Assembly: GCA_043808155.1 (NCBI GenBank)
Contig: JAZDFD010000026.1
Location: 19,817-83,816 of the forward strand
Length of the DNA stretch: 64,000 bases
Origin: Candidatus Iainarchaeum sp.
Lineage (GTDB): Archaea > Iainarchaeota > Iainarchaeia > Iainarchaeales > JAZDFD01
Direction of reading: 5' to 3'
Below the pieces are notes generated by a model. That model made no database searches. It saw only the letters and a list, made by a program, of their open reading frames with translations, and had not been told where the DNA came from. Shown here in pieces: positions 1-64,000 of the stretch. How positions within the stretch are numbered: position 1 is the stretch's first letter; each line of letters opens with the position of its first letter. The translations under genes were made by a program, and so were the position numbers.

Positions 1-1034
1 TCGTTACCCAATATAAATTTACCTTCGATGTAGCCTTTAGCATCATCAAGTTCGTTTTTGGTTATGTTGGATAATAATGAAATTTGTTTCATTATAATTC
101 TTATGGCTTTTGAAATATTACTTTTATCAGTATTAAGATAAATTGCAAAATAACTTGTGTCATTCATACGGTTAATTCTGATATTAACCTCGTATGCCAA
201 ACCGCGTTTATTTCTTATTTCTTCAACAATTTTTCCACTTCCACCTCTTGCTAATAATGCACGTATTACATCTAAAACATAGGTATCTTTGTGACTGCTT
301 CCTATTGTTTGATACCCTAAAATCAAATATGAATTTAATATTTTTCTTTGCTCAACAATTTTTCTAGGTTTTTTTTGTTTATATTCCGATATTTTAGTTT
401 TCATAGACATTTTTTTAGATGCTTTTGAAAATTTTTTGCTGACAAGAGAAATTGGGTTGTTCACATTTCCCACAATTGAAACAATCATATTGTTAGGCAC
501 ATAAAATTCATTAAAATAATCAAATAATTGTTTTTGAGTTATATTTAGAACATCTTCTTTTAGGCCTAAGATGTGATATTTTGCAGGATGTTTATTAAAA
601 AGTTTTTTCATAAAAAGCGACCACTGATAATCTCGGGGGTCATCACTCGCCATGTTTATTTCTTTTAAAATAACTTTTTTCTCTTTTTCAATTTTATCTT
701 CGTTAAAGGTTGGATTTTGGACTATGTCAGAAAGTATATCTAATGCAACTCGAAAGTGTTTCTTAGCAACTTTAATATAAAAACATGTTTTTTCATTTGA
801 CGTATAGGCATTAAATTCTCCGCCTAATTTTTCAATCTCATTTGCTATGGCTGTGCTAGTCTTTCTTTTTGTAGTGCCTTCAAATAACATATGTTCCATA
901 AAATGTGAAATTCCGCGTATTCCTTTTTTTTCATAATTAGACCCTACATTGACCAGTATTTGAATCGTAACTGAATCAGTGGCTTTTTTTAAAAAAACCA
1001 CTCTTAAGCCATTTTTGAGTTTTTTTGTTAGCAT
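1..1034 (-). CDS. M16 (pitrilysin/insulinase-like) zinc peptidase, N-terminal ~344 aa; C-terminus lies beyond the window start
   Basis: Not in the ORF track because it is open at the window edge. Own translation of the minus strand from ATG (1034-1032): MLTKKLKNGLRVVFLKKATDSVTIQILVNVGSNYEKKGIRGISHFMEHMLFEGTTKRK... No stop down to base 1. HFMEH is the inverted HxxEH zinc motif of M16 peptidases. Confidence 0.75.
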   Translation of the reverse strand, partial: MLTKKLKNGLRVVFLKKATDSVTIQILVNVGSNYEKKGIRGISHFMEHMLFEGTTKRKTSTAIANEIEKLGGEFNAYTSNEKTCFYIKVAKKHFRVALDILSDIVQNPTFNEDKIEKEKKVILKEINMASDDPRDYQWSLFMKKLFNKHPAKYHILGLKEDVLNITQKQLFDYFNEFYVPNNMIVSIVGNVNNPISLVSKKFSKASKKMSMKTKISEYKQKKPRKIVEQRKILNSYLILGYQTIGSSHKDTYVLDVIRALLARGGSGKIVEEIRNKRGLAYEVNIRINRMNDTSYFAIYLNTDKSNISKAIRIIMKQISLLSNITKNELDDAKGYIEGKFILGN

Positions 1035-1082
1035 GACTTATATGACTCACAAGTGTATTTAACTTAATTGAAAATAACCCAT

Positions 1083-1880
1083 TCATTTCATACCAATGTA
1101 AATTCCATAACCATAATAATCTAATAATTTGCCGGGCATCTTTTTTGCTGTACCAATCATATTATGAATTACTTTTCTGTAAACAGGACTTGTGAAATAA
1201 AGTTTAATCATTTTCCATCCTGCAATTAATGATTCCCCGCCTGCAAGTTCTATTTCCCCTTTCATTTGTTCAAGCATTTTCATTTTCATTACTTTTATTG
1301 AAGTCATTTTCAAACCTGAATTTTCCATTAGTTCAATCCATCTTTCCCTGCTTTCAGGTTTGACCCCTCCTGCGGAATCATATGCAAATTTTCTAATATC
1401 CTCAGTTGGAGTTTTTATCCAGGTTGTTTCATTCAAACCAACAAAACCGCCAGATTTCAGAACACGGTAATATTCATTTATTGCTTTTTGTTTGTCTTCA
1501 GGAAATGCAGTAACAGATTCTGAAATTACTGCGTCAAAAGTATTGTCAGGAAATGGGAGTTGCATTGCATTTGATTCTTTAAATCTGATTTTGTCTAACA
1601 GGTTTTTCTTTTGTGCTCTTTCCTTTGCACGCTGAATCATTTCAGGAGATAAATCAACCGCTATGATTTTACAGCCAATGTTTTCTGCCAAATAACATGT
1701 GGTTTTCCCCACTCCACAACCAATCTCTAAAATGTGAGATTCTTTTTTAATTCTGCAAAGCTTTACTAAATCAAGAGTTCCTTTTAATCCACCAACGTGT
1801 TTAGAAATACCAACTTTAGATTGTAGGTCAAAATAAGGATTTTTCAAATCTTCAAATTTTTCAGATGCATTTTCACACAT
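1083..1880 (-). CDS. class I SAM-dependent methyltransferase
   Basis: 265-aa ORF with SAM-binding motif ILEIGCGVGKTT, then IIAVDLSPEMI and FDAVISE (Methyltransf_11-like layout). Confidence 0.8.
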   Translation of the reverse strand: MCENASEKFEDLKNPYFDLQSKVGISKHVGGLKGTLDLVKLCRIKKESHILEIGCGVGKTTCYLAENIGCKIIAVDLSPEMIQRAKERAQKKNLLDKIRFKESNAMQLPFPDNTFDAVISESVTAFPEDKQKAINEYYRVLKSGGFVGLNETTWIKTPTEDIRKFAYDSAGGVKPESRERWIELMENSGLKMTSIKVMKMKMLEQMKGEIELAGGESLIAGWKMIKLYFTSPVYRKVIHNMIGTAKKMPGKLLDYYGYGIYIGMK

Positions 1881-1969
1881 GATAAATAGAGGTCATTCTC
1901 TCTTATTAATTTTTTTGTAAAAAAGAAAAAGAGAAATAACGGATTATATCCGTTATTCACGTTTAGTAT

Positions 1970-3202
1970 TTAAACCATGTTTACGCAGCTTCCACCTATG
2001 CATTGCAACCCTTCACTGCAAGGCACATCTTCTATACAGGTTTCGCAGTCTTCACCAGTATCTACTGTACCGTTTCCGCAAAGAGTGATTTCTGTACATG
2101 TACCTTCAGTACATTCATAACCTTCTTCGCATGTTACATCTTCCGCACAAGTAGAGCAGTCTTCACCGTCATCAATCTCTGAATTTCCGCAAAGATTTAT
2201 TTCAGTGCATGCCCCATCTGAACATTCAAAACCTTCTTCGCATATTACATCGTCAGGACATGTTGAACAATTTTCATTTTCATCTATTTCAGAGTTACCA
2301 CAAAGACCCTCTTGGTTTTCTTCCTGGTTTTCTTCTTGGTTTTGCTGGTCTTCACCCTGATTTTCTTCCTGATTCTGTTCCTGATTTTCTTCCTGATTTG
2401 GTTCCTTGAGTGTCAGCAGTTTAATAACTGGTTTAAGTTTCCAGTCCCCATTGCCTGTTTGCATTAATGATTTGTCCACAAGGAAATCAATCAGAAGTTC
2501 TGTTGTTTCTCCTTCACCAACATAAAATCCATGATTGAATCTCAAAGTGTTTGAAGGAATTGTAACTTCAATTTCTTCTGGTGTGGTCTCTTCTATTTCC
2601 TCAGTTGTAGTGTCTTCTTCAGTTCCTGAATTTCCGTTGTTTCCATTTCCTGAATTTCCATTGTCATTTGGAGCTTCTAAGTTTGCAGTGTCCTCTTTTA
2701 ATGTAAGAGTTGCTTTTACAATGTCTAATCTTAACATTGTGTAATGTCCGGTTTCAAGTATATTTTCTCCGAACAAAGTTGAAACATCCTGCAACTGAAG
2801 CAAATCAAAAGTTTGCTCTTCTTCTGAAATTGTGAACCACTCACCGCCTGTTTTGTGCGCTTCCAATTTTGAAAAGGTTATGTTTAGTGTTTCAATCTCA
2901 TCAGTTGGCAAATCTTTTAGGTAAATCGCCAAATTACCTGTTGTGCCTTCAGGTGCAACTGATTCTTCTGAAGCTTCTTCTGCAGTTTCTTCAGTAGCTT
3001 CCTGTTCAGGTGCTTGTTCTATTTGTTGTTCCAGTTCTGTTTCAGTTTCTGGTTCATTTTCTGTTTCTGCCCCAATGTCTGTTCCATTATCTATTTGAGT
3101 ATTTGTTCCATTGTCTGAATTTATATTATCAGTATCTGGCTGAGTACAGCCACTAATAATCAAAATAAGCAAAACAAATGAAACAATCAAAAATTTCTTC
3201 AC
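1970..3202 (-). CDS. secreted lipoprotein: DUF4382-like domain, E/Q/N-rich linker, three C-terminal Cys-rich modules
   Basis: N-terminus MKKFLIVSFVLLILIISGC (signal peptide plus lipobox Cys). Central region (GNLAIYLKDLP...FDLLQLQD...GHYTMLRLDI...WKLKPVIKL) resembles DUF4382 as I recall it. C-terminal repeats are described in the next feature. Confidence 0.7.
   Translation of the reverse strand: MKKFLIVSFVLLILIISGCTQPDTDNINSDNGTNTQIDNGTDIGAETENEPETETELEQQIEQAPEQEATEETAEEASEESVAPEGTTGNLAIYLKDLPTDEIETLNITFSKLEAHKTGGEWFTISEEEQTFDLLQLQDVSTLFGENILETGHYTMLRLDIVKATLTLKEDTANLEAPNDNGNSGNGNNGNSGTEEDTTTEEIEETTPEEIEVTIPSNTLRFNHGFYVGEGETTELLIDFLVDKSLMQTGNGDWKLKPVIKLLTLKEPNQEENQEQNQEENQGEDQQNQEENQEENQEGLCGNSEIDENENCSTCPDDVICEEGFECSDGACTEINLCGNSEIDDGEDCSTCAEDVTCEEGYECTEGTCTEITLCGNGTVDTGEDCETCIEDVPCSEGLQCIGGSCVNMV
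1973..2305 (-). repeat. three tandem 37-aa Cys-rich modules (111 nt each) inside the lipoprotein gene
   Basis: LCGNSEIDENENCSTCPDDVICEEGFECSDGACTEIN / LCGNSEIDDGEDCSTCAEDVTCEEGYECTEGTCTEIT / LCGNGTVDTGEDCETCIEDVPCSEGLQCIGGSCVNMV. An ENQ low-complexity stretch lies immediately upstream (2306-2400). Confidence 0.85.
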
Positions 3203-3281
3203 ATTATCTCCTCCCTAAGACTAATTTATATAACTTATATATAACTAATCAAATATAAAGATTACTCTTCTTTATCCATCT

Positions 3282-3836
3282 ATGAAAAATGATGTGTTAG
3301 ATGCGATTTATAAAAGACGCTCTGTAAGAAAATATTCTGAAAAAGAAGTCTCTGAAGAAATTGTAAAAGAACTAATTAATGCAGGTATAATGGCCCCCTC
3401 TGCAAGAAACACACAGCCATGGAATTTCAGCATTGTTCAGGGCAAAGAAAAAATAAAAGAATTTTCAGATAAAGCACTTGAACAGAGAAAAATACTTGGA
3501 AAAATAATTGGCGGAAGTTTCAAAGTAATGGGTCTGGGTTCATTATTTTACAATGCACCTCTGCTTATTTTCATTTCGGGAAAAAGCGATTACTCTTATC
3601 TGAAAGATGATGTGAATTTAGCAGTTCAGAATATGTTTTTGGCTGCATATTCATTAGGTTTGGGCAGCTGCTGGATTGGGATGGCAAAAGACTTAAACAA
3701 AAATAAAAGTGCAAAAAAAGAACTCGGAATTCCTGCTGATTTTGAAATTGTTGCACCACTAATTTTTGGTTATCCTGAAGGAAACGAAAAAGAAACGCCA
3801 AAACGCGAACCTAAAATCTTAAAGTGGATTAAATAA
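3282..3836 (+). CDS. nitroreductase family protein
   Basis: 184 aa. RRSVRKY near the N-terminus, APSARNTQPW, and SCWIG are typical nitroreductase-fold motifs. Confidence 0.8.
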   Translation: MKNDVLDAIYKRRSVRKYSEKEVSEEIVKELINAGIMAPSARNTQPWNFSIVQGKEKIKEFSDKALEQRKILGKIIGGSFKVMGLGSLFYNAPLLIFISGKSDYSYLKDDVNLAVQNMFLAAYSLGLGSCWIGMAKDLNKNKSAKKELGIPADFEIVAPLIFGYPEGNEKETPKREPKILKWIK

Positions 3837-3841
3837 TCTGC

Positions 3842-4969
3842 TTACTTTGTTGTCTGATTCTGCTTCAGCAGTGCCTGTAAAAACAGAATATTATAATTAA
3901 AAAAGAAAAGTTTCACAGGCGCAAGTGCAATATTCAGACACAGTACATAAAACATTAGGCCAATTATTAATAGTAAAACGCCGATTGCAATCATCGCCAA
4001 TAATAGTGAGGCGCTTGCACTCACAATCATAATCAAAATAATTGCAACAATCACTGCTACTATTACAAATGGAATTGCAACCACAAACAAAGCAACCAAA
4101 CCAATTATTGCAGCAATAATCCCCAGCCCAAACTGAACAAGCAGTAAAACAATAACTTGTGCAATATTATTTTTTACAAGTGAAATACTTTTTTTGAAAG
4201 CTTCAAATGCTTTCATTTCACTAAAATACATCCAGTACATTGCGAATTGTCCAAAGATATAACCCACAATTATTAGAACAATCATAACCAATAATGCAAG
4301 TATTGCAAGCGGAATCAGAATAATTCCGAAAGCAGCAATCCCTGAAAATAAATTAGATGCTGAACCAATCAATCCTGTAAAAAATGATGCTACCAGCATC
4401 AATAATGCTAAAAGAAGAATCACAATACAAATTAATGATATAACTCCTACAACAATTTCAAATTTAGTAACTGAAATTGCTTTGCTCCAGAATTTTTTCA
4501 TATATTCTCTGATGTGAACTTCATTTGTTTCTGTACTTTCAATAATTGCAAAGAATGCCATATTTTTAAGTATTGTAAGCAAAATTCCAATAATAAATAA
4601 AACAATAAGCAAAATTATTGCTACTATAATTATTGTGTTTATCAAATCCGGAGTTAGTGAAGGCATTAGTGATGCAAAACCAGTCATATTTGGCAATTCT
4701 GGAAGTTCTGAAGCAGAACCAATGATTGCATTTGTGCTTTCTGAAGTTGAACCCTGACCAATTGTTTTAATTGCATTAGCAAATGAGTCTGAATCACTTG
4801 TATTAAGATTACTAAAGTTTCCGACACCGCTCCCACCAGCAGAAAGCAATGTAAAAATAAACATCAGTATTCCAATCTTAATCCATTTGCTTCTTGCATC
4901 AGGACCTGTGAAAAACGCCTTTGTTTTATCAATAGCAGGTTCAATCACATCAAATGCATACCAAGCCAT
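3842..4969 (-). CDS. polytopic membrane protein, function unknown
   Basis: 375-aa ORF with several long hydrophobic segments. I recognise no catalytic motif. Confidence 0.55.
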   Translation of the reverse strand: MAWYAFDVIEPAIDKTKAFFTGPDARSKWIKIGILMFIFTLLSAGGSGVGNFSNLNTSDSDSFANAIKTIGQGSTSESTNAIIGSASELPELPNMTGFASLMPSLTPDLINTIIIVAIILLIVLFIIGILLTILKNMAFFAIIESTETNEVHIREYMKKFWSKAISVTKFEIVVGVISLICIVILLLALLMLVASFFTGLIGSASNLFSGIAAFGIILIPLAILALLVMIVLIIVGYIFGQFAMYWMYFSEMKAFEAFKKSISLVKNNIAQVIVLLLVQFGLGIIAAIIGLVALFVVAIPFVIVAVIVAIILIMIVSASASLLLAMIAIGVLLLIIGLMFYVLCLNIALAPVKLFFFNYNILFLQALLKQNQTTK

Positions 4970-4998
4970 GTTTAGATAACACCTTTTATAGTATTTAA

Positions 4999-5490
4999 TT
5001 ATTTCATTTTGCTGAAATTCAGTTCTTCCTCTAATTCAGAGTGCATCAGTTTCATTGAAGCGTCTGAAAATTCAATAATACCAAATTCCCTTGAAAATGA
5101 AGTTCCCTTGCATATAAAAGTAATTGAACTTTTGTCAACGTAAACAAAAGACGCACATTCAAAATCAGCGCCTTTTGAAAAATATTCCATATATCTCCCA
5201 GTTCCATCTTCATTTATTGTGAATTTAATTTTATCAAGATTAGCCATCTTTCCTACTGCAGCTTCACTTAGTGACTCTTCTTCTGAGAAATGAATCGCAT
5301 CTTCCGCATTTGTGGTTTTTTCTTTCCCATAAAGAACTGGGTTTTCAGGGTCAAAACCAGTGTTGTCCCAGTACCATGTACCCGTAAATGAAGCAAATTC
5401 TTCTTTCAAAGGCTCAGCCTCATTTTCAATGCAACCGCTGAAAAAAACTAGCACTGCGATTAATGAAATTAGTAAAATTCTTGAATTCAT
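4999..5490 (-). CDS. small lipoprotein, function unknown
   Basis: MNSRILLISLIAVLVFFSGC signal/lipobox; 163 aa. Confidence 0.55.
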   Translation of the reverse strand: MNSRILLISLIAVLVFFSGCIENEAEPLKEEFASFTGTWYWDNTGFDPENPVLYGKEKTTNAEDAIHFSEEESLSEAAVGKMANLDKIKFTINEDGTGRYMEYFSKGADFECASFVYVDKSSITFICKGTSFSREFGIIEFSDASMKLMHSELEEELNFSKMK

Positions 5491-5601
5491 TTCAGTATTG
5501 GAATCAAAAACCTATTTTAATCTTTTGGTAGGGTTTTGAGCAAAGTCTAATTCAAAAATAACTCTTTTATATCACTTAATATATTATGTTTCTGATTAGA
5601 A

Positions 5602-8133
5602 ATGAAAAAAATAGTCTTGATTTTAATTTTTTTTCTAGTTTTGCTGACATTTGTTTCTGCTGTAACTGATTATTATTTGGGTTGCAGAAGTGATTCAGAA
5701 TGTGACCCAGATGAAATTTGTGCAGGTTATGGTGATGGGGCGGGAAACATTACAGGGAAGTGTGTTCCAGATCCAGGATATGTTGAATGTGATGATGACT
5801 GGGATTGTGATCTTATAAATAGTTATAATTATGGCTGGCTCTGTAAAGCGGGAATATGTGCTCCTTTAGAACGTTTTAAGGGGGAGGGGGTAGAAATAGA
5901 AAAATGTAATGATGGAAAAGATAATGATAATGACGGAGATGCAGATTGTGCTGACACAGACTGTTATGATTCTGTTTTTTGTTATGAAATGCTTTGTGAT
6001 GATGAATTAGATAATGATTTTGATGGTTACACTGATTGCGATGATTCTGATTGTTCAATAGATCCTGAATGCAGACAAATGATGACGTTTGAAATAAGTA
6101 AGGAATCAATTACTGCCGATGATTCAGATTTTATTGAAATTGAAGTTTCTGTGAATGACGCAGATGGTAATCCCGTGGCAGGAGAAAATATTATTGTTTG
6201 GATTGAAACATCGGACTGGGGCTGGCAGGATTTTATTGGTTTTCCAAAACCGCAGGAAGGAACAACAGATGCAGATGGAAAATTCACTTCACAATATTCT
6301 GCAGATGAAATTTACGAGGAATGGGCAGATGGAAAAGACTTCAAAAAAATCCCTGCAACAATTTATGCAAAGCATTTGAAAAGTGAAACAACACTTTCAC
6401 AAGATATTGAAATTACAGCACCAACAAGAGCAAAAATAATGGTTGTTGAAGCAGTGCAATCAATTAGATCTGAAAAAGCCATGCTTGTTTCTGGAAAGAA
6501 AACCGTTGTGTTTGTTGGCATACGTGCAAAAGATGTATCATTTTTCGAAGAGAATGATTCTTTTGAAGCATACTTAGATTTAGAAATGATTGGAAGTGAG
6601 TTCTCACCTACAAATAGTTTCCAAAGAATTCCAATTGAAGCGTCACAATTTAATAGAATTGAAAATTATGGCGGAGATATTGAAAGAAGAACAAATGTTG
6701 ATGAACACTTGGATTTCTTTTATTTTAATCCTGATGATTCTGAAAGAAACAAATGGGTTTTTTATGAATTTTACGTTGACGGACTAGACACAAAATACAA
6801 TGGAAAATATGATTTCAAAGCTAAACTTTACATTGAACAGGATGCGGATTTATTTGGAAAGGAAACAGTTGTCCTTAGTGAAAGAGGCGCGATTTACGAT
6901 GTTTTTTCTTCCGGATTTGTTTCTGTAAAATTAGTTCCAATTGGTTTGGGGCTTTGGCATGATGATTTGTGTGAATATTGCGTAACTTCAAAAGACACAT
7001 CTGGTTTTGCGGAAAAAGTAAATCAAATTTTAAGTTACATTCCAAAAAGGATTGCAGCTGAGTTGGGAAACGCGTCCGCAAAAAATGCATTGTATGAATT
7101 TGATAATTGCAATCCTGCAAGTTTCAGACCTCTAGGTGGTGGTGCAAATTTCACAGGTATTTTAGATTTGCAGAAACTTCAAAGTATAATCAATAAAGAT
7201 AATTCTCCAGTGCGTGAAGTTTGTAAAGATGGAATAAATAATTTATTTTCTGAATCTGACTGGCAAAATTTAGCATCACAATCACCGATTGTTGGTTTTG
7301 ATGAAAAAACAGGGCTTGAAAGATACCTGGAAAAAGCAAATGACAGTAAAAGTTTTTTCAAAGCAGTTATGCCTCTTGCAGAAGAAAACATTTATTTCCA
7401 AACGTCAACAGAACCATTTTCTGCTTACATAAATCCAAAAACAAATTCTCCTTTAATGATAATGGCAGCTTTGCACGATGTGGAAGTTGGAAGAAGATGG
7501 TCACGTTCATTGTATAGTCCCGATTTTCTTTTTGAAAAGATTACGGGTTTAGATTCTGCAGATATTAATCCCTACAAAATAAAAGGTTTTGACAGAGTCA
7601 TTGGATTTGTTCCAACAAACCGTTCACAAGTAAGTGATTTTACTTATTTTGGAGATAAAGATACTTTTGGTTATTCAAGTGGTGTTAATAGATATGCTGC
7701 TTTGGTAGATCTTGATGCTGCAGGAAAAGAAACAATGGTACATGAACTTTTGCATACTTATTGTGCGAAAGATGAATATGGCGGATTAGGAACTGCAGGT
7801 TATGGTGAGGTTGTAAATGCAATTGTCTGCTCAGAAGGATTTGAAGCAATAAACTCTAATAAAGGAGAAACTATTGCGGGAACAGAAGTAACAAATGGTT
7901 TCTGGGTTGAGAAAAGAAAGTTTATGGGCACACCATCATCACCGCTTTATTCTATAATGGGCGAATCAGATCAGATGGGGAATATGTGGATTACAGATGA
8001 CCTTTACACAGGTGTTGGTGTAAAACTAAGAACATTCCCTTACCCAACAAAAAGCATTTTTGAATATATTGGGGATTACACTACTCTAACCTATCCTGGC
8101 AAACAATACATAACAGGTGAGACTAGTGAATAA
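5602..8133 (+). CDS. large secreted protein: Cys-rich/DNDxDG metal-binding-like repeats, Ig-like segment, C-terminal HExxH region (putative metallopeptidase)
   Basis: Signal peptide MKKIVLILIFFLVLLTFVSA. KCNDGKDNDNDGDADCADTDC and CDDELDNDFDGYTDCDDSDC are MopE-type CxDGxDNDxDG motifs. DSDFIEIEVSVNDADGNPVAGENIIVW is Big_1-like. HELLH lies within ETMVHELLHTYCAKDEYG. Confidence 0.65.
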   Translation: MKKIVLILIFFLVLLTFVSAVTDYYLGCRSDSECDPDEICAGYGDGAGNITGKCVPDPGYVECDDDWDCDLINSYNYGWLCKAGICAPLERFKGEGVEIEKCNDGKDNDNDGDADCADTDCYDSVFCYEMLCDDELDNDFDGYTDCDDSDCSIDPECRQMMTFEISKESITADDSDFIEIEVSVNDADGNPVAGENIIVWIETSDWGWQDFIGFPKPQEGTTDADGKFTSQYSADEIYEEWADGKDFKKIPATIYAKHLKSETTLSQDIEITAPTRAKIMVVEAVQSIRSEKAMLVSGKKTVVFVGIRAKDVSFFEENDSFEAYLDLEMIGSEFSPTNSFQRIPIEASQFNRIENYGGDIERRTNVDEHLDFFYFNPDDSERNKWVFYEFYVDGLDTKYNGKYDFKAKLYIEQDADLFGKETVVLSERGAIYDVFSSGFVSVKLVPIGLGLWHDDLCEYCVTSKDTSGFAEKVNQILSYIPKRIAAELGNASAKNALYEFDNCNPASFRPLGGGANFTGILDLQKLQSIINKDNSPVREVCKDGINNLFSESDWQNLASQSPIVGFDEKTGLERYLEKANDSKSFFKAVMPLAEENIYFQTSTEPFSAYINPKTNSPLMIMAALHDVEVGRRWSRSLYSPDFLFEKITGLDSADINPYKIKGFDRVIGFVPTNRSQVSDFTYFGDKDTFGYSSGVNRYAALVDLDAAGKETMVHELLHTYCAKDEYGGLGTAGYGEVVNAIVCSEGFEAINSNKGETIAGTEVTNGFWVEKRKFMGTPSSPLYSIMGESDQMGNMWITDDLYTGVGVKLRTFPYPTKSIFEYIGDYTTLTYPGKQYITGETSE

Positions 8134-9325
8134 AATATTCAAACTAATCACACTATTAATTCTCATTTGTCTTATACATAATATTTCTGCAGTTCCCTAT
8201 GAACAACTCTCTAAAGCCATAGAAATCGAAGGAATAATCACCTCGGAAGGAGAGGTTTACTGCACAGCAATTGTTTTAGAACACGCTACACTGCATTTTT
8301 ATGAATCAGAGGTATTTGAATTATCATATTATGTTACACTATTTGATAAAAGCGGAGAAGGCATAATGAGTTATGATTTTCCCCCAAATCCAAGTTTTTA
8401 TGGTGATGTGCCAATAGAAACGCCTGAATTTGAAACTTTTTATTTAGTGGTTCCTTATGAAGACGCATACACAATAATAGTTGCAAACTCAGATGAAAAA
8501 GAAGTATGCCGAATTGAAAGGTCAAAAAACTCACCCGAAATTTTAATTACAAATCCCACGGGTATTTTACCTTGGAATTCTGTAAAAAAAATAGAATGGA
8601 CAATGAGTGACGAGGATGATGATTGGTTGTTAGTTGATGTTTACTATGCAGATGATTCTGGTTTTGGATGGAACTTATTGGAAAGAGAAGTTGACGGAAC
8701 ATCTTTAGAATTAGATGAACCAATTGAATTAACAAGAATTAAAGTCATTGTGAATGATGGTTTTAATTCCGCAGAATCCGTTGTTCAGAGTTTAACTGCT
8801 TCTGGGAATGTAAATGAAAACGTAGATTTTCAGTTTCAGGATACTGCGTGGTTTGTTGATGATGATTATGCTATAAAATCAGAAGATTATATATATGAGG
8901 CTGAGTTTTATGATAATAACATTGGTGATGATATGGAATTTATAGATTCGATTATAGAAATTGTTGGTTGGCTGATAGCATTAATTGTGATTGCAATTAT
9001 TCTTAAAGCAGTTTTTGGCAGAAAGAAAAAAGAAAAACCAAAAGAAGAAAAACCTGCACAGGAAAAATCAGTGGAAGAAAAACCAAAACCTCAACCAAAA
9101 CCAGAAGTTAAAGAACAAAAACCTGTAGATAAAAAACCTGAACCAAAACAAGAATCCGAACCCGAACCAAAAAAAGAAATACAAGAAACTATTAAAAAAG
9201 AACCCTCAAAAACAATGACTAACAAAGAGTATAGTGATGCAATGAAAGTTCTAAGAAAAAGATATGCTGCAGGGGAAATAACAACACAGCAATTCAAAGA
9301 AATGAAAAAAGAACTAGAGGGGTAA
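8117..9325 (+). CDS. membrane-anchored surface protein with K/P/E-rich linker and C-terminal SHOCT-like domain
   Basis: Start overlaps the stop of the upstream gene. N-terminal signal/anchor, an internal TM segment (IVGWLIALIVIAIILKAVF), a KPEPK low-complexity linker, and a C-terminus YSDAMKVLRKRYAAGEITTQQFKEMKKEL that resembles SHOCT. Confidence 0.6.
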   Translation: MRLVNKIFKLITLLILICLIHNISAVPYEQLSKAIEIEGIITSEGEVYCTAIVLEHATLHFYESEVFELSYYVTLFDKSGEGIMSYDFPPNPSFYGDVPIETPEFETFYLVVPYEDAYTIIVANSDEKEVCRIERSKNSPEILITNPTGILPWNSVKKIEWTMSDEDDDWLLVDVYYADDSGFGWNLLEREVDGTSLELDEPIELTRIKVIVNDGFNSAESVVQSLTASGNVNENVDFQFQDTAWFVDDDYAIKSEDYIYEAEFYDNNIGDDMEFIDSIIEIVGWLIALIVIAIILKAVFGRKKKEKPKEEKPAQEKSVEEKPKPQPKPEVKEQKPVDKKPEPKQESEPEPKKEIQETIKKEPSKTMTNKEYSDAMKVLRKRYAAGEITTQQFKEMKKELEG

Positions 9326-9326
9326 C

Positions 9327-10346
9327 ATGGTGCGTTACAGAACTTTAATTTTTGTTTTGATTCTTCTAGTGGTGGTTCTTTTTGGATTATTTTTCATTAA
9401 TGGACTTTTAGATGAGAATAGAGAAATTGTTGAAGCTATTTTTGGAAGTGAGTTTGTAAACGGAACAGAAAACAATAATGAAAATACAGGCGGACTTTTT
9501 GATGGATTTAATATTTTTGGTTCAGGATCACAAATTGTTTTTGCACAAAATAGTAGCGGAGAAAATATAATTCCAACTAGCAGTAATCCTGTTTGGAGTG
9601 ATGATAGCAAAACTCTTGCTTTTTCAACTTCAGGGGGGCTCATTTACGGGACAAATGTTAATGGTAGTGATTTTTGGCAGATAACAGGGGATGACCTTGA
9701 TAAATATGGGCGAACAAGAGGCGCAATACCAAAAAACGACCCTAAAAGTTCTGATTTATTGTATATTGCAAACATTGAAAGTGACCATTATGGTTCCTAT
9801 ACTCATATTATAAGTAAAATTTCATTTGATGGACAAACTATTGATGACTATGTGAGATTTGTTGCAGATCAAAAAGTATATGGTTTTATGATAAGTCCTG
9901 ATGGTTCTAAAATTATTAGTGCTGGTTTGTTGTTTAATGTAACTAGTGATGACAAAGTTTTGAAAGGCAAGGCGATAGAGCTCTCTGGTTGGTGTTTAGA
10001 GTTTAGTTATGATTCAGAGTATATTATTTGCATAAATGGCAATTCAGTATATCAGTATGAGATTGCGACTGGGGCACAGGACGAAATAATGAGTATAAAT
10101 TGTACTTATGGAGATTATTGTGCTAGTGAAAATAAAATCGCATGTTTTGGAAATAATGATTCTGATTTGTCATGTAACCCACTTGTAATTTATGATTTGA
10201 ACTCAAAAGAAAAAAGTGACTTAATTTGTGAAACAAATATTATTACTGCATCACATCCTAGTTGGAGTCCAGATTGCAGTAAAATTGCTTATCGTGCTTA
10301 TGACCATCTTAATGGTGCAATGATAAAAATAGTGGAGGTTAGTTAA
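9327..10346 (+). CDS. TolB-like beta-propeller (PD40-repeat) protein, N-terminal membrane anchor
   Basis: Starts 2 nt after the previous stop. PD40-like repeats PVWSDDSKTLAFS, ISPDGSKIIS and HPSWSPDCSKIAYRA. Confidence 0.55.
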   Translation: MVRYRTLIFVLILLVVVLFGLFFINGLLDENREIVEAIFGSEFVNGTENNNENTGGLFDGFNIFGSGSQIVFAQNSSGENIIPTSSNPVWSDDSKTLAFSTSGGLIYGTNVNGSDFWQITGDDLDKYGRTRGAIPKNDPKSSDLLYIANIESDHYGSYTHIISKISFDGQTIDDYVRFVADQKVYGFMISPDGSKIISAGLLFNVTSDDKVLKGKAIELSGWCLEFSYDSEYIICINGNSVYQYEIATGAQDEIMSINCTYGDYCASENKIACFGNNDSDLSCNPLVIYDLNSKEKSDLICETNIITASHPSWSPDCSKIAYRAYDHLNGAMIKIVEVS

Positions 10347-10772
10347 ATGAAAAAAATAGTATTAGTATTACTCCTAGTATCCACAATTCTTTTTTCCGGG
10401 TGCTTGGATGATTTTGGAGGAAAGCCAAAAATAGTTTTCAAAGGCATGGATGACGTAAGAGTACCTGAAGAATGTGCAGACGTAAAAGATGATGTTTGCG
10501 GATTGTTTAGTTGTATGGTTGACCTTTGTTGGTGCAAAGAAGGACCAGATATGATTCTTTACGAACCAAATACTGATGTCTCAAGTAATACTGAAGCAAC
10601 ACAGCTTGTAATGACTTACATCAGTGAAAACAGTCTGAATCTTACAGTAACAAACTCAGTACAGCTTAACACAGTGTTCTATAATGTTTTTGCAGAAGAT
10701 TCTTCTGGTAATGAAGAAGTATTCACAGTTGCTGCAGATGGAACAATTATACAAACAATTTGCGGTGTTTAA
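10347..10772 (+). CDS. small Cys-rich lipoprotein
   Basis: Starts at the base after the upstream stop. MKKIVLVLLLVSTILFSGC lipobox. Confidence 0.55.
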   Translation: MKKIVLVLLLVSTILFSGCLDDFGGKPKIVFKGMDDVRVPEECADVKDDVCGLFSCMVDLCWCKEGPDMILYEPNTDVSSNTEATQLVMTYISENSLNLTVTNSVQLNTVFYNVFAEDSSGNEEVFTVAADGTIIQTICGV

Positions 10773-10802
10773 GAAAAAGAATTAAGAAATAAGGTTTTGT
10801 AA

Positions 10803-11525
10803 TTGGAAAGATTCTGGGAAATTGATTCATTAAGGGGCATTGCGCTTTTGGGAATGCTCCTTTCAAACCTTATTACGGATTTGGCGTATTTTAATTTCCT
10901 AGACATTAACATATCCTCTGGTTTTTGGTGGTGGTTTGCAAGAATTGTTGCAGGCACTTTTATTTTTTTAGTGGGGGTTTCATTAACTTTGAGCTACTCA
11001 AAAGCAAAACAAAAAATATCTGAAAAACAACTTCTTTTGAAATACATAAAAAGAGGCTTAAAAATTTTCTCATGGGGTTTAGCAATCACATTAGTTACCT
11101 GGATTTTCATTCCTCAGGATTTCGTTGTTTTTGGAGTTCTCCATCTGATTGGAGTTGCAATAATACTTTCATATCCTTTTCTAAATAAAAAACTTCCAAA
11201 TTTAATTTACGGAATTTTCATTTTTTTGTTTGGTTTGTGGTTATCGAATTTCACGTTTGATTTCAATTTACTTTTATGGCTGGGTTTCATTCCTGCGAAT
11301 TTTCACACTGTAGATTATTTTCCATTACTTCCGTGGTTTGGTGTGATTCTTTTAGGAATTTATTCAGGAAATAGATTTTATGAAAATTATAAAAGAACAT
11401 TTGCAGTTCCAAAATGGAAAAATTCACTAAGTGTAAAAGGTCTTTCATTCCTTGGAAAACATTCTCTTAAAATTTATTTAATACATCAACCAATAATTCT
11501 GATAATTTTATTTTTCTTGTTTTAA
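10803..11525 (+). CDS. DUF1624/heparan-alpha-glucosaminide N-acetyltransferase-like membrane protein
   Basis: 240 aa, TTG start in the track. N-terminus RFWEIDSLRGIALLGMLLSN and a multi-TM body match my memory of DUF1624. Confidence 0.55.
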   Translation: MERFWEIDSLRGIALLGMLLSNLITDLAYFNFLDINISSGFWWWFARIVAGTFIFLVGVSLTLSYSKAKQKISEKQLLLKYIKRGLKIFSWGLAITLVTWIFIPQDFVVFGVLHLIGVAIILSYPFLNKKLPNLIYGIFIFLFGLWLSNFTFDFNLLLWLGFIPANFHTVDYFPLLPWFGVILLGIYSGNRFYENYKRTFAVPKWKNSLSVKGLSFLGKHSLKIYLIHQPIILIILFFLF

Positions 11526-11556
11526 AAAATAAAAAAAAGAAGAAAGTAGCATTATG

Positions 11557-13563
11557 CTACTTCATTTTTTTGATTAAACCTTTTTTCTTTGCGTAGAAAT
11601 AAGCTGTTATTAAGATTGCAATTATTACAATCAAAGCTACAAAGGTGCCTACATCCAAACCAAAAATTCGTAATTGCCCATCCCCTGTTGATCCTGAATC
11701 GACTATGACACTATTGTCTTTTTCTGTTATGTCTTTGTCATCGAAAACACAGTCCTCTCTATTTAATGTACAGAATTCAGAACATTTGAGATTTCCTGTG
11801 CCCCAGTTCATACTTGAGCAGTCAATTCCACCCATGTTTTCTCCGTCACATTCTTCTCCGATTTCAAGTAATTCATTTCCACACATTGCTGCGGTTTCTT
11901 CTCCTGTTCCAGTACCACCGTCAGTTCCGTCTCCAGATTCATCGGTGTCTCCTGTGCTCTCTGGTTCGTCACCTAACAGGTAACAGTAAGTAAGATCAGG
12001 ATTACAATCGTCCATGCAAGTCATGATTCCACCTGCATAACCTAAAGCTCCACATGAAAATGATCCTAAGTCATCTCCGTCACATCTTTCACCTGCTTCT
12101 CTGATTTCGTTTCCACAAACTGAATCAGCATCTTCTTCTGTGAACTCACAACTATCTGTATTGAAGATACATTCATCAGTGCATGCTAATGTTCCTGCAT
12201 CAAACCCAAAGTCAGTACATGTTTTTCCGTTTAACTCTGTTACGTCACAAGCTTCATCTTCTTCAAGAACACTGTTCCCGCATTCTGCTACTACTGGTTC
12301 TTCATCATCTTCTGCACCTATTGCAGTGTAAACACACACACATGCATCACATGAAACTTCGAAACCTTCTTCTGCAGCATCACAATGTTCTGCAAGTTCA
12401 CATTCTTCACCAGGTTCCCCAATTTCATTGCCACATGTTGGTTCAAATTCACACAAACTGAAATCAAATCCACATGTTTCAGTACATGATAATGTACCAT
12501 TAGTGAATGGGAAACCCCAGACATAATCAAAGTCTGCACAGGTTTTGTCATGCAAATCATCAGTATCACATGCTTCACCTTGAACAGCTTCTCCATCTCC
12601 GCAGACTGCTAAGAAATCAAAGAAAGTCCAAGTATACCATCCATCTGTTTCCGGAACAAACCTTGCAGCTTCTGCAACTATTTCTCCATCAATTGTGTCT
12701 TTACGCAACTTAAGTGTATGGTAACCGCCATTACTGCCTGTTGAAATTCTTAACATTGCTGAAATTCCTGAGAATGCAGTTTCTGAAGAAACAAATTCTT
12801 GTCCAATAGGCATTGTATTGAAGATGGTGTATCCTCCCTCATTTGCAAAGTCATTTGATGCATCTGGTTCAGAAAGATTATAAACTCTGAACGCAAAATC
12901 CCATCCTTGTAATTCACTGTTAATTATCCCTTGACCATCTTCGTAATCAGTTCCGATTGCCCATGTTCCTGAATCATCTTCTGCAATTAGATCTATTACA
13001 TATTTCTGTGCAACTGTGGTAGTTTGTGAAGTGTACGCAATTGATGTTTGAGATGTTTCGAGTTCATTGTTCCAGTTGTGATATTTTATATTTTTAATTC
13101 GGTGCATGAATTCGCTTCCAATTTGCGCATCTGAATCAAATTGATAAATTACATGCAAATGCATCGGAGTTCCAGAACTAACTAATTTTCCATTGGAACA
13201 ATCGAATATAATTAGTCCGTTATCTCCCGTAAAACTTTCCGCAGATGCTACTAGATCTTCTGCAATTCCATCTAAATCATTGTCTCTCATAAGTACTACA
13301 GAAACAACTTCTTCCAATTCATTTCCTGATCCCATTGATTCAAGCATAACTTCATCAATTGCCCAAGTGGTGTCTGTACTTGTAAATAATTTCCAAACTT
13401 TAACTGTGTGCATTGTCGGCCCGCCAGTGAACACCCAATTATGAGTTCCTGGATCGTTTTCACCAGAACCAAGGACAATTTCATCGAGAGCGTATACTGA
13501 ATTCACAATCATAAGTGTGAAAAAAATCAAAAATAATGTTGTAAAACATTTCTTTAAATTCAT
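11557..13563 (-). CDS. surface protein: duplicated N-terminal domain, five CGN-x-E-x-GE-x-CD Cys-rich repeats, C-terminal TM anchor
   Basis: Signal peptide. Two copies of a domain ending in DFAFRVYN-like motifs. Repeats such as VCGNEIREAGERCDGDDLGSFSC and MCGNELLEIGEECDGENMGGIDC are like the Myxococcus-type cysteine-rich repeat. C-terminal anchor VALIVIIAILITAYFYAKKKG. Confidence 0.7.
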   Translation of the reverse strand: MNLKKCFTTLFLIFFTLMIVNSVYALDEIVLGSGENDPGTHNWVFTGGPTMHTVKVWKLFTSTDTTWAIDEVMLESMGSGNELEEVVSVVLMRDNDLDGIAEDLVASAESFTGDNGLIIFDCSNGKLVSSGTPMHLHVIYQFDSDAQIGSEFMHRIKNIKYHNWNNELETSQTSIAYTSQTTTVAQKYVIDLIAEDDSGTWAIGTDYEDGQGIINSELQGWDFAFRVYNLSEPDASNDFANEGGYTIFNTMPIGQEFVSSETAFSGISAMLRISTGSNGGYHTLKLRKDTIDGEIVAEAARFVPETDGWYTWTFFDFLAVCGDGEAVQGEACDTDDLHDKTCADFDYVWGFPFTNGTLSCTETCGFDFSLCEFEPTCGNEIGEPGEECELAEHCDAAEEGFEVSCDACVCVYTAIGAEDDEEPVVAECGNSVLEEDEACDVTELNGKTCTDFGFDAGTLACTDECIFNTDSCEFTEEDADSVCGNEIREAGERCDGDDLGSFSCGALGYAGGIMTCMDDCNPDLTYCYLLGDEPESTGDTDESGDGTDGGTGTGEETAAMCGNELLEIGEECDGENMGGIDCSSMNWGTGNLKCSEFCTLNREDCVFDDKDITEKDNSVIVDSGSTGDGQLRIFGLDVGTFVALIVIIAILITAYFYAKKKGLIKKMK

Positions 13564-13660
13564 CCTATAACCTCCTCTAAAGTATAGATTTATGCATATT
13601 TGTAATGTTTTAATATATATAAAAGTAACTAATAAGAAACTAGGGGTGAGTATGTAAGTT

Positions 13661-14917
13661 TTACTTCTTTTTAGTTTGTTTATTCTTTATTTGTGTGTTT
13701 TTAGGCTTAGCACTTTTGTGGATTATGACAATCACAATAAACAAAACAAATAATGCAATCAGACTTCGGATAAACAAATCAGAGGACGTCCAAAGTGTTT
13801 CCCATATTGGTTTTTCAGATTCATCATCAAACACAGGTATTGGTGCAGGTACAATATTTTTACATTCTGATAAATCAAAAGTGCAGGTGCTTGAACATTT
13901 TAATGTTCCTGTGTCATAACCCCGCGATTTGCAAGTGTTTCCATTTAGATTTTCACTGTCACATTGCTCGCCTTCTTCAATTATCCCATTTCCACAAACA
14001 CTTTCTAAAATAAATTCAATCCATTTATTTTCCATTGTTTTTTCAACAAAAATTGTTTGTTCATTAAGTATTTTTCCCTCAAGTGAATTTTCATGTAATT
14101 TCAAAGTTAGATTTTCTCCTGCAAGATTAAAATTATTCTCACTTTTTAACAAAATTTCAATTATTGAAAATCCTTCCTTTTCTGATAAAAATTCCTGTGC
14201 AATTTGAGAATTTGAAAAAATTAAGTGACCTTTATTGTTAATTGGAATTGTTTCAGTTTCTAAATCATTTCCGCTGTACACTCTAAATGCAAAATCTTTA
14301 TTCTCTAAATGATTTTTTATTATTGCTTGGCCGTTTTCATATGGTTCACCAAGTTTCCATGCAAAGTGGTCATTTTCGCCAACTAATTCAATCACATATT
14401 TTTTCAAGTTTGTTTCAGTTTTTTGTTCATCAAAATTAAATGAAATCCAAAATGGTTCAATTGAGGCTTCCACAAACTGAGTTATTTCCTCAATTATTTC
14501 ACCATCAACAGAATTTTTTCTAATTCTGATTGTTACATTATCCCCGTTAGCACCATATTCACCACGTGATTCCAAGTAAAGATCAACTCTTGAAAAATCA
14601 GTGTAAAATGTACGGAACTCTTGTCCCAAGGGTTGCCTTGAAAATATTTTGTATGCGAAACCACCACCTGCGGGAGTTTCAGCAGCTAATAAATCATAAG
14701 CATAAACTTTGAAACCTAAATCATGCATTGCGTTTGGAACCCCGCCTACAATTGCAGTTCCATCAACAAAGGGTTGTCCGCCAGTGAGCCATCCAAAATG
14801 GTCAATTTCAGAAGAAACTTCAATTACATAAAGAAAGTCATCTTCAGCATAGGCTGACACAATTAAACTGAGCAGTACTATTCCAACTAAAAAAAGTTTC
14901 ATTATGTTATTCATCAC
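13661..14917 (-). CDS. paralogous surface protein (duplicated N-terminal domain, one CGN Cys-rich repeat, C-terminal TM anchor)
   Basis: Same architecture as 11557-13563: KDFAFRVYS, AQEFLSEKEGFS, VCGNGIIEEGEQCDSENLNGNTC, and TM segment LIALFVLFIVIVIIH. Confidence 0.7.
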   Translation of the reverse strand: MMNNIMKLFLVGIVLLSLIVSAYAEDDFLYVIEVSSEIDHFGWLTGGQPFVDGTAIVGGVPNAMHDLGFKVYAYDLLAAETPAGGGFAYKIFSRQPLGQEFRTFYTDFSRVDLYLESRGEYGANGDNVTIRIRKNSVDGEIIEEITQFVEASIEPFWISFNFDEQKTETNLKKYVIELVGENDHFAWKLGEPYENGQAIIKNHLENKDFAFRVYSGNDLETETIPINNKGHLIFSNSQIAQEFLSEKEGFSIIEILLKSENNFNLAGENLTLKLHENSLEGKILNEQTIFVEKTMENKWIEFILESVCGNGIIEEGEQCDSENLNGNTCKSRGYDTGTLKCSSTCTFDLSECKNIVPAPIPVFDDESEKPIWETLWTSSDLFIRSLIALFVLFIVIVIIHKSAKPKNTQIKNKQTKKK

Positions 14918-14992
14918 TATTCAATAATGATTTGTAATATATAAAACTAACTTTTATAGTTCTGCTGAACCTTTTATAGTTCGTCAAGCTGT

Positions 14993-16171
14993 TTACAGTT
15001 CTTTAACAACATTTTCAATTCGTTCTAATGCTTTCTTTATGTTTTCAATTGAATTAGCATAGCTGAATCTCAAATAGCCTTTTCCATATTCCCCAAAGCA
15101 GGTTCCTGGCAAGCAGGCAACTCCTGCGTCTGTCATTAGTTTGTCTGCAAGTGCTTCTTCATTGTAGGGCAAGTCTTTGATGTTTGGGAATGCATAGAAT
15201 GCACCTTTTGGCATTCTGCAGCTAATTCCGTCAATTTTATTCAATCCGTTTACAATAACATCTCTGCGCTCTTTGAAGATTTTAATTCTTCTTTCAATTT
15301 CGTCCTGATTTCCAAAAAGTGCTTCAATTCCTGCCATCTGTGTAAAAGCACAGGTGCACGAGACCGAATTAATCATTAATTTTGTGATTTTTTTCGCAAG
15401 CTCTTGTGAAGTAATTGTAAAACCTAATCTCCACCCCGTCATTGCATATGTTTTTGAGTGGCCTTCAATAAGAATCACCCTGTCTAAATTATCATCATGA
15501 AGCATACTTTCATGTTTTCCGTCATAAACTAATCTGTTGTAAATTTCATCTGAAATTACAAATAATTTGTGGTCCTTTGAAAGATCATCAATTGCTTTTA
15601 AATCTGATTTTTCTAAAATTCCGCCTGTAGGATTTTGCGGAGAATTAATTACAATTGCTTTTGTTTTTGATGTAATAAGTTCTTTAAGATCCTCAACATC
15701 AAACCGAAAGTCTTTACTCTCACTTAGTGGCAGTGACACAGGAACTGCACCCATAAAATTTACAACTGAACCATATGTAGGGTATCCTGGATTTGGAACA
15801 ATCACTTCGTCTCCTGCATCAACTGTTGCAAGAAGTGAAAGGAAAATTGCTGGCTTAACTCCAGGAGTGATATTAATATTGTCTTTGCCTATTGAGTTCA
15901 TTTTGTTATGCTTTGCAATATATTCTGCATATTTTTCACGTGCCTCAATAATCCCTGCAGAAGGCGTGTAATGAGTATAATTATCATCCAGTGCTTTTTT
16001 TGCTGCATTTTTAATGTTCTCAGGTGTGTCAAAATCAGGTTCCCCAATTTCAAGATGAATTATATCTTTTCCTTTTTTTTCAAGTTCTTTAGCTTTTGCA
16101 AGAACTTCAAAAGCGCCTTCACCGCTTAATTTCTCAACATTTTTAGAAAATCGCATATGCATTTTGCCCAC
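14993..16171 (-). CDS. pyridoxal-phosphate-dependent (class I) aminotransferase, aspartate aminotransferase-like
   Basis: 392 aa. VINSPQNPTG, and SKTYAMTGWRLG carrying the PLP lysine. Confidence 0.85.
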   Translation of the reverse strand: MGKMHMRFSKNVEKLSGEGAFEVLAKAKELEKKGKDIIHLEIGEPDFDTPENIKNAAKKALDDNYTHYTPSAGIIEAREKYAEYIAKHNKMNSIGKDNINITPGVKPAIFLSLLATVDAGDEVIVPNPGYPTYGSVVNFMGAVPVSLPLSESKDFRFDVEDLKELITSKTKAIVINSPQNPTGGILEKSDLKAIDDLSKDHKLFVISDEIYNRLVYDGKHESMLHDDNLDRVILIEGHSKTYAMTGWRLGFTITSQELAKKITKLMINSVSCTCAFTQMAGIEALFGNQDEIERRIKIFKERRDVIVNGLNKIDGISCRMPKGAFYAFPNIKDLPYNEEALADKLMTDAGVACLPGTCFGEYGKGYLRFSYANSIENIKKALERIENVVKEL

Positions 16172-16215
16172 CTAACACTTGTTTGCTCACCTAAAGATTG
16201 GTGTGTTATTAGCTT

Positions 16216-16221
16216 TTTAAA
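16216..16221 (+). promoter_or_regulatory. TATA-like TTTAAA 28 nt upstream of the purH ATG (leaderless-type spacing)
   Basis: Context AGCTTTTTAAAGCTT. The same TTTAAA-to-ATG spacing (28-30 nt) is seen at fen1 and at two small ORFs. Confidence 0.4.
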
Positions 16222-16243
16222 GCTTTTTACTCTCAGAATTAAT

Positions 16244-17791
16244 ATGAAAGTGCAAAAAGCTCTGATTTCTGTTTATGATAAAGAGGGCATTGCTGATTTT
16301 GCAAGAGGATTGTCTGCATTGGGAGTTGAAATCATCTCTACTGGGGGCACTGCAAAACATTTGCAGGATGCCGGAATTGCAGTAATTCCTATTGAAAAAG
16401 TAACTGATTTTCCTGAAATTCTTGACGGACGTTTGAAAACATTACATCCCGCAATCCACGGCGGGATTTTAGCTGTGAGGGAGAATTCTTCTCACATGAA
16501 ACAGTTAAAAAAATTAGGAATTGAAACAATTGACTTAGTTGTAATAAATCTCTATCCTTTCAAGGAAGTAATTTCAAAAGAAATTGTGAAACTCGAAGAC
16601 GCAATTGAAAACATTGATATTGGCGGGCCGACAATGCTCCGGGCTGCAGCAAAGAATTACAAAAACGTTTGTGTTGTAACAAGCCCTTCACAATATACTG
16701 ATTTACTTAATGAATTAAAAAAATCAGGGACAGTTTCACTTGAAACAAGAAAAATGTTTGCAGCAAAAGTATTTGAAGAAACTGCATATTATGATTCTTT
16801 GATTTCTGATTATTTACGAAAAGAACTCACTGAAAATGATTTTCCTGAAAAATTAACAATGGGTTTTGAAAAAATTGCACAAACAAGATATGGCGAAAAC
16901 CCTCATCAGCAGGGTGCACTTTACAAATCAGTTGTACAAGTGGGTTGTTGCACTGTTGGTACTGAACAAATTCAGGGAAAAGAACTGTCATTTAACAATT
17001 ATTATGATATGAATGCTGCACTTGAACTTATAAAAGAATTCTCAGAACCCGCAGTAGTAATTGTAAAACATGCAAATCCCTGCGGTGTTGCAATTGACAA
17101 AACAATTTCTAATGCTTTCAAAAACGCACTGGAATGTGATGCCAAGAGCGCATTTGGAAGTATAATTGCACTTAACAGAACGTGTAATGTAGAAACTGCA
17201 AAACAGATAACTTCCTTCTTTAATGAAGTTGTGGTTGCTCCTGATTTTGATAAAGATGCTTTAGACGAATTCTCTAAAAAGAAAAATTTGAGAGTTTTGA
17301 AATTAGAAAAGCTAGGTTCTGATTCCAGAATGGGCTGTGTGGATTTCAAAAAAATTGATGGTGGAATTTTAATTCAGGATACTGATACTGCAAATACAAC
17401 GCAAAAAGAATTACAGATTGTTTCCAAAAACAAACCTTCCGCACAACAGCTTAAGGATTTGCTTTTTGCATGGAAAGTTGCAAAACATGTCCGAAGTAAT
17501 GCGATTGTTCTTGCAAAAAACAATGCAACTGTCGGAATTGGTGCGGGGCAGATGTCAAGAATCGATTCAACAGAACTTGCAATAAAAAAAGCAAACGGAA
17601 AAGAAAAAGGTGCAGTTCTTGCATCAGATGCATTTTTCCCATTCCGGGACAATGTAGATTCAGCAGTCAAAGCAGGCATAGTTGCAATAATCCAGCCAGG
17701 GGGCAGTCTTCGTGACGATGAAGTGATTCAGGCAGTTAATGAACACAAAATCCCCATGGTTTTCACAGGGAAAAGGCATTTCAGGCATTAG
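16244..17791 (+). CDS. purH: bifunctional AICAR transformylase / IMP cyclohydrolase
   Basis: MKVQKALISVYDKEGIADFARGL...GGTAK is the MGS-like N-terminus; the AICARFT domain runs to ...FTGKRHFRH. I use ATG 16244. The track start at 16157 would overlap the divergent aminotransferase. Confidence 0.9.
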   Translation: MKVQKALISVYDKEGIADFARGLSALGVEIISTGGTAKHLQDAGIAVIPIEKVTDFPEILDGRLKTLHPAIHGGILAVRENSSHMKQLKKLGIETIDLVVINLYPFKEVISKEIVKLEDAIENIDIGGPTMLRAAAKNYKNVCVVTSPSQYTDLLNELKKSGTVSLETRKMFAAKVFEETAYYDSLISDYLRKELTENDFPEKLTMGFEKIAQTRYGENPHQQGALYKSVVQVGCCTVGTEQIQGKELSFNNYYDMNAALELIKEFSEPAVVIVKHANPCGVAIDKTISNAFKNALECDAKSAFGSIIALNRTCNVETAKQITSFFNEVVVAPDFDKDALDEFSKKKNLRVLKLEKLGSDSRMGCVDFKKIDGGILIQDTDTANTTQKELQIVSKNKPSAQQLKDLLFAWKVAKHVRSNAIVLAKNNATVGIGAGQMSRIDSTELAIKKANGKEKGAVLASDAFFPFRDNVDSAVKAGIVAIIQPGGSLRDDEVIQAVNEHKIPMVFTGKRHFRH

Positions 17792-17803
17792 GGTGTTTTT
17801 TAA

Positions 17804-18331
17804 ATGATAAAAAAAGTAGTTTTGATATCAATCGTTATTCTGTTGTTTGGGACAGTTCTCCTTTCAGGATGCACAAAGAAAACAACAAAATTGGATGAAA
17901 ACAGGAAAATTGAAATAATTCAAATTCCAACAAATAATATGAACGAACCAATAGATGAACTGAAAGATTGTGCAAAAGAGGGGGCGCAGTTTTCAGAAGT
18001 TTACACAGAGGATTATCCTGAAACTTGTTGTGAAGGACTAACTAACTGGGAATCGGGAATGGACACAAGCATTTCAATTGCAGACGAATGCTATGCCACT
18101 GGTGCAATGGCGGGTTCGCCTGTCGGAACCTGTATAAATTGCGGAAATGGGGTCTGTGAAGACATTGAAGGCGTATGCAACTGCCCAGAGGACTGCAGTG
18201 GAAAAAATAAATCTGATTTTCTTAGTATTGAAGATTTTTGCCAGAGCGGGTCTTGGACCAGAACTTTTTCAACAGTATGTGAAGACGAAATTGAAGGCTT
18301 TCCAATATGCAACTTATGCACATTTGCATAA
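17804..18331 (+). CDS. Cys-rich lipoprotein
   Basis: MIKKVVLISIVILLFGTVLLSGC lipobox; 175 aa with many Cys. Confidence 0.55.
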   Translation: MIKKVVLISIVILLFGTVLLSGCTKKTTKLDENRKIEIIQIPTNNMNEPIDELKDCAKEGAQFSEVYTEDYPETCCEGLTNWESGMDTSISIADECYATGAMAGSPVGTCINCGNGVCEDIEGVCNCPEDCSGKNKSDFLSIEDFCQSGSWTRTFSTVCEDEIEGFPICNLCTFA

Positions 18332-18462
18332 TCCTTTAAATTTTGGAATTATCTTCAAACACAAACAATATGAAAAATGGTGATGCAACAGTGAATTTCT
18401 TTTCTTCTTAACTGGAGCTGTACATAAGATGCTTTTTTATTTTTTACACTTCTTATTATACT

Positions 18463-18643
18463 ATGGCTGTAAACATAACACGATTCAAAAAATCAGCAGC
18501 CAATAATTGCCCTTTCAGCATATCATTCGAAAGATCACCCCACCGCTCTTGTTAAAATGATACAAGACATTAATCCGAATTACCGCGTAATTGAAACAAG
18601 AGTTTTCGGAATAGAAAAAATATTAATTCTTGCTACAAAATAA
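18463..18643 (+). pseudogene. small ORF (~59 aa if repaired) split by a frame change in an A6 run
   Basis: ATG 18463 gives MAVNITRFKK, then the frame closes. The +1 frame from 18494 reads QQPIIALSAYHSKDHPTALVKMIQDINPNYRVIETRVFGIEKILILATK* to a stop at 18641-18643. Removing one A from the run at 18487-18492 joins them. Function unknown. Confidence 0.25.
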
Positions 18644-18654
18644 AATTCATTTTA

Positions 18655-19239
18655 TTAAACCACACATTTTCCCTGTTTTGTGTCAATAATTCGTTTTTCA
18701 GTTACTATTTTGTGTATAGGTACATCATGTTTTTCACGGGGGATTTCATAAACAATCTGAAATTCAAATGCAAGTCCCACAGTTGGAATTGTAGGTTTAA
18801 TTTTCAAAAGAAATTTATCATAAAATCCAAATCCATAACCAATTCTGTCCCCTTCACAGTCAAATGCAAGTCCTGGCACAATAATAAAATCAACTTTCTT
18901 AGGATCAAATTCTCTGAAGAATTCTTTTTTTGGTTCATAAAGTCCGCACTTTTTTTCTTCAAGTTCAGTAAATGATTTAATTTCAGATATTGAAATTTCT
19001 TGTTTTTCAAAATCAGTTATGGGAACAATTACTTTTTTACCCATTGCAAGTGTTTCCTGAATCATCGCACGAGTTTTGACTTCGCCTTTCATAGCAGCAT
19101 AAAACATTACATTTTTTGCTTTTTTAAATTCTGACAAATTAAATAGTCTTTTTTTTATCTCGTGACTCTTGAAAGTAATGTCTTCGTGTGCATGAGCATC
19201 TCTTAACGCCATAATTTTTTCGCGTAGTTTTTGTTTCAT
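18655..19239 (-). CDS. 5-formyltetrahydrofolate cyclo-ligase
   Basis: 194 aa. IIVPGLAFDCEGDRIGYGFGFYDKFL is the typical family C-terminal motif. The start overlaps the purM stop by 4 nt. Confidence 0.8.
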   Translation of the reverse strand: MKQKLREKIMALRDAHAHEDITFKSHEIKKRLFNLSEFKKAKNVMFYAAMKGEVKTRAMIQETLAMGKKVIVPITDFEKQEISISEIKSFTELEEKKCGLYEPKKEFFREFDPKKVDFIIVPGLAFDCEGDRIGYGFGFYDKFLLKIKPTIPTVGLAFEFQIVYEIPREKHDVPIHKIVTEKRIIDTKQGKCVV

Positions 19240-20270
19240 TTTAAAGTCACTGAAGAACCTTTCACAACTTTGCCAATCACAAATGCTTTTTCATTAAGTT
19301 TCTGTAACTTGTTCATAATGTCATTAGTATCCTTTTTTGAAACAAACAAAACCAAACCAATTCCCATATTGAAAGCGCGGTACATATCCACTTCGGGAAC
19401 ATTTCCTTTTTTCTGCATGTATTTGAAAATAGCAGGAACATTCCACGAGTTCTTTTCAATTTCAATTCCAAGTCCTTTAGGCAAAACTCTTTTTGGATTT
19501 TCAATTAATCCCCCGCCTGTGATGTGTGCAATTCCTTTGATTTCAAATTTATTCATCAGTGAAATTACTGTGTTAACATACTCTCTGTGCGGAATCAATA
19601 ATGCTTCACCGACTGTTGAATCTAATTCATCAATGAAATCATTTACATTTTTGTTTTGCATTTTAAAGAAAATTTTTCTTGCAAGTGAATAACCATTAGT
19701 GTGCAAACCATCGGACGCAATTCCAATCAGAACATCATTTTCTTTTATGTTTTTACCGGAAATCATTTTGTTTTTATCCGCAATTCCTGTGATTGCACCT
19801 ACAATATCTGTTTCGTTTTTTTCATAAATACCTGGCATTTCTGCGGTTTCCCCTCCGAGAAGAGGAATTCCAAGTTTCTTACATGCTTTACTCATACCTT
19901 TTACAATTTGTTCAATCTGGTCAGGACTTATTTTTGATGAAGCAATATAATCAAGAAAATAAAATGGCTCTGCACCCTGACAAAGAATGTCATTTGCACA
20001 GTGGTTTACAATATCAATTCCAACAGTATCCCACTTGTTCATCATTGCTGCAATTTTTAATTTAGTGCCAACACCATCAACACTTGCAATCAAAACAGGT
20101 TCTTTAAATTTCATTAATTTTTCTGCACTGATTGCACCACCGAATGAACCAACACCCAATAACACATCTTTTGTAAAAGTAGAGTTAACATGTTTCTTTA
20201 TTTTTTCAACTGCAAGATTTCCTGCGTCAATATCAACACCTGCATCTTTGTAAGTTGCTTGTTTTTTCAA
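19236..20270 (-). CDS. purM: phosphoribosylformylglycinamidine cyclo-ligase (AIR synthetase)
   Basis: 344 aa. YKDAGVDIDAGN, SVDGVGTKLK, GGETAEMPG. Confidence 0.9.
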   Translation of the reverse strand: MKKQATYKDAGVDIDAGNLAVEKIKKHVNSTFTKDVLLGVGSFGGAISAEKLMKFKEPVLIASVDGVGTKLKIAAMMNKWDTVGIDIVNHCANDILCQGAEPFYFLDYIASSKISPDQIEQIVKGMSKACKKLGIPLLGGETAEMPGIYEKNETDIVGAITGIADKNKMISGKNIKENDVLIGIASDGLHTNGYSLARKIFFKMQNKNVNDFIDELDSTVGEALLIPHREYVNTVISLMNKFEIKGIAHITGGGLIENPKRVLPKGLGIEIEKNSWNVPAIFKYMQKKGNVPEVDMYRAFNMGIGLVLFVSKKDTNDIMNKLQKLNEKAFVIGKVVKGSSVTLK

Positions 20271-20276
20271 GGGGTA

Positions 20277-21836
20277 TCACTCATATGTTCTTTTTTCTTC
20301 TTTTTTGCCTAAGCATTCAAGTGCTTTACGGGCTAATTTCTTTCCGCATTCAGTTGGATATCTTCCTGTTATGCAGGCAAGACAAAGTTCATTTTCAGGA
20401 AGCCCAATTGATTTAATTAATCCTTTGATTGTTTGATATTTCAAAGAATCCACGCCAATTGCTTTTCTTATTTTTTCAATTGTTTTTTCAGGCAAATCCT
20501 CAAAACCAGTATCCTTCAAATTTTCTTTGTCTGCATAATTACATGCGATAAGTTCATTCATTGTTGACATATCAACTCCGTAAAAACATGGGCTCTTTAT
20601 TGGCGGGCTGGAAACTCTTACGTGAACTTCCTTTGCCTTACCGTCCTTTTTTAATCTTTCAATAATTGCTTTTATTGATGTGCCTCTCACAATACTGTCA
20701 TCAACAAGAATGATTTTCTTATTGCGCAAAATTGTTTTGTTAAGCATGAATTTATCTCTTACAAGATCATATCTTCCTGAGCTTTCAATAAAGGTTCTTC
20801 CAACATATCTGTTTCTTATAAGCCCCTCCATTGATTTCAGACCAAGTTCCTGTGCATAACCATCAGCAGCGGGTTTTGAAGAATCAGGTACACACACAAC
20901 AATATATTCATCACTATTAACATCAAGCGGTTCATTTCTTGCGAGTTCTCTTCCTAATTCATAACGTGCTTCATAAACTCCGCGTCCGTCAAGAATAGAT
21001 GCTGCACTGGAAAAGTAAACCCATTCAAACATACAATGTGCTGTTTTTTTATTTTTTGCATATCTTTCAACTGACACATCTCCATTTTCAATAAGTAACA
21101 TTTCACCTGGTTTCATTGCAACAATTCCATTGTCGCTATAATTTTGAAGCGCAACACTTTCAGATGCTGCAGCAACAATCTCCGAGTTTTTAATATAACT
21201 CAAAGGCATTATCCCCATAGGATCACGCAATGCCACTATTGAACCCTCTGCATTCATGTATGCGATATTGTAAGCACCATCAAATTTCTCAGAGAGTCCT
21301 GCGAAAACATCTTTCAGATCTTTTTTATCTGAACCTATAAATGCTTTTGAAAGATAGTGCATTATAATTTCAGTATCTAATCCTAACGAAAGATGATAAT
21401 TCCCCTTTTCAAGATCTTTTTTCAGATCAGAAAAATTAGCAAGATTTCCGTTAAATGCAAGAGAAAACCATTTCCATGGTCTCCCGTGTTTTCTTTCAAA
21501 TGGCTGTGTACATTCTACTCCGTCAGAACCAGACGTTGCATATCTTGTATGCCCTATTCCTCTGTCGCCTTCAAATTTTTTGAACAATCCTTCCATTTTT
21601 GGCTTTACCCTATAATGAAAAACTTCGTTTACAGAACCCAATTTTTTGTAAGTATTAAGCATCAGAGCGCGGTCTTTATTATAGGTTGACATACCTGCAC
21701 TTAATTGCCCTCTATTCTGCATCTGAAGAAGCATTTTATAAAGAAAAAAAACAGAACCTCCTGTCAGAGATTTATCTACGCCTTTTGGCAAATAAACTGC
21801 CGCAATCCCGCATTCGCTTTTCATTTCACTGCTCAT
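20277..21836 (-). CDS. purF: amidophosphoribosyltransferase
   Basis: 519 aa. N-terminal propeptide then CGIAAV (Ntn Cys), GHTRYATSG, the PRTase motif ILVDDSIVRGTS, and a C-terminal Cys cluster. Confidence 0.9.
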   Translation of the reverse strand: MSSEMKSECGIAAVYLPKGVDKSLTGGSVFFLYKMLLQMQNRGQLSAGMSTYNKDRALMLNTYKKLGSVNEVFHYRVKPKMEGLFKKFEGDRGIGHTRYATSGSDGVECTQPFERKHGRPWKWFSLAFNGNLANFSDLKKDLEKGNYHLSLGLDTEIIMHYLSKAFIGSDKKDLKDVFAGLSEKFDGAYNIAYMNAEGSIVALRDPMGIMPLSYIKNSEIVAAASESVALQNYSDNGIVAMKPGEMLLIENGDVSVERYAKNKKTAHCMFEWVYFSSAASILDGRGVYEARYELGRELARNEPLDVNSDEYIVVCVPDSSKPAADGYAQELGLKSMEGLIRNRYVGRTFIESSGRYDLVRDKFMLNKTILRNKKIILVDDSIVRGTSIKAIIERLKKDGKAKEVHVRVSSPPIKSPCFYGVDMSTMNELIACNYADKENLKDTGFEDLPEKTIEKIRKAIGVDSLKYQTIKGLIKSIGLPENELCLACITGRYPTECGKKLARKALECLGKKEEKRTYE

Positions 21837-21972
21837 TACTCACCACTAATGAACTTATACTTATTTTAATGCGCATTTATAATATAAAGATATGCGCCAA
21901 GCAGATGCTTAATTTCACTAATTCTAAGTTTCAAATAAAAGCATTTCCATATTTTTCTATTGTATACAGAAG

Positions 21973-22464
21973 GTGTTTGAAATCTGGAGTGTTGAAGTTT
22001 GCTATAGGCCTGATAAAAGAGATGCTTTAGGCCTGTCTGTGAAAGCAGATATTAAAGATGATTTAGGGCTTTCAGTAGAGTCTGTTTCTTTTGTGCATGT
22101 TTATACAATAAATGCAGAAATTACTGAAAACGAAGCAAAGAAAATTGCCTCTCAGTTACTTTCAGACCCTGTAATTCAGGATTATTCTGTTAATAGTCCT
22201 TTGAAAACTAATTTTGACTGGGAAATTACTGTTGAGTTAAATCCTGACGTTACTGACAATGTGGGGCTTGCAGCAAAGCACGGGATTGAAGATTTGTTAA
22301 TTGGAAAAATGCGCGAAGATGAATTTGTAAAATACTCGCGAAAATATTTATTAAAAGGAAAACTTTCAGAAGACAAAATTAAAAGAATCTGCGAAGATTT
22401 ACTCGCAAATAGTGTTATTGAAAAGTATTCTTACAAAAAAGGAAATGCAAAAGTGAAAAAATAA
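21973..22464 (+). CDS. purS: tandem (duplicated) PurS-like FGAM synthase subunit
   Basis: 163 aa, GTG start. Two consecutive PurS-like halves (VEVCYRPDKRDALG...LLSDPVIQDYSV and ITVELNPDVTDNVG...LLANSVIEKYSY). Sits directly upstream of purL-purQ. Confidence 0.7.
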   Translation: MFEIWSVEVCYRPDKRDALGLSVKADIKDDLGLSVESVSFVHVYTINAEITENEAKKIASQLLSDPVIQDYSVNSPLKTNFDWEITVELNPDVTDNVGLAAKHGIEDLLIGKMREDEFVKYSRKYLLKGKLSEDKIKRICEDLLANSVIEKYSYKKGNAKVKK

Positions 22465-22493
22465 AAAAATGAAACCAAAAATGTGAAAAAAAA

Positions 22494-24878
22494 ATGAGTG
22501 CAAAAATAAAACCAATAAAAATCACAACCAAAAGTGACTCTGAGCTTAAAATAATAAGCAAAGAAATGATTCTTTCACTCACTTTGGAAGAAATGAAAAT
22601 AATTCAGAATCATTTTTTAAAACTTGGACGAGAACCAACTGATGCAGAATTAGAAACACTTGCACAGACTTGGAGTGAACACTGCAAACACAAAGTATTC
22701 AATGCAGAAATTACCTACACAGATGAAAACGGAAATACTGAAGTAATCAACAGCTTATTTAAAACATATATTAAAGCAGCAACAGATGAAATCTCAGAAA
22801 ACAAAAATTGGTTAGTGTCAGTTTTCAAAGATAATGCAGGAATAATTTCATTTGACGATAAACACGACATTGCATTTAAAGTTGAAACGCATAATCACCC
22901 TTCGGCATTAGAACCTTACGGTGGTGCAAATACAGGAATTGGCGGAGTGATAAGAGATGTATTGGGCTGCGGTCTAGGTGCAAAACCAATTGCAAACACA
23001 GATATTTTCTGTTTTGGTCTGTACAACACACCTGCAGAAAAAGTGCCTGAAGGAATTCTCCACCCTAAAAGAATCATCAAGGGAGTACGTTCGGGTGTGC
23101 GTGACTATGGAAACAGAATGGGAATTCCCACTGTTAATGGTGCAATTATTTTTGATGAACGATATTTAGGAAATCCATTAGTGTATTGCGGTACGCTTGG
23201 AATAATGCCAAAGGGAATGCATGAAAAAAGTGTAACTCCCGGCAGTTTAATTGTTGCAATCGGTGGCAGAACAGGACGTGACGGAATTCACGGTGCAACT
23301 TTCTCATCAGTTGAACTTGATGAAGCTTCAGAAGTTTCAGCTGTGCAGATTGGAAATGCGATTGAAGAAAAAAAATTCACAGATGTTTTACTTGAAGCGC
23401 GTGACGAGAAACTTTACGAATGCATTACTGATTGCGGTGCAGGTGGCTTCTCTTCAGCAGTTGGTGAAATGGGTGAAGAAACTGGTGCAGTAGTACAGCT
23501 TGAAAATGCACCTTTGAAATACAAAGGTTTAATGCCATGGGAAATCTGGGTTTCCGAAGCACAGGAAAGAATGATTCTTTCTGTTCCCGAACCTAATAAA
23601 GATGAGCTTTTCAAACTCTGCGAAGATGAAGATGTTGAAGCAACTGTTTTAGGACATTATGCGGATCACAAAAAATTAGTTGTCACGTTCAACAAAGAAA
23701 CAGCAATTGATTTGGATATGGAATTTTTGCATAATGGTTTACCTTCAAAAAAAATGACTGCAAAATTCACACCTGTAAAACACAAAGAACCTGTTCTCAA
23801 AAAACCAAAAGACCTGGGCAACACATTGAAAGAAATTCTTGCAATGCCAAATATTGCTTCAAAAGAAACAACAATTCGCCAGTATGATCACGAAGTGCAG
23901 GCAAGTTCAGTTCTGAAACCATTAGTTGGTGTGAAAAATGATTCCCCAGGTGATGCTGCAATAATAAAACCATTATTTGATTCCTACAGAGGAATTATTC
24001 TTTCAAATGGAATTAATTCAAAGTTTTCAGATATTGACACTTACTGGATGGCGGCATCAGTAATTGATGAAGCAATAAGAAACATAATTGCAGTCGGAGG
24101 AAGTTTAGAACAAATTGCAATCCTTGATAATTTCTGCTGGGGCAACCCTAATAATGAACAAAAATTAGCTGAATTAGTGAGAACTGCAAAAGCCTGTTAT
24201 GATGTTGCGATAGTTTATGAAACTCCTTTTATTTCAGGTAAAGATTCATTCTATAATGAATTCATTCTAGGAAATAAAACAATTTCAATTCCTTCAACAT
24301 TACTAATAAGTGCTGTTTCAGTAATGAAAGATGTGAGAAAAAGAATCACAATGGATTTGAAAACAGAAGGGAATTTAATTTATGTTTTAGGTGAAACTTC
24401 TGAAGAACTCGGAGCGTCACATTACTTTGCTCTAAATAAGACAATTGGAAAATCCGTTCCAAAATTAAATGCTGAAAAAGCAAAGAAATTATACAATGCA
24501 ATTTCAAAAGCATCTGATTCTGAATTAATTGAATCAATGCATGATTGTTCTGAAGGTGGGCTTGCAGTTGCATTAGCAGAAATGGCATTTGCATCTGATT
24601 TGGGATGTGAAGTTAAAATAAATAAAATTCCCATCAACGGAACAATTGACAGAGAAGATTATATTTTATTTTCAGAATCAAATTCACGTTTTATTGCGGA
24701 AGTTAAGCAGGAAAACGAAAAAGAATTTGAAAAATTACTTTCAGGGAATGTATTTGCTAAAATCGGGCGTGTAACAAACTCCAAAAAAATGATTGTAAAA
24801 GGATTTGACGGAAAAGATATTCTTAATGAAGAACTTAAATGGCTGAAAAAAGCATGGAAGGAAACTCTAAATTGGTGA
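22494..24878 (+). CDS. purL: phosphoribosylformylglycinamidine synthase subunit II
   Basis: 794 aa. WSEHCKHK, ETHNHPSALEPYGGA and GGRTGRDGIHGATFSS are typical small-PurL motifs. Confidence 0.9.
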   Translation: MSAKIKPIKITTKSDSELKIISKEMILSLTLEEMKIIQNHFLKLGREPTDAELETLAQTWSEHCKHKVFNAEITYTDENGNTEVINSLFKTYIKAATDEISENKNWLVSVFKDNAGIISFDDKHDIAFKVETHNHPSALEPYGGANTGIGGVIRDVLGCGLGAKPIANTDIFCFGLYNTPAEKVPEGILHPKRIIKGVRSGVRDYGNRMGIPTVNGAIIFDERYLGNPLVYCGTLGIMPKGMHEKSVTPGSLIVAIGGRTGRDGIHGATFSSVELDEASEVSAVQIGNAIEEKKFTDVLLEARDEKLYECITDCGAGGFSSAVGEMGEETGAVVQLENAPLKYKGLMPWEIWVSEAQERMILSVPEPNKDELFKLCEDEDVEATVLGHYADHKKLVVTFNKETAIDLDMEFLHNGLPSKKMTAKFTPVKHKEPVLKKPKDLGNTLKEILAMPNIASKETTIRQYDHEVQASSVLKPLVGVKNDSPGDAAIIKPLFDSYRGIILSNGINSKFSDIDTYWMAASVIDEAIRNIIAVGGSLEQIAILDNFCWGNPNNEQKLAELVRTAKACYDVAIVYETPFISGKDSFYNEFILGNKTISIPSTLLISAVSVMKDVRKRITMDLKTEGNLIYVLGETSEELGASHYFALNKTIGKSVPKLNAEKAKKLYNAISKASDSELIESMHDCSEGGLAVALAEMAFASDLGCEVKINKIPINGTIDREDYILFSESNSRFIAEVKQENEKEFEKLLSGNVFAKIGRVTNSKKMIVKGFDGKDILNEELKWLKKAWKETLNW

Positions 24879-24896
24879 AAACTGAGGCTGAAAATT

Positions 24897-25658
24897 ATGA
24901 AACCAAAAGCAATTGTTTTGAGAACTGCAGGAACAAACTGCGATCATGAATCAAAATCAGCACTTGAATTAGCTGGTTTTGAAGCAGAGCGTGTTCACAT
25001 AAACAAACTAATACGCAAGGAAATTTCACTTGAGAATTATCACTTAGCAATGATTCCCGGCGGTTTTGCTGACGGAGATTATTTAGGTTCTGCAAAAATA
25101 CTTGCAAATAAAATCAGATTTCGCTTAGAAAATGAATTTCCTGATTTTGTAAAAGATGGAAAATTAATTCTTGGGGTCTGCAATGGTTTTCAAGCATTAG
25201 TAAAATCAGGCATGCTTCCTGCACTTAATAATGAATACACAAAACAAACTGCCACAATTACATTTAATGATTCCGGACACTTTCAATGTGAATGGGTCAA
25301 TTTGAAAAATGTAAACAAAGGAAAATGCATTTTCACTAAAGGAATTTCTGAATTATATGTTCCAATTGCGCATGGGGAAGGAAAGTTTGACCCAGGTGCA
25401 GACGAATTTTTGAAAAAAATGTATGATGACGATCAGATAGTTTTCAAATACGCTAACAACCCAAATGGTTCAATTGATGACATTGCAGGGCTTTGCGATC
25501 CAACAGGGCGAGTATTTGGATTAATGCCCCACCCCGAAAGAAATATTTCATATTTAAATGACCCCCGCTACTTTCGAAAAAAACCCGAAAAAGAAGAAGG
25601 TGCGGGAATGCAGATTTTTAGAAATGCATTTGAGTATGTGCAAGAAAATCTTATTTAA
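24897..25658 (+). CDS. purQ: phosphoribosylformylglycinamidine synthase subunit I (glutamine amidotransferase)
   Basis: 253 aa. GVCNGFQ (catalytic Cys) and MPHPER. Confidence 0.9.
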   Translation: MKPKAIVLRTAGTNCDHESKSALELAGFEAERVHINKLIRKEISLENYHLAMIPGGFADGDYLGSAKILANKIRFRLENEFPDFVKDGKLILGVCNGFQALVKSGMLPALNNEYTKQTATITFNDSGHFQCEWVNLKNVNKGKCIFTKGISELYVPIAHGEGKFDPGADEFLKKMYDDDQIVFKYANNPNGSIDDIAGLCDPTGRVFGLMPHPERNISYLNDPRYFRKKPEKEEGAGMQIFRNAFEYVQENLI

Positions 25659-26481
25659 GCGCAGCGCCAATCGCAGTACAATACTCTGCATTCTTTGGGA
25701 AAATAGGTTTTAGATTAAAGATTTTTAATGCAACAGAAATTCGTTTTCTCACTAATTTGTTGTTTGCAACTCTGCCTGTGAAGATTATTGTTTTTGTGTT
25801 TTCGGATTTTGCTGCAAGGTATGTCATTACTCCGATTGATTCCGCAACTGAATTTATTAATGAAAATGCGAAATCGTTTTTTGAAAATTTTGTGCCCTTA
25901 ATTTTTCCAAAGTTTGAAGCAGTTGCATCTTTTGGAATTATTCCTACATGTCCTTTAACAATATCCCCAACAGTCAAATCCAGTGAATTTTTTCCTTTCA
26001 TTGCAAGTTTTTCAGTTTCTGAAACGTGACATTTCAAAACCAATTTTGAAATACCCTCAATCGTGCCCCCGCCAAGTCCTGTACCGCCAAGATGCACAGC
26101 TTTTTTACCATGAATTCTGATGAATGGCGTACCAGTTCCGATATTTGCAACAATAAAATTGTTTTTACCTGAAATAAATTTTGCACCTTCTGCAATTGAA
26201 GTAATTTCATTTCTGTGCTGTGCTTTAATTCCGAGAATTGTTTTTGGTTTAAAGGAACTGCCAGTGATTTTAATTTCAGAAATTTTAGAAACATAAATTT
26301 TATTTTTTGAAAGGTTTTTTTTCAGAAAAGTTTCAAATTTTTTAATATTAATTTTATTTTTTTGCTTAAGCTTTTCAGATTCAATGGAAAACTTATACAT
26401 AATCTTTTTATTCTTCACTTTTTCCCCATTAAAAATCACAACATCTGTAAAAGATGCACCCGCATCAATTCCCAGAATCAT
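25651..26481 (-). CDS. ASKHA-fold kinase, type II pantothenate kinase-like
   Basis: 276 aa. ILGIDAGASFTD, VANIGTGTPF and HLGGTGLGGGTIEGISKL resemble type II PanK/fumble motifs as I recall them. The functional call is tentative. Confidence 0.5.
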   Translation of the reverse strand: MILGIDAGASFTDVVIFNGEKVKNKKIMYKFSIESEKLKQKNKINIKKFETFLKKNLSKNKIYVSKISEIKITGSSFKPKTILGIKAQHRNEITSIAEGAKFISGKNNFIVANIGTGTPFIRIHGKKAVHLGGTGLGGGTIEGISKLVLKCHVSETEKLAMKGKNSLDLTVGDIVKGHVGIIPKDATASNFGKIKGTKFSKNDFAFSLINSVAESIGVMTYLAAKSENTKTIIFTGRVANNKLVRKRISVALKIFNLKPIFPKNAEYCTAIGAALK

Positions 26482-28079
26482 AGAAATCCCATTGCAAGTC
26501 CCAGAAGTGCAATAACAACACCAGTGAAACCTTCACCTGCAATTAAACCTGCGGCAATAAGTCTTCCTTTCTCTACGAAATTTGCTTTATCTGCCCAAAG
26601 CCTAATTAGTCCACCAACAAACAACGGGAATGAAAGTTCAATTGGAACATACAACCCAATACCAAATGCAACTGTTGCAATTGGAGACAAATTCAGAAAC
26701 ATTAAAATAACTGCAATTAATGCACCAATTAAAATTCCTGCGAGAAGAATTTCCGAAAGTCCGGGTGCTTTAACAATTTCCGCAAGTGCTACTGCCTGAG
26801 GCGCTGGCAAATCTACACCGCCAAAACCATATGCCTGCTGTAATGAAATCATCACAAATCCAATTACTAATGCACCTGTCACAACCCCCACAATCTGTGC
26901 AATTGTCTGATTTTCAGGTTTAGTTCCGAGAATATATCCTGTTTTCAAATCCTGCATCATGTCCCCAGCAACACCTGCAGCAATACAAACAACAGCTGCC
27001 AGGAAAACAAAGAAAATTGCATTAAATCCAAACAGAAGTTTTGCAACTATCAAAACAATCATTGCGAAAATTTCCATTGGGTCAACATTCATTTCACCAG
27101 TGACTCGTGCACCAATATATGCCATTATGAATGCACCAACAATTGCAAGAATTGAAAGGTCAATTCGCATTTCAGTTATTATTGTAAAACTTGCAACTAA
27201 AACAATCAGAAGAATTCCTGTCCATTTATTATATTTTGAAAATGAATCTTTCCATGTACTGAAAAGATTCTTCAATTTAGGCAGTCCTCTCAGTAAAAAG
27301 TATGCAAGGCTTGCACCAATCACGACACCAATTCCCAAAGGTTTAGTAAATTGTGCTGCAGCAACAAATTTTGTTGCAAAAAATCCTGCTGAAACAAGAT
27401 AAGGTATAATCAAAAAATATGAAAGCAGTGCACCCAAAAACCAGACACCTGTAAAAAGCGGACCAATAAGGAAACCGCCTGACAATGCAATTAATGAAAT
27501 ACTCATACCCCATGAATAAAGATTTGCTAAATCTAATTTTAGTGTTTCAAGATTGAAATAACTGGGAAACAATTTGAAATAATCTCTTGCTGCAGAAAAT
27601 AATACACCAACACCAAACATTGAAAGCATCAGTTTTGCTTTTTTCCCGCCTGCGTCCCCTGCTTCAATTATTGCTGCAGCTGCGGCACCATCTGCGTAAG
27701 GAAGTTTTTCATTTTCAATCATTTCTTTTCTTAACGGAATACTGAAAATAATTCCTGTTACTCCTCCAATTAATGCAATTAAAGTAATATCAATAACTGA
27801 AACCTCAAAACCAAGAAGCCAGATTGCAGGAACAGTAAAAATAATTCCTGCAGCTAAAAGACCGCCTGCACTTGCCGCGGTTTGTGCAATATTAATTTCA
27901 TTTTTATTGCTGTTTTTTAATAATGTAAAAATTCCTAATGCCATCACAGAAACAGTTGTTATTGGCCAGTATACTCCGCCAATTTTAAGTCCTGCAAAAG
28001 CAGAGTACATCGCAACTATAACAGAAAGAATAGCACCAATTAAAAGCGCTCTCAGTGAAAGCTCACCCATATTAATCAA
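26478..28079 (-). CDS. OPT-family oligopeptide transporter
   Basis: 533 aa, roughly 14-16 TM segments. N-terminus LSLRALLIGAILSVIVAMYSAFAGLKIGG is typical of OPT-family proteins. Overlaps the downstream kinase gene by 4 nt. Confidence 0.65.
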   Translation of the reverse strand: MINMGELSLRALLIGAILSVIVAMYSAFAGLKIGGVYWPITTVSVMALGIFTLLKNSNKNEINIAQTAASAGGLLAAGIIFTVPAIWLLGFEVSVIDITLIALIGGVTGIIFSIPLRKEMIENEKLPYADGAAAAAIIEAGDAGGKKAKLMLSMFGVGVLFSAARDYFKLFPSYFNLETLKLDLANLYSWGMSISLIALSGGFLIGPLFTGVWFLGALLSYFLIIPYLVSAGFFATKFVAAAQFTKPLGIGVVIGASLAYFLLRGLPKLKNLFSTWKDSFSKYNKWTGILLIVLVASFTIITEMRIDLSILAIVGAFIMAYIGARVTGEMNVDPMEIFAMIVLIVAKLLFGFNAIFFVFLAAVVCIAAGVAGDMMQDLKTGYILGTKPENQTIAQIVGVVTGALVIGFVMISLQQAYGFGGVDLPAPQAVALAEIVKAPGLSEILLAGILIGALIAVILMFLNLSPIATVAFGIGLYVPIELSFPLFVGGLIRLWADKANFVEKGRLIAAGLIAGEGFTGVVIALLGLAMGFL

Positions 28080-28127
28080 TAAACAATTAGGGCATGATGT
28101 TTAAAAAGCTTAGTATATGTCCCATCG

Positions 28128-28331
28128 TTATTCGTCATGATCTTCATCAAATTCATCATCATTTTCAAAATAAAGGTCTTTTGATGATTTTAATTTAGGT
28201 TTGTCACCGACGTAAACTACATTTAATTCAAGGTTACATTCAGGGCAGTTCATAACGTCCCCCTCATCATATTCGTTATAATCGACTTCAAATCGTTCTC
28301 TACAATCTGGGCATCTGACTTTTCTAATCAA
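28128..28331 (-). CDS. LysW-like zinc-ribbon protein with acidic tail
   Basis: 67 aa. CPDC...x17...CPEC zinc ribbon followed by the acidic C-terminus ENDDEFDEDHDE, the same architecture as amino-group carrier LysW. No LysX/Y/Z-type genes nearby. Confidence 0.45.
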   Translation of the reverse strand: MIRKVRCPDCRERFEVDYNEYDEGDVMNCPECNLELNVVYVGDKPKLKSSKDLYFENDDEFDEDHDE

Positions 28332-28394
28332 AATATCTCCACCCCTGTGTGAGTTTATTATGAAATAATTTTGAAACCTTAATCTTTATAAACA

Positions 28395-29021
28395 TTAAGG
28401 TAAGGGCACTAAACCCACTAAAAACAGCAAAATCAGGGTCATTACAAAACTTAGAAGTATTGGTTTTTTAGTCAGCACTTTGATTAGTTTGTAAGCATAG
28501 TAAAAATACCAGAGAATAACTGCAAATCCAACTAGGAAAATCATTATGAACCCAGTTACCATTGCGTCACTTATTTCCAGATTTGTTAATGTAGTGCTTC
28601 CCATCACTTGTTCGTAAGATGCACCATACTGATCAAGTACTTTCAAACTAGTTACTGTGTCTGCAGGAACCAGCATAATCAACGCAAATCCCAGAATTGA
28701 AAGAAGTGCTATAAAAACCCACAATACTGAAACTGCAGTCATCACTCCCCCGAGTTTGCCTTTCAGTTCTCTGCCCCTGAAAAGATAGCCAGTAAGATAA
28801 AAAAGAAGTGTTGTAATAACTAAAAGCACATAACCCTTAAGCACTGCATAACCTAATGCAAGAAAATCAATCATAAATCCATAATAAAAATTAAATAAAA
28901 TCCACATCAAACTCGGAACTAAAACCAGGAACAAAGCCATTCCCATATTTGGCCTGTCAATATTGTCTTGGATTACATCACTTGGTTTGAAGATATTCAG
29001 ATTCATGCAATATATTAGCAA
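28395..29021 (-). CDS. membrane protein (Yip1-like?), function unknown
   Basis: 208 aa with 5 hydrophobic segments. The family assignment is weak. Confidence 0.45.
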   Translation of the reverse strand: MLIYCMNLNIFKPSDVIQDNIDRPNMGMALFLVLVPSLMWILFNFYYGFMIDFLALGYAVLKGYVLLVITTLLFYLTGYLFRGRELKGKLGGVMTAVSVLWVFIALLSILGFALIMLVPADTVTSLKVLDQYGASYEQVMGSTTLTNLEISDAMVTGFIMIFLVGFAVILWYFYYAYKLIKVLTKKPILLSFVMTLILLFLVGLVPLP

Positions 29022-29096
29022 TTAGTGATATAAAAAGCTAATGGATTGTCATTTTCAAATGTTTAATGTTAGATATATCGTTTAGAGTCACAATTA

Positions 29097-30281
29097 TCAA
29101 AAGTGACCCATTTTTTGTATTTTGGTTTCAAGATAATTACAATTATGTTCATTACATTTGATTTTCAATGGGATTCTTTTAGTGATTTTCAATCCATGGC
29201 CTTCCAGACCCACTATTTTTTGCGGGTTGTTTGTTAAAAGTCTTATTGTGCTTAATCCCAGTTTTGAAAGTATTTGCGCACCTGTTCCGTATTCTCTTAA
29301 ATCATCTTCAAAACCAAGTTCGTTGTTTGCTTCAACAGTATCTTTGCCTTCTTCCTGAAGTTTGTATGTTTTAAGTTTGTTCATTAATCCAATACCGCGT
29401 CCTTCGTGTTGCTGAATATAAAGGAGAACTCCCTGCCCTTCTTTTTCAATCATTTCCATTGCTTCTTTCAGTTGCGAACCGCAGTCACATCTTTTTGAAT
29501 GAAACACATCTCCTGTTAAACATCCTGAATGAACCCGCACTAAAACATTTTCTTTCCCTTTTACATTTCCTTTCACTAATGCAACATATTCTTTTTTTGA
29601 ATTATCAGTAAAACCAATTGCTTTGAAAGTTCCGTGTTCTGTCGGGAGATTCACGCACACAATTTCTTTTACTGAACTTTCGGTTTTGCTGCGATATTGA
29701 ATCAAATCTTTTATTGTGAGAATTTTTATTTTGTGTTCATCTGCAAATTTCTTCAAATCCGGAAGCCTTGCCATTGTTCCGTCTTTGTTCATTATTTCTG
29801 CAATTACCCCCACTTGTTTCATTTCTGCAATTTTCAGCAAATCAACTGTTGATTCAGTATGTCCTGCACGCTCCAGAACTCCATTTTCCTTTGCAAGCAG
29901 GGGAAACAAATGCCCTGGTTTTACTAAATCATTTTCATTTGTTTTTTCAGAAATAAGAATTTTGATTGTTTCAATTCTGTCTTTTGCAGAAACTCCTGTT
30001 GTGATTCCTTTTCCTGCGTCAACAGAAACAGTAAAACCCGTCTGAAATTTATCTTTGGGTTGTGTCATCAAATTCAGATTAAATTGTTCTGCAATTTTTT
30101 TGCTTATTGGAAGGCACATTAAACCATGCGCATTCTGAATCATAAAATTAATTTTTTCGGGAGTTGCTTTTTCCCCCGCAATTACAAGGTCACCTTCGTT
30201 TTCTCTTTCTTCATCATCCACTATAATGAGAAAATTTCCCTTTTGCAATTCTTCAATTGCCTCTTCTACTTTAATAAACAT
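29097..30281 (-). CDS. ribBA: bifunctional 3,4-dihydroxy-2-butanone-4-phosphate synthase / GTP cyclohydrolase II
   Basis: 394 aa. RibB motif DDEERENEGDLV and GCH-II zinc motif HSGCLTGDVFHSKRCDCGSQL. Confidence 0.9.
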   Translation of the reverse strand: MFIKVEEAIEELQKGNFLIIVDDEERENEGDLVIAGEKATPEKINFMIQNAHGLMCLPISKKIAEQFNLNLMTQPKDKFQTGFTVSVDAGKGITTGVSAKDRIETIKILISEKTNENDLVKPGHLFPLLAKENGVLERAGHTESTVDLLKIAEMKQVGVIAEIMNKDGTMARLPDLKKFADEHKIKILTIKDLIQYRSKTESSVKEIVCVNLPTEHGTFKAIGFTDNSKKEYVALVKGNVKGKENVLVRVHSGCLTGDVFHSKRCDCGSQLKEAMEMIEKEGQGVLLYIQQHEGRGIGLMNKLKTYKLQEEGKDTVEANNELGFEDDLREYGTGAQILSKLGLSTIRLLTNNPQKIVGLEGHGLKITKRIPLKIKCNEHNCNYLETKIQKMGHF

Positions 30282-30337
30282 AAATGAATTAGCATCTGTG
30301 AATACTTAAAAAGTTTATGCGTAACAAAAATGAGTAA

Positions 30338-31438
30338 CTAACCCCTTGGTATTCTTGGTTTTCTTTTTGGAAAATGTGGTTTTTCTTTGCCCTCTACAAT
30401 TCTTTTTGCTTCTTCACTTTCACGAGGGTCTGTTGGACTTGTTAATCCTGCAACAATTTCTCTTGCTCTTGCTGTGCTCATTGTGACTGGCTCTGCAGGA
30501 AATCTTTCTCTTGACTTTTCCCTTTCAGTTTTAGATTTTTTAAGTGTTTCATTCAGCTCTAAAGCGCTATGCCTGCCTCCTTCGGTACTAAATATCCGCA
30601 TTAACATTCCAGCATACATCAAAGCCACTGCTTCAGGAACTTTAAAGTGTTGTTGTATTAATGTCGTGGCTTCTGCTTCATTTTTAACAGTTGAAAGTTT
30701 TATGAAAAGTTGATGATGTCTCGCAGTAAGAATTTGAACTTGATCTAACAGGGGGAGTTTTTGGAAACCTTCTGCTCTTTTGTGTCTTTTTTTATGAAGC
30801 CCGACTTCAACAGAAAGTTTCTCTTCAGTAATTTTGCCACCAACAAATTTAAGCATTAAAAAATAGTTTCCCATATTACTGTGCGCTTGGTCTAGATTGT
30901 TTAATTTTGAATACACATTCTCATTTAATTCAACTACTGCTTGTTTTCTGCCTGTTTTTGTTGTTCTTTCCTTAACATTCCAGTGAGCAATTGCACTTTT
31001 GGGAATTAGCAAATCGCGAGAAATACTGCCTCCTTCGTGTGGATGTTTTGTTTTAGCAACACCAACTATTCTTTCTGCTCTTTTCCAGTCTTGATTACTT
31101 ATTCTGAAAAATTGGTTATTAAAAATCTTAACATAAGGTTGCTTGACCGCAGTTCCCCGTACTCTAATTTTTTCGGGGTCGGTTAATACAGTTTGGGTAA
31201 TCTGAAGATTGCAAATCTGATTTGGCTTTGCTTTGTTTGTGAAAGCTATGTCAGTGAAATATCCTTTCTCAAATTTTGCATTTTTCACTAATCCGAGAAG
31301 CTGAAGGCTTGTTTCTCCTTTAGTGCCTTTTCTGCTTGAAGTTTTTAGCACAAATCTTTCAATAAACTCCTCAGGCGTTTTGCATCTTTTCATTGCAGCT
31401 AAAAGTGTTAGGGACATAGAAAAAGTATGATTATACAA
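30338..31438 (-). CDS. hypothetical basic protein (orphan)
   Basis: 366-aa ORF with a K/R-rich C-terminus (KPHFPKRKPRIPRG). I recognise no motif. Sits between ribBA and guaB. Confidence 0.5.
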   Translation of the reverse strand: MYNHTFSMSLTLLAAMKRCKTPEEFIERFVLKTSSRKGTKGETSLQLLGLVKNAKFEKGYFTDIAFTNKAKPNQICNLQITQTVLTDPEKIRVRGTAVKQPYVKIFNNQFFRISNQDWKRAERIVGVAKTKHPHEGGSISRDLLIPKSAIAHWNVKERTTKTGRKQAVVELNENVYSKLNNLDQAHSNMGNYFLMLKFVGGKITEEKLSVEVGLHKKRHKRAEGFQKLPLLDQVQILTARHHQLFIKLSTVKNEAEATTLIQQHFKVPEAVALMYAGMLMRIFSTEGGRHSALELNETLKKSKTEREKSRERFPAEPVTMSTARAREIVAGLTSPTDPRESEEAKRIVEGKEKPHFPKRKPRIPRG

Positions 31439-31459
31439 CTATAAAAAGATTCTGTTAGT

Positions 31460-32908
31460 TTAAGGATAATTAGGTGCTTCTTCTGTGATGTTAATATCAT
31501 GAGGATGCCCCTCTTTGAGCCCTGCGTTTGTGACTCTTACAAACTTTGCTTTCTTTTGCATTTCTGAGATGTTATGCGCACCAACCATGCCCATTCCTGC
31601 CTGCACGCCTCCCAGAAGCTGGTAAATCATTTCTTTTAATGAGCCTTTGTAGGGCACAATTCCTTCAATTCCTTCTGGAACTAATTTTTTTACGTCCATT
31701 GTTTCTTTTTGGAAGTATCTGTCTCTTGCACCTTCATCTTTTGTCATTGCACTGATTGAACCCATGCCCCTGTATTGTTTGAATTTTCTATTGTTCAGAT
31801 AAACAGTTCTTCCCGGAGTTTCATCCGTACCTGCAAAAATAGAACCAATCATTACTGAACTTGCGCCTGCGCCAATTGCTTTTGCAATATCACCGGAGTA
31901 TCTTAAACCCCCGTCTGCAATTATTGGCACTTTAGATTTTTCAGCTGCTTTTGCACAATCCTGAATTGCAGTAAACTGAGGCATGCCTGCACCAGTAATA
32001 ACTCTTGTTGTACAGATTGCACCCGGACCAACACCGACTTTTACTGCATCTGCACCAGCGGAAATTAAATCATGTACTGCTTCTGCTGTTGCAGCATTTC
32101 CTGCAATAACCTGAATATTAAAATTATTTTTTAACTTTCTTACACCCTGCACAACTGACTTTGCATGTCCGTGTGCAGTATCAATAACAAAAACATCAGT
32201 ATCCTGTTCAATTAGTTTTTTAACTCTGTCAAAATCACCTGGTCCGATTGCAGCACCAACTTTTAATCTGCCTTTTGCATCTTTCAATGCATTTGGATTT
32301 TCTGCGCTTTTCTTAATATCTGCAGTTGTAATCAATCCTTTTAATTCATTTTTTGAATTCACAATTGGCAGTTTCTCAATTCTGTGTTCATGCATAATCT
32401 GTTTTGCTTTTTCCATCTTAACTTCTTTATTAACAGTAATCAAATCTTTGCTCATAACTTCATTTACTTTCTTTTTGAAGTTAGTTTCAAATCTTAAATC
32501 TCTGTTTGTAACAATCCCGACTAATTTTCCTTTTGAAACTACGGGAAATGATGAAAAATTATGTAATTTTTTAAGTTCAAATATTTTTGCAAGTGTGTCT
32601 TCAGGTGAAACAGTTACAGGATTAGTTATTACCCATATTTCACTTCGTTTAACTTTGCTAACTTGTTCTGCCTGTTCTTCCGGACTCATGTTTCTGTGAA
32701 TAATTCCAATACCGCCCTGCTGTGCCATAACAATTGCAGTTTTGTATTCAGTAACAGTATCCATTGCCGCACTTACTAAGGGTATATTCATGTCAATTTT
32801 TTTAGTAAGCTTGGTTTTCAAATCCACATCGTGGGGATGAACAGAAGAAGCCATCGGAATAAGGAGTACATCATCAAATGTTAGTCCGAGTTTTGTTTCA
32901 CCGCGCAT
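31460..32908 (-). CDS. guaB: IMP dehydrogenase
   Basis: 482 aa. GGIGIIH, a CBS pair, [18 protein letters not shown]. Confidence 0.92.
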
Positions 32909-32995
32909 TTAAAACGCCTTTTACTTATACTTGTATATATAGATTTATAAATACTTTACCTAAAGTGTTATTGGGGTTAAAATAGGAGATTTTGA

Positions 32996-34263
<1,268 letters not shown>

Positions 34264-34284
34264 AATAAGTGATATTTTTCTGAT

Positions 34285-34704
34285 TCACTTCTTTTTCAAC
34301 AAACTGCTTTTATAGTTCTCAGGTTCGAAAGAATTAATCCTCACAACATCTAATTTCCAGCCAAGAAGATTTGCTCTCTGTTTAATTGTTTCGGCATTTT
34401 CTTTCTGGTCATAACCAAGTGCAATAACATCAGGTCTGTAATCCTCAACAATTTTGAATTTGTTTGAATTCTTTAGTGAATTCCCTAACACAACAGAATC
34501 TGCAATACCCAAAGCTTCAACATCTTTTTTTCTCTGCTCTTCATTATGACGTGGGGGTTTGCCTTTAATTGTTTCAATAGTTTCATCTCTTGCAATAACA
34601 ATAACTAAGTCAGTTCCAAGTTTTTTAGCTTCTCTTAAGTAGTGTTCATGCCCTTTATGAACCAAATCAAAAGAACCAAATGCTAAAACTCGTTTTTTGG
34701 ACAT
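34285..34704 (-). CDS. cytidylyltransferase-fold nucleotidyltransferase, archaeal FAD synthetase (RibL)-like
   Basis: 139 aa. AFGSFDLVHKGHEHYL is the (H/T)xGH nucleotidyltransferase motif. Size and layout are like RibL. Confidence 0.6.
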   Translation of the reverse strand: MSKKRVLAFGSFDLVHKGHEHYLREAKKLGTDLVIVIARDETIETIKGKPPRHNEEQRKKDVEALGIADSVVLGNSLKNSNKFKIVEDYRPDVIALGYDQKENAETIKQRANLLGWKLDVVRINSFEPENYKSSLLKKK

Positions 34705-34771
34705 GTTTATCTCACTTTAATACCTGTAAAAGAACACTTTTTTATATACTTATAGCTTCTTTAATTATACT

Positions 34772-35725
34772 ATGATTACAGACCCAAAAGAAAAACTAGC
34801 GCTCATTAAAAGAAACACAGCTGAAGTAGTTACAGAACGAGAACTTGAAACATTAGTCCGAACTGTGGAAAAACCTGTTGTTTACTGCGGTTATGAGCCT
34901 TCAGGACCTGTGCATTTGGGGCACATGGTTACTATTTCCAAATTAATTGATTTTGAAAATGCAGGCTTTAAAGTAAAAATTCTAATGGCTGACTGGCACG
35001 CATGGTTAAATAGAAAAGGCGACTGGGATTTTATAAGAAACGCAGCAAAAGAATGGGAAAAAGCATTCAAGAGATTAGGTCTGAAAAATGCAGAATATAT
35101 TTTAGGCAGTTCTTTTCAGATGAAAGAAGAATATATCACAGATGTTTTTGAATTAGCTGAGGAAATTTCAGTTTCGAGAGCACTACGTTCAATGCAGACT
35201 GTTGCACGGGAATCTGAAAATGCAAAAGCGTCTCAGATGATTTATCCTTTAATGCAGATTGCAGATATTAAACATCTTAAAGTAGATGCAGTTGAAGCAG
35301 GAATTGAGCAGAGAAAAATTTACATGCTTGCGAGAGAACACATTTCACGAATTGGTTACAAAAAACTTCCTTATGTTTACACTCCTTTAATTAATTCATT
35401 ATTGGGTCCGGGAGATAAAATGTCTTCTTCAATTCCCAATTCAATGATTTCAACTGAGGATGATGCTGCTTCAATTAAAGATAAAATCAAAAAAGCATAC
35501 TGCAAAGAAAAAGAATTAGACGGAAATCCAATTTTGGAAATTGCCCGCTATGTTGTGATGCCAAGAACTAAAGAACTGATAATCCCGCGACCAAAAAAAT
35601 ACGGCGGAAAATTAATTTTCACATCACAGGAAGAAATTGAACGTTCCTTCAGAGCAGGCGAATTACACCCAATGGATTTGAAAACTGCTGTTGCTGAACA
35701 TCTGATTAAGATTTTGAAGAAGTAG
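34772..35725 (+). CDS. tyrS: tyrosyl-tRNA synthetase (archaeal type)
   Basis: 317 aa. GYEPSGPVHLGH (HIGH motif) and KMSSS (KMSKS motif). Confidence 0.9.
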   Translation: MITDPKEKLALIKRNTAEVVTERELETLVRTVEKPVVYCGYEPSGPVHLGHMVTISKLIDFENAGFKVKILMADWHAWLNRKGDWDFIRNAAKEWEKAFKRLGLKNAEYILGSSFQMKEEYITDVFELAEEISVSRALRSMQTVARESENAKASQMIYPLMQIADIKHLKVDAVEAGIEQRKIYMLAREHISRIGYKKLPYVYTPLINSLLGPGDKMSSSIPNSMISTEDDAASIKDKIKKAYCKEKELDGNPILEIARYVVMPRTKELIIPRPKKYGGKLIFTSQEEIERSFRAGELHPMDLKTAVAEHLIKILKK

Positions 35726-35830
35726 TTATCACTGCAAAGCAATAAACGCATAAATCAATGCTTATTAAGTATTATGCTCAATGCATAATCTTTATATAGT
35801 TTAATGTACATTTAATATGCAGGTGATAAC

Positions 35831-36067
35831 ATGAATGTAAATCTTGGAATCCCTTATGAAGCAATTGTAAACAAAGCTATAGACAAGGGTTATGCAGGCA
35901 ATCAAACAGAAGTTATAAGACAAGCCCTGCTTGCTTATGATAGAATACTGGAAGAAGAGGAAAAAGAACTTGTTGCCAAGGCAATTAAAATAGAAATGAG
36001 TGAAGTAAAAGCAGGTAACATTAAAACAAAATCTTTTGATGCAATGAAAAAAAAGTTCAAGTGGTAA
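35831..36067 (+). CDS. ribbon-helix-helix antitoxin (TA pair 1)
   Basis: 78 aa. N-terminal RHH pattern (NLGIPYEAIVNKAIDKGYAGNQTEVIRQALL). The stop is 1 nt before the toxin start. Confidence 0.65.
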   Translation: MNVNLGIPYEAIVNKAIDKGYAGNQTEVIRQALLAYDRILEEEEKELVAKAIKIEMSEVKAGNIKTKSFDAMKKKFKW

Positions 36068-36068
36068 A

Positions 36069-36329
36069 ATGGAAGTAAAGATTCTTGAAACCGCTGAAAA
36101 AGAGCTTGAAAAAATAGTTAACCCCCTAAACAAGCAGTTCGGAAAACATATTGAAAAAATTGCTTCAAATGAAACAAGCAGACACCTGAAACATGGTTTG
36201 CAGTATTTCACCGAAAATGTTACAAAACAGGCTAGAATTGTTTACTATTTTGAGGAAAAAACTATTTATGTAATGCACTGCTTCAAAAACCACAAAGAAT
36301 ACGAAAGATGGTATAAATCATTTAAATAA
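36069..36329 (+). CDS. RelE/ParE-superfamily-like toxin (TA pair 1)
   Basis: 86 aa. RHLKHGLQYF and NHKEYERWYKSF are shared with the second toxin at 42116-42379. Size and genetic coupling fit a type II toxin. Confidence 0.65.
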   Translation: MEVKILETAEKELEKIVNPLNKQFGKHIEKIASNETSRHLKHGLQYFTENVTKQARIVYYFEEKTIYVMHCFKNHKEYERWYKSFK

Positions 36330-36380
36330 GTTCTGGTTTTTTATTCTTTTGCCTCACTTCTAATTATAGCCATTATTGGC

Positions 36381-36442
36381 ATAATGCGAACGACGTGAGC
36401 AAGTGCTACCGAAGGTGCACACGCACTCGCCGGGCGCTCGGC
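36381..36442 (+). ncRNA. structured 5' leader of tRNA-Leu (L1): ATAATGCGA ... CGCCG-GGCGCT-CGGC(G) hairpin abutting tRNA position +1
   Basis: GC-rich in an AT-rich region. It starts with the same 9-mer (ATAATGCGA) and ends with the same hairpin as the leader of tRNA-Ala (63758-63825). Hairpin at 36428-36443. Confidence 0.45.
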
Positions 36443-36612
36443 GCACGGGTACCGAAGTGGTTAAACGGGACAGACTCAAAAAAACTTTTAGAAAAAGTTT
36501 TAGCAAAAGAAACTTTTCAGAAAAGTTTCATCAAAACTAAAGCTTTATCTTTATTGAATTTGAGAGATCTGTTGGCTTAGTGCCTCCGTAGGTTCGAATC
36601 CTGCCCCGTGCA
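36443..36612 (+). tRNA. tRNA-Leu(CAA), class II, with an 86-nt intron at the canonical 37/38 position (intron about 36481-36566)
   Basis: Hand-folded. Acceptor GCACGGG/CCCGTGC, anticodon stem ACAGA/TCTGT, loop CTCAAA|..|A, 15-nt variable arm, T arm GTAGG-TTCGAAT-CCTGC, discriminator A. The intron 3' end TTTGAG pairs with CTCAAA. No encoded CCA. Confidence 0.85.
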
Positions 36613-36709
36613 TAGCCGGTTTCGTCCGGCTGTACCGAGATATGTGCACTGTTGCTTTGTGCAACAGCGCAGTAATATTTTTCGGAAACTGTGTCATAGC
36701 AAAAAGCGT
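36613..36709 (+). ncRNA. conserved structured tRNA trailer module, copy T1
   Basis: UUCG-capped hairpin 36614-36631, the 12-mer CCGAGATATGTG at 36635-36646, hairpin GCACTGTTGC/GCAACAGCGC, GTAATAT, and TCGG closing on CCGA. About 87% identical to 63899-63994, with compensatory stem changes. Confidence 0.55.
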
Positions 36710-36775
36710 ACCCGATTTCTGCTTAGCAGAAATGGGCGCATTTCATCAGAGCTGAAATAGCGTGGCACCCGTACT

Positions 36776-36809
36776 CGCCGGACGTGACGGCGGAATCCTG
36801 CCCTGTACA
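36776..36809 (+). other. leader-type hairpin (L3) fused to a remnant of a tRNA 3' end
   Basis: CGCCG-GACGTGA-CGGCG is followed by GAATCCTGCCCTGTACA. That matches the tRNA-Leu 3' end GAATCCTGCCCCGTGCA (36596-36612) at 15 of 17 positions. No complete cloverleaf can be folded. Confidence 0.4.
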
Positions 36810-36939
36810 ATTTTCTGATTTATGAAGCGGTACGGATTAGCGAAATAGTAATTAGGGTTCGTGGGTGTGGGATTTCCTGTAGAATGAAAAGAATTAAATA
36901 AAAGAAGAACCACTATTTTTCTACTGAGTGAGTAATAAA

Positions 36940-37383
36940 ATGCCTGCGAAAAGACCAAAGTACATCTCAAAATTTAGTGCAAGAAGGCGAAGAGCTAATA
37001 CTGAAGCAAGAAAACAATTTCCGGAATGCGGAACCAAAGATGAAACATTTCAAATATTCCGCAATGCTTATCATGCGATAATTCTCGCTGAGGAATTCGG
37101 GGGGCTTAATTCTCCTGCAGTCAGAACAAAACTTCGTTTTATCCATCCAGAGGAACGCCTGCTTCTCCGAAAATATATCGCTAAAACAACCCGTGACCCA
37201 ATTCAGCGGCGGATTGTTTGGGAACTTTTAAAGCTTGAGAAAGAGCGTGGCAGATATATTTATCCTGACTTCCCAGAAGTGAAACTAACCAGACCGGAAA
37301 TTAATGCACTTAAAAAAGCACAGGCAGAAATTAATGAACATAAAAAGAAAAAGACTTCCACGCTTAAATTTAAAAGCAGATAA
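36940..37383 (+). CDS. hypothetical basic protein (orphan)
   Basis: ORF; I prefer ATG 36940 (MPAKRPKYISKF...) over the GTG at 36928. Its last ~20 nt belong to the duplicated cassette 37363-37432. Confidence 0.5.
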   Translation: MPAKRPKYISKFSARRRRANTEARKQFPECGTKDETFQIFRNAYHAIILAEEFGGLNSPAVRTKLRFIHPEERLLLRKYIAKTTRDPIQRRIVWELLKLEKERGRYIYPDFPEVKLTRPEINALKKAQAEINEHKKKKTSTLKFKSR

Positions 37384-37432
37384 AGCGTATTCTATGCATG
37401 AGAAAAATATTTTTACTTTTGATAATTTCTTT
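37363..37432 (+). repeat. 70-nt exact direct repeat, copy 1 (3' end of the upstream ORF, intergenic region, and signal-peptide start of a lipoprotein gene)
   Basis: CTTAAATTTAAAAGCAGATAAAGCGTATTCTATGCATGAGAAAAATATTTTTACTTTTGATAATTTCTTT is identical at 38720-38789. Weaker similarity continues about 60 nt further. Confidence 0.9.
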
Positions 37433-38624
37433 ATTGATTTTTGGATGTGTTGAAAATAATCTTCCTGGGAATGGAAGCGCAGATGATACGGATAATTTCA
37501 TGAATGATGCGGATAATTTGGATAATGGGGCAAATGAAAATACAAATAACATTGGGGATGAAAAAATTAAATCTGATGATTTGCAGGATACTCCAAGTGG
37601 GGATGGGATTTCTGAAGATGAAACCCAGGACGAGGATATTCAAAAATCTGCGTTAATACAATTGAACGAATTCGATATGTTAGACCAATACAAAAAGGAA
37701 TTTGTAAGAGATTTTGATATTCTTGAATGCCAGAGCAAAACTTATTTTACAGATGCCAGCATCACTGAGGTTATTGATTGGTATTATTCTGATCTGCCTT
37801 ATACCTTAGTTTCAAAAGATGTTTTTAATCCCCCAGAAAATCCGGATGTTGAAATAGGGTATCTCGTTTTTAAAAAAGAAAATACAGGAATATATATAGA
37901 TGTGCAGCCGGCTGAAACAATTCCTATAGCTACAGGCAAAACCTTAATCATCTATGCTGAATGCCCATGGGCTATGCTTAAGGAAGTGGTTGGTGATGTC
38001 AGCGGAGAGCTTGGTGTTGAAGGAGACATTGACTGGTCAGACGCTTATGTTTTTGAGGATCCGGAAGCTGATTTCTGGAAAGGAAGCGGTTCACCACCGG
38101 AAATAATAAACTATCCGCCATCAGACATTCTGAAAATATATGTAAAGAATGATGACGCTTATCTTTATGTTAAATATGAAGTAGCAGGACAAATACCTGC
38201 ATTGCCATACAAATATGGTGAAGACACAATAAGGATATTTACATATTTTACGCTTATAGATAAGGATCAAAATCCAAGCACAGGAATTAAGAATGGGTAT
38301 ACTGGTGCTGACCTTGCATTGGATTTTTGGTTTGGTTCCCCTCCAGAAGCAAATGGCAAGATGTATTCATTAATCCAATATGCTTTTTATGATCCTGCAG
38401 GAGAAGAGGAGCTCGGCTCGTTCAATGATGGCGGAACTCTGATTGCAGGAGGATTAGGATATACTTATGTGGCATCAAAGTATAAACTTGCAGACCTGGG
38501 ATTGAAAAAAGGCGATACCATCAATATTTTCCCTTTGATTGAAGTAGAAAGTGATTCCTACCATCACTTTGCCAGGGATGTATACAAAAAAGATGTTGAA
38601 TGGACTTCCATAAACATAAAGTAA
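37398..38624 (+). CDS. lipoprotein, function unknown
   Basis: MRKIFLLLIISLLIFGC lipobox; 408 aa; acidic N-terminal linker. Confidence 0.65.
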   Translation: MRKIFLLLIISLLIFGCVENNLPGNGSADDTDNFMNDADNLDNGANENTNNIGDEKIKSDDLQDTPSGDGISEDETQDEDIQKSALIQLNEFDMLDQYKKEFVRDFDILECQSKTYFTDASITEVIDWYYSDLPYTLVSKDVFNPPENPDVEIGYLVFKKENTGIYIDVQPAETIPIATGKTLIIYAECPWAMLKEVVGDVSGELGVEGDIDWSDAYVFEDPEADFWKGSGSPPEIINYPPSDILKIYVKNDDAYLYVKYEVAGQIPALPYKYGEDTIRIFTYFTLIDKDQNPSTGIKNGYTGADLALDFWFGSPPEANGKMYSLIQYAFYDPAGEEELGSFNDGGTLIAGGLGYTYVASKYKLADLGLKKGDTINIFPLIEVESDSYHHFARDVYKKDVEWTSINIK

Positions 38625-38719
38625 CTTAGTTTAATAAAAAATAGAATTATTTAATTTCACTAGTGCTAGTTTAATCTCCTCAGGAGGACTAATTTCCTGT
38701 GAACATTCAAAGTGCTATA

Positions 38720-38789
38720 CTTAAATTTAAAAGCAGATAAAGCGTATTCTATGCATGAGAAAAATATTTTTACTTTTGATAATTTCTTT
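38720..38789 (+). repeat. 70-nt exact direct repeat, copy 2
   Basis: Identical to 37363-37432. It supplies the 5' UTR and the first 12 codons of the 38755 gene. Confidence 0.9.
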
Positions 38790-40062
38790 GTTAATTTTGG
38801 GGTGTGCAAACAACAACCTGCCTGCAAATGAAAGCACAGATGATAATAATGGTTTAGATGTGCCTGATAACACTCAGGACACAACAGATACAGAACCTGA
38901 TGAAGTAATTCCTGATGTAGAACCAGTGCCTAATATTTTTATTGATGCAAGTACTCCAAGCGGACCTTATAATGAAGGCGATGAATTTGATATTGAATAT
39001 ACTGTAGAAAATATTGGGGACACTATCAAAGGATACATTGTTAGTGTTTGTGAAAAAGCAGGATTTGAAGCAAAGTGCAGAACAAAAACAGTGAAAGATA
39101 TAGGCACTCATAATTCATCATTAGTTAATTGTGATTTTACGGAAGAAGATGCAATTTGCGATGAAGAAACATTAGGCACTAATGGAATATACACTTATTC
39201 AGTTTTAGTTTATGATTGTGCAGATTTAGAAGACGCAACTGACATGGACTGTTCAGAAGTGGAAAAATCTGCAATTCCTGAAAGTGTTGAACCATTAAAA
39301 ACATTTGAAAAAGAAATTGAAGTTGGCGGGGAATCAAATGATGATGAAGACTCTGATACGGATTCAGATAGTGGAACTACACAAGGTGCCATAACCGACT
39401 TCCGAACAATTGACCCAAACTGGAAATGTAATTTTATAATGGATTCAGAAGACCCAACAGATATTTGGAGATATTCAAAGTTAGATACAGATATTAGCAT
39501 TGCATGTGGTAAGGCAATCTTAATTCAGGAAACAGTAAATCAGCCTCTGAGACCAGTATATAATATTTCATTTAATTATAGTGATACTTTCTCCGCACAA
39601 TATGCAGGTAATGGTGAAATTATAATCAGTCACTTGGGAACTGCACAGTCTGCATTCAAAGATGTTTTAATTCATGAATTAACACACAGTGCATTAGACG
39701 AAATCCCATTGCCAGTCTGGTTTGAAGAAGGAATTGCCGAAAGAATGGTTGATTTAGTCAATGAGCAAGACACATCACTTTGGCGAGTTTACATAAAAGA
39801 TATTGAAACATTAGATCCTTTTGATACTGGTGATGGAGTAGATAATTCAATTAATTATCGATATGCAAATTATACTGTAAAGAAATTTGTTGAAAAATAC
39901 GGGTATGATGCATTAAGAGAGACTATTCAATTTGTTAAAGATGAACAGGAATGGGGAAACATAAACAAAAGAAACCAAGTTCTTGTTAATGCAGCAATTG
40001 ACGCCACTGGCGATTCTTCAATCACACTAGATAAATTAGCTTATCCAAAAAACTACGAATAA
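38755..40062 (+). CDS. lipoprotein with peptidase-MA-like HExxH ... WFEEG motif
   Basis: MRKIFLLLIISLLILGC lipobox. LIHELTHSAL followed by PVWFEEGIAERM matches the zinc-metallopeptidase MA-clan pattern. Confidence 0.65.
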   Translation: MRKIFLLLIISLLILGCANNNLPANESTDDNNGLDVPDNTQDTTDTEPDEVIPDVEPVPNIFIDASTPSGPYNEGDEFDIEYTVENIGDTIKGYIVSVCEKAGFEAKCRTKTVKDIGTHNSSLVNCDFTEEDAICDEETLGTNGIYTYSVLVYDCADLEDATDMDCSEVEKSAIPESVEPLKTFEKEIEVGGESNDDEDSDTDSDSGTTQGAITDFRTIDPNWKCNFIMDSEDPTDIWRYSKLDTDISIACGKAILIQETVNQPLRPVYNISFNYSDTFSAQYAGNGEIIISHLGTAQSAFKDVLIHELTHSALDEIPLPVWFEEGIAERMVDLVNEQDTSLWRVYIKDIETLDPFDTGDGVDNSINYRYANYTVKKFVEKYGYDALRETIQFVKDEQEWGNINKRNQVLVNAAIDATGDSSITLDKLAYPKNYE

Positions 40063-40111
40063 TTCAGAAACTGTTCAAAAAAGTTCAGAGAATTTAGAGA
40101 AAAGTGATACA

Positions 40112-40312
40112 ATGAAATGTGCAAAGTGCGGTAAACCTGCAACTAAATATAATTCAAATCAAATTCCTGTTTGCTCTAAACACACTAAAGAAAAAATTAC
40201 TGCCCCTAAATGCCCTAACTGCAAATTAGAAATGATAATCAGACAGGGAAAATATGGTGCTTTCTGGGGCTGCAAAGCTTTCCCAATGTGTGACGGGATT
40301 TCTAAAATTTGA
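40112..40312 (+). CDS. small zinc-finger protein (topoisomerase-type C4 zinc ribbon)
   Basis: 66 aa. CAKCG...C and CPNC...GKYGAFWGCKAFPMCDG resemble zf-C4_Topoisom. Confidence 0.6.
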   Translation: MKCAKCGKPATKYNSNQIPVCSKHTKEKITAPKCPNCKLEMIIRQGKYGAFWGCKAFPMCDGISKI

Positions 40313-40314
40313 AA

Positions 40315-40668
40315 TTAGGGATTTTCTTTAAGAAATTTTGCCAAAGCATCCCTTCTTTTTCTGTATTCTTTTTCCATGTCTTTTTCTATAGGGCTGTCAG
40401 GATCTCCAAGTTCCATTTTTAACCATTTATTCAATTCATTCAAATGTATTTTTAACTGCCCTTTGCTAACTGCATTGAGTTTGTGCGTATCCATTGACTC
40501 TGCAATTTCTCCTGCAACCGTTTGGGCAATTTGTCGTTTGTCTGAAATGTGAAATCCGTGTCTATAATTCAAAGAATCAATAACATACTGCGGAAGTCCT
40601 GTCCTTGGTTTTGCGTTTGGTAAGTTTCTTTTGTTTGTTGGTCTTTTTGGTCCAGCCATATCAATCAC
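40315..40668 (-). CDS. hypothetical basic protein (orphan)
   Basis: 117-aa ORF; no recognised motif. Confidence 0.45.
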   Translation of the reverse strand: MIDMAGPKRPTNKRNLPNAKPRTGLPQYVIDSLNYRHGFHISDKRQIAQTVAGEIAESMDTHKLNAVSKGQLKIHLNELNKWLKMELGDPDSPIEKDMEKEYRKRRDALAKFLKENP

Positions 40669-40812
40669 TAAAATTATTGTTTTTGATATTTTTAAAGTTA
40701 TTGATTACTTTGCTTCTGCTTTTGAATTGTAGATATTTGACTAAGATATAAGCAAAATAAAATAAAAAAATAAAAAATAGGTTACTGGTTTTAAACAAAT
40801 AATTGATTAAAA

Positions 40813-41001
40813 TTAGTAATTGCTGTCTCGTGAGGAATAATTTCCTCTTGAAGGTTTTTTGTGTTTTTGGTAGCATTCTCTACAGTACACAGGTCTTGTT
40901 CCGTCAGGCTTGAAAGGGACTTCTGTGTCCTTTCCGCATTCTGAGCAAGTTACTGTGAATGTTGATCTGCCAAATTGGTCTTTACTCATAATTTTTTTCA
41001 C
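40813..41001 (-). CDS. small CxxC...CxxC zinc-ribbon protein
   Basis: 62 aa. CSECGKDTEVPFKPDGTRPVYCRECY. Confidence 0.55.
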   Translation of the reverse strand: MKKIMSKDQFGRSTFTVTCSECGKDTEVPFKPDGTRPVYCRECYQKHKKPSRGNYSSRDSNY

Positions 41002-41173
41002 GTTTTTTATATTATAATCAATCCCCGTATTGTGAGGAAAGATTAGATATTACTCCTATAAGGGGTTTATAAAGGTACCTTATGGGTTTTAGCGTAATTA
41101 CAACTAAAAAGCGCAAGCTTCACCTCAGAATATAACACAGGCATTTAAAAAAAGAAAATGTAATATTTAAACA

Positions 41174-42097
41174 ATGCCTAAAAAAAAGAAAGATGTACAT
41201 TTTGGATTTAAAGCGCATACTGGGGGCGAAACTTTTGGATTTTCAGACCGCCCATCTAAAAAAACTAAAACTGTAATTTTTGAAGAGAGCAAAGGCTGGA
41301 AAGGATCAGAAGGACCATATGCTATTGAAGATTTGCCCAGTTCGGATGAGGGGTTAAGTGAATTTCAAAGAACTCAAAAACAATATATGCTAAATGCTTT
41401 AGAAGATGGCAAAAAAATAATGGCAGCAGAAACTATTTTTGATAAAAAAAGAATGAAACAATATGTTCAAGTTAGTAAAAAACTGGAACTTGCACAGCAA
41501 AAATTTCATAGTACTCCGAATTTACAAAATGCAAAAGAATTTTTCAGAGCAACTGCAGAATATCACAAATTAAGACACAAAGTAATTCGTGAAACTGTTC
41601 ACAGAGAAGAAAAACCATTAGAAGCCCCTCATTTTGGATCAATGCATTCATTACTTTTAAAAGAATTAAGAAAAGAAGAAATTGATACAAGTTATGAGGG
41701 CGAACCAATGCTATGCAATTGGCAGGATTTTATCGTTAGGAAAATGCTTATAGGCGAAAAAAGCGCCAAAGTAACAGAAACAGAGTACAAAAGAGCGTAT
41801 GTTTCCTATTGTATGCTATATGATTCAGCAGTATTTAGTGCACTTGTTGGGCAAAAAGGCAAACCAGTTAACAATAAACAATTAACATTCAAATCATTAG
41901 CAGACAGAGTTTTAATAGGAAATCTAAGTGAAATCCAACTTGATAAAATAATAAACTCAGGAAATTTTAGACTTGTTTTTGAATATAATGGTCTTTCGGG
42001 CACCCCAACACGAAAAGATATTGAAAAATTTTTAGATAAACATTCTACGTTTTGGAAACGTCAAAAAATAATCACAGGAAAAGAAAACCCTTTTTAG
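41174..42097 (+). CDS. hypothetical protein (orphan)
   Basis: 307-aa ORF; N-terminus MPKKKKDVHF; no recognised motif. Confidence 0.5.
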   Translation: MPKKKKDVHFGFKAHTGGETFGFSDRPSKKTKTVIFEESKGWKGSEGPYAIEDLPSSDEGLSEFQRTQKQYMLNALEDGKKIMAAETIFDKKRMKQYVQVSKKLELAQQKFHSTPNLQNAKEFFRATAEYHKLRHKVIRETVHREEKPLEAPHFGSMHSLLLKELRKEEIDTSYEGEPMLCNWQDFIVRKMLIGEKSAKVTETEYKRAYVSYCMLYDSAVFSALVGQKGKPVNNKQLTFKSLADRVLIGNLSEIQLDKIINSGNFRLVFEYNGLSGTPTRKDIEKFLDKHSTFWKRQKIITGKENPF

Positions 42098-42115
42098 AAT
42101 TAAAAAATAAAAATA

Positions 42116-42379
42116 TCAAATTTTTCTTAACCATTGTAAATATTGTTTGTGGTTGCCTGCAAACATTATTCGTCTATTGTTATTTTGTTCTTCAAAACAA
42201 ATTCTGTGTTGCCCTGCTTCAACAACAAAAAAAGGGAATCCGTGTCTCAAATGTCTTGCAGTTTTTAATGTTTTAAGACTTTGGATTTTTTTCCATATTT
42301 TATGTTTTTCTGATTTGTCAAATTTTAAGAAAAATTTATCCCAACCCTCAACAAATTCTAAGTTAAACAAGTTAATCAC
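42116..42379 (-). CDS. RelE/ParE-superfamily-like toxin (TA pair 2)
   Basis: 87 aa. RHLRHGFPFF and NHKQYLQWLRKI are paralogous to the toxin at 36069-36329. Abuts the antitoxin gene. Confidence 0.65.
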   Translation of the reverse strand: MINLFNLEFVEGWDKFFLKFDKSEKHKIWKKIQSLKTLKTARHLRHGFPFFVVEAGQHRICFEEQNNNRRIMFAGNHKQYLQWLRKI

Positions 42380-42643
42380 TTAGAATCCATATTTTTTCTT
42401 TACACTTGCTTCGTTAAACACTTTGCGTTTCTTAGATTTGACATCTTTAGAAATTTTCTGCATTTTTTTCAGAGCAAGTTCATCTTCCAAATCCTTCAAA
42501 TCTTTAAATACTTTATATTTCTCTCCAAGTTCAAGAATACCAGCTCTAATAATTTCACTTTTATTTTTGTACAAACCGCTTTTAGAAAGCCTATCCAATA
42601 TCACTTCTTGACTTCCTTCAAGTCTAACCAGTGTTTCACTCAA
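42380..42643 (-). CDS. ribbon-helix-helix antitoxin (TA pair 2)
   Basis: 87 aa. TLVRLEGSQEVILDRLSKSGLYKNKSEIIRAGIL is an RHH pattern. Confidence 0.65.
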   Translation of the reverse strand: MSETLVRLEGSQEVILDRLSKSGLYKNKSEIIRAGILELGEKYKVFKDLKDLEDELALKKMQKISKDVKSKKRKVFNEASVKKKYGF

Positions 42644-42706
42644 AAATAATCACCTATCATAATGATATACAAAGAAATATTTAAAGATATCGATTCAAAA
42701 ATAAAA

Positions 42707-42790
42707 CGCAAGGGACGAGATTCGAACTCGCGCTTCCCGAAGGAAACGGGCTTAGCAGGCCCGCGCATTAAACCACTCTGCCACCCTTGC
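42707..42790 (-). tRNA. tRNA-Ser(GCT), class II, no intron
   Basis: Minus strand reads GCAAGGG TG GCAGAGTGGTTTAATGC G CGGGC CTGCTAA GCCCG TTTCCTTCGGGAAG(C) GCGAG TTCGAAT CTCGT CCCTTGC G. Confidence 0.9.
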
Positions 42791-42798
42791 ACAACCCG

Positions 42799-42926
42799 AT
42801 TGCGTACGGGTACTCCGCGTGCCATTTTCAATGGCACTGTCATCATTTCTGATTGCGTAGATTGGATCCGCAATTCCGCAATGCAATATGTGTGAGTTTT
42901 CGTTTGACTCAAACCCACGATAATAT
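42799..42926 (+). ncRNA. GC-rich structured region: three-way-junction-like fold (42799-42882) plus the fourth copy of the core hairpin module (42886-42926)
   Basis: ATTGCG occurs twice (42799, 42852) and CGCAAT twice (42869, 42877), giving nested helices. There is a 7-bp hairpin GTGCCAT/ATGGCAC. ATATGTGTGAGTTTTCGTTTGACTCAAACCCACGATAATAT is about 85% identical to the tRNA-Glu intron core. The strand is assigned by homology and is antisense to the tRNA-Ser leader. Confidence 0.4.
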
Positions 42927-42968
42927 ATCATAAATTAGAGAAACTAATATAAAACGCGCCTAAGCTTA

Positions 42969-43094
42969 TTACTTCAAAAGTCTGTTTTGTCTGTTATGTG
43001 CCTGCTGAGTGTTATGAGGCCATTTAACCTTCGGAATTGCAAACTCTGAACCGCGTTTCTTTTTCATTCCTGTCCATAAATCACTGAATGCCAT
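42969..43094 (-). CDS. small basic protein, 41 aa (below the ORF-track cutoff)
   Basis: Own translation: MAFSDLWTGMKKKRGSEFAIPKVKWPHNTQQAHNRQNRLLK*. TTTAAA at 43118-43123 lies about 29 nt upstream of the ATG, a leaderless-type spacing. Confidence 0.35.
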   Translation of the reverse strand: MAFSDLWTGMKKKRGSEFAIPKVKWPHNTQQAHNRQNRLLK

Positions 43095-43136
43095 ATTAAT
43101 ATTGTATATTATGATTATTTAAAAATAGCGTGAGAA

Positions 43137-43277
43137 TTACACTGACATCTTTTTTTTCTTTCGTCCAGAACGAGCTTTTAATTTTTCTTCCCAATCTGGT
43201 CCGAGAATTAATGAATTGAAAGGATGCGCAATTGCTTTTGCAAATCTTTTGTGAATTGGTTCTCTTGGCTTAGGCAT
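43137..43277 (-). CDS. small basic protein, 46 aa (below the ORF-track cutoff)
   Basis: Own translation: MPKPREPIHKRFAKAIAHPFNSLILGPDWEEKLKARSGRKKKKMSV*. TTTAAA at 43302-43307 lies about 30 nt upstream of the ATG. Confidence 0.35.
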   Translation of the reverse strand: MPKPREPIHKRFAKAIAHPFNSLILGPDWEEKLKARSGRKKKKMSV

Positions 43278-43335
43278 AATAGAAATTAAGTCATAGATGT
43301 ATTTAAAACTGTCGTTAAAAAACTAAAAAAAGAAA

Positions 43336-43407
43336 CGCCTTGGCCAGGATTCGGACCTGGGACCCTCCGGTTAACAGCCGAATGCTCTACCGCTAAGCTA
43401 CCAAGGC
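43336..43407 (-). tRNA. tRNA-Asn(GTT), with an unusual T-loop TCCGAAT
   Basis: Minus strand reads GCCTTGG TA GCTT AGCGGTA GAGC A TTCGG CTGTTAA CCGGA GGGTC CCAGG TCCGAAT CCTGG CCAAGGC G. TTTAAA lies 40 nt upstream and a T-run follows downstream. Confidence 0.85.
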
Positions 43408-43661
43408 AGAAAAAGTTTACAGAATAATTGTCGGTAAATTATTTAAAAGCACGTGTTGCATAAGCAATGAAAATATACATTAGAATGCAATGTTAAAACA
43501 CTCATTCCCCAGACTTATGAAATTCCATCTTTAAACACTGGTTTGCAAATCAAACCTGAAAAACCATATTCTGCACTTAATAAAGTTAAAAAAGCCCAGA
43601 TTACGCTTTTTTTCAATTTTTTTACTGGTTAAGGCACTTAACAATATGAATTTTGATAGTA

Positions 43662-43733
43662 TTGTGTTATATTGAATTATACATAATAAACAGAGTGTTA
43701 TAAGTGCTTATTTAGAGCATTTGAGTGTTATAA
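43662..43733 (+). promoter_or_regulatory. three phased GTGTTATA(A) repeats upstream of ftsZ
   Basis: GTGTTATA occurs at 43664, 43695 and 43725 (spacing 31 and 30 nt). The last two share the 11-mer GAGTGTTATAA. They lie in a 416-nt AT-rich intergenic region. Confidence 0.3.
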
Positions 43734-43831
43734 TTCTCCTATACATAAAAAGGAACCTATATTAAGGAGTTTAGGGGTTATATATTAGCATAAATTAATT
43801 TTATTGATTTATAACGAAGGGGTGAGATTAG

Positions 43832-44956
43832 ATGAAATCAGTTATTGAAAGTGCAATGGACAAAGAAACTAAGAAAGAAGAAGATAGACTCGAAGATTTC
43901 GGAACTCCAAAGATTATGGTTATTGGAGCCGGTGGGGCAGGATGTAATGCTGTTAACAGACTAGCAAATATGGGTATTTCGGGTGCCCAGCTGGTTGGAG
44001 TAAACACAGATAAACAACACCTTGCAATAATCAACGATGAGCTAACCAAAATTCTCATTGGTAAGGCAGTTACCAGAGGATTAGGTGCAGGGGGCTACCC
44101 TGAAATAGGTGCTAAAGCAGCAGAAGTTTCAAGAGCTGCATTAGAGGAAGTTTTAAGCGACGTTGATATGCTTTTCATTTCAGCAGGTATGGGCGGAGGA
44201 ACAGGAACAGGTGCAGCACCAATAATTGCAGGAATCGCAAAAGAACAGGGTGCAATTGTAATCTCAATTGTTACTTATCCGTTTGCATTAGAAAAAGCAA
44301 GATTAATCAAAGCAGAAGAAGGAATTGAAGCATTAAGACAATATTCAGATACTGTTGTTGTAATTGATAACAACAGATTAGTTGAATTAGTTCCTAACTT
44401 GCCAATTCAGGATGCATTCAAAGTTGCAGATGAAGTAATTGCAAGAACTGTAAGGGGAATTACAGAAACAATTACTCAGCCATCATTAATCAACTTAGAT
44501 TACGCAGATGTGAGATCAGTTATGAGCAACAGGGGATTAAGTGTAATCGCAGTTGGTGAATCAAAAAGTGTAGACAAAGTAAACGAAGTTGTTGAAGACA
44601 CATTGAAGAATGCTTTGCTTGATGTTGACATTGGCGGAGCAACTGGTGCATTAATCCACATTACAGGCGGACCTGAATTAACTTTAGGTGAAGCAAACGC
44701 TGTTGGTGAAATGTTAACAGAAAGAATTGACCCTAAAGCAGCAGTTATCTGGGGTGCAAGAGTTGACCCAACCTTTGAGAATAAGATTGAAGTAATAACA
44801 ATCTTCACAGGTGTAAGTTCACCATACATCAAAGGTCCAGCTTCAGACGCTGCAGGTTCAAGCAAGTCAAGATATGGTTCAAGCTCAAAATACGGTTCAC
44901 GCAATGACTACGGCTCAAGAAGCAATAGCGACTTAGATTTGGATTTCGTAAGATAA
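43832..44956 (+). CDS. ftsZ: cell division GTPase FtsZ
   Basis: 374 aa. GAGGAGCNAVNRL and GMGGGTGTGAAPIIA (tubulin signature). Confidence 0.92.
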   Translation: MKSVIESAMDKETKKEEDRLEDFGTPKIMVIGAGGAGCNAVNRLANMGISGAQLVGVNTDKQHLAIINDELTKILIGKAVTRGLGAGGYPEIGAKAAEVSRAALEEVLSDVDMLFISAGMGGGTGTGAAPIIAGIAKEQGAIVISIVTYPFALEKARLIKAEEGIEALRQYSDTVVVIDNNRLVELVPNLPIQDAFKVADEVIARTVRGITETITQPSLINLDYADVRSVMSNRGLSVIAVGESKSVDKVNEVVEDTLKNALLDVDIGGATGALIHITGGPELTLGEANAVGEMLTERIDPKAAVIWGARVDPTFENKIEVITIFTGVSSPYIKGPASDAAGSSKSRYGSSSKYGSRNDYGSRSNSDLDLDFVR

Positions 44957-44995
44957 ATCCAATTCTTCTTTTTCTTTTTTTTATTTATTTTTATT

Positions 44996-46435
44996 TCACA
45001 AAAACAGCGGAAGCGCATTTATCAAAAGCAAAAGAACAATAATTGCAAGTGATACACGTCGGATTGCTTTATCTGCATCTTCATCTGAAAGATTCAAAAA
45101 ACCAATGTATGGCAAAACCATTATTTTCAGAATCCTTCCGCCATCAAATGGTTCTAAGGGTAAGAAATTAACAATTGCAACTAAGAAACTCAAAATGAAA
45201 AACCAATTAATGAAACTGTTTAATGGCGAAGCAACTGCTTTGTAAAGTTCAAAATCCTCAGGCGGAATATAATCTTCGTTTTGTTTATCTTTGATCTGGA
45301 AACCAAGATAATTTAATTTTCCTTCAGGTTTGATATTGAATATTTCAGTAGTGCCGTCTTCTTTTTCCATTGTCAGAGTAAATTCTTCAGTTTTAAAACG
45401 AGAAATTATAGTGGCAGCCTGCGTTGCAGAGGAAACCTTCTGCCCATTCACCTCACGAAGAAGCATACCTTCTTCTAATTTCCCAAATGCAGGAGCTTTT
45501 AAAATATCTCCACAGAAATCAAATTCTTCCTCTACACTGGAAACAACAATTCCTTCATAACCTTCGGCCTTAATTTCATTAAGCCAAGGATCAATCATTG
45601 GTTTTTGAATTGCAATTAAAAAGACTAATACCAAAACAAGAACTGCAAACATTGTGAAAAGATTTGCCATTGGACCTGCAGCAAAAACTTTCAGTGCTTT
45701 TATTGGTTCTGCTTTTTTCACTTCTTCCTCATCAGGTTCTACAAATGCCCCTATTGGGAGAATTCCCAAAAGTAAAAGCCCGCCGGATTTTATTTTCAAT
45801 CCAACACGCCTCAAAACAACTCCGTGCATACCTTCATGTAAAATTAAAATAATCAATAACGAAAGCCAGCCGTGCAATGGAACAACAACAGGCATGTTTG
45901 GTATTTCAACACCGGGAATTAATGGTGCAACTCCAGGACATACCTGTCCACCAGTTCCCTGTGCAACATTTGTCATTATATAAATCGCATAACCAAAAAG
46001 CGAAAATACAATAAATCCTGCAAAACCAAAAAATGCAAAACTCAGAGACAAATGAAGTGCATATTCTGAAATAAATGGATTTGAAAGCATCAGTAAAAAG
46101 AAATTTTCATAAATAAAATACAAAATACCTGCACTAATCAGAAACAAAGGCAATCTAATCCAAATTTTCCTGCCTCTGCCATACATATAATCTACAGCAA
46201 AAGCACCAAAACCAAAAACTAAGCCAATTCTTGCAAAAGCATCAATCAATCTTCCAAATACCATGAACTTATCAAGCCAGGGAATAAATTTTGTGGTTTT
46301 TATCATTGATGCAATGTAATATGTTTTTGCTTTGCCAGATCGTTTTAGAATATAGGTAGTTACTAAGCAAAAAATCAAAAACGCAAAAACCCAAAGTATC
46401 CACTCGGGAATAATCTGTGTTATATTTTCAAACAT
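44996..46435 (-). CDS. site-2 protease (M50) family intramembrane metalloprotease with PDZ-like insert
   Basis: 479 aa. HEGMHG (HExxH within a TM segment), a multi-TM body, and a C-terminal LPLEPFDGG motif. Confidence 0.8.
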   Translation of the reverse strand: MFENITQIIPEWILWVFAFLIFCLVTTYILKRSGKAKTYYIASMIKTTKFIPWLDKFMVFGRLIDAFARIGLVFGFGAFAVDYMYGRGRKIWIRLPLFLISAGILYFIYENFFLLMLSNPFISEYALHLSLSFAFFGFAGFIVFSLFGYAIYIMTNVAQGTGGQVCPGVAPLIPGVEIPNMPVVVPLHGWLSLLIILILHEGMHGVVLRRVGLKIKSGGLLLLGILPIGAFVEPDEEEVKKAEPIKALKVFAAGPMANLFTMFAVLVLVLVFLIAIQKPMIDPWLNEIKAEGYEGIVVSSVEEEFDFCGDILKAPAFGKLEEGMLLREVNGQKVSSATQAATIISRFKTEEFTLTMEKEDGTTEIFNIKPEGKLNYLGFQIKDKQNEDYIPPEDFELYKAVASPLNSFINWFFILSFLVAIVNFLPLEPFDGGRILKIMVLPYIGFLNLSDEDADKAIRRVSLAIIVLLLLINALPLFL

Positions 46436-46510
46436 TTAATCACGCAAATTTCACTGTTCATTTTGTTGTTTTCATTTTATTAGTTAGATTGTACTATTTA
46501 AAGTCGTGTT

Positions 46511-47020
46511 TTATTCGCTTTCCTTTTTACGTTTCATTTTTTTCATCAGCATATCTTCTAATGTCATTGATTCATTTTCACTGGATGAGTAATCTTCAAA
46601 ATCCTCGGCTGAAATTGTTTCCATTAATTTAATTTCGAGTATATTTTCTAACTTTTTAATTAAATTATCACTGGGTTTTAATGAACCTGATTCAAACCTA
46701 TTAACTTCTGATGCTTTAGTGTATAATAATTTACCGAGTTCCTCAATTGTCATGTTTCTTTTCTCTCTTGCTTTCCTAATTTTTTGCCCAAAATCCGAAA
46801 CTAATACATGTTCTGATTCAGGAAATTTTTTCATCTGAATTTGCGGGCGGTATTGCTGAACCTGTGATTGAGCAAATGATTTTTTTGGTTTAATATTTTC
46901 TAAAATTGGTTTTTTGTTGGTTCCATAATTTGAACAATTTTCACATGCAATCAGATCTGAACCCTCAAAATTCATTTTGAAAAATCTTCCGCGTTCAGTT
47001 CCGCAGATTTCACATTGCAT
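46511..47020 (-). CDS. mbf1: multiprotein bridging factor 1 (zinc ribbon plus XRE-type HTH)
   Basis: 169 aa. CEICG...CENC zinc ribbon, then the HTH IRKAREKRNMTIEELGKLLYTKASEVNRFESG. Confidence 0.8.
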   Translation of the reverse strand: MQCEICGTERGRFFKMNFEGSDLIACENCSNYGTNKKPILENIKPKKSFAQSQVQQYRPQIQMKKFPESEHVLVSDFGQKIRKAREKRNMTIEELGKLLYTKASEVNRFESGSLKPSDNLIKKLENILEIKLMETISAEDFEDYSSSENESMTLEDMLMKKMKRKKESE

Positions 47021-47097
47021 AATAGGTTTAAAAAGAATCTTTTTAATAAATTACCTGTATATTTAGTCATTATACTACACGCTTAAGGGTGTGAATA

Positions 47098-48279
47098 ATG
47101 GAAAATTTGCCTTCAAAAATCAACAAAAAAAATGCATTAGATCTCTACGATTATGTTTTTACATTAGAGGAACAAGTACGCACACTTGAAGAAAAAAACC
47201 GAATTTTCAGAAATGAGACAGATTCACTTAGAATGAGATATGACAAATTAATGGCAGAACATAATGAAATTAAAAAATCACCGTATGTTCTTGGAACTAT
47301 TAGAGAAATGCTTGGTGATTCTGCAGTTGTCAGAGGTTGGAATAATAACGAACTAATTATTGATGTACCTGAAAAACTAAGAGAGGATTTGAACATTGGC
47401 ACACGAATTGCACTTACTCAAAGAGGCATGGGTATTATGAAAATTTTGCCCAAAACAAAAGACCCGAGAGCAAAAGCAATGGAAATTATTGAAAAACCAA
47501 AAATCTCATTTAAAAATATTGGCGGTTTGCATAATGAAATTCTGGATTTGCAGGAAGCAGTAATTCTTCCGTTAACAGAAGGTGAAAGATTTAAAAAATT
47601 AGGAATTGAGGCACCTAACGGAATTTTATTGCACGGTGCACCTGGAACAGGAAAAACAATGCTTGCAAAAGCACTTGCACATGAAAGTCACGCTACATTC
47701 ATAAGTTTAATAGGCTCAGAACTCGCAAGAAAATATATTGGTGAAGGTGCAGAATTAGTAAGAGATGTTTTTGCATTGGCAGAAGAAAAAAAACCTGCAA
47801 TTATTTTTATTGATGAAATTGATGCAATCGCATCAAGGCGAATAGATGAAGGAACTTCAGGTGACAGAGAAGTTCAGAGAACAATGATGCAGTTACTGAA
47901 TGAAATGGACGGGTTTAAAGAAAAAACCGGAATTAAAATTTTATCTGCAACAAACAGAATTGACGTTCTGGATGCTGCAATTCTAAGACCAGGACGATTT
48001 GATAGAATTGTCGAAATACCACTTCCAGAACTTGAAGCACGAAGAGAAATTTTCAAAATCCACACAAGCAAGATGACACTTGCAAAAGATGTTGATTTAG
48101 AAAAATTTGCAAAACTTACTGATGAAATGACTGGTGCGGATATAAAAGCACTATGTACAGAAGCAGGAATGTTTGCATTACGCGAAGAAGCAGATGAAAT
48201 TACAAATACACATTTCACAAAAGCATTAGACAAAGTAAAAAAACTGGTTTTTGAAGAACCACACCAAATGTTTTCCTAA
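47098..48279 (+). CDS. pan: proteasome-activating nucleotidase (AAA+ ATPase)
   Basis: 393 aa. N-terminal coiled coil, Walker A GAPGTGKTMLAKA, Walker B IIFIDEIDAI, and the second region of homology ATNRIDVLDAAILRPGRFD. Confidence 0.9.
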   Translation: MENLPSKINKKNALDLYDYVFTLEEQVRTLEEKNRIFRNETDSLRMRYDKLMAEHNEIKKSPYVLGTIREMLGDSAVVRGWNNNELIIDVPEKLREDLNIGTRIALTQRGMGIMKILPKTKDPRAKAMEIIEKPKISFKNIGGLHNEILDLQEAVILPLTEGERFKKLGIEAPNGILLHGAPGTGKTMLAKALAHESHATFISLIGSELARKYIGEGAELVRDVFALAEEKKPAIIFIDEIDAIASRRIDEGTSGDREVQRTMMQLLNEMDGFKEKTGIKILSATNRIDVLDAAILRPGRFDRIVEIPLPELEARREIFKIHTSKMTLAKDVDLEKFAKLTDEMTGADIKALCTEAGMFALREEADEITNTHFTKALDKVKKLVFEEPHQMFS

Positions 48280-48281
48280 TT

Positions 48282-48527
48282 TTAGGTCCAGTCGCGCATG
48301 CCTTCTTTTAATTTTTTAGTCCTGTGTTCATCAAACTTTTGAAGTAGTATTTTCTTTTCTATTTGAATTATGTCAGGAGAGTAGCCTCTTTCGTTGAGAT
48401 GATTATGAAAAATCCTGCTTGCACCTTTTCTTGAATGACCTAAATCCGCAATCATTTGCGAAAAAGTAGTTATTGGTATTCCTGCTTTTTCAGCGCGTTG
48501 TTTGTGTCTGTAAAATGTATTAGGCAA
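48282..48527 (-). CDS. hypothetical small protein (possible HTH)
   Basis: 81-aa ORF. TTTAAA at 48558-48563 sits about 30 nt upstream of its ATG. Confidence 0.45.
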   Translation of the reverse strand: MPNTFYRHKQRAEKAGIPITTFSQMIADLGHSRKGASRIFHNHLNERGYSPDIIQIEKKILLQKFDEHRTKKLKEGMRDWT

Positions 48528-48594
48528 ATTATCACCAATAAAAATAAGACGTTGAAGTTTAAAAACATTGCAATTGAACAGAAAGAAATTGAGC

Positions 48595-48692
48595 GAAGAA
48601 GGTCAGACCTTCTTCACAGCTAGAGATCGAACTCGGATAAGAATTGGATAGGCTCACCAGTCCGAGTTCAAATTGGGCTAAAATTAACCCAA
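48595..48692. ncRNA. candidate small structured RNA (three consecutive perfect hairpins) in a divergent intergenic region
   Basis: GAAGAAGGT-CAG-ACCTTCTTC (48595-48615). GAACTCGGA...TCCGAGTTC (48629-48669). TTGGG...CCCAA (48673-48692). The region lies between the promoters of the 48282-48527 gene and fen1, so these are not terminators. Strand undetermined. Confidence 0.3.
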
Positions 48693-48715
48693 TATATTAT
48701 GCGACATTCAGACTA

Positions 48716-48721
48716 TTTAAA
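48716..48721 (+). promoter_or_regulatory. TATA-like TTTAAA 28 nt upstream of the fen1 ATG
   Basis: Context GACTATTTAAAGG; the spacing is identical to purH. Confidence 0.4.
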
Positions 48722-48743
48722 GGTTTTGCCGGATAGTGTTAGT

Positions 48744-49769
48744 ATGGGAACTGCAATTGGAGAACTGCTTGAAAAAGAAGAATTTTCATTAGAGTATCTG
48801 GAAGGAAAACTCGTTGGAGTTGATTCATTTAATATTTTGTATCAGTTTCTTTCCTCAATAAGAAGTTATGACGGAACTCCTTTAATGGATTCAAAAGGAC
48901 GCGTAACATCACACATAACAGGACTTCTTTACAGAACAACAAACCTCTTACAAAAAGGAATAAAACCAATTTTTGTTTTTGACGGCGAACCGCATATACT
49001 GAAGGAAGAAACACGCAATGAAAGAAAAAAAATCAGAACAGATGCAAAAGAAAAATATGAACAAGCAAAAGAAGAAGGCGACGCGGAAAAAGCAAAAAAA
49101 TATGCACAGCAATCCGTACAATTAACTTCTGAAATGATAGAAGAATCAAAAAAACTTCTTCAGCTGATGGGGCTCCCGGTAATTCAGGCACCAAGTGAAG
49201 GCGAAGCACAAGCCTCACACATGGTTGCACAGGGAAAAATTTATGGCTGTGTTTCACAGGATTATGATTCATTACTTTTTGGTGCAAAAAGACTTCTCAG
49301 AAATGTCACTGTGACAGGAAGAAGAAAACTTCCCGGAAGGAATGTTTACATTGATGTAAAACCCGAAAAAATTGAACTTGAAAAAACACTTCAGAAATTA
49401 GGGATTACAAGAGAAAAATTAATTTGGATTGGAATTTTAGTCGGAACTGATTTCAATGAAAAGTTTCCTAAAGTTGGTGCAAAAACAGCAGTTAAATTAG
49501 TTCAGGAAAATAATTCATTTGAGGACATAATAAAAGCAACAAATCATACACCTGATTTTGATTATAAGGAAATTGAAGAACTTTTTATGAAACCGGAATT
49601 CACTGATGATTACAAAATTGAATTCAATTCACCTGACAAAGATGCAATAATAAAATTCCTTTGTACAGAACATGATTTTTCAGAAGAAAGAGTTTCAAGT
49701 GCGTTAAAAAAAATAGAAACAAAATTAGAAGAAACCGGAACTCAAAGCACACTGGATGCTTGGGGTTAA
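48744..49769 (+). CDS. fen: flap endonuclease 1
   Basis: MGTAIGELL...VDSFNILYQFLSSIR...DGTPLMDSKGRVTSHITGLLYRT...KPIFVFDGEPHILK. I use ATG 48744; the track start at 48699 adds 15 non-conserved residues. Confidence 0.9.
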   Translation: MGTAIGELLEKEEFSLEYLEGKLVGVDSFNILYQFLSSIRSYDGTPLMDSKGRVTSHITGLLYRTTNLLQKGIKPIFVFDGEPHILKEETRNERKKIRTDAKEKYEQAKEEGDAEKAKKYAQQSVQLTSEMIEESKKLLQLMGLPVIQAPSEGEAQASHMVAQGKIYGCVSQDYDSLLFGAKRLLRNVTVTGRRKLPGRNVYIDVKPEKIELEKTLQKLGITREKLIWIGILVGTDFNEKFPKVGAKTAVKLVQENNSFEDIIKATNHTPDFDYKEIEELFMKPEFTDDYKIEFNSPDKDAIIKFLCTEHDFSEERVSSALKKIETKLEETGTQSTLDAWG

Positions 49770-50644
49770 ATTAACAGAATTGCACCTGCAAAAATAAGAA
49801 CTAATGAAATCAATTTTCTTAACAGATGTTTCTTTTCAAGTTCTTCTTTCAAAATATCTGGTCTGAAAATGCTTATTATCAGAGCAAAAAGAAAAACAAA
49901 TGCGGGCTGTACAGAATAGATTAGTGATATCAAAGTTACTGAACCTAATGCGAGAGCAAAGAAAAAAATAAGATACGCAGATGCGCTTGCACTTTCTGCA
50001 ATAAAAGAAACTGGAATGATTTTTTTGTTTTGTTTGAACATTGATAATGTTTCTTTCATTTGCGGAAGCAAAATAATTAAGATTATCAGAAAATAGAACA
50101 TTTTAAGCCAAACAAATAAAGTTATAAAATCAGTAAATGATAAAGTGAATTTTATGATAACATCATAAATTGCAAATACTAATGAAGCTATAATCATGAG
50201 AATTAACTCTTTCTCAAAAAGTGAGCTTATTGTTTTTCTGAAAGAAATCAGAAAAACACCTGCAAAAACAACAAAAAATCCAATGTATTGCTGCAGTGTT
50301 AATATTTCGGACAGAAACAAATAAGCCAAAATCAGAACAAAAATAGGGTTAATCTGAAACACGAGCATTGCTTTTGAGACTTCTTCTTTCTGCAGAGCTT
50401 TAAGATAAAGCAAAGTTCCGCTTACATTCAAAACAGCCAAAATTAATGCAATTAAAATAATCTCAAAATCAGGAAAATTCAAATTTAAATAAATTTGGAG
50501 CAGTACAGCAACTGAAAAACTCACTATTCCGCTTATGAGCATATAATTAATTGGTTTTATTCGATTAGAAACAACGTATTTATCAACAATATTTACTGCA
50601 GCCCAAATTACAGTAGCTAAAATAACAAGATACAGCCAAAGCAT
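49766..50644 (-). CDS. EamA/DMT-superfamily transporter
   Basis: 292 aa, 10 predicted TM segments, two-repeat layout. Confidence 0.7.
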   Translation of the reverse strand: MLWLYLVILATVIWAAVNIVDKYVVSNRIKPINYMLISGIVSFSVAVLLQIYLNLNFPDFEIILIALILAVLNVSGTLLYLKALQKEEVSKAMLVFQINPIFVLILAYLFLSEILTLQQYIGFFVVFAGVFLISFRKTISSLFEKELILMIIASLVFAIYDVIIKFTLSFTDFITLFVWLKMFYFLIILIILLPQMKETLSMFKQNKKIIPVSFIAESASASAYLIFFFALALGSVTLISLIYSVQPAFVFLFALIISIFRPDILKEELEKKHLLRKLISLVLIFAGAILLI

Positions 50645-50648
50645 AAAA

Positions 50649-51290
50649 TCACTCTTTTAAAGGAACAAAAACAAATGCTCCAAGTTCATAAGCTGTTCTT
50701 TCCTCAAATTCAGAATTTTTCTTTTCAACAATATGCATAAACTGAGTATGGAAACTGCCTACAGGTGCAACTAATTTCCCGTTTTCAGCAAGTGATTTTT
50801 TGAGGTTTGCAGAAATTTCACTACATGCACATGATATTAAAATTCTGTCAAAATTTTTTTCTTCAGGAAAACCTTCCTGTCCGTTTCCGTATGTTACACA
50901 GATTTTTTCGTATCCTGAGTTTTTCAGGTTTTCTTTCGCAAGAGAAACTAATTCGGGCACAATTTCAATCCCAAAAACTTTTCCTTCTTTCCCTGCAAGT
51001 TCTTTCAAAAGAACAAGAACATAGCCGCAACCTGAACCAACTTCAAGAACTTTCATCCCTTTCTGAACATCAAGCAGTTCCAGCATTACTGCAATTGTTG
51101 AAGGCTGGGAAATGGTCTGCCCATAACCAATTGAAAATGCAGAATCAGCATAAGCATAGTCTTTCTGATGTTTGGGAAAGAAATTTTCCCGCGGAATGTT
51201 CATAAAAGCATTTACAACTGAGGAAGATTTTAAAACACCGGAATTTTGCATGGAAGCAACTAATTTTTTTCTTTTTTCTGAAAAATCCAT
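50649..51290 (-). CDS. pcm: protein-L-isoaspartate O-methyltransferase
   Basis: 213 aa. GQTISQPSTIAVMLELL and VLEVGSGCGY. Confidence 0.85.
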   Translation of the reverse strand: MDFSEKRKKLVASMQNSGVLKSSSVVNAFMNIPRENFFPKHQKDYAYADSAFSIGYGQTISQPSTIAVMLELLDVQKGMKVLEVGSGCGYVLVLLKELAGKEGKVFGIEIVPELVSLAKENLKNSGYEKICVTYGNGQEGFPEEKNFDRILISCACSEISANLKKSLAENGKLVAPVGSFHTQFMHIVEKKNSEFEERTAYELGAFVFVPLKE

Positions 51291-51294
51291 TTAA

Positions 51295-52248
51295 TCAGTC
51301 CTTTGATTTTTCTCTTTCCTTGATCAATTCAAGTAATTCTTTGAACCTTGAGAATGAATCTAATTCTTCTTCCTGCACAAGTGCAGAACCATCAATGTTT
51401 TTTCTGGAGAATTCTTCTTTAGTGATTATTACTGAATGGGTTCCCAAAGCATCTTTTGCCTGCCGCATTATGATTGCTTTTCTTTTGATTTTAATTTTTG
51501 ATTCTTCGGGGGAAATTATTAATTTATCATCAGGATTTGAAATCACTTTGAATGGTGCGTGTTTAAACTCCTGCATTTTGAAACCTAATGCATGCATTTT
51601 TTCAAGAGCTTCGTGTTCAGGTTTATCTGAAAATAAATGTGCTTTGTCAGTAGATTTGTCTGAATTTAACTTGTCCAAATCAAATAAATCAATTTGCCGA
51701 ATGAGTTTAGTATTGAAATAATCCTCCAGTTTACGTGCAACCTGCAGTGATGCTTTTGCACCATGTTCATATCTGTTAAGTGACTCAGGTGTTGTACCAA
51801 TATCAAGGGCAATTTCACTCATTGGAATTTTTTTCTTTTCTCGGAATTTCTTTAATTTTTCAGAATCTAATTCTACAATATCCCTGCCCTTAAACGAACT
51901 GACACTTGGCATATTTCCCGTGAGAAAATCAGAAAATGTTTCAATATTCAAAACTGAAATCCCATATCTGTTGTAAATTGCACTAGTCTCAAGAGTGAAT
52001 TTTTTAGTTTTTTTACCAATTATCAAAACTGAAGAATTGAAAATCTCACCTAATTTTTCAAGCTCGTCTGCATGTTCGGGTCTTAATGAATCAACATTAT
52101 CAAACACTTTTATAAGAAGTGAAATCCCCTTTCGTTTAGCAACTAAATCAAAACATGTGTTTGTATGCATAAAAGAGCTCACGCTGAATCCATGTGACTG
52201 TAAAAGCGAAATTACTTTTTGAAGTACTATGTTTCTTTCATCAGACAT
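51295..52248 (-). CDS. archaeal HTH (XRE-type) transcriptional regulator, COG1395-like
   Basis: 317 aa. Central HTH MSEIALDIGTTPESLNRYEHGAKASLQVARKLE. Confidence 0.6.
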   Translation of the reverse strand: MSDERNIVLQKVISLLQSHGFSVSSFMHTNTCFDLVAKRKGISLLIKVFDNVDSLRPEHADELEKLGEIFNSSVLIIGKKTKKFTLETSAIYNRYGISVLNIETFSDFLTGNMPSVSSFKGRDIVELDSEKLKKFREKKKIPMSEIALDIGTTPESLNRYEHGAKASLQVARKLEDYFNTKLIRQIDLFDLDKLNSDKSTDKAHLFSDKPEHEALEKMHALGFKMQEFKHAPFKVISNPDDKLIISPEESKIKIKRKAIIMRQAKDALGTHSVIITKEEFSRKNIDGSALVQEEELDSFSRFKELLELIKEREKSKD

Positions 52249-52838
52249 TCTGCAACCTCTGTTAAAGACTTAGCTTCCAAATCTGCTTTGAAATTGATTT
52301 CACTATTAAACCATTTATCTCGTTCTGTTTTAAAAAACACTGTTTTCATTCCGAGTTTGTGAGCAGCCATAAGATTTCGTTTTTGGTCATCTACAAAGAA
52401 GGTCTCTTCTGCTTTTGCATTTAATTGTGAAAGTGCATATTTATAAATTTTAGAATCTGGTTTTTTCATTTTGCAATTCGCACTTATAACAATTGAATCA
52501 AAAAGTGAATTGAAATCATACTTTTCAATTAGGTAATCTGCCCAGCTTCCGACAAAATTTGAAAGCAGACTTAATTTGTATTTTGGTTTGAGTTTTTTTA
52601 GCATATGAAAGTCATTATTGATTTCAAGTGAATCTAAAAACTTATTTTCTGTTTCTTTCCAGTCTGAAACACCTTTCCAAAAATCAGCATCTGAAATTTC
52701 GCCAACTTTAGCAAGCTGATATCGTTCAATAAGTGTTTCATAAGACACCTGTTCCTTAACAAAAGGAATCAGACTGAATGGAATTACTGCACCTTCCTTT
52801 AAAACAACTCCAGCCATATCAAAAATGACTGTCTGCAT
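52227..52838 (-). CDS. HAD-superfamily hydrolase
   Basis: 203 aa. N-terminal VIFDMAGVV (DxD-type motif I region) and FVDDQKRNLMAAHKLGM (motif IV). Confidence 0.7.
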   Translation of the reverse strand: MQTVIFDMAGVVLKEGAVIPFSLIPFVKEQVSYETLIERYQLAKVGEISDADFWKGVSDWKETENKFLDSLEINNDFHMLKKLKPKYKLSLLSNFVGSWADYLIEKYDFNSLFDSIVISANCKMKKPDSKIYKYALSQLNAKAEETFFVDDQKRNLMAAHKLGMKTVFFKTERDKWFNSEINFKADLEAKSLTEVAECLMKET

Positions 52839-53660
52839 TTAAACCCCTACAACGCCCATGAGGAAACCAATTAATGCAGTAAACATAGCAGCTTTTGTCA
52901 ATGCAGAAAAACGAGAGTAGTTTTTACTGTAAAGCATAACTAAAGAAAACAAAAATAAAACATTTGCAAAAGTTACAATTGCTATTGATAAAAGATTGCC
53001 ATATGAATAGAAAACAAAGGGTACATAAACTAAAATTATTGCAATAACCAAAAATGAAGTAATCATTGAAACAACTATTTTCTCAGGAAGAATCATTGGC
53101 AGAGTTTTTTTGAACCCAAAATCATTTTTTAAATCATCAAAGTCTTTTCCAATTTCACGTGACACATTTGTAAGCATTGCAACTAATGCAAAAAGCAAAA
53201 CAGTTAATGTTAGTTCAAAAGCAGCAGCACCAAAAATTATCGTAAAACCAGTTGCAGCTGCAACAATCCAGTTTCCAATATATTTGTATTCTCTCCATGA
53301 TGCAGAATAATGAATGAGCAAAAGTGAAAACAAAAATGCAATTGCTAATGTTTGGGGGTTTATAAGTGCAGCAAATGCATTTCCGGAAACAAAAAGAAAA
53401 ACAGCGAGCATTAATGCAGTTGACGCATGAATTTTTTTGCTGGGAATAGGTCTTTCAGGTCTTAACGATTTATCTACATCTCTGTCAAAGTAATCATTAA
53501 TTACCATTCCGCCTGCAGAAACTAAAAGTGCAGCCAGCATTGCAAAAAGAACAATAAAATTAAATTCAATTGTTCCTGCAGCGATACTGTAACCTACAAA
53601 AGCCCCAAAGGCGGCCATAAGAGAGTTAATTGGTCGTATAATTTGGATGAATGGGTGCAT
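52839..53660 (-). CDS. UbiA-family prenyltransferase, digeranylgeranylglyceryl phosphate synthase-like
   Basis: 273 aa, multi-TM, Asp-rich motif VINDYFDRDVD. Confidence 0.7.
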   Translation of the reverse strand: MHPFIQIIRPINSLMAAFGAFVGYSIAAGTIEFNFIVLFAMLAALLVSAGGMVINDYFDRDVDKSLRPERPIPSKKIHASTALMLAVFLFVSGNAFAALINPQTLAIAFLFSLLLIHYSASWREYKYIGNWIVAAATGFTIIFGAAAFELTLTVLLFALVAMLTNVSREIGKDFDDLKNDFGFKKTLPMILPEKIVVSMITSFLVIAIILVYVPFVFYSYGNLLSIAIVTFANVLFLFSLVMLYSKNYSRFSALTKAAMFTALIGFLMGVVGV

Positions 53661-53670
53661 TTTAATCCCA

Positions 53671-53841
53671 TTACTTAGAGCCGGTTTTTTTGGTTTTATG
53701 CTTAACCCTAAGTCTTTTTGTGCCGCATTTTCGGCATTTTAATGGTTTCTTGCCTTTACTGGAACGGTTCTTTGCATTGCATTTCATGCAAATCCAAACG
53801 TTCTCAAAAAGCCTTTTGTCAGCTTCTTCAAATCTTGCCAT
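53671..53841 (-). CDS. rpl40e: ribosomal protein eL40 (L40e)
   Basis: Below the ORF-track cutoff. Own translation: [56 protein letters not shown], with a CxxC...CxxC zinc ribbon and the MARF start typical of L40e. Confidence 0.8.
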
Positions 53842-53904
53842 AGTGTGTCACTTTTTACTGTTTCCAATTTATTATTGTTAATAATGAAGATATAACCTAT
53901 AACA

Positions 53905-53910
53905 TTTAAA
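53905..53910 (+). promoter_or_regulatory. TATA-like TTTAAA 38 nt upstream of tRNA-Glu
   Basis: Context ACATTTAAAAGCTTAC. tRNA-Asn has the same element 40 nt upstream. Confidence 0.4.
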
Positions 53911-53942
53911 AGCTTACATTTCATAAAGTATGTTCAATATTT

Positions 53943-54113
53943 GCCCCTGTAGTGTAGCGGCCAAGCATCCTGCCCTTTCAAACCCGCTTTCGAGCGGGTG
54001 GGCCGAGATATGTGTGTTATTTCGTTTTGACTCAATAACACGATAATATTTGAAATCATATCTTAGGCTTTCGAAGACAGGCGGTGACCCGGGTTCGAGT
54101 CCCGGCGGGGGCA
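53943..54113 (+). tRNA. tRNA-Glu(TTC) with a 98-nt intron at or near position 37/38 (about 53981-54078)
   Basis: Hand-folded. GCCCCTG TA GTGT AGCGGCCAA GCAT C CTGCC CTTTCA|intron|A GGCGG TGAC CCGGG TTCGAGT CCCGG CGGGGGC A. Exon CTTT pairs with intron GAAG, leaving a 3-nt ACA bulge at the 3' splice site (relaxed BHB). Confidence 0.85.
53983..54068 (+). ncRNA. conserved structured module, copy inside the tRNA-Glu intron
   Basis: CCCGCT-TTCG-AGCGGG hairpin (53983-53998), the 12-mer CCGAGATATGTG (54003-54014), hairpin GTGTTATT/AATAACAC, and CGATAATAT. Collinear with the tRNA-Leu and tRNA-Ala trailers. Confidence 0.55.
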
Positions 54114-54184
54114 ATTAACTTTTTATTTTTCTTAATCGCTGAAACTCTAAAATTTAAATAGTATTTATACGTTAAGTGTGACAG

Positions 54185-55654
54185 CTAATTTTCAATTATT
54201 TTAATACTCACAAGAAATGGTGAGGAAGATGTTGTTGCTATTTTAACTGCCATGCGTTGCACATCGCCGCCGGTAACTTCGGGACCACCTGTGTATCTGA
54301 GTATGCCCCCGCCATCGTTAAAAAACTGCATTGCAGGCGGTGCATATCTTTCTTCATTTGTTATTGTACCCCCGCCATATCCAACTACAGTCTGTTTGTA
54401 TTCAACTCCATAAACCATATCCAATACAAAAACTCTTGGGGCATCTTTTAAAAGTAAAAATTCTCTTTTTTCACCAACAGAAAGTTTTTCATAACCACCT
54501 GAAATTAAATTCAAATATTCTGTTCTTTCTTTATAATTCGTGCCGCAACTTTGATATTCTATTTCTGATTCAGCAGGTTTTTCTGTTTCAGTTCCGCAGT
54601 CATTATTATCTGTACAGGTTCTTGTTCTTGTTCGTGACTGTTCTGAATTAACACATGTACTCCATGCACTCCATGAACTCCAGCCACTGCAGTCCCAATC
54701 TTCAGTACATGGTATCTCATCTAAACATTTAGTTGGGGCGCAACCAAATTCACAAACTTCAGAAGAGGCATAATCACAACTTCCGTCTGAACAGGAGCCA
54801 GTGAAATATCGTGTTTCATTATCACAATATGGTTCACAACTAATTCCTTCACATGGATCGCCCTTACAAGTTCCAGACTCACATCCGAATATACAATTTA
54901 CTTCAGTATATTCGCACACAGGAACTCCAGTTTCTGAATAGCAAACACCATTAATATTTTTTGTGCTTTCATCTTTGCATCCATCTTCGCATATCACGCC
55001 GTCACAGGGATCTGGATTACATAATGCATTTTCACAACCAAATTCACAATTTTCTGTTGAGTAAGTGCAAATAGCATTATTACATATCCCATCATATTTT
55101 CGATCATCAGTATTTATGCATTGATCTGGGTCGCAAACCACGCCCTGACAGGGATCCTCATTACATAAACCATCTGTACAGCCAATAACGCATTCTTTTG
55201 TATCGTAATCACATGAACCATCTACGGGATTGCAAACGCCATTATATTTTTGATTGTTGTCCACATCACATTCATTTTCACAAACTACAGTTTCACACAA
55301 ATCGGGTTCTGATTTGCATTCTCCATCTTCACAACCATAGTCGCAATCCATATCTTCATAATGACAAAAACCATCTAGTGGATTGCATTCACCGTCATAA
55401 TAGAGCGTATTCACGCCCGCACCACAATAATTACCTGTGCAGGTTACACCATCACAAAGGTCTTTAAGCTCAGGAAAAATATCGCCGCCGAAATCATCAT
55501 ATGCACTAATGATTTTATCCTCACCAGTTTCAGATGTGGATTTACCAAATCCGCCAAGATTAGCCATAATGGCAATTAAAATTGCAACAACCAGAAGCGC
55601 ACCTGCGATAAGCAACAGATATTCCATTGAGCCCTGTGCTTTTGAAAATTTCAT
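54185..55654 (-). CDS. pilin-like (class III signal peptide) surface protein with five Cys-rich repeats and a thrombospondin type-1-like repeat
   Basis: N-terminus MKFSKAQGSMEYLLLIAGALLVVAILIAIM has the archaeal type IV pilin signal QGSxEYLLL. Five ~50-aa C-x-GV-x-C repeats span aa 66-315. A TSR-like module spans aa 316-371. A C-terminal ~115-aa domain follows. Confidence 0.75.
   Translation of the reverse strand: MKFSKAQGSMEYLLLIAGALLVVAILIAIMANLGGFGKSTSETGEDKIISAYDDFGGDIFPELKDLCDGVTCTGNYCGAGVNTLYYDGECNPLDGFCHYEDMDCDYGCEDGECKSEPDLCETVVCENECDVDNNQKYNGVCNPVDGSCDYDTKECVIGCTDGLCNEDPCQGVVCDPDQCINTDDRKYDGICNNAICTYSTENCEFGCENALCNPDPCDGVICEDGCKDESTKNINGVCYSETGVPVCEYTEVNCIFGCESGTCKGDPCEGISCEPYCDNETRYFTGSCSDGSCDYASSEVCEFGCAPTKCLDEIPCTEDWDCSGWSSWSAWSTCVNSEQSRTRTRTCTDNNDCGTETEKPAESEIEYQSCGTNYKERTEYLNLISGGYEKLSVGEKREFLLLKDAPRVFVLDMVYGVEYKQTVVGYGGGTITNEERYAPPAMQFFNDGGGILRYTGGPEVTGGDVQRMAVKIATTSSSPFLVSIKIIEN
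54542..54709 (-). other. thrombospondin type-1 repeat-like module within the pilin-like protein
   Basis: CTEDWDCSGWSSWSAWSTCVNSEQSRTRTRTCTDNNDCGTETEKPAESEIEYQSCG contains WxxWxxW, RxRxR and six Cys. Confidence 0.6.
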
Positions 55655-55822
55655 GAAAGTATTACACTTTTGTTATTTAAAATGATTTCCATTCAAGCAA
55701 AAAAGACCCTAATCAGAGGCAGACACCTGTACTGGCAAATCCAAACTAATATAAATCAGAATAATGTTATAATTACAGTTAAATTGCAATAAATATTGCA
55801 AAAACTTAAAGGAGGTGAAACA

Positions 55823-56536
55823 ATGGATTTATTTTCAAAAAACGGATTGCTAGTGTTCGGGGTGTTTTTCATTGCAACAATGGCGATGGCATTTGTACTC
55901 ATGGACAGTTATGCACAGAGTAACTTGACTGGTCAAGGAATTCAAACAGGTTTCTATCCCAGCTCTGTTCCAGTGGAACCGCCAACTAAAGATTGTCCAA
56001 CTGGCATTTGGAATTTCTGTGGAACTGACGGAGACACCTGTGCTGCATATGAAGAGACATACGGTGGTGACAAAGCACAGGTATTTATAAAATGCGATGG
56101 CGGAAACCTGATCGAACAAAGATACGGATTTTACAAGTGTAACTTAAATCACAGACTAATGACGTTAAATCCGGTAAGTGAGAGATGTGAAAGATCTTGT
56201 GGACAATATGCAAAAATCACAGTATTAGAATACTGTGAAGGCGGCTGCAAAAGTGTAGATGGTGTAGCAGCATGTTTGGAGTATGGTCCGTGCTATGGTC
56301 TAGAAGGATATGACGGAAAATCCGGTATGTCACTGGTGGATCAGGCAAGATATCTTGCAGATATAGCAGTAAGAACAATGACAGGCGATCCTGGACAGCA
56401 GTGTCAGATGTACAACATCGTTTGGCCAGTATTCCTTGCAAATCCGACAGAACTTCTAAAAGTAGTAATGTTAACGGAATATAACTGTGACATAGTACCT
56501 GACAAATTGCCAGCAGATTGGAAGGACCCGTGTTAA
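55823..56536 (+). CDS. secreted or anchored Cys-rich protein
   Basis: GGAGGTGA Shine-Dalgarno 5 nt before ATG 55823. MDLFSKNGLLVFGVFFIATMAMAFVLM hydrophobic N-terminus. 16 Cys in the mature part. Confidence 0.6.
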   Translation: MDLFSKNGLLVFGVFFIATMAMAFVLMDSYAQSNLTGQGIQTGFYPSSVPVEPPTKDCPTGIWNFCGTDGDTCAAYEETYGGDKAQVFIKCDGGNLIEQRYGFYKCNLNHRLMTLNPVSERCERSCGQYAKITVLEYCEGGCKSVDGVAACLEYGPCYGLEGYDGKSGMSLVDQARYLADIAVRTMTGDPGQQCQMYNIVWPVFLANPTELLKVVMLTEYNCDIVPDKLPADWKDPC

Positions 56537-56633
56537 TGACATTTCAATTTAAAAACTAGAGGATTAATTTCCTCCTTTTTTCTTTTTTTTATTTTATGGA
56601 AGCATTAAATATGACTTTAGACATTATTGAACC

Positions 56634-57350
56634 ATGAAAGACTGGTTTGGTATTGCATTGCTTTTATTGATTTTAGTTAGTGGCTGTACTACGCCAACTT
56701 ACCCTGTTAAGGAAGAACCAGAACCAGTTTGCGGAGATGCAATAACTTATGGTGTTGATGCACAAGGTGCATGCGCTGAATTTCCAACAACCTGTTTGCC
56801 TGAAGGTTACACTAAAGTTAATGAATGCATTAAAGTTTGCGAACCAAAATGCGATGATAAATGTCAGGGAACAACATTTCTCACTGAGGGTGAATGTGAA
56901 AACGGAGAATGCATTTACAAAAATGTTAAAGAAAATTCTTTTGAATGCGGTTATGAAAAAATATTTGACGGTGAAGTGACATTGCAATACTGCAATTATA
57001 ATGAATTTTTTGATAGATATAGTTTTTTCCTTTCAGTAAGAAGTACTGGTGAAATATTGGCAAAAGCAGGTTCAAGTGTTTGGTTGATGACTCCAGACAT
57101 TGATAAAACAAGTTACCAGCCAATTTCAAAAGAATATGCGCAGGGAATTTATTGGTGGCAGGATGTTTTTAGTGACAAACCATATAGGGGTCGAACATTT
57201 AACATCACAGGAGAAGAAGAATTCAAAGAATTTGATTATAAATTTATTTACTGCGAATTAGAAAATAATCTTTATGACAAATGTGATGAAGAAAAAGGTA
57301 TAATTTTGTACACTGGAAATACTGCAGATTGCAATATTGTCAAATATTAA
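56634..57350 (+). CDS. Cys-rich lipoprotein
   Basis: MKDWFGIALLLLILVSGC lipobox; 238 aa. Confidence 0.6.
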   Translation: MKDWFGIALLLLILVSGCTTPTYPVKEEPEPVCGDAITYGVDAQGACAEFPTTCLPEGYTKVNECIKVCEPKCDDKCQGTTFLTEGECENGECIYKNVKENSFECGYEKIFDGEVTLQYCNYNEFFDRYSFFLSVRSTGEILAKAGSSVWLMTPDIDKTSYQPISKEYAQGIYWWQDVFSDKPYRGRTFNITGEEEFKEFDYKFIYCELENNLYDKCDEEKGIILYTGNTADCNIVKY

Positions 57351-57448
57351 TAAATTCCAATATCCGATTTCTAAATCAAATTTTGCTTAAAATTTGCTAA
57401 AAAACCACACACAAAATCATTAAATAATAGCGTGACAATAAATAATAC

Positions 57449-57676
57449 ATGAACCAAACAGATAAACGATACCTGTTAGTATTGATTTTTGGGACCATGC
57501 TAGCAGGATTAACTGCACTAATTTCACTAGGTTTTAATGGCAAGGGACCATTAGGCTCTGCTTTGAGCTCATATGTGCCCCCTGAAGTGACAGTCATTAA
57601 TTATATTGGACTAGCACTGGGTGCAATCATTGTAATTGGCGGGTCAATCTTTTTCATCAAAAAAATCATGGACTAA
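57449..57676 (+). CDS. small two-TM membrane protein
   Basis: 75-aa ORF with two hydrophobic segments. Confidence 0.4.
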   Translation: MNQTDKRYLLVLIFGTMLAGLTALISLGFNGKGPLGSALSSYVPPEVTVINYIGLALGAIIVIGGSIFFIKKIMD

Positions 57677-57729
57677 GCAAATAGAAAGCTTTTTTAGTGT
57701 TTCAGCACTACGTATATAGGGGAAAAATA

Positions 57730-58149
57730 ATGAATAGAAACACAATAGTCATAGTTTTACTTTTAGGGATTCTTTTAATGTCTGGTTGTATAGATAATAC
57801 AACAGAATACCCTACAAATACACCTTCGGGGACAACGGATTTTGTTTCAGTTAAATTCATAATTGAAAAAGACAATGAAAATGTGATTGTAAAAACAGTC
57901 CAAATTGAAAAGGGCAAAACAGGTTTAGACGCAATGCAGGCATCAGGAATTGAATTCGCTTCAACTACTTATGACGGAATGGGCACGTTCATAGACTCAA
58001 TAATGGGCGTATCTGGAGATGCACAATATTATTGGGCATTATATGTAGACGGGAAGTACGCAGAAGCCTCACTTGACAATTACACACTAAACAACGACAT
58101 TGAACTCAAATGGGTTTATGAAAAAATCGATTTTTCTGAATTTGAATAA
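57730..58149 (+). CDS. lipoprotein with DUF4430-like domain
   Basis: MNRNTIVIVLLLGILLMSGC lipobox (ATG 57730 preferred over the track start at 57697). GLDAMQASGIEF...GTFIDSIMGVSGD...YWALYVDG resembles DUF4430. Confidence 0.6.
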   Translation: MNRNTIVIVLLLGILLMSGCIDNTTEYPTNTPSGTTDFVSVKFIIEKDNENVIVKTVQIEKGKTGLDAMQASGIEFASTTYDGMGTFIDSIMGVSGDAQYYWALYVDGKYAEASLDNYTLNNDIELKWVYEKIDFSEFE

Positions 58150-58250
58150 TTCGGCAATAAACGCAATCTTGGGAAACAGGAAGCTTTATAAAGGCAGAGA
58201 GAAGCAATATATACATATTAACTCTAATGAGTGAATTGGGGGATAAAAAA

Positions 58251-58670
58251 ATGATCTTCAGTAAAACAGTGAAACTTTTGATTGTAATAACAGTACTTGC
58301 AGTTTTAATGCAGACTGTTTCAGCATACACATCAGTAACTTACGCAAAAGACGGAACATACATGCAATACACAAACACTAAATCAGGCGACTATTCATGC
58401 TTTTACGGTGGATGCACAACTGGATCACGGGGCGTTTATGATAATGTAATTGTTGGAAAAGAAAATCCACATACATATTATTATCAACCAGGAACCAGCT
58501 ATTATTATCCATCAGGGGGCAGTAATTATTACTCCTATGGGGCTACCCATTACACAAGTCCTACTTACTATTATCCTTCATATGGATATTATTACTATCC
58601 TGCACCAGTGTATAATTACTATTACTATGCACCCTATACCTGGAGATATGGCTATTACCCCTATCCTTAG
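58251..58670 (+). CDS. secreted protein with an extremely Tyr-rich C-terminal half
   Basis: Signal peptide MIFSKTVKLLIVITVLAVLMQTVSA. C-terminus HTYYYQPGTSYYYPSGGSNYYSYGATHYTSPTYYYPSYGYYYYPAPVYNYYYYAPYTWRYGYYPYP. Confidence 0.55.
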   Translation: MIFSKTVKLLIVITVLAVLMQTVSAYTSVTYAKDGTYMQYTNTKSGDYSCFYGGCTTGSRGVYDNVIVGKENPHTYYYQPGTSYYYPSGGSNYYSYGATHYTSPTYYYPSYGYYYYPAPVYNYYYYAPYTWRYGYYPYP

Positions 58671-58752
58671 GAATTAGGGGATTCCTTTTTTAATCTTTCT
58701 AATAATTTAAATCTTACTAATTTTGCATTATATGTAAAATAAGGTGAAGTTT

Positions 58753-58884
58753 ATGGGTACACGCTCTAAAGACAGTTCCAGGTTCAAAAAAACCAAAGCT
58801 CGACAGCGCTGGAAATGGAAAAAGAAAAAGATGCGAAAGAAACAGCGCAAGAAGAGATACCTGAAGAAGAGAGCTAAGTCATAA
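58753..58884 (+). CDS. very basic 43-aa protein (eL41-like composition?)
   Basis: Below the ORF-track cutoff. AAGGTGA lies 5 nt before the ATG. Own translation: MGTRSKDSSRFKKTKARQRWKWKKKKMRKKQRKKRYLKKRAKS*. Confidence 0.4.
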   Translation: MGTRSKDSSRFKKTKARQRWKWKKKKMRKKQRKKRYLKKRAKS

Positions 58885-58898
58885 AATCAGCTTATTTT

Positions 58899-59834
58899 TT
58901 ATGGCGACAATAAAAAGATTATTATAAAACCCAAAATAAACAGCAAATAATGCACATAAACCAAACGATACATCTTTTTCATATTCATTCCTTGGGGTTT
59001 TTTTAGTGACGTCCAATACAAAGGAGTTGCAAGTAAGGACAGGATTACTAACCATGCAAAACGCAGGGGGAGTTCACCCAAACTTTCAAGCGCAGGGAAA
59101 AATGTTTTCAACTTTGAATTCAATGTGAGAAAAACAAATGAAAGTCCACCAAGTCCCATTACAATATAAGTTAAAATTCGCAGATTTCTTTCGCCAAATA
59201 AAACTGCTGAGTTTCTGTAACCTGATTCTGCTTCATGTTTTTTTGAACCAATTTTATAAAGTGTGTAACCGCCAAACTGCAGACCAACAACAAATAAAAT
59301 AATCAAAATTGGGGCGTTAAATGCAGCAACAAATAAAACCCATCCTGCGTAGAATCTGAAAATTGGATTTACCATTGAACCTGAAATCAAATCAAGGATT
59401 GGGCGTTTTTTGAAATTAAATGGTTTTGTTGTGTAAAGAATTTGATTTACTAACATTGCAATTAGACAATAAAGATAAAGAAAATTCATTGTAATCTGCA
59501 TTATAAAAATTCCAATTCCAAACGAAATTCCAATTAAAAGAATTGCAAACATTAATGCAATTTCAGGTAAAACTTTTCCTGAAGGAATCGGTCTGTATTT
59601 TTTCACATCATGTTTAGAATCTTTTTCCCAGTCAGTGTAATCATTCAAAGTATAAAGTCCGCTCCAGAGAACTGCAACTCCAACAAAACCCAAAAGAAAC
59701 AATTGCAGATCTAATGTGAGATTAAATGTATAGGCTACAACAATCACAGCAATAACCATATTCCCGAAGCTTTTGCTCCACTCAAGAGGCCTCATCAAGT
59801 GAAACAAACCGTGAGTTTTTTCATAAATTCCCAT
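58899..59834 (-). CDS. UbiA-family prenyltransferase (second copy, substrate unknown)
   Basis: 311 aa, multi-TM, Asp-rich motif LNDYTDWEKD. Confidence 0.7.
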   Translation of the reverse strand: MGIYEKTHGLFHLMRPLEWSKSFGNMVIAVIVVAYTFNLTLDLQLFLLGFVGVAVLWSGLYTLNDYTDWEKDSKHDVKKYRPIPSGKVLPEIALMFAILLIGISFGIGIFIMQITMNFLYLYCLIAMLVNQILYTTKPFNFKKRPILDLISGSMVNPIFRFYAGWVLFVAAFNAPILIILFVVGLQFGGYTLYKIGSKKHEAESGYRNSAVLFGERNLRILTYIVMGLGGLSFVFLTLNSKLKTFFPALESLGELPLRFAWLVILSLLATPLYWTSLKKPQGMNMKKMYRLVYVHYLLFILGFIIIFLLSP

Positions 59835-59893
59835 TTCAATCAGCTAAAATATGCGTAAACCTGTTTTTAAGGTTTTTTAGAGTTGTTCAAATT

Positions 59894-60544
59894 ATGGAAC
59901 CTGGAACTTTTAATGAGATTGAGCTTATTGTGCATCCTGGCTACCATATTATTGACAGATTTGTAAAAAAGGTTGATGCTGCGAGAAAAGAAAACTACGG
60001 GGAGTTTAGAGAAATAAAGTTAAGCAGGGCTGAGATTGAATTTCTGAAAAAACGTTTTGCAGAATATGGCCGGCGTATTCTAGAGGCTGAAAAAAACCCC
60101 AACAGGATGGTAATTGTGATAAAACCAAGCGACATGCCAGACACTTTTGAAGAATTGAGTGGAAACATAGACCCGAAAATCAGGCAAGGAACTAAAATGG
60201 TAATGAGACAATTAAAGAGGTTCTCTGATTTTGCAAAAAAGAGATTAGAAGGAAGATTTTTTGAGATTGATTGGAAAATAAAGAAAGAAGATGCTTTTGC
60301 AATTGCCCCGCTTTTGTCTAAAAATGTTAAAATTTATGCGTCCGGCGAGTATAAGAATGACTGCGTAACAGAAGGGGCGCAAACACTTGAAATTTTTCTC
60401 AGGGCAAAAGGCAAAAAACCGCAAATTGTTTGGAGAGAGGGCAGGGTTACGAAAAACTCAGCAATCCCGAGTGCATCCCAAAGAAGAAAATTGCAGGAAG
60501 AGAAAAAGCGCAGGAAGCTGGCTGAAAGGAAAAGGCGCTTATAG
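59894..60544 (+). CDS. hypothetical protein with K/R-rich tail
   Basis: 216-aa ORF; C-terminus QRRKLQEEKKRRKLAERKRRL; no recognised domain. Confidence 0.5.
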   Translation: MEPGTFNEIELIVHPGYHIIDRFVKKVDAARKENYGEFREIKLSRAEIEFLKKRFAEYGRRILEAEKNPNRMVIVIKPSDMPDTFEELSGNIDPKIRQGTKMVMRQLKRFSDFAKKRLEGRFFEIDWKIKKEDAFAIAPLLSKNVKIYASGEYKNDCVTEGAQTLEIFLRAKGKKPQIVWREGRVTKNSAIPSASQRRKLQEEKKRRKLAERKRRL

Positions 60545-60614
60545 CAAAAGTCACATTGCCCAAAACCTTGCATTTTGGATATGTTTAAATAAAACTTCAA
60601 TCATAATTGAAAAC

Positions 60615-61397
60615 ATGGAAAAGAAATTAATTTTCGGGATTCTTGCTATTTTTGCAGTTGTTTTATTGAGCGGGTGCATTGAAGAAAAACCTCTTGCTAA
60701 TAACACAATAACGGACAATACGGTAACAGGAAATGAAAATGTTTCAATGGATTTTTCTTCGGAGCCTTGCAGTGAGGATGTGGACGCTTATGACCCCTCA
60801 ATTCCAAAAGTTATAGAAAAAAATTGGGAGGATAATTCAACATTAAAAGTCCGGGCTTATGTGAGGACCAACTGTGCGGAGGATGTTCTTAACGGGGATT
60901 TCAAAATTGAGGAAAATAAAATAACTTTAGTCTACGAGGCTTCAGATTGCATGGAAACCGAAATGGGCTGTGCGGAATGCGACTGCGTGCATGAAATAAA
61001 TTACACGTTCAGCAACATTGCAAAGAAAGAGTATGAATTTGAGATTGAAAAGAGTTATGAGCCCGCAAATGAAAATGTCCGGATGGATTTTTATGCTGAG
61101 CCCTGCGATCAAGACATAAACCCCTACGACGAATCAATTCCCAGGGTGCTTGAAACTAACTGGGCAAATAATTCAACTTTGGAAGTGATGGTACGTGTTG
61201 CAATAAATTGCGCAGAAAGCATTTTGAGCGGGGATTTTGAGATTGAAGGAAATAAAATAATTTTGAGTTATGAATCAACTTATTGCGGGGATAACGAAGA
61301 AGGCTGTACTCTGTGCAACTGCGCGCATGATTTGATTTACACATTTACGAATATTGCAAAGAAAGAGTATGAATTTGAGATTAGTGAGATAAGCTAA
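60615..61397 (+). CDS. lipoprotein built from two tandem ~110-aa Cys-containing repeats
   Basis: MEKKLIFGILAIFAVVLLSGC lipobox. ATG 60615 is preferred; the track start at 60387 overlaps the upstream gene. Confidence 0.65.
   Translation: MEKKLIFGILAIFAVVLLSGCIEEKPLANNTITDNTVTGNENVSMDFSSEPCSEDVDAYDPSIPKVIEKNWEDNSTLKVRAYVRTNCAEDVLNGDFKIEENKITLVYEASDCMETEMGCAECDCVHEINYTFSNIAKKEYEFEIEKSYEPANENVRMDFYAEPCDQDINPYDESIPRVLETNWANNSTLEVMVRVAINCAESILSGDFEIEGNKIILSYESTYCGDNEEGCTLCNCAHDLIYTFTNIAKKEYEFEISEIS
60732..61394 (+). repeat. intragenic tandem duplication, period 336 nt (60732-61067 and 61068-61394)
   Basis: NENVSMDFSSEPC...NIAKKEYEFEI versus NENVRMDFYAEPC...NIAKKEYEFEI. The two copies share an identical 30-mer ATTGCAAAGAAAGAGTATGAATTTGAGATT near their ends. 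Confidence 0.85.
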
Positions 61398-61472
61398 AAA
61401 CAAAAAAACGCGCCCGAAAGTTTTATAAAAGAGAAAAACATTAAGTAATATAATAAGTTAAATGTGATTTCG

Positions 61473-61832
61473 ATGGCATCAAGAATACGTGCAATTATTA
61501 GGGAAACAAATCTTACCAAAGCTCATTTTAATGCGTTTCATAAATTTGTTACAAATGCTGGAGAGAAACTTACAGGAAAAGGAATACCTTGTAGGAAAAA
61601 TTCATCTTTTCAAGTTATAAAAGGCGAACATGAATTTAATAATGCAGCAGAATTGAAGTTACTCAATACAGCTCTTCCCGAACTTGAGAAACATGGTTTT
61701 TTTGTAGATAATTTGCCGCCAGGATATATGACTAATCCCTCAATAGTGAAACGTAGCTTGAGACCCATTTGGTATGAATCTTTGAACAACTGGAAAAATG
61801 CTGGAAAAGCACGTGAGAAAAAGAAAAAATAG
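61473..61832 (+). CDS. hypothetical basic protein (orphan)
   Basis: ORF; first ATG at 61473 (MASRIRAII...); K-rich C-terminus. Confidence 0.45.
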   Translation: MASRIRAIIRETNLTKAHFNAFHKFVTNAGEKLTGKGIPCRKNSSFQVIKGEHEFNNAAELKLLNTALPELEKHGFFVDNLPPGYMTNPSIVKRSLRPIWYESLNNWKNAGKAREKKKK

Positions 61833-61865
61833 CTAACACTAAATTTGTTCTTAACTCAACGAAAG

Positions 61866-61875
61866 CTTTATAAAG
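61866..61875 (+). promoter_or_regulatory. candidate rRNA operon promoter (AAGCTTTATAAAG)
   Basis: TATA-like TTTATAAA preceded by a purine-rich GAAAGC, about 310 nt upstream of the 16S 5' end. The context resembles the purH and tRNA-Glu promoters. Confidence 0.4.
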
Positions 61876-62072
61876 AAAGGGCTGACTTATTATATAAGTA
61901 ATTTTATTACAAGTGCTTGGGAGAAGTTTTAGGCACGTCTATTTGTCAGCTACGAACCGTAGTTGATTTGCATTGTTATTTGCCCGATAGTACCCGTTCT
62001 GGCGTTTTTTTCGGCAGCAGGGACTAAGGTGCAAACGTGAGTATCAGAGCTTTTTCTGGTATGATTTAGGTT

Positions 62073-62100
62073 TATAGGTTTGAGGAATTTTGACAGTCAA
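62073..62100 (+). other. 5' strand of the 16S processing stem
   Basis: TATAGGTT..AGG..TTTTGACAGTCAA is complementary to TTGGCTGTCAAA..CCT..AACCTATA at 63699-63726 (8 + 3 + 12 bp, with short bulges). Confidence 0.55.
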
Positions 62101-62178
62101 TGTCCTTATTCCAATTCCATTTTTAATTAGTGCGATTAAGTTATGCAATGCGGCAAATACAAAAATGCATAACATCCG

Positions 62179-63660
62179 ATTCCAGCTGATCCTGCTGGCG
62201 GATACTGCTATCGAAGTTCGAATTAGACATGCAAGTCTTATGAGCAATCTATGGTGTTCATGGCAAACGGCTCAGTAACACGTAGATAACCTAACCTCAG
62301 GAGGAGGCAAACCCGGGAAACTGGGCTTAATTCTCCATAGGAAATTGATACTGGAAGGTTCTTTTTCTCAAAGGATTTAATCCATGATTTAAATCCGCCT
62401 GAGGATGAGTCTGCGGTGGATTAGGTTGTTGGCGGGGTAAATGCCCACCAAGCCTAAGATCTGTACGGGCCTTGAAAGAGGTGGCCCGGAGAAGGACACT
62501 GAGATAAGGGTCCTAGCCCCACGGGGTGCAGCAGTCGCGAAACCTCTACAATGCACGAAAGTGTGATAGGGGAACTTCGAGTGCGCTCTCTGAGTGCTTT
62601 TGCCAAGCCTAAAAAGCTTGGCGAATAAGTGGGGGGTAATATACGTGCCAGCCGCCGCGGTAATACGTAACCCACGAGTGGTATCCACTAATATTGGGCC
62701 TAAAACGTCTGTAGCCTGTTTTGTAAGTCTTTTGTGAAATCAGCCAGCTCAACTTGTTGAATTGCAAAAGATACTGCACGACTCGAGGCCGGAAGAGGTA
62801 AAGGGAATTTCAGGGGTAACGGTGAAATGTTATGATCCCTGAAAGACCACCAGTAGCGAAGGCGCTTTACCAGGACGGTCCTGACGGTGAGAGACGAAAG
62901 CTGGGGGAGCGACCAGGATTAGATACCCTGTTAGTCCCAGCCGTAAACGATGTGGACTAGGTGTCCTAATACCTAAGAGGTATGGGGGTGCCGAAGCGAA
63001 GGCGTTAAGTCCACTGCCTGGGGAGTATAATCGCAAGGTTGAAACTTAATGGAATTGGCGGGGGCGCACTACAAGGGGTGGATGCTGCGGTTCAATTGGA
63101 TTCAACGCCAGATATTTTACCAGAAACGACAGCAGAGTGATGGTCAGTCTGAAGGGCTTACCTGACGCGCTGAGAGGTGTTGTATGGTCATCGTCAGCTC
63201 GTACTATGAAGCGTCCTGTTAACTCAGGCAACGGGCGAGACCCATATTCTTAGTTGCTATTGCTCAATTTGGGTAAGCACTCTAGGAAAACTGCATGTGT
63301 AAACATGAGGAAGGAATGGGCAACGGTAGATCTGTATGGCCCGAATTTTCTGGGCAACACGCGGCATACAATGGTTAATACAATGGGCTCCGACTCCGAA
63401 AGGAGAAGGTAATCTCCTAACATTAACCTTAGTTCGGATTGAGGGTTGTAACTCACCCTCATGAAGCTGGAATCCCCAGTAATCGGAAATCACTATTTTC
63501 CGGTGAATAAGTCCCTGCGCCTTGCACACACCGCCCATCAAGCCAGCTGAATGGAGTTTAGATGAATTGCACTCAACCGAGAGTAATAATTCTGGGCTCT
63601 GTAAGGCGGGCTAAGTTGTAACAAGGTGTCCGTAGGGGAACCTGCGGACGGATCACCTCC
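62179..63660 (+). rRNA. 16S (SSU) ribosomal RNA, archaeal type, ~1482 nt, no large insertion
   Basis: 5' ATTCCAGCTGATCCTGCTGGCGG; GTGCCAGCCGCCGCGGTAATAC at 62645; GGATTAGATACCC; 3' GGAACCTGCGGACGGATCACCTCC. Confidence 0.95.
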
Positions 63661-63698
63661 TATATTGAATAACAAACGTTATTCATTTTTGGAAAGGC

Positions 63699-63726
63699 TT
63701 GGCTGTCAAACCTTTAATAACCTATA
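63699..63726 (+). other. 3' strand of the 16S processing stem
   Basis: Complementary to 62073-62100. Confidence 0.55.
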
Positions 63727-63757
63727 GACCAAAAAAATGACTCGCGGAACACCCGTG

Positions 63758-63825
63758 ATAATGCGAGCACAAAAGTGCGAGCCAGTCCCACTACAGGTGG
63801 GACCCGCACCCGCCGGGCGTTCGGC
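63758..63825 (+). ncRNA. structured 5' leader of spacer tRNA-Ala (L2)
   Basis: Starts with ATAATGCGA. Contains hairpins GCAC-AAAA-GTGC and GTCCCAC-TACAG-GTGGGAC. Ends with CGCCG-GGCGTT-CGGC(G) (63811-63826), whose last G is tRNA position +1. Confidence 0.45.
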
Positions 63826-63898
63826 GGGCTCGTAGCTCAGTTGGTAGAGCGCTGCCCTTGCACGGCAGAGGCCACGGGTTCGAATCCCGTCGAGTCCA
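63826..63898 (+). tRNA. tRNA-Ala(TGC) in the 16S-23S spacer
   Basis: GGGCTCG TA GCTC AGTTGGTA GAGC G CTGCC CTTGCAC GGCAG AGGCC ACGGG TTCGAAT CCCGT CGAGTCC A. The G3:U70 identity pair is present. Confidence 0.92.
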
Positions 63899-63994
63899 AG
63901 TCCGGTTTCGACCGGACGTACCGAGATATGTGCACTGTTGCTTTGGCAACAGCGCGGTAATATATTTCGGAAACCGTGCCACAGCACAAAGCGT
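63899..63994 (+). ncRNA. conserved structured tRNA trailer module, copy T2
   Basis: GTCCGGT-TTCG-ACCGGAC (63900-63917), CCGAGATATGTG (63921-63932), the GCACTGTTGC/GCAACAGCGC hairpin, and GTAATAT..TCGG. Collinear with 36613-36709. Confidence 0.55.
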
Positions 63995-64000
63995 GTGGCA

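Follow-up and report, generated by a model that had tools for sequence, protein, structure and literature searches.

A structured RNA module, hereafter called M, occurs next to unrelated tRNA genes of the window analysed in this work (i.e., the whole stretch of 64,000 nucleotides) and at loci of other genomes, and we give roughly an even chance to the idea that it represents a new family of elements, small, self-folding, and mobile or intron-like in nature, of DPANN ('Diapherotrites') archaea. The idea of a mobile family is supported by the copies of M and the contexts in which they lie, by the repeats flanking some of them, by the lack of a match to our model of M (R1) at the orthologous tRNA-Leu of a close relative (L033), and by the nested and inverted occurrences of a companion element (E2). 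M is structured, its conservation residing in the structure rather than in the sequence, and it is not a tRNA-specific trailer, since tRNA trailers are only one of its contexts.

Three full-length copies, all on the forward strand, are found in the window. The first one (36613..36685; 85.7 bits with R1) is located directly 3' of the discriminator of tRNA-Leu(CAA) (36443..36612, forward strand; Rfam tRNA 41.2 bits; last base A36612), which has a canonical, AT-rich intron of ~86 nt (~36481-36566). The second one (63899..63970; 82.3 bits, fold z-score -5.6) directly follows tRNA-Ala(TGC) (63826..63898, forward strand) in the 16S-23S spacer (16S rRNA at 62179-63661). A preliminary description of this DNA had placed a shared module right after these two tRNAs, as is confirmed at 36613 and 63899, and its count of about 12 substitutions and one indel over 97 nt is close to the 89.4% identity over 94 nt given by BLAST (36616-36709 versus 63902-63994). 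The third copy (53981..54056; 85.1 bits) has its first nucleotide in common with the canonical (37/38) intron (~53981-54078) of tRNA-Glu(UUC) (53943..54113, forward strand; Rfam tRNA 38.8 bits; read by hand); the 3' tail of this intron (CAUAUCUUAGG) pairs back onto an invariant 12-mer of M. Both intron-bearing tRNAs, Leu(CAA) and Glu(UUC), are missed by ARAGORN. Two decayed copies, also on the forward strand, touch the 5' end of tRNA-Ser(GCT) (42706..42791), which is encoded on the opposite, reverse strand: one of them (42793..42853; 25 bits, E ~1e-4) lacks AGATATGTG and begins 1-2 nt from that end, and the other one spans 42863..42933 (30.4 bits, E ~4e-6). The hairpin-iii loop of the latter resembles that of the tRNA-Glu intron copy.

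The conserved core of M is ~70 nt long and ends at UAAUAU plus a few bases. It opens with a hairpin (i) of 6-7 bp with a constant UUCG loop (36614-36631 in the Leu copy), which is followed by a linker of the form G-NN-CCGA and the 12-mer (36635-36646). A second, long hairpin (iii; ~36645-36672) has an invariant lower helix (GAUAU/AUAUU) and internal loop, and an upper helix whose sequence is free to vary while its pairing is kept; UAAUAU (36673-36678) and a run of five T (36678-36682) close the Leu copy. In the spacer copy, the 12-mer lies at 63921-63932 and UAAUAU at 63958-63963, and the T run is interrupted (TATATTTC). The UUCG loop, CCGAGAUAUGUG, and UAAUAU are invariant in all full-length copies; the variant at locus L035 reads TAATAG where the others have TAATAT. 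The 12-mer CCGAGATATGTG, which had been called invariant, occurs exactly three times in the window, each time within a copy of M. The four-part anatomy of 97 nt proposed at first has to be revised, in that only the Leu and Ala copies have the CCGA/TCGG closure, the others closing in different ways; the second hairpin does exist, even if one A.C mismatch interrupts the 10 bp assigned to it. As a lead only, we mention a resemblance of the internal loop (UAUGUG / CRRUAAU) to the 11-nt tetraloop-receptor motif.

The pairing of the two hairpins is kept in 93-95% of the positions across the copies of the window and those from other genomes. Between the Leu and Ala copies, A36614-U36631 is replaced by G63900-C63917 and G36615-C36630 by U63901-A63916, and the mismatch U36620.U36625 becomes U63906-A63911, exactly as previously reported. 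Over the whole set, changes on both sides were found in 11 of the 16 pairs, a value reached by none of 500 shuffles, which bears out the earlier claim that it is the structure that is conserved; RNAalifold independently recovered the same two helices. The counts of G.U versus A.C pairs do not decide the folding strand. Hairpin i and the 12-mer, compared across 33 nt in two genomes of 35% and 50% GC, are 97% identical, and this, along with the lack of M at the loci of intermediate relatives (see below), counts in favour of mobility. The ends of M (AGCCGG... / ...GGTAATAT) are not complementary, so that M is without terminal inverted repeats.

R1 yielded ten matches, i.e., eight full-length copies and the two decayed ones of the window; the eight full-length copies correspond to six loci from four sources (the window and three others). 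Their contexts, taken together, comprise the tRNA-Leu trailer, the tRNA-Ala spacer, the tRNA-Glu intron (in the window, L035, and L009), the strand opposite to tRNA-Ser, the gap between the PGDH and RtcB genes (L003), and a tandem pair by a candidate C/D sRNA (L005), the last two loci lying outside tRNA genes in a 50%-GC archaeal MAG. At L003, an M of 68 nt sits exactly between two 35-nt repeats (34/35 identical), the repeat corresponds to the final 11 codons of RtcB with its stop codon, and neither of the adjacent genes is disrupted. At L005, two copies of M alternate with three of Y, the 3'-terminal 14 nt of the candidate C/D sRNA, in the order Y-M-Y-M-Y. The orthologous tRNA-Glu introns of L035 and L009 retain M and differ by two adjacent compensatory changes (T-A to C-G) on a background divergence of ~10%; this comparison shows that the M fold is under selection where it stands, as would be expected just as much if M were a functional RNA.

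Exact-pattern scans of larger collections returned one true genome (CAZILS01) among six matches in the species-representative genomes and one true match (L009) in metagenomes. The patterns demanded the exact 12-mer plus TAATAT, and therefore variants like that of L035 are missed and these counts are lower bounds. Two scans of viral contigs gave chance matches only, or nothing, and BLAST of M against phages and plasmids gave nothing meaningful. M was likewise not found in the more distant relatives (L034, L036, and L038-L044), nor in ~110 kb of loci from intermediate relatives. The Pfam and PHROGs searches near the copies of M detected no mobile-element genes (transposase, integrase, or reverse transcriptase), which speaks against mobility; within the 64 kb of the window, a small sample of the genome, no transposase is present among the best 25 of the 61 Pfam families of its 51 ORFs.

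The tRNA-Leu locus has a more complex structure. The homology with the tRNA-Ala locus is not limited to the trailers, and it also spans a leader of ~60 nt (36381-36442 versus 63758-63825, ~70% identical); since the two loci share the leader as well as the trailer, an independent insertion of M alone is insufficient to explain them. The leader module LM (36381..36442, forward strand), composed of a hairpin H and a GC hairpin (CGCCGGGCGCUCGGCG), abuts position +1 of tRNA-Leu, and the alignment with this leader places its counterpart upstream of tRNA-Ala at 63758..63825 on the same strand. On the 3' side, BLAST extends M by a segment (36686..36708, forward strand) common to the spacer copy (63971-63994), and the homology continues past 36709, up to the end of the window, which stops 102 nt 3' of tRNA-Ala, the 23S lying outside. 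A hairpin H recurs in the Leu trailer, with its 5' arm (GUGUCAU) at 36691-36697 and its 3' arm at 36762-36768; the two-hairpin element E2 (36709..36761, forward strand) is inserted in its loop. E2 is missing from the spacer copy, AGCG is repeated at both of its junctions, and it is found in reverse orientation in the tRNA-Leu leader of L033. A third copy of the leader motif, LM' (36762..36793, forward strand; GUGGCACCCGUACUCGCCGGACGUGACGGCGG), is followed by a direct repeat of the last 17 nt of tRNA-Leu (36793..36809, forward strand; gaatcctgccctgtaca, with 2 mismatches to 36596-36612). The resulting order is the tRNA-Leu 3' end, an insert of 180 nt (M plus 112 nt), and the 17-nt copy of that end. 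By eye, the ends of this insert carry loosely similar inverted hairpins (hairpin i and LM').

The relative L033 has the same gene order as the window, with a TyrRS 85% identical, and its tRNA-Leu ortholog is also 85% identical to tRNA-Leu(CAA). The promoter region is as in the window, whereas leader and trailer are completely different: R1 finds no M at this tRNA-Leu and LM is not present in its leader. A perfect 19-nt repeat lies at the place equivalent to that of the 17-nt repeat of the window. The 62-nt trailer of L033, which shows weak similarity to M, may be a badly decayed relative of it, and for this reason the contrast between presence and absence at tRNA-Leu is not a clean one. For the L003 insert, a strict empty site was not obtained, the nearest RtcB being only 70% identical (L038); in L038, RtcB can abut the convergent gene stop-to-stop.

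On the basis of these data, a model can be proposed in which gains, losses, and overwriting of M copies would take place in the DNA. At its hairpin-i end, M would always join the target just after ...CA, and the insert would be bracketed by a duplication of 14-35 nt ending at the 3' end of the neighbouring gene (tRNA-Leu, RtcB, or the candidate C/D sRNA). M would then survive in transcript that is discarded anyway, such as tRNA 3' trailers, a canonical tRNA intron, and the rRNA spacer, or in short intergenic gaps; RNase Z would remove the trailer copies and the splicing endonuclease (EndA) the intron copy, at a bulge-helix-bulge (BHB), while, owing to its compact fold, the insert would leave the neighbouring tRNA and the BHB undisturbed. 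We infer the mobility of M itself from the distribution of its copies, and the insertion might proceed either through a staggered cut of the DNA or through an RNA-mediated copy of the processed trailer or intron. The BHB predicted at the tRNA-Glu intron consists of a 3-nt bulge ACA (3' site), a 4-bp helix UUUC/GAAG, and a bulge AA(A) (5' site, 37/38), and the minimum free energy fold runs from the anticodon stem to the BHB and then to hairpin i. According to this prediction, the tRNA-Glu copy is an archaeal BHB intron, and it is the only such copy, as folding with the flanks gave no BHB at the boundaries of M in the Leu, Ala, L003, and L005 copies; the flanking repeats of the Leu, L003, and L005 copies are direct, not complementary, and the hairpins are local. 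A more specific version of the model, which we regard as unlikely, depicts M as a small RNA-level mobile element existing in several states, i.e., trailer, BHB intron, spacer cargo, and free insert. The L003 copy matches exactly the trailer RNA from the RNase Z site to the oligo-U stop, and this suggests a spread by copying of processed trailer or intron RNA, with target duplications of variable length.

Other explanations have to be considered. The main one, rather unlikely in our opinion, is that M is a functional small RNA or a protein-binding RNA domain, lacking a promoter of its own and freed by the processing of tRNA and rRNA, a kind of hitch-hiking by which archaeal and eukaryotic snoRNA-type genes are organised. 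In the tRNA-Leu and tRNA-Ala transcripts, RNase Z would release the 5' end of M; the tRNA-Glu copy would be freed, and perhaps circularised, by the splicing endonuclease together with RtcB; and CCGAGAUAUGUG, UAAUAU, and UUCG would be the binding or recognition surface. The idea fits the invariance of the 12-mer, UAAUAU, and UUCG in full-length copies while both stems covary, the two adjacent T-A to C-G changes between orthologous introns with a background identity of 90%, and the finding that all three full-length copies of the window lie in sense orientation within highly expressed stable-RNA precursors, starting from the exact processing site. Moreover, UAAUAU is followed by T5 in the Leu copy but by a broken T run in the two copies that have to be transcribed through, those of the spacer and the intron. 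However, the tRNA-Leu ortholog of L033 gives no match to R1, the decayed copies are antisense to tRNA-Ser, the L003 and L005 copies have no obvious expression context, the exact-pattern scans found M in very few genomes, and the complement of the 12-mer and the features of known guide RNAs are missing (see below). The candidate roles listed in the preliminary description included a mobile intron-like element, which the comparison favours because M fills the tRNA-Glu intron, the intergenic copies have long direct repeats, and R1 has no match at the L033 tRNA-Leu; the specificity for tRNA 3' trailers, on the other hand, did not hold, M being found elsewhere too.

The sharing of flanks by two different tRNAs might also be explained if gene conversion or segmental copying had carried the sequences flanking the spacer tRNA-Ala to an ectopic position around tRNA-Leu, the trailer being nothing but ordinary rRNA-spacer sequence that belongs to the architecture for 16S/23S processing. 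Leader (~70%) and trailer (86-89%) are indeed homologous around the two tRNAs, the leader motif recurs at 36762-36793, which the copying of a spacer-like unit (M, extension, and LM) would predict, and L033 shows that the Leu flanks of the window are lineage-specific; a dead rRNA-operon fragment may be the origin of the wider Leu flanks, which resemble the spacer on both sides of the tRNA. As an account of M this is nevertheless very unlikely. M is probably not merely the 5' strand of a 23S processing stem, the refuting case named in the preliminary description, since it folds locally, covaries, and has copies outside rRNA operons, both within a tRNA intron and, in another genome, at loci unrelated to rRNA or tRNA; in addition, Rfam detects no 16S or 23S fragment near tRNA-Leu, and a swap of the tRNA between the flanks, with gene order and tRNA-Leu intron kept, would go unexplained. 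The exclusion of a simple tRNA gene duplication was likewise borne out. Highly doubtful, too, is the possibility that M and the leader hairpins are cis-acting insulators or processing clamps, GC-rich and set right against the mature tRNA ends, that help the tRNA fold for RNase P and RNase Z in an AT-rich genome, M providing in the Leu copy also a transcription stop (hairpin plus T5). Hairpins do adjoin the ends of tRNA-Leu, tRNA-Ala, and tRNA-Ser of the window, the ends of the L033 tRNA-Leu bear hairpins unrelated in sequence, and a terminator-like match was found at 36657-36672 plus TAATATTTTT. Yet the sequences around tRNA-Glu and tRNA-Asn, and that on the 3' side of tRNA-Ser, are simply AT-rich and contain T runs, so that clamps are not a general requirement, and the invariant 12-mer, the intron copy, and the copies away from tRNAs would remain without explanation. 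A mobile or intron-like family is the reading that we favour.

M matches none of the RNA families described in Rfam 15 (self-cleaving ribozymes, C/D and H/ACA sRNAs, and rRNA included), in agreement with the lack of a known consensus reported at the outset. Rfam 15 at the gathering threshold detected only the 16S and five tRNAs in the whole window and nothing for M, at E<=10 it gave only weak noise over 36613-36710 within the interval 36300-36900, and there was no match on L003 and L005. A box C/D or H/ACA guide sRNA was rejected, given that the alignment reveals no such boxes in any copy, Rfam no match, and the search for the complement of the 12-mer with up to 2 mismatches no occurrence in the 16S or elsewhere in the window; no K-turn was seen by eye. 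Visual inspection also showed that the required helices or motifs are missing for a K-turn, an H/ACA pocket, an HDV-like or hatchet-type 5'-cleaving ribozyme, and an integron attC, as well as for a BHB between leader and trailer and for an intron in the T-loop that would make use of the repeated tRNA-Leu 3' end further downstream.

It is worth comparing M with known systems. Small RNAs linked to tRNAs include the box C/D sRNA in the archaeal tRNA-Trp intron and the dicistronic tRNA-snoRNA genes; similarly, M is found in a tRNA intron, after tRNAs, and in a pre-rRNA spacer, from which host processing would release it. Unlike them, it has no C/D or H/ACA boxes, K-turn, 16S antisense match, or Rfam match, and some copies are antisense or in contexts that look unexpressed. 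Should M instead prove to be a functional RNA, the DPANN archaea, which have been little studied, would possess a new class of small RNA linked to tRNA and rRNA. From a practical viewpoint, M-type flanks can mislead the annotation of tRNA ends and rRNA spacers.

Some copies of M carry insertion-like scars: the 3' ends of genes are duplicated, one array is tandem, and companion modules are nested. Casposon-type and integrase-type elements insert at the 3' ends of tRNA and other genes, and M resembles them in lying at a gene 3' end that is duplicated while the gene stays whole, and in the tandem array of L005, where copies are separated by copies of the duplicated target; it differs from them in that the insert is of 68-180 nt, non-coding, and without inverted terminal repeats, the duplication is not constant in length, and no Cas1 or integrase gene was seen near M. 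With MITEs, IS200/IS605-derived elements, and REP/BIME, M shares a short, non-coding, multi-copy nature and hairpins near both ends; as with small non-autonomous repeats in general, some copies are intact, some in tandem, and some decayed, their presence may differ between relatives, and a short fixed motif (CA) marks one junction. A classical MITE was nonetheless rejected, since the ends are not complementary (M has no terminal inverted repeats, and its two hairpins are unlike each other) and the flanking repeats, of 35 nt in L003, ~14 nt in L005, and 17 nt at the Leu locus, are not target duplications of fixed length. The constant ...CA left junction and the hairpins are those that IS200/IS605-derived elements would have, but a palindromic element of this type was rejected because long duplications flank the insert and the left hairpin lies 1-3 nt from the junction. 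The duplications of M are thus long and variable, whereas those of classical MITEs are fixed and short and IS200/IS605 derivatives have none. To our knowledge, flanking duplications of 14, 17, and 35 nt fit no known transposase, and we know of no partner transposase for M.

A close parallel is found in tRNA introns that were transposed in Thermoproteales (Fujishima et al. 2010, as summarised in PMC4090602) and in the model in which mobile elements disrupt tRNA genes (Sugahara et al. 2012, PMC3293823). The mechanism of intron transposition in Thermoproteales is still described as unknown (PMC4090602), and since that report there has been no settled answer as to how introns are acquired by archaeal tRNA genes or why unrelated tRNAs sometimes have intron sequence in common. 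M is like these systems in that near-identical non-coding sequences occur at unrelated tRNA genes of one genome, one copy is a (predicted) canonical BHB intron, tRNA 3'-end fragments adjoin the insert, and a gain at the DNA level is inferred. M is unlike them in being found also outside introns (in 3' trailers, an rRNA spacer, and gaps between protein genes), in having a conserved two-hairpin fold with invariant motifs, in being bracketed by duplications of 14-35 nt of gene 3' ends with no recombinase-bearing element attached, and in its lineage, DPANN versus the Thermoproteales or Caldiarchaeum of those accounts. If M did move at the RNA level, it would offer a direct example of archaeal tRNA introns born from insertions at stable-RNA genes; in any case, a single modelled module occurring both inside a canonical intron and outside introns constitutes a concrete family that can be followed across genomes and RNA data.

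The window, which belongs to a DPANN archaeon, is AT-rich (35% GC), and Rfam places in it a tRNA-Leu(CAA) gene with a long canonical intron (36443-36612), the 16S rRNA (62179-63661) and a tRNA-Ala(TGC) gene (63826-63898). The preliminary description had reported that these two unrelated tRNAs carry the same structured 3' trailer of about 97 nt, and this proved to be real. Indeed, the sequence common to both loci starts one base past the discriminator, at 36613 and 63899, with 89.4% identity over 94 nt; the compensatory pairs already named were confirmed base by base, and the 12-mer CCGAGATATGTG occurs three times in 64 kb, always inside a copy of the module. The trailer module exists, but the anatomy proposed for it was too narrow, since the leader, the extended trailer and the elements inserted at tRNA-Leu form a GC-rich structured island reaching from about 36370 to 36840. 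A 5' leader of ~60 nt, whose terminal GC hairpin lies directly against position +1 of the tRNA, is also common to the two loci (36381-36442 and 63758-63825, ~70% identical), and the trailer homology runs on up to the last base of the window, 102 nt past tRNA-Ala. At tRNA-Leu the module is followed by a hairpin, H (GUGUCAU...GUGGCAC), within which a second two-hairpin element of 53 nt, E2 (36709-36761), is nested, the spacer copy having no E2; next come a third copy of the leader motif (36762-36793) and a 17-nt copy of the tRNA-Leu 3' end (36793-36809 versus 36596-36612, two mismatches). The leader motif (hairpin H plus CGCCGG-loop-CGGCG) precedes both tRNA-Leu and tRNA-Ala and recurs where the tRNA-Leu insert ends, just 5' of the duplicated tRNA end.

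The covariance-model scan suggested in the preliminary description was carried out on the window with a model built from six copies, and it returned three full copies, in the Leu trailer, in the Ala spacer and at 53981-54056, which score 82-86 bits, and two decayed ones, at 42793-42853 (25 bits) and 42863-42933 (30 bits). The third full copy and the canonical 37/38 intron of tRNA-Glu(UUC) (53943-54113) begin with the same nucleotide, and the predicted fold there passes from a 4-bp helix between two bulges directly into the first hairpin. The decayed copies lie on the strand opposite to tRNA-Ser(GCT) and begin within 1-2 nt of its 5' end, so that the module, intact or as a remnant, touches or lies inside four of the window's five tRNA genes. 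ARAGORN reports neither of the long-intron tRNAs (36443-36612, with an AT-rich intron of ~86 nt and internal inverted repeats at 36479-36529; 53943-54113, intron of ~98 nt), both of which are found by the Rfam tRNA model.

The two hairpins are 93-95% paired (six model-building copies; ten model matches, whose alignment, being fitted to the model, leans towards the structure), and slid registers fall to 27-58%. Eleven of the 16 pairs are changed on both sides, a value reached by none of 500 shuffles. An independent RNAalifold run on the six-copy alignment gave the same two helices plus a lower helix of invariant bases, GAUAU/AUAUU. The invariant parts are the UUCG loop, the G after the first hairpin, CCGAGAUAUGUG and UAAUAU (UAAUAG in L035, a locus of a relative). 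The closure of the long hairpin varies from copy to copy: it is CCGAGA/UUUCGG in Leu and Ala, CCGAGAUAUG/CAUAUCUUAGG, supplied by the intron tail, in the Glu introns, and is drawn from flanking sequence at locus L005 of the archaeal MAG CAZILS01. Thus, pairing alone does not account for a 12-mer that never varies.

Pattern scans of public collections, which demanded exact matches to the invariant motifs, revealed the module in CAZILS01 (~50% GC; loci L003, L005 and L037) and in a metagenome contig, within the orthologous tRNA-Glu intron; L035, reached through its neighbouring proteins (UbiA 91% identical), also carries it in that intron. In total, eight full-length copies at six loci, or ten model matches with the two decayed ones, come from the window and three other sources, and part of the module is near-identical between genomes of very different base composition. 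The idea of a tRNA 3' trailer therefore holds for Leu and Ala but does not cover the tRNA-Glu intron and the CAZILS01 copies, which have no detected tRNA adjoining. At L003 the 68-nt module fits exactly between a pair of 35-nt direct repeats (34/35 identical) corresponding to the last 11 codons and stop codon of the minus-strand RtcB; the upstream PGDH ends right where the left repeat begins, so that neither gene is interrupted. At L005 two modules form a 100-nt tandem, Y-M-Y-M-Y, where M is the module and Y, GGGCGGACUGAGGG (minus strand), is the 3' end (last 14 nt) of a candidate box C/D sRNA. This candidate (7309-7376, minus strand) is convincing, with boxes C AUGAUGA, D' CCGA, C' AUGACGA and D CUGA and a CCC/GGG terminal stem, and scores below the Rfam gathering threshold (sR2, 20 bits). 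At L037 (9494-11449) the insert lies just 3' of an archease-RtcB pair, the end of a conserved cluster of RNA polymerase, ribosomal protein and elongation factor genes; it thus adjoins genes of the tRNA-splicing ligase system, possibly by coincidence.

As read from the sequences, the first-hairpin end is preceded by CA in every copy (GCA, CCA, TCA(A), GCA, TCA, GCA), and in the three repeat-flanked cases it directly abuts a repeat copy, the other end lying 0 nt (L003), 16 nt (L005) or 112 nt (window Leu) from the second repeat. One edge of each duplicated segment is a gene 3' end: the discriminator in the case of tRNA-Leu, the stop codon in that of RtcB, and the terminus of the candidate sRNA at L005. 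At L003 the module stops at UAAUAU-U, the point where the T5 run of the Leu trailer would end transcription; in the spacer and intron copies, which are necessarily read through, the T run is broken.

The comparison with a close relative, locus L033 (TyrRS 85% and promoter region 91% identical), pointed to turnover. The order CTP-transferase, TyrRS, ParD/ParE-like toxin-antitoxin pair (35831-36329 in the window), tRNA-Leu is common to both, and the tRNA-Leu is orthologous and intron-bearing; its leader and trailer are completely different, and the covariance model finds no match there. In the L033 trailer an insert of 62 nt separates the tRNA gene from an exact 19-nt copy of its 3' end (2508-2526, 2588-2606), so the duplicated 3' end is common to both lineages and the content between the repeats differs. 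Because this insert is faintly similar in sequence to the module, it may be a decayed relative, and we did not treat the locus as a clean empty site; within the insert are an AT-rich hairpin similar to motifs of the tRNA-Leu intron and a GGGCAG complementary to the proximal CUGCCC. E2 occurs in the L033 leader (2250-2305), reversed with respect to the window trailer copy, at ~78% identity over 60 nt. Each of the two stems in its layout (ACCCG-hairpin-GGGCGC-hairpin-AGCG) shows compensatory differences, and E2 has the look of a small module in its own right, mobile or invertible. Between the window and L035, where the intergenic DNA beside tRNA-Glu is 90.5% identical, the tRNA-Glu intron is identical except for the long hairpin: there, two adjacent T-A pairs have become C-G through changes in both arms and the loop is remodelled, pointing either to selection acting on the helix at this site or to conversion by another copy.

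Other features of the window were also recorded. The ~550 nt between the tRNA-Leu locus and the next gene (36811-37362), including an ORF (36928-37383) for 151 lysine/arginine-rich aa with no Pfam or PHROG match, have no counterpart in the syntenic L033. Two neighbouring genes for secreted paralogues (408 and 435 aa, both beginning MRKIFLLLIISLLI) share a 126-nt direct repeat (37363-37488 and 38720-38845, 88% identical) over their upstream region and the start of the signal peptide. A cysteine-rich secreted-protein gene contains a 161-nt internal direct repeat (60886-61046 and 61222-61382, 73% identical), and several further genes encode cysteine-rich repeat proteins.

What might this module be? 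The Rfam scan proposed in the preliminary description matched no family, even at E<=10; the copies have no C/D or H/ACA boxes, and the 16S rRNA holds no complement of the 12-mer. The module is unlikely to be just a strand of the 23S processing stem, since its pairing is internal and copies exist outside rRNA operons. We give roughly even chances to the module being a previously undescribed family of short dispersed elements that fold on their own, come and go at the DNA level and persist in the discarded parts of stable-RNA precursors. The module is present in varied contexts, with flanking duplications, in a tandem array and as decayed copies; its companion E2 is nested in one genome and inverted in another, and the flanks of orthologous tRNA-Leu genes differ. 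Insertion events would lie behind these features; the hairpins and invariant motifs might, as a conjecture, be recognition features of a mobilising activity, and RNase Z and the splicing endonuclease would cut the module out of transcripts. Insertion might proceed by a staggered cut in DNA or by RNA-mediated copying of a trailer or intron after its processing; the latter is slightly more in keeping with duplications that vary in length and with one end being precise and the other ragged, although no reverse transcriptase (nor transposase or integrase) was found near the copies.

According to a different explanation, which we regard as rather unlikely, the module is a functional small RNA or protein-binding domain that tRNA and rRNA processing would free. 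In its favour are the motifs that never vary, the compensatory change that separates orthologous introns and the fact that copies lie in sense orientation at processing sites; against it stand the turnover seen at tRNA-Leu, the decayed copies lying antisense and a distribution that is narrow. That the tRNA-Leu flanks are just a copy of the rRNA-spacer flanks would account for the common leader but leaves the copies elsewhere unaccounted for, and as a full explanation it seems improbable. Similarly, hairpins adjoining tRNA ends might suggest a clamp or terminator, a role that the invariant 12-mer and the non-tRNA copies do not fit and that we hold to be very unlikely. These explanations and the dispersed-element one are not mutually exclusive.

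Regarding known systems, the literature yielded nothing matching on such elements in Diapherotrites/DPANN or on tRNA-linked MITE-like repeats in archaea, and phage, plasmid and viral collections gave no match. The module has no terminal inverted repeats and does not fit the definition of a classical MITE or of an IS200/IS605-derived element. The non-intron copies have no bulge-helix-bulge at the module boundaries. The nearest described phenomena are the spread of similar introns among unrelated tRNAs in Thermoproteales and the mobile-element model of tRNA gene disruption, both with an insertion chemistry described as unknown (PMC4090602, PMC3293823). The module differs from both in lying inside one intron and also outside introns, in its defined covarying fold and invariant motifs, in being bracketed by duplicated gene 3' ends and in its DPANN hosts; we rate its kinship as being with small dispersed structured repeats or mobile intron-like sequences.

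Follow-up and report, generated by a model that had tools for sequence, protein, structure and literature searches.

The DNA immediately upstream of the tRNA-Ser(GCU) gene contains two tandem plus-strand copies, A and B, of a module of about 70 nt (R1) identified by cmsearch. These are probably old insertions of a small non-coding structured element between the tRNA-Ser promoter and the gene, and the inserted DNA would now encode a leader removed by RNase P. Since R1 is a scattered, mobile-like repeat, the tRNA-Ser locus would be a further such insertion rather than a gene for a special antisense RNA. The window, meaning the whole analysed stretch of 64,000 nucleotides, belongs to a genome of 1.08 Mb with 35% G+C and an archaeal 16S. 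In this 88%-complete assembly the gene is the sole GCU serine tRNA detected by ARAGORN. Coordinates of the features are collected in Table 1.

Table 1. Parts of the tRNA-Ser(GCU) site, copies at tRNA genes of related genomes and sites of a second repeat family. Positions refer to the window unless a contig is given.
Feature	Position	Strand	Basis or remark
tRNA-Ser(GCU) gene	42706..42791	-	ARAGORN; Rfam tRNA, 60 bits
Copy A, compact truncated subtype	42792..42843	+	cmsearch, 34.6 bits
Copy A HP1 stem	42794-42798 with 42807-42811	+	loop ATTGCGTA at 42799-42806
Copy A linker CTCCGCG	loop bases 42801-42804 pair with 42816-42819	+
Copy A HP2 GTGCCA/TGGCAC	42819-42837	+	loop TTTTCAA; outer AT stem absent
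Copy B, decayed HP1 region	42850..42885	+	sequence, model alignment, comparison with C12:37490
Copy B, model match	42862..42928	+	cmsearch, 40.5 bits on +, 2.8 on -
Copy B HP2 (intact), outer stem ATAT	42886-42889 with 42923-42926	+
Copy B HP2, inner stem	42892-42899 with 42911-42918	+	one A.C mismatch; long loop TCGTTTGACTC
TATA-like GTTTTATATTAG (candidate)	42944..42955	-	sequence; about 20 nt upstream of copy B tail in tRNA-sense direction
Palindromic TTTAAA	42680..42685	.	position relative to gene starts; under-representation
tRNA-His, genome G037			antisense copy at 5' end; second full copy further upstream, as at tRNA-Ser site
tRNA-Ala, genome G014			antisense copy at 5' end and sense copy at 3' end
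tRNA-Ser(GCU), genome G076			antisense G-C-variant full copy at 5' end
tRNA-Arg, genome G011			antisense copy at 5' end
tRNA-Ile, genome G060			antisense copy at 5' end
Second-family sites	36700-36790; C14:53244; C13:16433; C35:18428; C1:1-146; C1:86900-86990

A pattern search of the whole genome revealed a larger unit, of which the hairpin at 42886-42926, from which the preliminary description started, is the second arm. This unit is composed of a first hairpin HP1 (e.g. ACCCGATTTCGTACGGGT), a linker GCTCCGAnnTATGTG, a second hairpin HP2 and a tail CGGTAATAWT. HP1 is GC-rich and its loop pairs with the linker situated 3-4 nt downstream. HP2 is a bulged hairpin whose outer stem is AT-rich. Its stem is variable, its loop is either short, of the UUUUCAA type, or longer, and its length varies by about 10 nt among copies. 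An oligo-T run of at least 5 is found in about half of the scored copies. The hairpin had been likened to the core of the tRNA-Glu intron at about 85% identity, and the sequence there reads as quoted. Alignment with the core at 54009-54050 gave 35 identical positions in 42 columns, that is 83%; relative to the 41-nt copy it is 85%. The covariance-model alignment also reproduced the differences listed between the stems, namely U-A to G-C and A-U to U-A, both compensatory, and a single A.C mismatch at 42895/42915. The same hairpin core is also positioned 3' of tRNA-Leu (36640-36678) and of the rRNA-spacer tRNA-Ala (63926-63963).

The covariance model R1 was built from an alignment of 18 copies (A1), and the tRNA-Ser site was scored by a model built from 18 copies other than its own. 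The match of copy B has an E-value of 6e-10 within the 501 nt searched and 1.3e-6 against the whole genome. It is not a chance match, and the scores on the two strands settle its plus orientation as previously proposed. The position of the hairpin within the DNA encoding the tRNA-Ser leader was supported as well. The three-way-junction-like fold proposed to precede it lacks comparative support, as the region represents parts of the two tandem copies; 42792-42882 is not a junction of its own but includes the second, truncated copy (A) and the remnant of copy B. HP1 of copy A starts 1 nt from the tRNA-Ser 5' end, and the same compact subtype adjoins tRNA-His in G037 (locus L009, 638-698). In copy B the HP1 stem is gone while its loop motif ATTGCGTA is retained at 42852-42859, and the linker motif TCCGCAAT is present twice (42867-42874 and 42875-42882); the comparison copy at C12:37490 has the loop ATTGCGTA and the linker GTCCGCAAT. 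The nested helices described earlier thus correspond to HP2 of copy A and the remnant of copy B HP1, and the ATTGCG/CGCAAT pairings represent the loop-linker helix of the R1 family in its G-C form, with 6 bp in copy B. The local fold scarcely beats shuffled sequences (z -1.5 on the plus and -2.0 on the minus strand), so that folding energy fails to separate the strands.

For 18 aligned copies RNAalifold predicted 19 pairs; compensatory changes occur in 10 of these, and one pair of the outer AT stem switches between UA and AU in 9 copies each. A larger alignment (A3) of 107 matches, drawn from the host and from further genomes of the order, shows covariation between the triplet xCG in the HP1 loop and the triplet CGx' in the linker. 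The x-x' pair is Watson-Crick in 69 of 69 distinct copies (UA 49, GC 13, CG 6, AU 1; none unpaired), these rows having been selected for an 8-nt loop and anchored on two invariant CG dinucleotides; since the rows were selected and the copies are mutually related, the three variant pair types may reflect few independent events. Invariant C-G and G-C pairs flank x-x', and the next pair outward is UA in 30 and UG in 25 copies. The whole structure is 87.5% paired. Shuffles give 68.9%, none of 500 attaining the observed value, and slid partners give 24-52%. The helix spans 3-6 bp and may represent either an H-type pseudoknot or a hairpin formed instead of HP1. Because HP1 forms this covarying helix, the element exceeds a mere palindrome. 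Copy A carries the G-C variant (loop UUGCG, linker CGCG), and copy B retains the loop ATTGCGTA with the linker CCGCAAT. U.G pairs at three positions speak for folding of the plus strand; no strand bias is seen among the well-covarying pairs. Rfam gave no match at E<=5-10 over the modules of the tRNA-Ser site and of seven loci that contain canonical copies. The internal loop (5' GU, 3' GRUA), inspected by eye, is without tandem G.A pairs, and readings as K-turn, C/D-box or H/ACA were therefore discarded. Coding potential was rejected by hand: short ORFs do exist on the reverse complement in the r-protein operon, but their frame varies between copies.

The host genome possesses 32-44 copies of R1 (44 matches at E<=1, about 40 copies), and 18 of them have HP1 directed towards the neighbouring gene end, at -4 to +9 nt from it. 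Among the sense copies, nine begin -2 to +3 nt from a tRNA 3' end and three begin at a stop codon. In antisense copies, HP1 is mostly situated 8-9 nt from the start codon, just before the Shine-Dalgarno site, and at tRNA-Ser it lies 1 nt from the 5' end. The antisense placement at tRNA-Ser, by which this copy had been set apart from three others, is therefore not unique to it; antisense copies whose HP1 lies against the beginning of the next gene form a whole class. Between closely spaced co-directional genes, 11 of 13 copies are antisense and 2 are sense. Antisense spacer copies include four in the r-protein operon and those of carA-carB, the pyruvate-oxidoreductase subunits (porD-porA) and the spacer before L10e. 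Four sense copies that need read-through, located in the tRNA-Glu intron, in the rRNA spacer, at tRNA-Ile before ileS and 84 nt before a gene, have T-runs of at most 3 after the tail. The other 24 scored copies show a median T-run of about 4.5, with 18 of the 24 reaching at least 4. These orientation and T-run counts are small, and the gene boundaries behind them are rough ORF calls. Archaeal RNA polymerase stops at oligo-T, and the sense orientation would hence be polar, so that only antisense copies would survive within transcription units. Within these small numbers, antisense orientation is the rule of the family wherever transcription must cross an element. Some copies form inverted doublets with the same end outward, for example the one at C2:2457-2547, which has a 14-nt repeat on its flanks.

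Flanking direct repeats scoring 11-20 were found at 8 of 31 host-genome copies, while the control had a mean of 5.3 and a maximum of 10. The duplications are 11-22 bp and variable in length. At C31:6404, for instance, the repeat measures 17 nt and contains ATG and a Shine-Dalgarno site, and at C1:46025 a stretch of 20 nt from a tRNA-Arg 3' end is repeated. Such long duplications would permit entry into a tight gene junction with neither gene broken. In G018 a copy with its flanks forms a perfect 100-bp tandem duplication (L001, G018:C4, 700-920), in which the 14-nt CCCTCAGTCCGCCC occurs three times. At the tRNA-Ser site no target duplication was found (score 4), and we infer insertion there from the behaviour of the family. 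As for candidate mobilising enzymes, the Y1/RAYT transposase (PF01797) gave no match at E<=0.01 in the 88%-complete genome, control genomes giving matches, and Cas1 was not found in it either; both were set aside.

Conservation in relatives had been proposed beforehand as a check, and R1 matches were found in other genomes of the order, including a copy at tRNA-Ser(GCU) of G076. Positive genomes numbered 25 of 61 and 37 of 141 in two samples of the order, with 1-11 copies in each and 0-11 across genomes; none of 9 genomes of families f33-f36, the only families outside the order-level samples, had a match. Antisense copies adjoin tRNA 5' ends in six genomes of six families, namely the host (G000) and the five in Table 1. 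In G014, where both ends of the tRNA carry a copy, only linkers of about 6 nt are complementary, and a leader-trailer processing stem around the tRNA was dismissed. Among seven tRNA-Ser(GCU) genes of other genomes, a clear copy is present only in G076, with an A/T box directly upstream of it (locus L028) analogous to GTTTTATATTAG; two have a different structured leader, and in G041, G019, G034 and G043 no R1 copy was found at this gene. From this patchy presence at orthologous sites it follows that the position of the element turns over while the fold is kept. In 80 ftsZ-anchored metagenome loci (75-89% identity) tRNA-Ser and the copies are absent and tRNA-Asn is conserved beside ftsZ, so that ftsZ-anchored synteny was abandoned as a guide to the site. 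In G041 (L019), a duplicated tRNA 5' end (CTGCAGGGGTGGCAGA) is located about 75 nt upstream of tRNA-Ser(GCU), with a hairpin-rich spacer unmatched by R1.

As 1 nt separates HP1 from the tRNA, tRNA-Ser must be transcribed through both copies. The copies would have entered between the promoter and the mature 5' end, and they would thus be transcribed on the minus strand as their reverse complement. The transcript of leader and tRNA would start from the candidate TATA-like GTTTTATATTAG or from the promoter of an upstream small ORF. Its leader of about 135 nt would then be cut off by RNase P; RNase P RNA is present in the genome. One explanation for the antisense orientation being kept is that sense hairpins followed by a T-run would be polar. 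TTTAAA is under-represented in the window (65 occurrences, 114 expected from shuffles), and at other sites it precedes the starts of genes and tRNAs (43118, 43302, 43442, 53905) by about 25-40 nt; it is probably the TATA box of this organism. The TTTAAA near the tRNA-Ser 3' end is more likely the TATA box of the minus-strand ORF 42380-42643 than a plus-strand promoter as had been suggested, since the start of this ORF at 42643, 37 nt downstream on that strand, offers the simpler assignment. Just downstream of tRNA-Ser, two abutting ORFs of 87 aa (42116-42643, minus strand) resemble a small two-gene cassette. A Pfam search of the small ORFs neighbouring tRNA-Ser gave nothing above threshold.

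Besides the absence of a target duplication at the tRNA-Ser site and of a Y1 transposase or Cas1 match in the genome, two facts count against the insertion reading. Random insertion followed by selection leaves the exact abutment of HP1 and mature tRNA ends unexplained. In addition, the loops and the loop-linker helix are conserved over many families, and the selection on the fold thus indicated could equally reflect a host function. R1 might then be a host cis-acting RNA element at transcript boundaries, which insulates folding, guides or blocks RNase P, tRNase Z or exonucleases, or stabilises RNA, and the tRNA-Ser leader would be functional. This has a modest chance of being right. The conservation of fold and loop sequences across many families of the order agrees with it, as do the position of HP1 beside mature tRNA ends, both 5' and 3', and 8-9 nt ahead of start codons, the reappearance of the compact subtype at tRNA-His (G037) and of a G-C-variant full copy at tRNA-Ser(GCU) (G076), and the U.G pairs at three positions, which favour a single folded strand. 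However, copy number is very uneven (32-44 against 0-11) with a patchy distribution, orthologous sites are mostly empty, and with both orientations in use half of the copies would expose the conserved loops as their complement. The target duplications and the perfect tandem duplicates resemble insertion and amplification, and copy B has lost its HP1 stem. A related but rather unlikely possibility is a functional structured RNA, made of pseudoknot and hairpin, which is joined to or acts at exact mature tRNA and exon ends, either as exonuclease-blocking or processing punctuation or because it spreads via an RNA-level step tied to tRNA end processing.

The other two alternatives concern promoters. 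A plus-strand transcript driven by TTTAAA from near the tRNA-Ser 3' end, giving an RNA of antisense tRNA plus module, is highly improbable, even though the better-folding strand is the plus one by its U.G pairs and the palindromic TTTAAA could work both ways. This TTTAAA lies at promoter distance from the minus-strand ORF starting at 42643, and the antisense layout recurs with differing downstream DNA, so that such a promoter is no shared feature. Moreover, the single nucleotide between HP1 and the tRNA-Ser 5' end leaves no room for a promoter, and the minus strand is therefore read through the copies. It is also very unlikely that the AT-rich tail and outer stem (GGTAATAT / ATATTACC) serve as a portable TATA box supplying a promoter to the adjacent gene. 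A tail is situated 14-24 nt before tRNA-Pro(GGG), and A/T boxes stand beside the tails at tRNA-Ser here and in G076; yet the variation of about 10 nt in HP2 length leaves the spacing to the start site unfixed, the apparent TATA motif of the organism is TTTAAA, and the intron and rRNA-spacer copies require no promoter.

R1 shares features with known short repeats. Like REP, BIME and REPIN sequences, it is a short non-coding hairpin-forming intergenic repeat in tens of copies, found in both orientations, within operons and after genes, with some inverted doublets and mosaic hairpin types. R1 thus shows the short imperfect extragenic palindromes in many copies, some as inverted doublets, that are typical of REP and REPIN. 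It differs from them in that its host genome is without a RAYT/Y1 transposase match, in its 11-22-bp flanking duplications and covarying loop-linker helix, in exactly abutting mature tRNA ends and occurring in tRNA introns, and in having an archaeon as host. The resemblance with MITEs lies in small size, non-autonomy, flank duplications at 8 of 31 copies and a patchy occurrence with a burst in one genome. Single R1 modules are, however, without the usual terminal inverted repeats, their stem sequences vary while the fold is kept across families, and no related full-length IS was found, the search for mobilising genes covering Y1 transposase and Cas1. Target duplications of MITEs are usually 2-10 bp; those flanking R1 (11-22 bp) are longer and more variable. 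Transposed tRNA introns of Thermoproteales were reportedly described by Fujishima and colleagues in 2010. R1 shares with them the related sequences in several tRNA genes and the intron sequence at non-intron sites. In contrast to them, most R1 copies are outside tRNAs, in operon spacers, leaders, trailers and an rRNA spacer and in either orientation, and no bulge-helix-bulge motif of its own was seen to bound R1 in the tRNA-Glu intron, which was examined by eye. There the splice sites depend on exon-intron pairing and not on the module.

Taken alone, the locus is one more copy of a repeat, and it adds a reverse-orientation rule that is testable as terminator polarity. Across six families of the order, the precision at tRNA 5' ends equals that at 3' ends. 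If R1 were a functional RNA joined to or acting at mature ends, it would contribute directly to the origin of tRNA introns, long leaders and trailers in archaea. The literature searched yielded no account of such elements; if this gap holds, R1 represents a DPANN class of small DNA, mobile or structured, that is as yet uncharacterised, and a class of this kind would reshape tRNA leaders, trailers, introns and operon spacers.

A second repeat family was also observed, with the order CACGATTTC, hairpin, GAAATGTGCMCATTTC, hairpin and GAAATAG (sites in Table 1). Its modules occur on either side of tRNAs and are in many cases joined to an HP1 of the R1 type, which makes them mosaic. At tRNA-Leu(CAA), the 3' end GAATCCTGCCCCGTGCA (36596-36612) recurs as GAATCCTGCCCTGTACA at 36793-36809, and the 180 nt in between contain one plus-strand R1 copy and a reversed second-family module. 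With HP1-type hairpins facing outward at both ends, 36596-36809 resembles a composite insertion that duplicated 17 nt of the tRNA end. The 98-nt intron of this tRNA (36481-36560) is AT-rich, has AAACTTTT/AAAAGTTT inverted repeats and is unrelated to R1. The Leu-UAG, Glu-CUC and Ala-GGC tRNAs (C6:23441+, C6:35367+ and C1:92032-) are each followed by a hairpin cassette and then by a duplicate of their own 3'-terminal 17-26 nt.

Follow-up and report, generated by a model that had tools for sequence, protein, structure and literature searches.

The tRNA-Glu(UUC) gene considered here lies in a 64-kb window, meaning the whole stretch of DNA that was analysed, in which five tRNA genes (Leu, Ser, Asn, Glu and Ala) were detected by cmscan and intron-aware ARAGORN. 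The window has a GC content of 35 %, its host being a low-GC DPANN archaeon; two neighbouring proteins, UbiA and TyrRS, match those of a Candidatus Diapherotrites MAG (metagenome-assembled genome) at 100 % identity. The tRNA-Glu gene was interrupted in the anticodon loop, by an insertion of 100 nt according to cmscan and by a 98-nt intron according to ARAGORN, and comprised the following features.

53943–53980, plus strand: 5' exon of tRNA-Glu(UUC), with A37 as its last base (cmscan, ARAGORN; identical or near-identical in the relatives L030 and L029)
53981–54078, plus strand: intron of 98 nt at the canonical position 37/38 (cmscan, intron-aware ARAGORN, consensus fold of three orthologues)
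53979–54052, plus strand: module M(+) within the intron (84.8 bits with covariance model R1, 64 bits with R2), its parts being P1 (53982–53999), the 12-mer (54003–54014), P3 (54014–54041) and the tail CGATAATAT (54041–54049)
54057–54078, plus strand: 3' adaptor of the intron (consensus fold; conserved in L029 and L030)
54079–54113, plus strand: 3' exon of tRNA-Glu (cmscan, ARAGORN)

The module M was about 70 nt long and consisted of a hairpin with a UUUCG loop (P1), a 3-nt linker, the 12-mer CCGAGAUAUGUG, a variable hairpin (P3) and a CGRUAAUAU tail. P1 was a 7-bp hairpin which began 1–3 nt past a CA dinucleotide in the three window copies. A preliminary description of the intron had listed the hairpin CCCGCT-TTCG-AGCGGG (53983–53998), the 12-mer (54003–54014), a second hairpin GTGTTATT/AATAACAC (54014–54041) followed by CGATAATAT (54041–54049), and GAAAT/CATATC (54052–54062), and each of these was found where it had been placed. 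It had also held that the 12-mer is identical in the intron and in the trailers of tRNA-Leu (T1) and tRNA-Ala (T2); the exact 12-mer CCGAGATATGTG indeed occurred at three sites in the 64-kb window, all on the plus strand, beginning at 36635, 54003 and 63921.

The intron copy, T1 and T2 were collinear element by element. Covariance model R2, which was trained on four non-intron copies (T1, T2 and two from another metagenome-assembled genome, MAG CAZILS01) and hence without any intron copy, scored the window intron at 64 bits (E 8e-20) and the orthologous introns of L030 and L029 at 60 and 50 bits, respectively. In an alignment of nine distinct copies fitted to the covariance model, 94.7 % of stem cells were paired and compensatory (double) changes were seen at 12 of the 15 stem pairs, a level of pairing and covariation attained by none of 500 shuffles, whilst slid controls paired at 25–51 %. 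A model-independent MAFFT alignment of seven copies gave 93.3 % pairing and double changes at 10 of the 15 pairs. Both stems (P1 and P3) co-varied, whilst the 12-mer, the P1 loop and the tail were invariant. Since the intron was found by a model built from non-intron copies, and since the stems co-vary, the similarity is neither limited to the 12-mer nor insignificant, the outcome that the preliminary description had named as fatal to its proposed homology; as judged from these alignments, the intron shares true homology with both trailers, all three being versions of a single structured module.

M is an uncatalogued RNA or DNA structure. Rfam contained no family for it, either at the gathering threshold (window and loci) or at relaxed E-values (T1 region and L002), and no match was obtained over the T1 region at E up to 5. 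The boxes C, D, C' and D', K-turns and H/ACA boxes were absent from its sequence, so that readings of M as C/D, H/ACA or K-turn RNA were rejected on inspection, as was a conserved peptide starting from the ATG within the 12-mer, the reading frames not being conserved. When G.U and A.C cells in the stems were compared, neither strand was favoured.

The distribution of M and of the other tRNA genes in the window was as follows.

36443–36612, plus strand: tRNA-Leu(CAA), with an 86-nt AT-rich intron of another family (cmscan, ARAGORN, intron alignment)
36383–36442, minus strand: tRNA-Leu leader, a decayed antisense M-like unit with P1 beside the tRNA 5' end (alignment)
36611–36681, plus strand: T1, an M(+) adjoining the tRNA-Leu discriminator base (R1 87.9 bits)
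36613–36792, plus strand: T1 insert, composed of M(+), a hairpin region X and an antisense M-like unit; 180 nt between the two copies of the tRNA-Leu 3' end
36700–36792, minus strand: antisense M-like unit of subfamily b (P1 CGCCG..CGGCG) at the right end of the T1 insert (alignment)
36793–36809, plus strand: direct repeat GAATCCTGCCCTGTACA, 15/17 identical to tRNA-Leu 57–73
42706–42791, minus strand: tRNA-Ser (cmscan/ARAGORN)
42791–42848, plus strand: decayed copy A, with the 12-mer core deleted, adjoining the 5' end of the minus-strand tRNA-Ser (R1 27.7, R2 22 bits)
42861–42929, plus strand: decayed copy B, on the upstream side of tRNA-Ser (R1 28, R2 23.8 bits)
43335–43408, minus strand: tRNA-Asn, without an M unit (cmscan/ARAGORN)
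63745–63825, minus strand: tRNA-Ala leader, a diverged antisense M-like unit (alignment)
63826–63898, plus strand: tRNA-Ala(UGC), in the 16S–23S spacer (cmscan)
63897–63966, plus strand: T2, an M(+) adjoining tRNA-Ala (R1 86.1 bits)

Five M units (T1, T2, the intron copy, A and B), touching four of the five tRNA genes, were thus detected by covariance model, and three further antisense units were recognized only by alignment and synteny; no further copies with E<0.1 were found with the covariance models. All of these approximately eight M-like units were tRNA-associated and about half of the units were antisense to the neighbouring tRNA. The layout was M(-)/tRNA-Leu/M(+)-X-M(-)/tRNA-Leu fragment at one locus and M(-)/tRNA-Ala/M(+) at another, with two antisense units 5' of tRNA-Ser, and P1 was always on the tRNA side of the flanking unit. 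T1 and T2 began 1–3 nt past the tRNA discriminator base and, more generally, M(+) started 1–3 nt past a processing site or gene end in every case, always preceded by CA.

T1 and T2 were 89 % identical across 94 nt, P3 included, which suggests recent copying or gene conversion; their similarity could be followed to 63994 or further, the right-hand limit of T2 lying outside the window. In copy B, the P3 loop and tail resembled the intron copy (24 nt, 87.5 %). The last 22 nt of the tRNA-Ala leader showed 91 % identity to the tRNA-Leu leader. A minus-strand M at the tRNA-Leu leader position in the relative L036 scored 34.6 bits and, read on the plus strand, contained ...CACATATATCCGCACTCGCCGGGCGTGACG, which is the leader motif of tRNA-Leu and tRNA-Ala. 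In the alignment, homology across P1, the linker and the first part of the 12-mer linked M(+), the reverse-complemented window leaders, the unit that closes the T1 insert on its right and the leader of L035; this right-hand unit of the T1 insert was in turn homologous to the leaders of L035 and L036. The tRNA-Leu and tRNA-Ala leaders are therefore, on alignment, diverged antisense copies of M, and these tRNAs are bracketed as M(-)/tRNA/M(+). The complement of the 12-mer was lost in the window leader units. Terminal inverted ends, which were imperfect, were seen in the T1 doublet only, and the two halves of the T1 insert paired with z = -2.3 against shuffles. A homologue search with the 151-aa ORF beside T1 returned the ORF itself only.

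Searches with the strict pattern of 185,579 reference genomes yielded three more copies, all in a single MAG (CAZILS01; loci L001 and L002) with a GC content of 49 % compared with 35 % in the window. The P1 hairpins of T1 and of L002 were identical at 18 of 18 positions across these two compositions. No tRNA genes were found in L001 or L002. In L001, an M of 71 nt lay between exact 32-nt repeats (801–832 and 904–935; 35 nt with one mismatch) that correspond to the last 11 codons and the stop codon of rtcB on the opposite strand, the functional gene end being the downstream copy. L002 consisted of two tandem 100-nt units with three bounding copies of CCCTCAGTCCGCCC, a duplication of 14 nt that, when reverse-complemented, matches a C/D box sRNA-like gene (7309–7376) at its 3' end, where the guide end, box D and the terminal stem lie. 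The single units of L001 and L002 had unrelated ends and no terminal inverted repeats. In the window, the last 17 nt of tRNA-Leu, starting in the T-loop, were duplicated on the far side of the T1 insert: tRNA positions 57–73 (36596–36612, GAATCCTGCCCCGTGCA) recurred at 36793–36809 with 15/17 identity. The length of the target duplications thus varied (14, 17 and 32–35 nt).

A scan of metagenomes gave one genuine match (L029) and two others that were due to chance, so that the strict pattern occurred in one of approximately 185,000 reference genomes and in one metagenome contig. Both the genome and the metagenome scans demanded an exact 12-mer, which means that the true distribution is underestimated. 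A relaxed pattern gave 24 matches in viral contigs, all of which were due to chance and lacked the hairpins. The data covered 64 kb of genome and short contigs of relatives.

The relatives compared showed 78–91 % protein identity to the window and were reached via synteny look-ups and scans, the orthologous intron of L030 and the copies in L035 and L036 being found by synteny and the intron of L029 by the metagenome scan. In L033, the TyrRS of which is 85 % identical, the 17-nt tRNA-Leu repeat was exact and enclosed 63 nt, in which the tRNA-Leu trailer was a decayed M without the 12-mer and P3, next to an intact tRNA; in L035 (79 %) the trailer began as in L033. The DNA between the 17-nt repeats was 63–180 nt long in the window and L033 and was without coding capacity. 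As L033 has the repeat too, but with other DNA inside it, the repeat predates the present insert, and it may derive from an earlier integration event that did not involve M. In L035, an intact M(+)-X'-M(-) doublet directly followed the tyrS stop codon and preceded tRNA-Leu, and the M(+)-X-M(-) doublet of the window was downstream of tRNA-Leu. The tRNA-Leu leader of L033 was minus-strand M-like and carried the X hairpins at the position of P3, X being located downstream in the window. The 5' flank of tRNA-Glu was empty in the window and in L030, and in L037 a leader unit of at least 95 nt followed the same promoter. By this comparison, the family changes position among close relatives, the same flanks being filled, intact or decayed differently. 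More distant relatives (L032 and L034, approximately 48–61 % identity) had no M in 42 kb.

These results bear on two proposals of the preliminary description. It had suggested an intron-like element that moves between tRNA contexts, and whilst the shifts of position among relatives agree with movement, the copies outside tRNA-Glu are not introns. Its other proposal, that the function of the element requires linkage to a tRNA, is contradicted both by the copies at the 3' ends of rtcB and of the C/D sRNA-like gene, with no tRNA nearby, and by the decay of the tRNA-Leu trailer copy in two relatives that have retained the tRNA.

The tRNA-Glu gene itself gave a canonical cloverleaf when the intron was removed, and the spliced sequence was called tRNA-Glu(ttc) by ARAGORN. 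Its exons were conserved in three genomes, and two U.G stem pairs were changed to C-G in the relatives. Given this conservation, the stem-improving changes and the tRNA-Glu call, the gene does not look like the unspliced pseudogene that had been considered as an alternative, and appears from its sequence to be functional. One consensus fold was common to the three orthologous pre-tRNA-Glu sequences and comprised the anticodon stem, a predicted 3-nt 3' bulge (ACA, 54077–54079) and a predicted 4-bp central helix between GAAG (54073–54076) and the anticodon-loop UUUC/CUUU. In this fold the 12-mer and linker pair with CAUAUCUU-A-GGYY close to the 3' end of the intron, the pairing predicted for the window being that of the adaptor CAUAUCUU-A-GGCU with GGCC-GAGAUAUG of the module. 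The 5' splice site falls in a 2–3-nt loop of a three-way junction (P1, P2') and runs straight into P1, with no inner helix, and a strict scanner for bulge–helix–bulge (BHB) motifs found no canonical hBHBh' at the tRNA-Glu intron. According to the fold, a three-way junction closes the splice motif, which is a relaxed BHB, as had been deduced from the window alone.

The earlier suggestion that tRNA-Glu genes of related genomes be compared had a divided outcome. The orthologous introns of L029 and L030 retained M with compensatory changes; P3 showed double compensatory substitutions between relatives whose neighbouring protein is 91 % identical. In contrast, L032, a more distant member of the Diapherotrites, possessed a 78-nt tRNA-Glu intron at 37/38 with no similarity to M. 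This intron is AT-rich. Since an unrelated intron occupies the same position there, the body of the tRNA-Glu intron has probably been replaced, M having entered or supplanted a pre-existing intron and not being the mobile intron itself.

On balance, M is probably a short, hairpin-rich family of interspersed repeats of a Candidatus Diapherotrites (DPANN) lineage, similar in kind to REP/REPIN/BIME or MITE sequences. The presence of multiple copies in both orientations, intact and decayed, their turnover, the target duplications and the occurrence in a compositionally different genome all argue for an interspersed, structured repeat that is retained where it causes no damage. The spread of such a repeat, or its copying from site to site, would take place at the level of DNA, through insertions that duplicate the target, through gene conversion or through both, and its insertions would survive at harmless sites. 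The canonical 37/38 intron of tRNA-Glu, a position probably older than M, would be one such site, because the splicing endonuclease and RtcB ligase would remove the intron; the 3' adaptor would pair with the 12-mer and with the anticodon loop and so present the relaxed BHB. The mirror-image placement at other tRNA genes may arise because the self-complementary acceptor stem makes both gene ends alike on opposite strands. Some factor must presumably read the invariant 12-mer and the tail, and this trans-acting factor could be a mobilizing enzyme or a host RNA- or DNA-binding protein.

Several observations sit uneasily with the interspersed repeat. Of the window ORFs scanned against Pfam (30 of the 43 with at least 180 aa), none encoded a transposase, an integrase, a reverse transcriptase or Cas1. 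The single units lack terminal inverted repeats and the duplications measure 14, 17 or 32–35 nt, and with no inverted termini and a variable duplication length no known transposition mechanism fits. The strict pattern is confined to one reference genome and one metagenome contig, and the 17-nt tRNA-Leu repeat predates the present insert. Furthermore, the perfect conservation of the 12-mer and tail, together with compensatory change in vertically inherited introns, points to purifying selection on the module, which a host function would fit too.

The strongest alternative is accordingly that M serves the host as an RNA domain, transcribed together with stable RNAs and freed by their processing, with the copies representing paralogous genes; RNase Z or the splicing endonuclease would set its 5' end, and M would act as a protein-binding or chaperone element or as a small RNA whose biogenesis depends on tRNA maturation, in the manner of the C/D box sRNAs of tRNA-Trp introns. 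Consistent with this are the invariance of the 12-mer, P1 loop and tail whilst the stems co-vary, conservation across genomes of 35 and 49 % GC, the persistence of the intron copies in three lineages, where P3 has undergone double compensatory substitutions, the fixed start of M(+) 1–3 nt past a processing site or gene end with CA before it, and the fact that T1, T2, the intron copy and the copies in L001 and L035 each follow a gene of the same orientation. However, copies A and B and the trailers of L033 and L035 are decayed beside intact tRNAs, approximately half of all units run antisense to the tRNA beside them, copies are surrounded by target duplications, the G.U and A.C cells reveal no strand preference, and neither an Rfam family nor C/D or H/ACA boxes are present. 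The host-RNA explanation is viable and compatible with an interspersed repeat, although we regard it as doubtful.

A bolder version of the repeat family, which we consider somewhat unlikelier still, would make M a mobile element that is active, though non-autonomous, in DPANN archaea and passes through a structured RNA or ssDNA intermediate. Its targets would be stable-RNA genes, at their ends and loops, and an undescribed mechanism would give rise to the unusually long and variable duplications of 14–35 nt. Candidate routes would be Cas1/casposase-like or RNA-templated. Were this true, insertion into an anticodon loop and the later gain of a short BHB-building adaptor would be a direct route to new tRNA introns, and the content of existing tRNA introns could be replaced by the same route.

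It is improbable that the leader M(-) and trailer M(+) form processing stems by pairing around the tRNA (and around 23S rRNA) to be cut by the splicing endonuclease, which is the enzyme that cuts archaeal pre-rRNA processing stems. The inverted M(-)/tRNA/M(+) arrangement at tRNA-Leu and tRNA-Ala and the M copy in the 16S–23S spacer would be expected of such stems, the tRNA-Leu leader–trailer duplex was slightly above shuffles (z = -2.1, 16/500), and the minimum-energy fold lengthened the acceptor stem by 4 bp past a 3-nt AUA bulge. No excess complementarity was seen, however, for tRNA-Ala (z = -0.26) or L033 (z = +1.7), the compensatory changes maintain the local P1 and P3 rather than a leader–trailer duplex, the window leader units lack the complement of the 12-mer, and a crude BHB scan gave matches of minimal quality at background frequency.

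Less probable again is a mobile BHB intron that transposes between tRNAs at the RNA level, by splicing and reverse splicing, as in the Thermoproteales. One module is found both in an intron and beside tRNAs, an AT-rich family is common to tRNA-Leu introns and a distant tRNA-Glu intron, and there is precedent in the literature (PMC4033280); of the copies of M, however, tRNA-Glu alone has it as an intron. T1, T2, A, B, L001, L002 and the leaders have no convincing bounding BHB: around the non-intron copies, the T1 and T2 flanks included, where the preliminary description had proposed looking for one, a strict scan gave only minimal 3-bp-helix matches, at similar frequency on both strands and in control regions. 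Antisense copies and DNA-level duplications are not expected from reverse splicing, which further disfavours such an intron. Finally, a chance likeness restricted to the shared 12-mer can be dismissed, for although three matches with up to 2 mismatches arose in 28 of 100 shuffles and relaxed viral matches were chance only, all three window matches are exact, on the same strand and within collinear hairpins, and the E-value of 8e-20 and the co-varying stems refute it.

When the interspersed repeat is compared with known systems, bacterial REP, REPIN and BIME sequences come closest. M shares with them the short imperfect palindromes of conserved structure, the extragenic location, often just 3' of genes, the clusters in alternating orientation, the hairpin-forming doublets (M(+)-X-M(-) at T1) and the mixture of intact and decayed copies, so that the descriptive features of REPs (multi-copy, extragenic, alternating, forming hairpin doublets) are all seen in M. 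Bacterial REPs have a GTAG head and an associated RAYT gene, and no long target duplications. M differs in being archaeal (DPANN), in having two hairpins and an invariant single-stranded 12-mer, in its bias towards the ends of tRNA and sRNA genes, in its presence inside a tRNA intron and in its long flanking target duplications; the GTAG head is absent from M and no RAYT (IS200-like TnpA) gene was found in the 30 window ORFs scanned. M is a structured repeat that colonizes tRNA flanks and an intron in DPANN archaea and in which the defining molecular features of REPs are missing.

Like MITEs and casposons, M is non-autonomous, multi-copy and flanked by target duplications, and the 14–17-nt duplications at the 3' ends of tRNA and sRNA genes may resemble casposon duplications. 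Unlike MITEs, single M units have no terminal inverted repeats, the duplication length ranges over 14–35 nt and no transposase or Cas1 is encoded by the scanned ORFs; neither inverted termini nor a fixed-length duplication with an autonomous relative, by which MITEs are recognized, was observed. In Euryarchaeota, the tRNA-Trp intron houses a C/D box sRNA, and other C/D sRNAs are tRNA-linked. M likewise is a structured module in a long intron at the canonical position or would be co-transcribed with tRNAs, but it has no boxes, K-turn or Rfam match and is often antisense or decayed.

The anticodon loop and the 3' end are the classical sublocations of integrases within tRNA genes. M resembles integration into tRNA genes in that the tRNA-Leu 3' fragment, from the T-loop on, is duplicated downstream, in that insertions are found at an anticodon loop and at 3' ends, and in that the 3' ends of protein and sRNA genes are duplicated as well. 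It differs in that the inserts comprise only 63–180 nt and carry no recombinase, and in that the same small module occurs at unrelated targets. Mobile elements that integrate into archaeal tRNA genes leave tRNA fragments in a model for Caldiarchaeum (PMC3293823), and a hypothesis of Randau and Soll on tRNA-gene integration is cited in PMC4033280.

The origin and turnover of archaeal tRNA introns are an old open question. To our knowledge, the main evidence to date consists of the intron similarity in Thermoproteales and one recombinase-bearing insertion. Here, one repeat family provides the body of a canonical intron, mirror-image leaders and trailers, a unit in the rRNA spacer and, in another genome, fresh insertions at non-tRNA genes with duplicated targets. 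As a copy of the repeat forms the long tRNA-Glu intron, archaeal tRNA intron sequence can derive from a mobile-element-like repeat family, and intron gain by small mobile repeats becomes checkable at a concrete locus.

In Thermoproteales, similar intron sequences occur in different tRNA species, implying movement of introns (a 2010 study, as recounted in PMC4033280). M resembles this case in occupying both an intron and tRNA flanks, but it is mostly non-intronic, occurs in both orientations with DNA-level duplications, belongs to a DPANN lineage and has its intron at the canonical position. A closer parallel is the AT-rich family in Leu and Glu introns, which, unlike M, is BHB-bounded in several tRNAs. 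The AT-rich tRNA-Glu intron of L032 resembles the tRNA-Leu intron of the window clade with a Smith–Waterman score of 48, compared with 20.9 ± 3.8 for shuffles (0 of 2000 reached it); on this similarity, a separate AT-rich family is present as introns in different tRNA genes (Leu and Glu), indicating that intron content has been exchanged between different tRNA genes within the phylum.

A second family of tRNA introns, AT-rich and with the motif order CTTTTCTTT.GAAAAGAAAAGCT.TA.CAAAAGAAA, occurs in tRNA-Leu(CAA) within the window clade and, in a distant Diapherotrites genome (L032), in tRNA-Glu(UUC). The likeness between these introns gave a Smith-Waterman score of 48, compared with 20.9 ± 3.8 in shuffled sequences, and none of the 2000 shuffles reached that score. 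The members, including those at L033 and L035 (loci of close relatives), were located as follows.

Window 36480-36567, tRNA-Leu(CAA) intron
L033, about 2377-2474, tRNA-Leu(CAA) intron
L035, about 1376-1450, tRNA-Leu(CAA) intron
L032 534-686, minus strand, tRNA-Glu(UUC)

The AT-rich family, found in both tRNA-Leu and tRNA-Glu, is independent evidence for movement of intron sequence between different tRNA genes here.

The dinucleotide CA precedes every sense copy of the module (the hairpin-rich repeat of about 70 nt), including copies at non-tRNA sites, and the three window tRNAs with a sense module at or after a processing site either have CA as their end or are cut just behind it. CCA was encoded in none of the five window tRNA genes (3' ends including 36612, 54113 and 63898), and the discriminator is G in the tRNA-Asn and tRNA-Ser of the window. 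The CA before the sense copies would represent either a target preference or a part of the element itself.

At L002, a locus of another MAG with tandem module copies, the flanking repeat of these copies corresponds to the final 14 nt of a C/D box sRNA-like gene, for which the weak Rfam matches were archaeal sR2, sR1 and sR3, all under gathering scores.

L002 7309-7376, minus strand, C/D box sRNA-like gene, GCCC-GAUGAUGA...CUGA...CGAUGACGA...CUGA-GGG

A transposase gene was found at the locus of a relative with 61 % identity, and no module copies were present at that locus.

L034 2609-3736, minus strand, DDE_Tnp_IS240 transposase gene

Between tyrS and tRNA-Leu, the window carries two small neighbouring ORFs (78 and 86 aa; 35831-36329), which by eye look like a candidate antitoxin/toxin pair. 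L033 has the pair too (87 and 86 aa); L035 lacks it, and there the module doublet, M(+)-X-M(-), lies directly after tyrS. Downstream of the window tRNA-Glu are two cysteine-rich secreted-protein genes (489 and 246 aa; 54185-56536) that are missing from L030, a relative with 91 % identity, in which tRNA-Glu is followed directly by the orthologue of window gene 56634-57350.

Two pairs of direct repeats in the window lie inside or between coding genes.

37363-37488 and 38720-38845, 88 % identical, covering the N-terminal signal-peptide regions of two secreted paralogues encoded side by side
60886-61046 and 61222-61382, 73 %, a domain duplicated within the Cys-rich protein of 336 aa that is encoded upstream of the rRNA operon

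Follow-up and report, generated by a model that had tools for sequence, protein, structure and literature searches.

The gene at positions 54185..55654 (minus strand) of the window, as we call the whole 64,000-nt stretch of Candidatus Iainarchaeum sp. DNA that was analysed, was initially annotated as encoding a pilin-like adhesin with an embedded thrombospondin type-1 repeat (TSR). TSRs are regarded as a hallmark extracellular module best known from animals and apicomplexans (PMC3417536). The locus raises the question whether the archaeal segment is a TSR at all, where it came from, and which part it plays in the protein that carries it.

Architecture of the 489-residue protein

The gene codes for 489 amino acids and a stop codon, and its product contains 46 Cys and 88 acidic versus 32 basic residues; no NCBIfam model matched the whole protein. 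All features described in the following lie on the minus strand. Residues 1-35 (55550..55654, MKFSKAQG/SMEYLLLIAGALLVVAILIAIMANLGG) comprise a class III (prepilin-type) signal and a hydrophobic helix, and Pfam Class_IIIsignal (PF04021) matches residues 4-29 (55568..55645) with 29.8 bits, exceeding its cut-off of 23.7, and with 34.6 bits in the six-frame search. A short acidic linker without a domain match (residues 36-64, 55463..55549) leads to five tandem 8-Cys repeats of ~46-53 amino acids (residues 65-311, 54722..55462). In the alignment these comprise residues 65-117, 118-166, 167-214, 215-265, and 266-311, are in register, contain eight Cys each and follow the pattern D[PL]CxGVxC...G.C...C.Y...C..GC...C. 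The 8-Cys repeat is common to the relatives P0003-P0011, and no match to the five repeats was obtained in Pfam or the PDB. The open reading frame, the PF04021 score and the repeat alignment thus agree with the initial annotation, which had described a 489-residue protein with an archaeal class III signal and five Cys-rich repeats of ~50 amino acids.

The repeats are followed by the TSR-like six-Cys unit of 55 amino acids (residues 316-370, 54545..54709), a long form with three W:R layers, and by a C-terminal domain of ~119 amino acids, type A (54188..54544, ...ERYAPPAM...GGPEVTGGDVQRMAVKI...). Upstream of the gene a TATA-box-like element, TTTAAATA (55674..55681), was read by eye only; its centre lies ~24 nt upstream of the ATG, and it may be an archaeal promoter that gives rise to a leaderless or near-leaderless mRNA. 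A scan for sigma-70 promoters gave a count no higher than in shuffled sequences, the sigma-70 model being inapplicable to an archaeon.

The six-Cys unit is predicted to adopt a TSR-like fold

Residues 316-370 (CTEDWDCSGWSSWSAWSTCVNSEQSRTRTRTCTDNNDCGTETEKPAESEIEYQSC) contain WxxWxxW, RxRxR and six Cys, just as reported initially, although the start given there, 54542, takes in Gly371 as well. The Trp ladder is WSSWSAW (residues 325-331) and the basic ladder is RTRTR (residues 344-348). In the six-frame open reading frames of at least 40 amino acids from the 1.08-Mb genome (873,740 residues) WxxWxxW occurs once, with ~0.75 occurrences expected by chance, and WxxWxxW followed by RxRxR is found exclusively in the TSR-like unit. 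One close homologue, P0002, shares 54% identity with the protein across the TSR-like unit and the C-terminal domain, with no change in any of the six Cys, in the Trp residues or in RTRT, and the ladder positions are kept across the long-form class of TSR-like units. As the segment is conserved in P0002 and scores 47.8 bits against a profile of hundreds of related units, we conclude by sequence comparison that the two ladders are no chance pattern.

Using 143 family units as alignment, AlphaFold2 modelled the unit with a pLDDT of 91.1 as an irregular first strand followed by two regular β strands. When the model was compared with the PDB by Foldseek the first 36 matches were TSR-bearing chains, with E-values of 0.1-2, which are usual for a domain of 55 amino acids. 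The best match was Sema5A TSR3-4 (probability 1.00, TMq 0.56, rmsd 3.3 Å over 52 columns). AlphaFold2 was trained on TSR structures and may favour this fold for W/R-rich and Cys-rich input. The model hence predicts that residues 316-370 form an elongated domain with three strands that resembles a thrombospondin type-1 repeat.

The excised unit scored 16.2 and 16.1 bits against Pfam TSP_1 (PF00090), not reaching the cut-off of 21.6, and 12.7 bits were obtained in the six-frame genome search; against TSP1_CFP_C the score was 17.9 bits with a cut-off of 27. Among 43 mid and long family units 12 matched TSP_1 at E<=0.1, and one passed the cut-off, namely residues 814-861 of P0086 (23.4 bits, model positions 2-44 of 49). 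PDB sequence and profile searches returned almost only TSR proteins, the sequence matches having E-values of ~0.02-0.08. Of the two checks proposed for the initial assignment, the predicted structure agreed with a three-stranded TSR-type fold, while a significant TSP_1 match was not obtained. The Cys residues also deviate from the canonical six-Cys layout of TSRs, as the stretch after the ladder, STCVNSEQS, has no second Cys and two extra Cys (C-x5-C) are located N-terminal to the ladder. The unit's sequence lacks the consensus for O-fucose, CxxS/TCxxG.

The unit belongs to a prokaryotic six-Cys repeat family

A word-indexed homologue search with the unit and the following domain found one relative only, and an exhaustive profile search reached the rest, yielding, at E<=1e-3, 243 cluster representatives; the majority of the matches are to a 60-residue unit that is often arranged in tandem. 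In a search of the genome's open reading frames the family profile recovered the TSR-like unit with 47.7 bits (E 5.5e-13). The family consensus, CTExWxC..WSxC..QTRTCTDxNxCGT..KP..QSC, can be followed through the unit, where CTEDWDC, CTDNNDCGT and EKP represent the family turn and KP motifs. The C1-C2 spacing is 6 in 492 and the C4-C5 spacing is 6 in 494 of 495 family units, and both are 6 here.

Of 201 genomes sampled from the same phylum, 59 contain family members, representing 28 of 76 genera. With a nine-sequence alignment as query we detected it in named metagenome-assembled genomes of Iainarchaeum, Woesearchaeota, Micrarchaeota, Nanoarchaeota, Aenigmatarchaeota, Methanosarcinales and one Desulfobacteraceae; the viral contigs searched contained no relative. 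Elsewhere the partner domains of the units are extracellular enzymes and lectin-like modules, and the second family protein of this genome, P0029, consists of an S-layer domain, four units and a C-terminal membrane anchor. No family for the six-Cys repeat emerged from Pfam scans of the 489-residue protein and of family members or from the NCBIfam scan of the 489-residue protein, nor did we find it described in the literature on thrombospondin or TSP1 combined with archaea, DPANN, Patescibacteria or a prokaryotic origin. "Thrombospondin genes" are mentioned for Marine Group II archaea with the repeat type unstated, and are uninformative on the six-Cys family (PMC6461757). Judged by profile, spacing and consensus, the TSR-like unit is a member of a large, unnamed repeat family native to prokaryotes.

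This result bears on the origin of the unit, for which the initial annotation had envisaged a rare eukaryote-type TSR, possibly of horizontal origin. The prominence of TSRs in animals and apicomplexans (PMC3417536) would fit a recent acquisition of a eukaryotic domain by the archaeon. The family, however, is spread over the sampled genera of the phylum and over other archaeal and bacterial lineages, and has a Cys layout and motifs (TDxNxCGT, KP) of its own. The likeness to eukaryotic TSRs amounts to only ~16 bits, and the GC content of the window around the gene is unremarkable (0.38 versus ~0.34-0.37 nearby). Family distribution and distinct Cys layout together rule against recent transfer from a eukaryote, which we consider very unlikely.

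The number of W:R layers is modular

Family units fall into three length classes of ~41, 48 and 55-56 amino acids, with Cys spacings of (6,9,13), (9,11,15) and (12,14,17), respectively. Each step from one class to the next adds three residues to the Trp strand and about two to each of the other two strands, C1-C2 and C4-C5 staying at 6 throughout, and the ladder aromatics and basic residues climb together from 1:1 via 2:2 to 3:3. Long units are rare, accounting for 25 of 425 among the matched proteins. The computation shows that the number of Trp:Arg layers in the aligned sequences is modular, being 1, 2 or 3, and that the TSR-like unit has the maximum of three. Both C2 and C4 are missing from 44 units, and each of them is missing alone from just one unit; this joint loss indicates a C2-C4 disulfide in family units.

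The class series also helps to judge whether the likeness to TSRs might be convergent or an artefact, i.e. whether a small, W/R-rich disulfide knot sharing neither ancestry nor fold with TSRs was forced into their shape by AlphaFold2. Such a reading would account for the sub-threshold Pfam score, the weak E-values that every sequence or fold search of the PDB gave, and a Cys pattern unlike that of classic TSRs. It is at odds with the steps of +3/+2/+2 and the parallel 1:1 increase in Trp and Arg, which are derived from sequence alone and are what a layered fold of one rippled and two β strands predicts. Moreover, three kinds of search gave near-exclusive TSR matches, one family member exceeds the TSP_1 cut-off with a match that spans almost the whole model, and the pLDDT of 91 was obtained with a 143-sequence alignment. 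We thus regard convergence or artefact as decidedly improbable.

Long units form a cassette with the C-terminal domain

The C-terminal domain is conserved in P0002, P0012-P0015, P0025 and P0146, and nothing credible was found for it in Pfam or the PDB. An AlphaFold2 model of residues 313-489, calculated from a two-sequence alignment, is all-β and of low confidence (pLDDT 39), and thus unusable. All 25 long units occur in proteins with a C-terminal domain of ~120 amino acids, and 18 of the 25 are located 112-131 residues from the C-terminus. Mostly the long unit lies directly before this domain, and the two are, by sequence, a recurring cassette. Since long units always accompany the C-terminal domain and mostly sit right before it, the TSR-like unit reads as a rigid neck for a putative distal head rather than as the adhesive part itself.

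The opposite assignment, made in the initial annotation, is that the TSR-like unit is itself adhesive and that a pilus presents it for attachment to other cells or to a host. It would then act like eukaryotic TSRs, whose ligands are bound along the Trp-Arg face. With 11 acidic and four basic residues the unit is unlike the faces of eukaryotic TSRs, which are basic and bind heparin. Furthermore, it directly precedes a conserved C-terminal domain, and elsewhere the module adjoins membrane anchors or separates enzyme from lectin domains. As a generic and abundant building block it is more in keeping with a scaffold than with a specific adhesin. In favour of an adhesive unit are the predicted TSR-like fold, the three W:R layers, which is the canonical number for TSRs, the presence of a class III signal and of pilus machinery, and the precedent of bacterial modular pilins with grafted adhesion modules (PMC8179133). 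Weighing the acidic character and the domain that follows, we consider an adhesive role of the TSR-like unit unlikely.

A probable surface stalk with a class III anchor

The genome contains eight class III matches, five T2SSE ATPases and two Peptidase_A24 genes. No pilus ATPase or Peptidase_A24 gene is located on the contig of the window, and the gene adjoins no pilus ATPase. Pilins of 56 and 63 amino acids encoded in the genome carry leaders that are nearly identical to that of the 489-residue protein. Between the helix and the first 8-Cys repeat ~29 linker residues are found and no globular pilin head, a feature that is also missing from the 56- and 63-residue pilins. That pilins can carry grafted adhesion modules is established for bacteria, to which the survey is confined, with 0 mentions of archaea (PMC8179133). 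Display of the protein on a pilus is a plausible conjecture.

We favour, with a probability of about 0.6, a reading based on sequence and model in which the gene encodes a secreted, disulfide-rich, rod-like surface protein of this small-genome, probably DPANN-type archaeon, composed of a stalk, a neck, a C-terminal head and a class III anchor. One of the two A24 prepilin peptidases would cleave the leader, and the resulting N-terminal helix would either keep the protein in the membrane or make it a modular minor subunit of a type IV pilus-like fibre, two outcomes that we rate as about equal. Together with the five 8-Cys repeats, the TSR-like unit would constitute a stiff stalk and neck projecting the C-terminal domain, a stalk role that fits the arrangement of P0029, in which the units lie between S-layer domain and membrane anchor. 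That this domain, and not the TSR-like unit, likely binds a ligand or host is something we purely infer, given that it has no recognisable relative and a poor model.

A further possibility departs from this stalk-neck-head reading at the anchoring step only. The protein might have no place in a filament and be a cell-surface stalk protein whose class III leader serves only for export and N-terminal membrane anchoring. This would be consistent with the missing pilin head after the helix, the position of the gene outside a pilus locus, and the membrane anchor of the genome's other TSR-like protein. It also agrees with the N-termini of cassette relatives, which by eye contain a hydrophobic segment (P0002) or are lipoprotein-like (P0012, P0015) or Sec-substrate-like (P0013, P0014). 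In contrast, leader and helix are very similar to their counterparts in the 56- and 63-residue pilins, and as such short pilins are headless, too, the helix alone would suffice for co-assembly. We regard a purely membrane-anchored protein as a serious possibility, somewhat short of even odds.

Implications

A more far-reaching proposal holds that the TSR is truly homologous to the six-Cys repeat found in DPANN archaea and ultrasmall bacteria, and possibly has its prokaryotic source in this repeat, which would be used here in an archaeal modular pilin for host attachment. We consider this doubtful; if it were true, the TSR fold would have been a layer-adjustable microbial stalk module first, recruited by eukaryotes later. 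The predicted fold suggests that TSR-like domains are common in the surface proteins of ultrasmall archaea, and that standard annotation misses the copies that lie just under the Pfam threshold; a family model would better annotate many "hypothetical" surface proteins. The natural series of one, two and three layers gives direct access to the construction and stabilisation of the Trp-Arg layered fold, and bears on whether the eukaryotic domain has prokaryotic relatives. Proteins of this kind are candidates for the poorly understood apparatus by which DPANN cells contact their hosts.

Comparison with known systems

The archaeal unit and TSRs (Pfam TSP_1 and its relatives) are alike in their length of ~55 amino acids, in WxxWxxW, in RxRxR on the next strand and in the number of six Cys. 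They also share an elongated fold of three strands, the first of them irregular, which for the archaeal unit is a prediction, and TSRs are the best and nearly sole matches of the unit. The nearest ones are TSRs in which a Cys immediately precedes the Trp ladder (MIC2, TRAP-type, properdin), together with those at the C-terminus of complement C7 and C8β. The archaeal unit differs from TSRs by its sub-threshold score (16.2 versus 21.6 bits), by lacking both the Cys of CSxTCG and the consensus for O-fucosylation, by its two extra N-terminal Cys and the indicated C2-C4 bond, by its acidic character, and by its own TDxNxCGT and KP motifs.

Within the six-Cys family the unit conforms in its profile match of 47.8 bits, in its C1-C2 and C4-C5 spacings and in showing the entire consensus, and stands apart from the bulk of the family as a rare long form that has three W:R layers, not one, and a paired C-terminal domain. 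The fusion to a class III signal is found in the 489-residue protein only, being absent from the other cassette-bearing relatives that were read.

As a whole, the protein resembles Streptococcus sanguinis PilB, which combines a pilin module with a vWA module, in that a prepilin-type leader and a hydrophobic helix are followed by large grafted extracellular modules that a filament would present (PMC8179133). Unlike PilB, it is archaeal, matches PF04021 instead of the bacterial N_methyl/IPR012902, and has no globular pilin head separating the helix from the grafted modules. In Sulfolobus, the sugar-binding proteins of the 'bindosome' carry a class III signal although they are surface proteins and not pilus subunits. 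With these the protein shares a prepilin-type leader on a large extracellular protein that is encoded off the pilus operon; in place of their solute-binding domain it has a stalk of Cys-rich repeats.

Domain architecture and genomic context of the 489-aa protein

The studied ORF (54185..55654, minus strand) encodes a protein of 489 aa that starts with a class III signal and a hydrophobic helix (residues 1-35), which scores 29.8 bits against the Pfam model Class_IIIsignal (PF04021; cut-off 23.7). It is followed by an acidic linker (residues 36-64), five repeats containing eight Cys apiece (residues 65-311; 54722-55462, minus strand), the flagged Trp/Arg/Cys unit (residues 316-370; 54545..54709), and a C-terminal domain (residues 371-489). 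All elements listed in the initial annotation, i.e. the leader, the Cys repeats and the Trp/Arg/Cys unit, were found in place, and the Pfam score bears out the assignment of the class III signal. Cys accounts for 46 of the residues, and the protein is strongly acidic (88 Asp/Glu vs 32 Lys/Arg). The motif WxxWxxW occurs once among the six-frame ORFs of the whole genome, and an ensuing RxRxR is found solely at the flagged unit.

The 8-Cys repeat (~50 aa, DPCxGVxC...FGCxxGxC) is common to the homologous proteins P0003-P0011 and forms long tandem arrays in P0003, P0004 and P0006, which are apparently bacterial proteins. It has no match in Pfam or PDB and is an uncatalogued family in its own right. 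Residues 69-112 of a neighboring Cys-rich lipoprotein (56634-57350, plus strand) resemble this repeat, with 36% identity across 44 aa and a pairwise E of 0.003; no credible match in Pfam or NCBIfam was obtained for the lipoprotein or for the protein at 55796-56536. By eye, we identified a TTTAAATA element ~24 nt upstream of the ATG of the studied gene that would be compatible with an archaeal promoter for a leaderless mRNA. Directly downstream of the gene lies a 171-nt tRNA (53943-54113, plus strand; Rfam, 38.8 bits), missed by ARAGORN and presumably an intron-containing tRNA-Glu.

The flagged unit belongs to an unnamed prokaryotic family

The flagged unit clearly falls into a TSR-like family of prokaryotes that is unnamed, matching the family profile with 47.8 bits. 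An exhaustive profile search covering 1.84 billion cluster representatives retrieved 243 proteins at E≤1e-3, the majority of which match in the ~60-aa unit alone, often several times each, with the six-Cys consensus CTExWxCxxWSxCxNGxQTRTCTDxNxCGTTxxKPxExQSC. Scans of 10 whole family members gave no TSP_1 match at E≤0.1 and NCBIfam gave no match for the studied protein, so that these scans assign the repeat to neither a Pfam nor an NCBIfam family; our literature search found no description of the prokaryotic six-Cys TSR-like family. P0019, left out of all family analyses, comprises 1700 aa with 26 near-identical repeats, few Cys and odd Pfam matches (RbcS, DUF2079), and seems to be a tandem DNA repeat translated spuriously or in the wrong frame.

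The partner domains within the family are all extracellular (CARDB, fn3, SH3b, caspase-like peptidase, pectate lyase, Laminin_G_3, beta-helix, PG_binding_1, DUF11 and the archaeal S-layer domain), with PG_binding_1 pointing to some members being bacterial. The repeat was detected in 266 metagenome stretches and in none of the viral contigs scanned, and close units occur in MAGs named Iainarchaeum, Woesearchaeota, Micrarchaeota, Nanoarchaeota, Aenigmatarchaeota, Methanosarcinales and one Desulfobacteraceae. Based on these named relatives and the small genome (1,077,490 bp in 35 contigs, 88% complete), the host, whose archaeal SSU rRNA is present in the window, is likely a DPANN-type archaeon. 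The initial annotation had regarded the module as rare in prokaryotes and proposed a phylogeny to test for a horizontal origin. The framing as a rare module of possible horizontal origin was not supported: among 201 genomes sampled from the window's phylum the repeat is present in 59, representing 28 of 76 genera, and a single genome can contain as many as 23 matches. It is therefore a common module native to this lineage and not a rare import. Taken together, the original observation is confirmed and its interpretation supported in part.

Sequence relationship to TSRs

By the Pfam criterion the flagged unit is not a TSR, as it scores 16.2 bits against TSP_1 (PF00090; cut-off 21.6) and 17.9 bits against TSP1_CFP_C (cut-off 27). 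In PDB sequence searches TSR proteins made up 23 of 24 matches with the single-sequence query, 18 of 18 with a two-sequence profile, and 7 of 8 with a 43-sequence profile, including UNC5B, C7, C8beta, BAI1, properdin, MIC2, a TRAP-type protein and TSP-1; the E-values were uniformly weak (0.02-0.1). When 43 mid and long family units were scanned singly, 12 matched TSP_1 at E≤0.1; a unit of P0086 exceeds the cut-off with 23.4 bits (model positions 2-44 of 49), and a further family unit reaches 19.0 bits. With 12 such matches, one of them above the cut-off, the family is located at the edge of recognition by the TSP_1 model. Variant units in P0037, P0050, P0035 and P0058 lack both the second and the fourth Cys (C2 and C4), some having a very TSR-like WGSWSPWSEC...RTRTR; P0037 scores 16.9 bits against TSP_1 and 17.6 bits against TSP1_spondin. 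These variants may represent intermediate forms linking the prokaryotic family to classic TSRs.

Predicted fold and layer series

The unit was modeled by AlphaFold2 from an input of the flagged sequence followed by 142 units cut from fetched loci, giving a mean pLDDT of 91.1 and a pTM of 0.62. The first segment is mostly irregular in the model, and regular strands comprise query residues 26-32 and 51-57. In a Foldseek search against the PDB, TSR-bearing chains occupy the first 36 places, consistent with the TSR fold suggested initially. They include Sema5A TSR3-4, properdin, TSP-1 TSR1-3, F-spondin TSR1 and TSR4, UNC5, ADAMTS13, C6-C9 and THSD7A, as well as pleiotrophin, whose domains are TSR-like. 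The best match has a probability of 1.00, a TMq of 0.56 and an rmsd of 3.3 Å over 52 columns. Since the E-values range from 0.1 to 2, the argument for the fold rests on the exclusivity of the TSR matches and not on any single one.

Among 495 distinct six-Cys units the C1-C2 and C4-C5 spacings are constant at 6, and the C2-C3, C3-C4 and C5-C6 spacings fall into the classes (6,9,13) (n=349), (9,11,15) (n=49) and (12,14,17) (n=18), with unit lengths of ~41, 48 and 55-56 aa, respectively; the spacings of the flagged unit are (12,13,17). Each class step lengthens the Trp segment by three residues and the two remaining segments by about two each, while the aromatic ladder positions increase from 1 to 2 to 3 and the basic ones in parallel. 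This pattern is the one expected for one strand with a three-residue repeat and two ordinary beta strands with a two-residue repeat, stacked in Trp:Arg layers. This is the layered architecture of one three-residue-repeat strand and two ordinary beta strands that Tan and colleagues reportedly described for TSRs in 2002. C2 and C4 are absent jointly in 44 units and each alone in one unit; these counts overstate the statistical weight, as related units are not independent, but the pattern still recurs in many different proteins. This joint loss indicates a putative disulfide between C2 and C4, which would tie the beginning of the Trp strand to where the Arg strand ends.

Long-form units are coupled to a C-terminal domain

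All 25 long-form units among the matched proteins reside in proteins ending with a C-terminal domain of ~112-131 aa, and 18 of the 25 are the last unit, directly preceding this domain. Type A of the domain is present in the studied protein, P0002, P0012-P0015 and P0025. The flagged unit is kept in P0002 (GCA_004196315.1), the sole close homologue, with 54% identity across this unit plus the C-terminal domain. For type A, no credible relative was found in Pfam or PDB; it looks all-beta in a low-confidence model. Type B (~125 aa; ...GGEYGYRILNIP...YYPQYHYGFD...NKNxWANG...), which follows a long-form unit in P0016, P0017, P0020, P0031 and P0060, may be a distant relative of type A.

The genome encodes only one other TSR-like family protein, P0029 (450 aa), on the minus strand of contig C2 and outside the window. 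A signal that looks Sec-type by eye is followed by an archaeal S-layer domain (PF07752, 55.8 bits), four units (one of 48 aa and three of 41 aa), and a C-terminal transmembrane anchor. P0029 is a candidate S-layer or stalk protein, in which the units would form the membrane-proximal stalk. The coupling of long unit and C-terminal domain, the stalk units of P0029, and the 11 acidic vs 4 basic residues of the flagged unit argue for the latter being a rigid neck that makes up a cassette together with a distal head domain; the five 8-Cys repeats would serve as additional stalk. The binding part is likely the C-terminal head and not the TSR-like unit.

Pilin subunit or membrane anchor

Eight matches to the class III signal were found in the host genome, among them a cluster of small pilins on contig C13 and a Cys-rich protein of 979 aa; the genome also encodes five T2SSE ATPases and two A24 peptidases. 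On C13, which is outside the window, the several small pilins (56-167 aa) share a pilus-type locus with an A24 peptidase and a T2SSE ATPase, and the gene of the 979-aa protein, likewise outside the window, is separated by a few kb from that of a different T2SSE ATPase. The leader of the studied protein, KAQGSMEYLLLIAG, is close to the leaders of the pilins of 56 and 63 aa, KGQGALEYLLLIGG. The protein has no globular pilin head, no ATPase is encoded near its gene, and none of the other cassette-bearing relatives examined has a class III leader: by eye, the N-terminus is a hydrophobic segment in P0002, lipoprotein-like in P0012 and P0015, and Sec-substrate-like in P0013 and P0014. We consider it about equally likely that the protein is built into a fibre, as a minor subunit or at the tip, and that it is simply anchored in the membrane by its N-terminus.

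The nearest established concept is that of bacterial modular pilins, e.g. S. sanguinis PilB (PMC8179133). Compared with TSRs, the flagged unit differs from formal TSP_1 in HMM score and cysteine layout, but is alike in its predicted fold.
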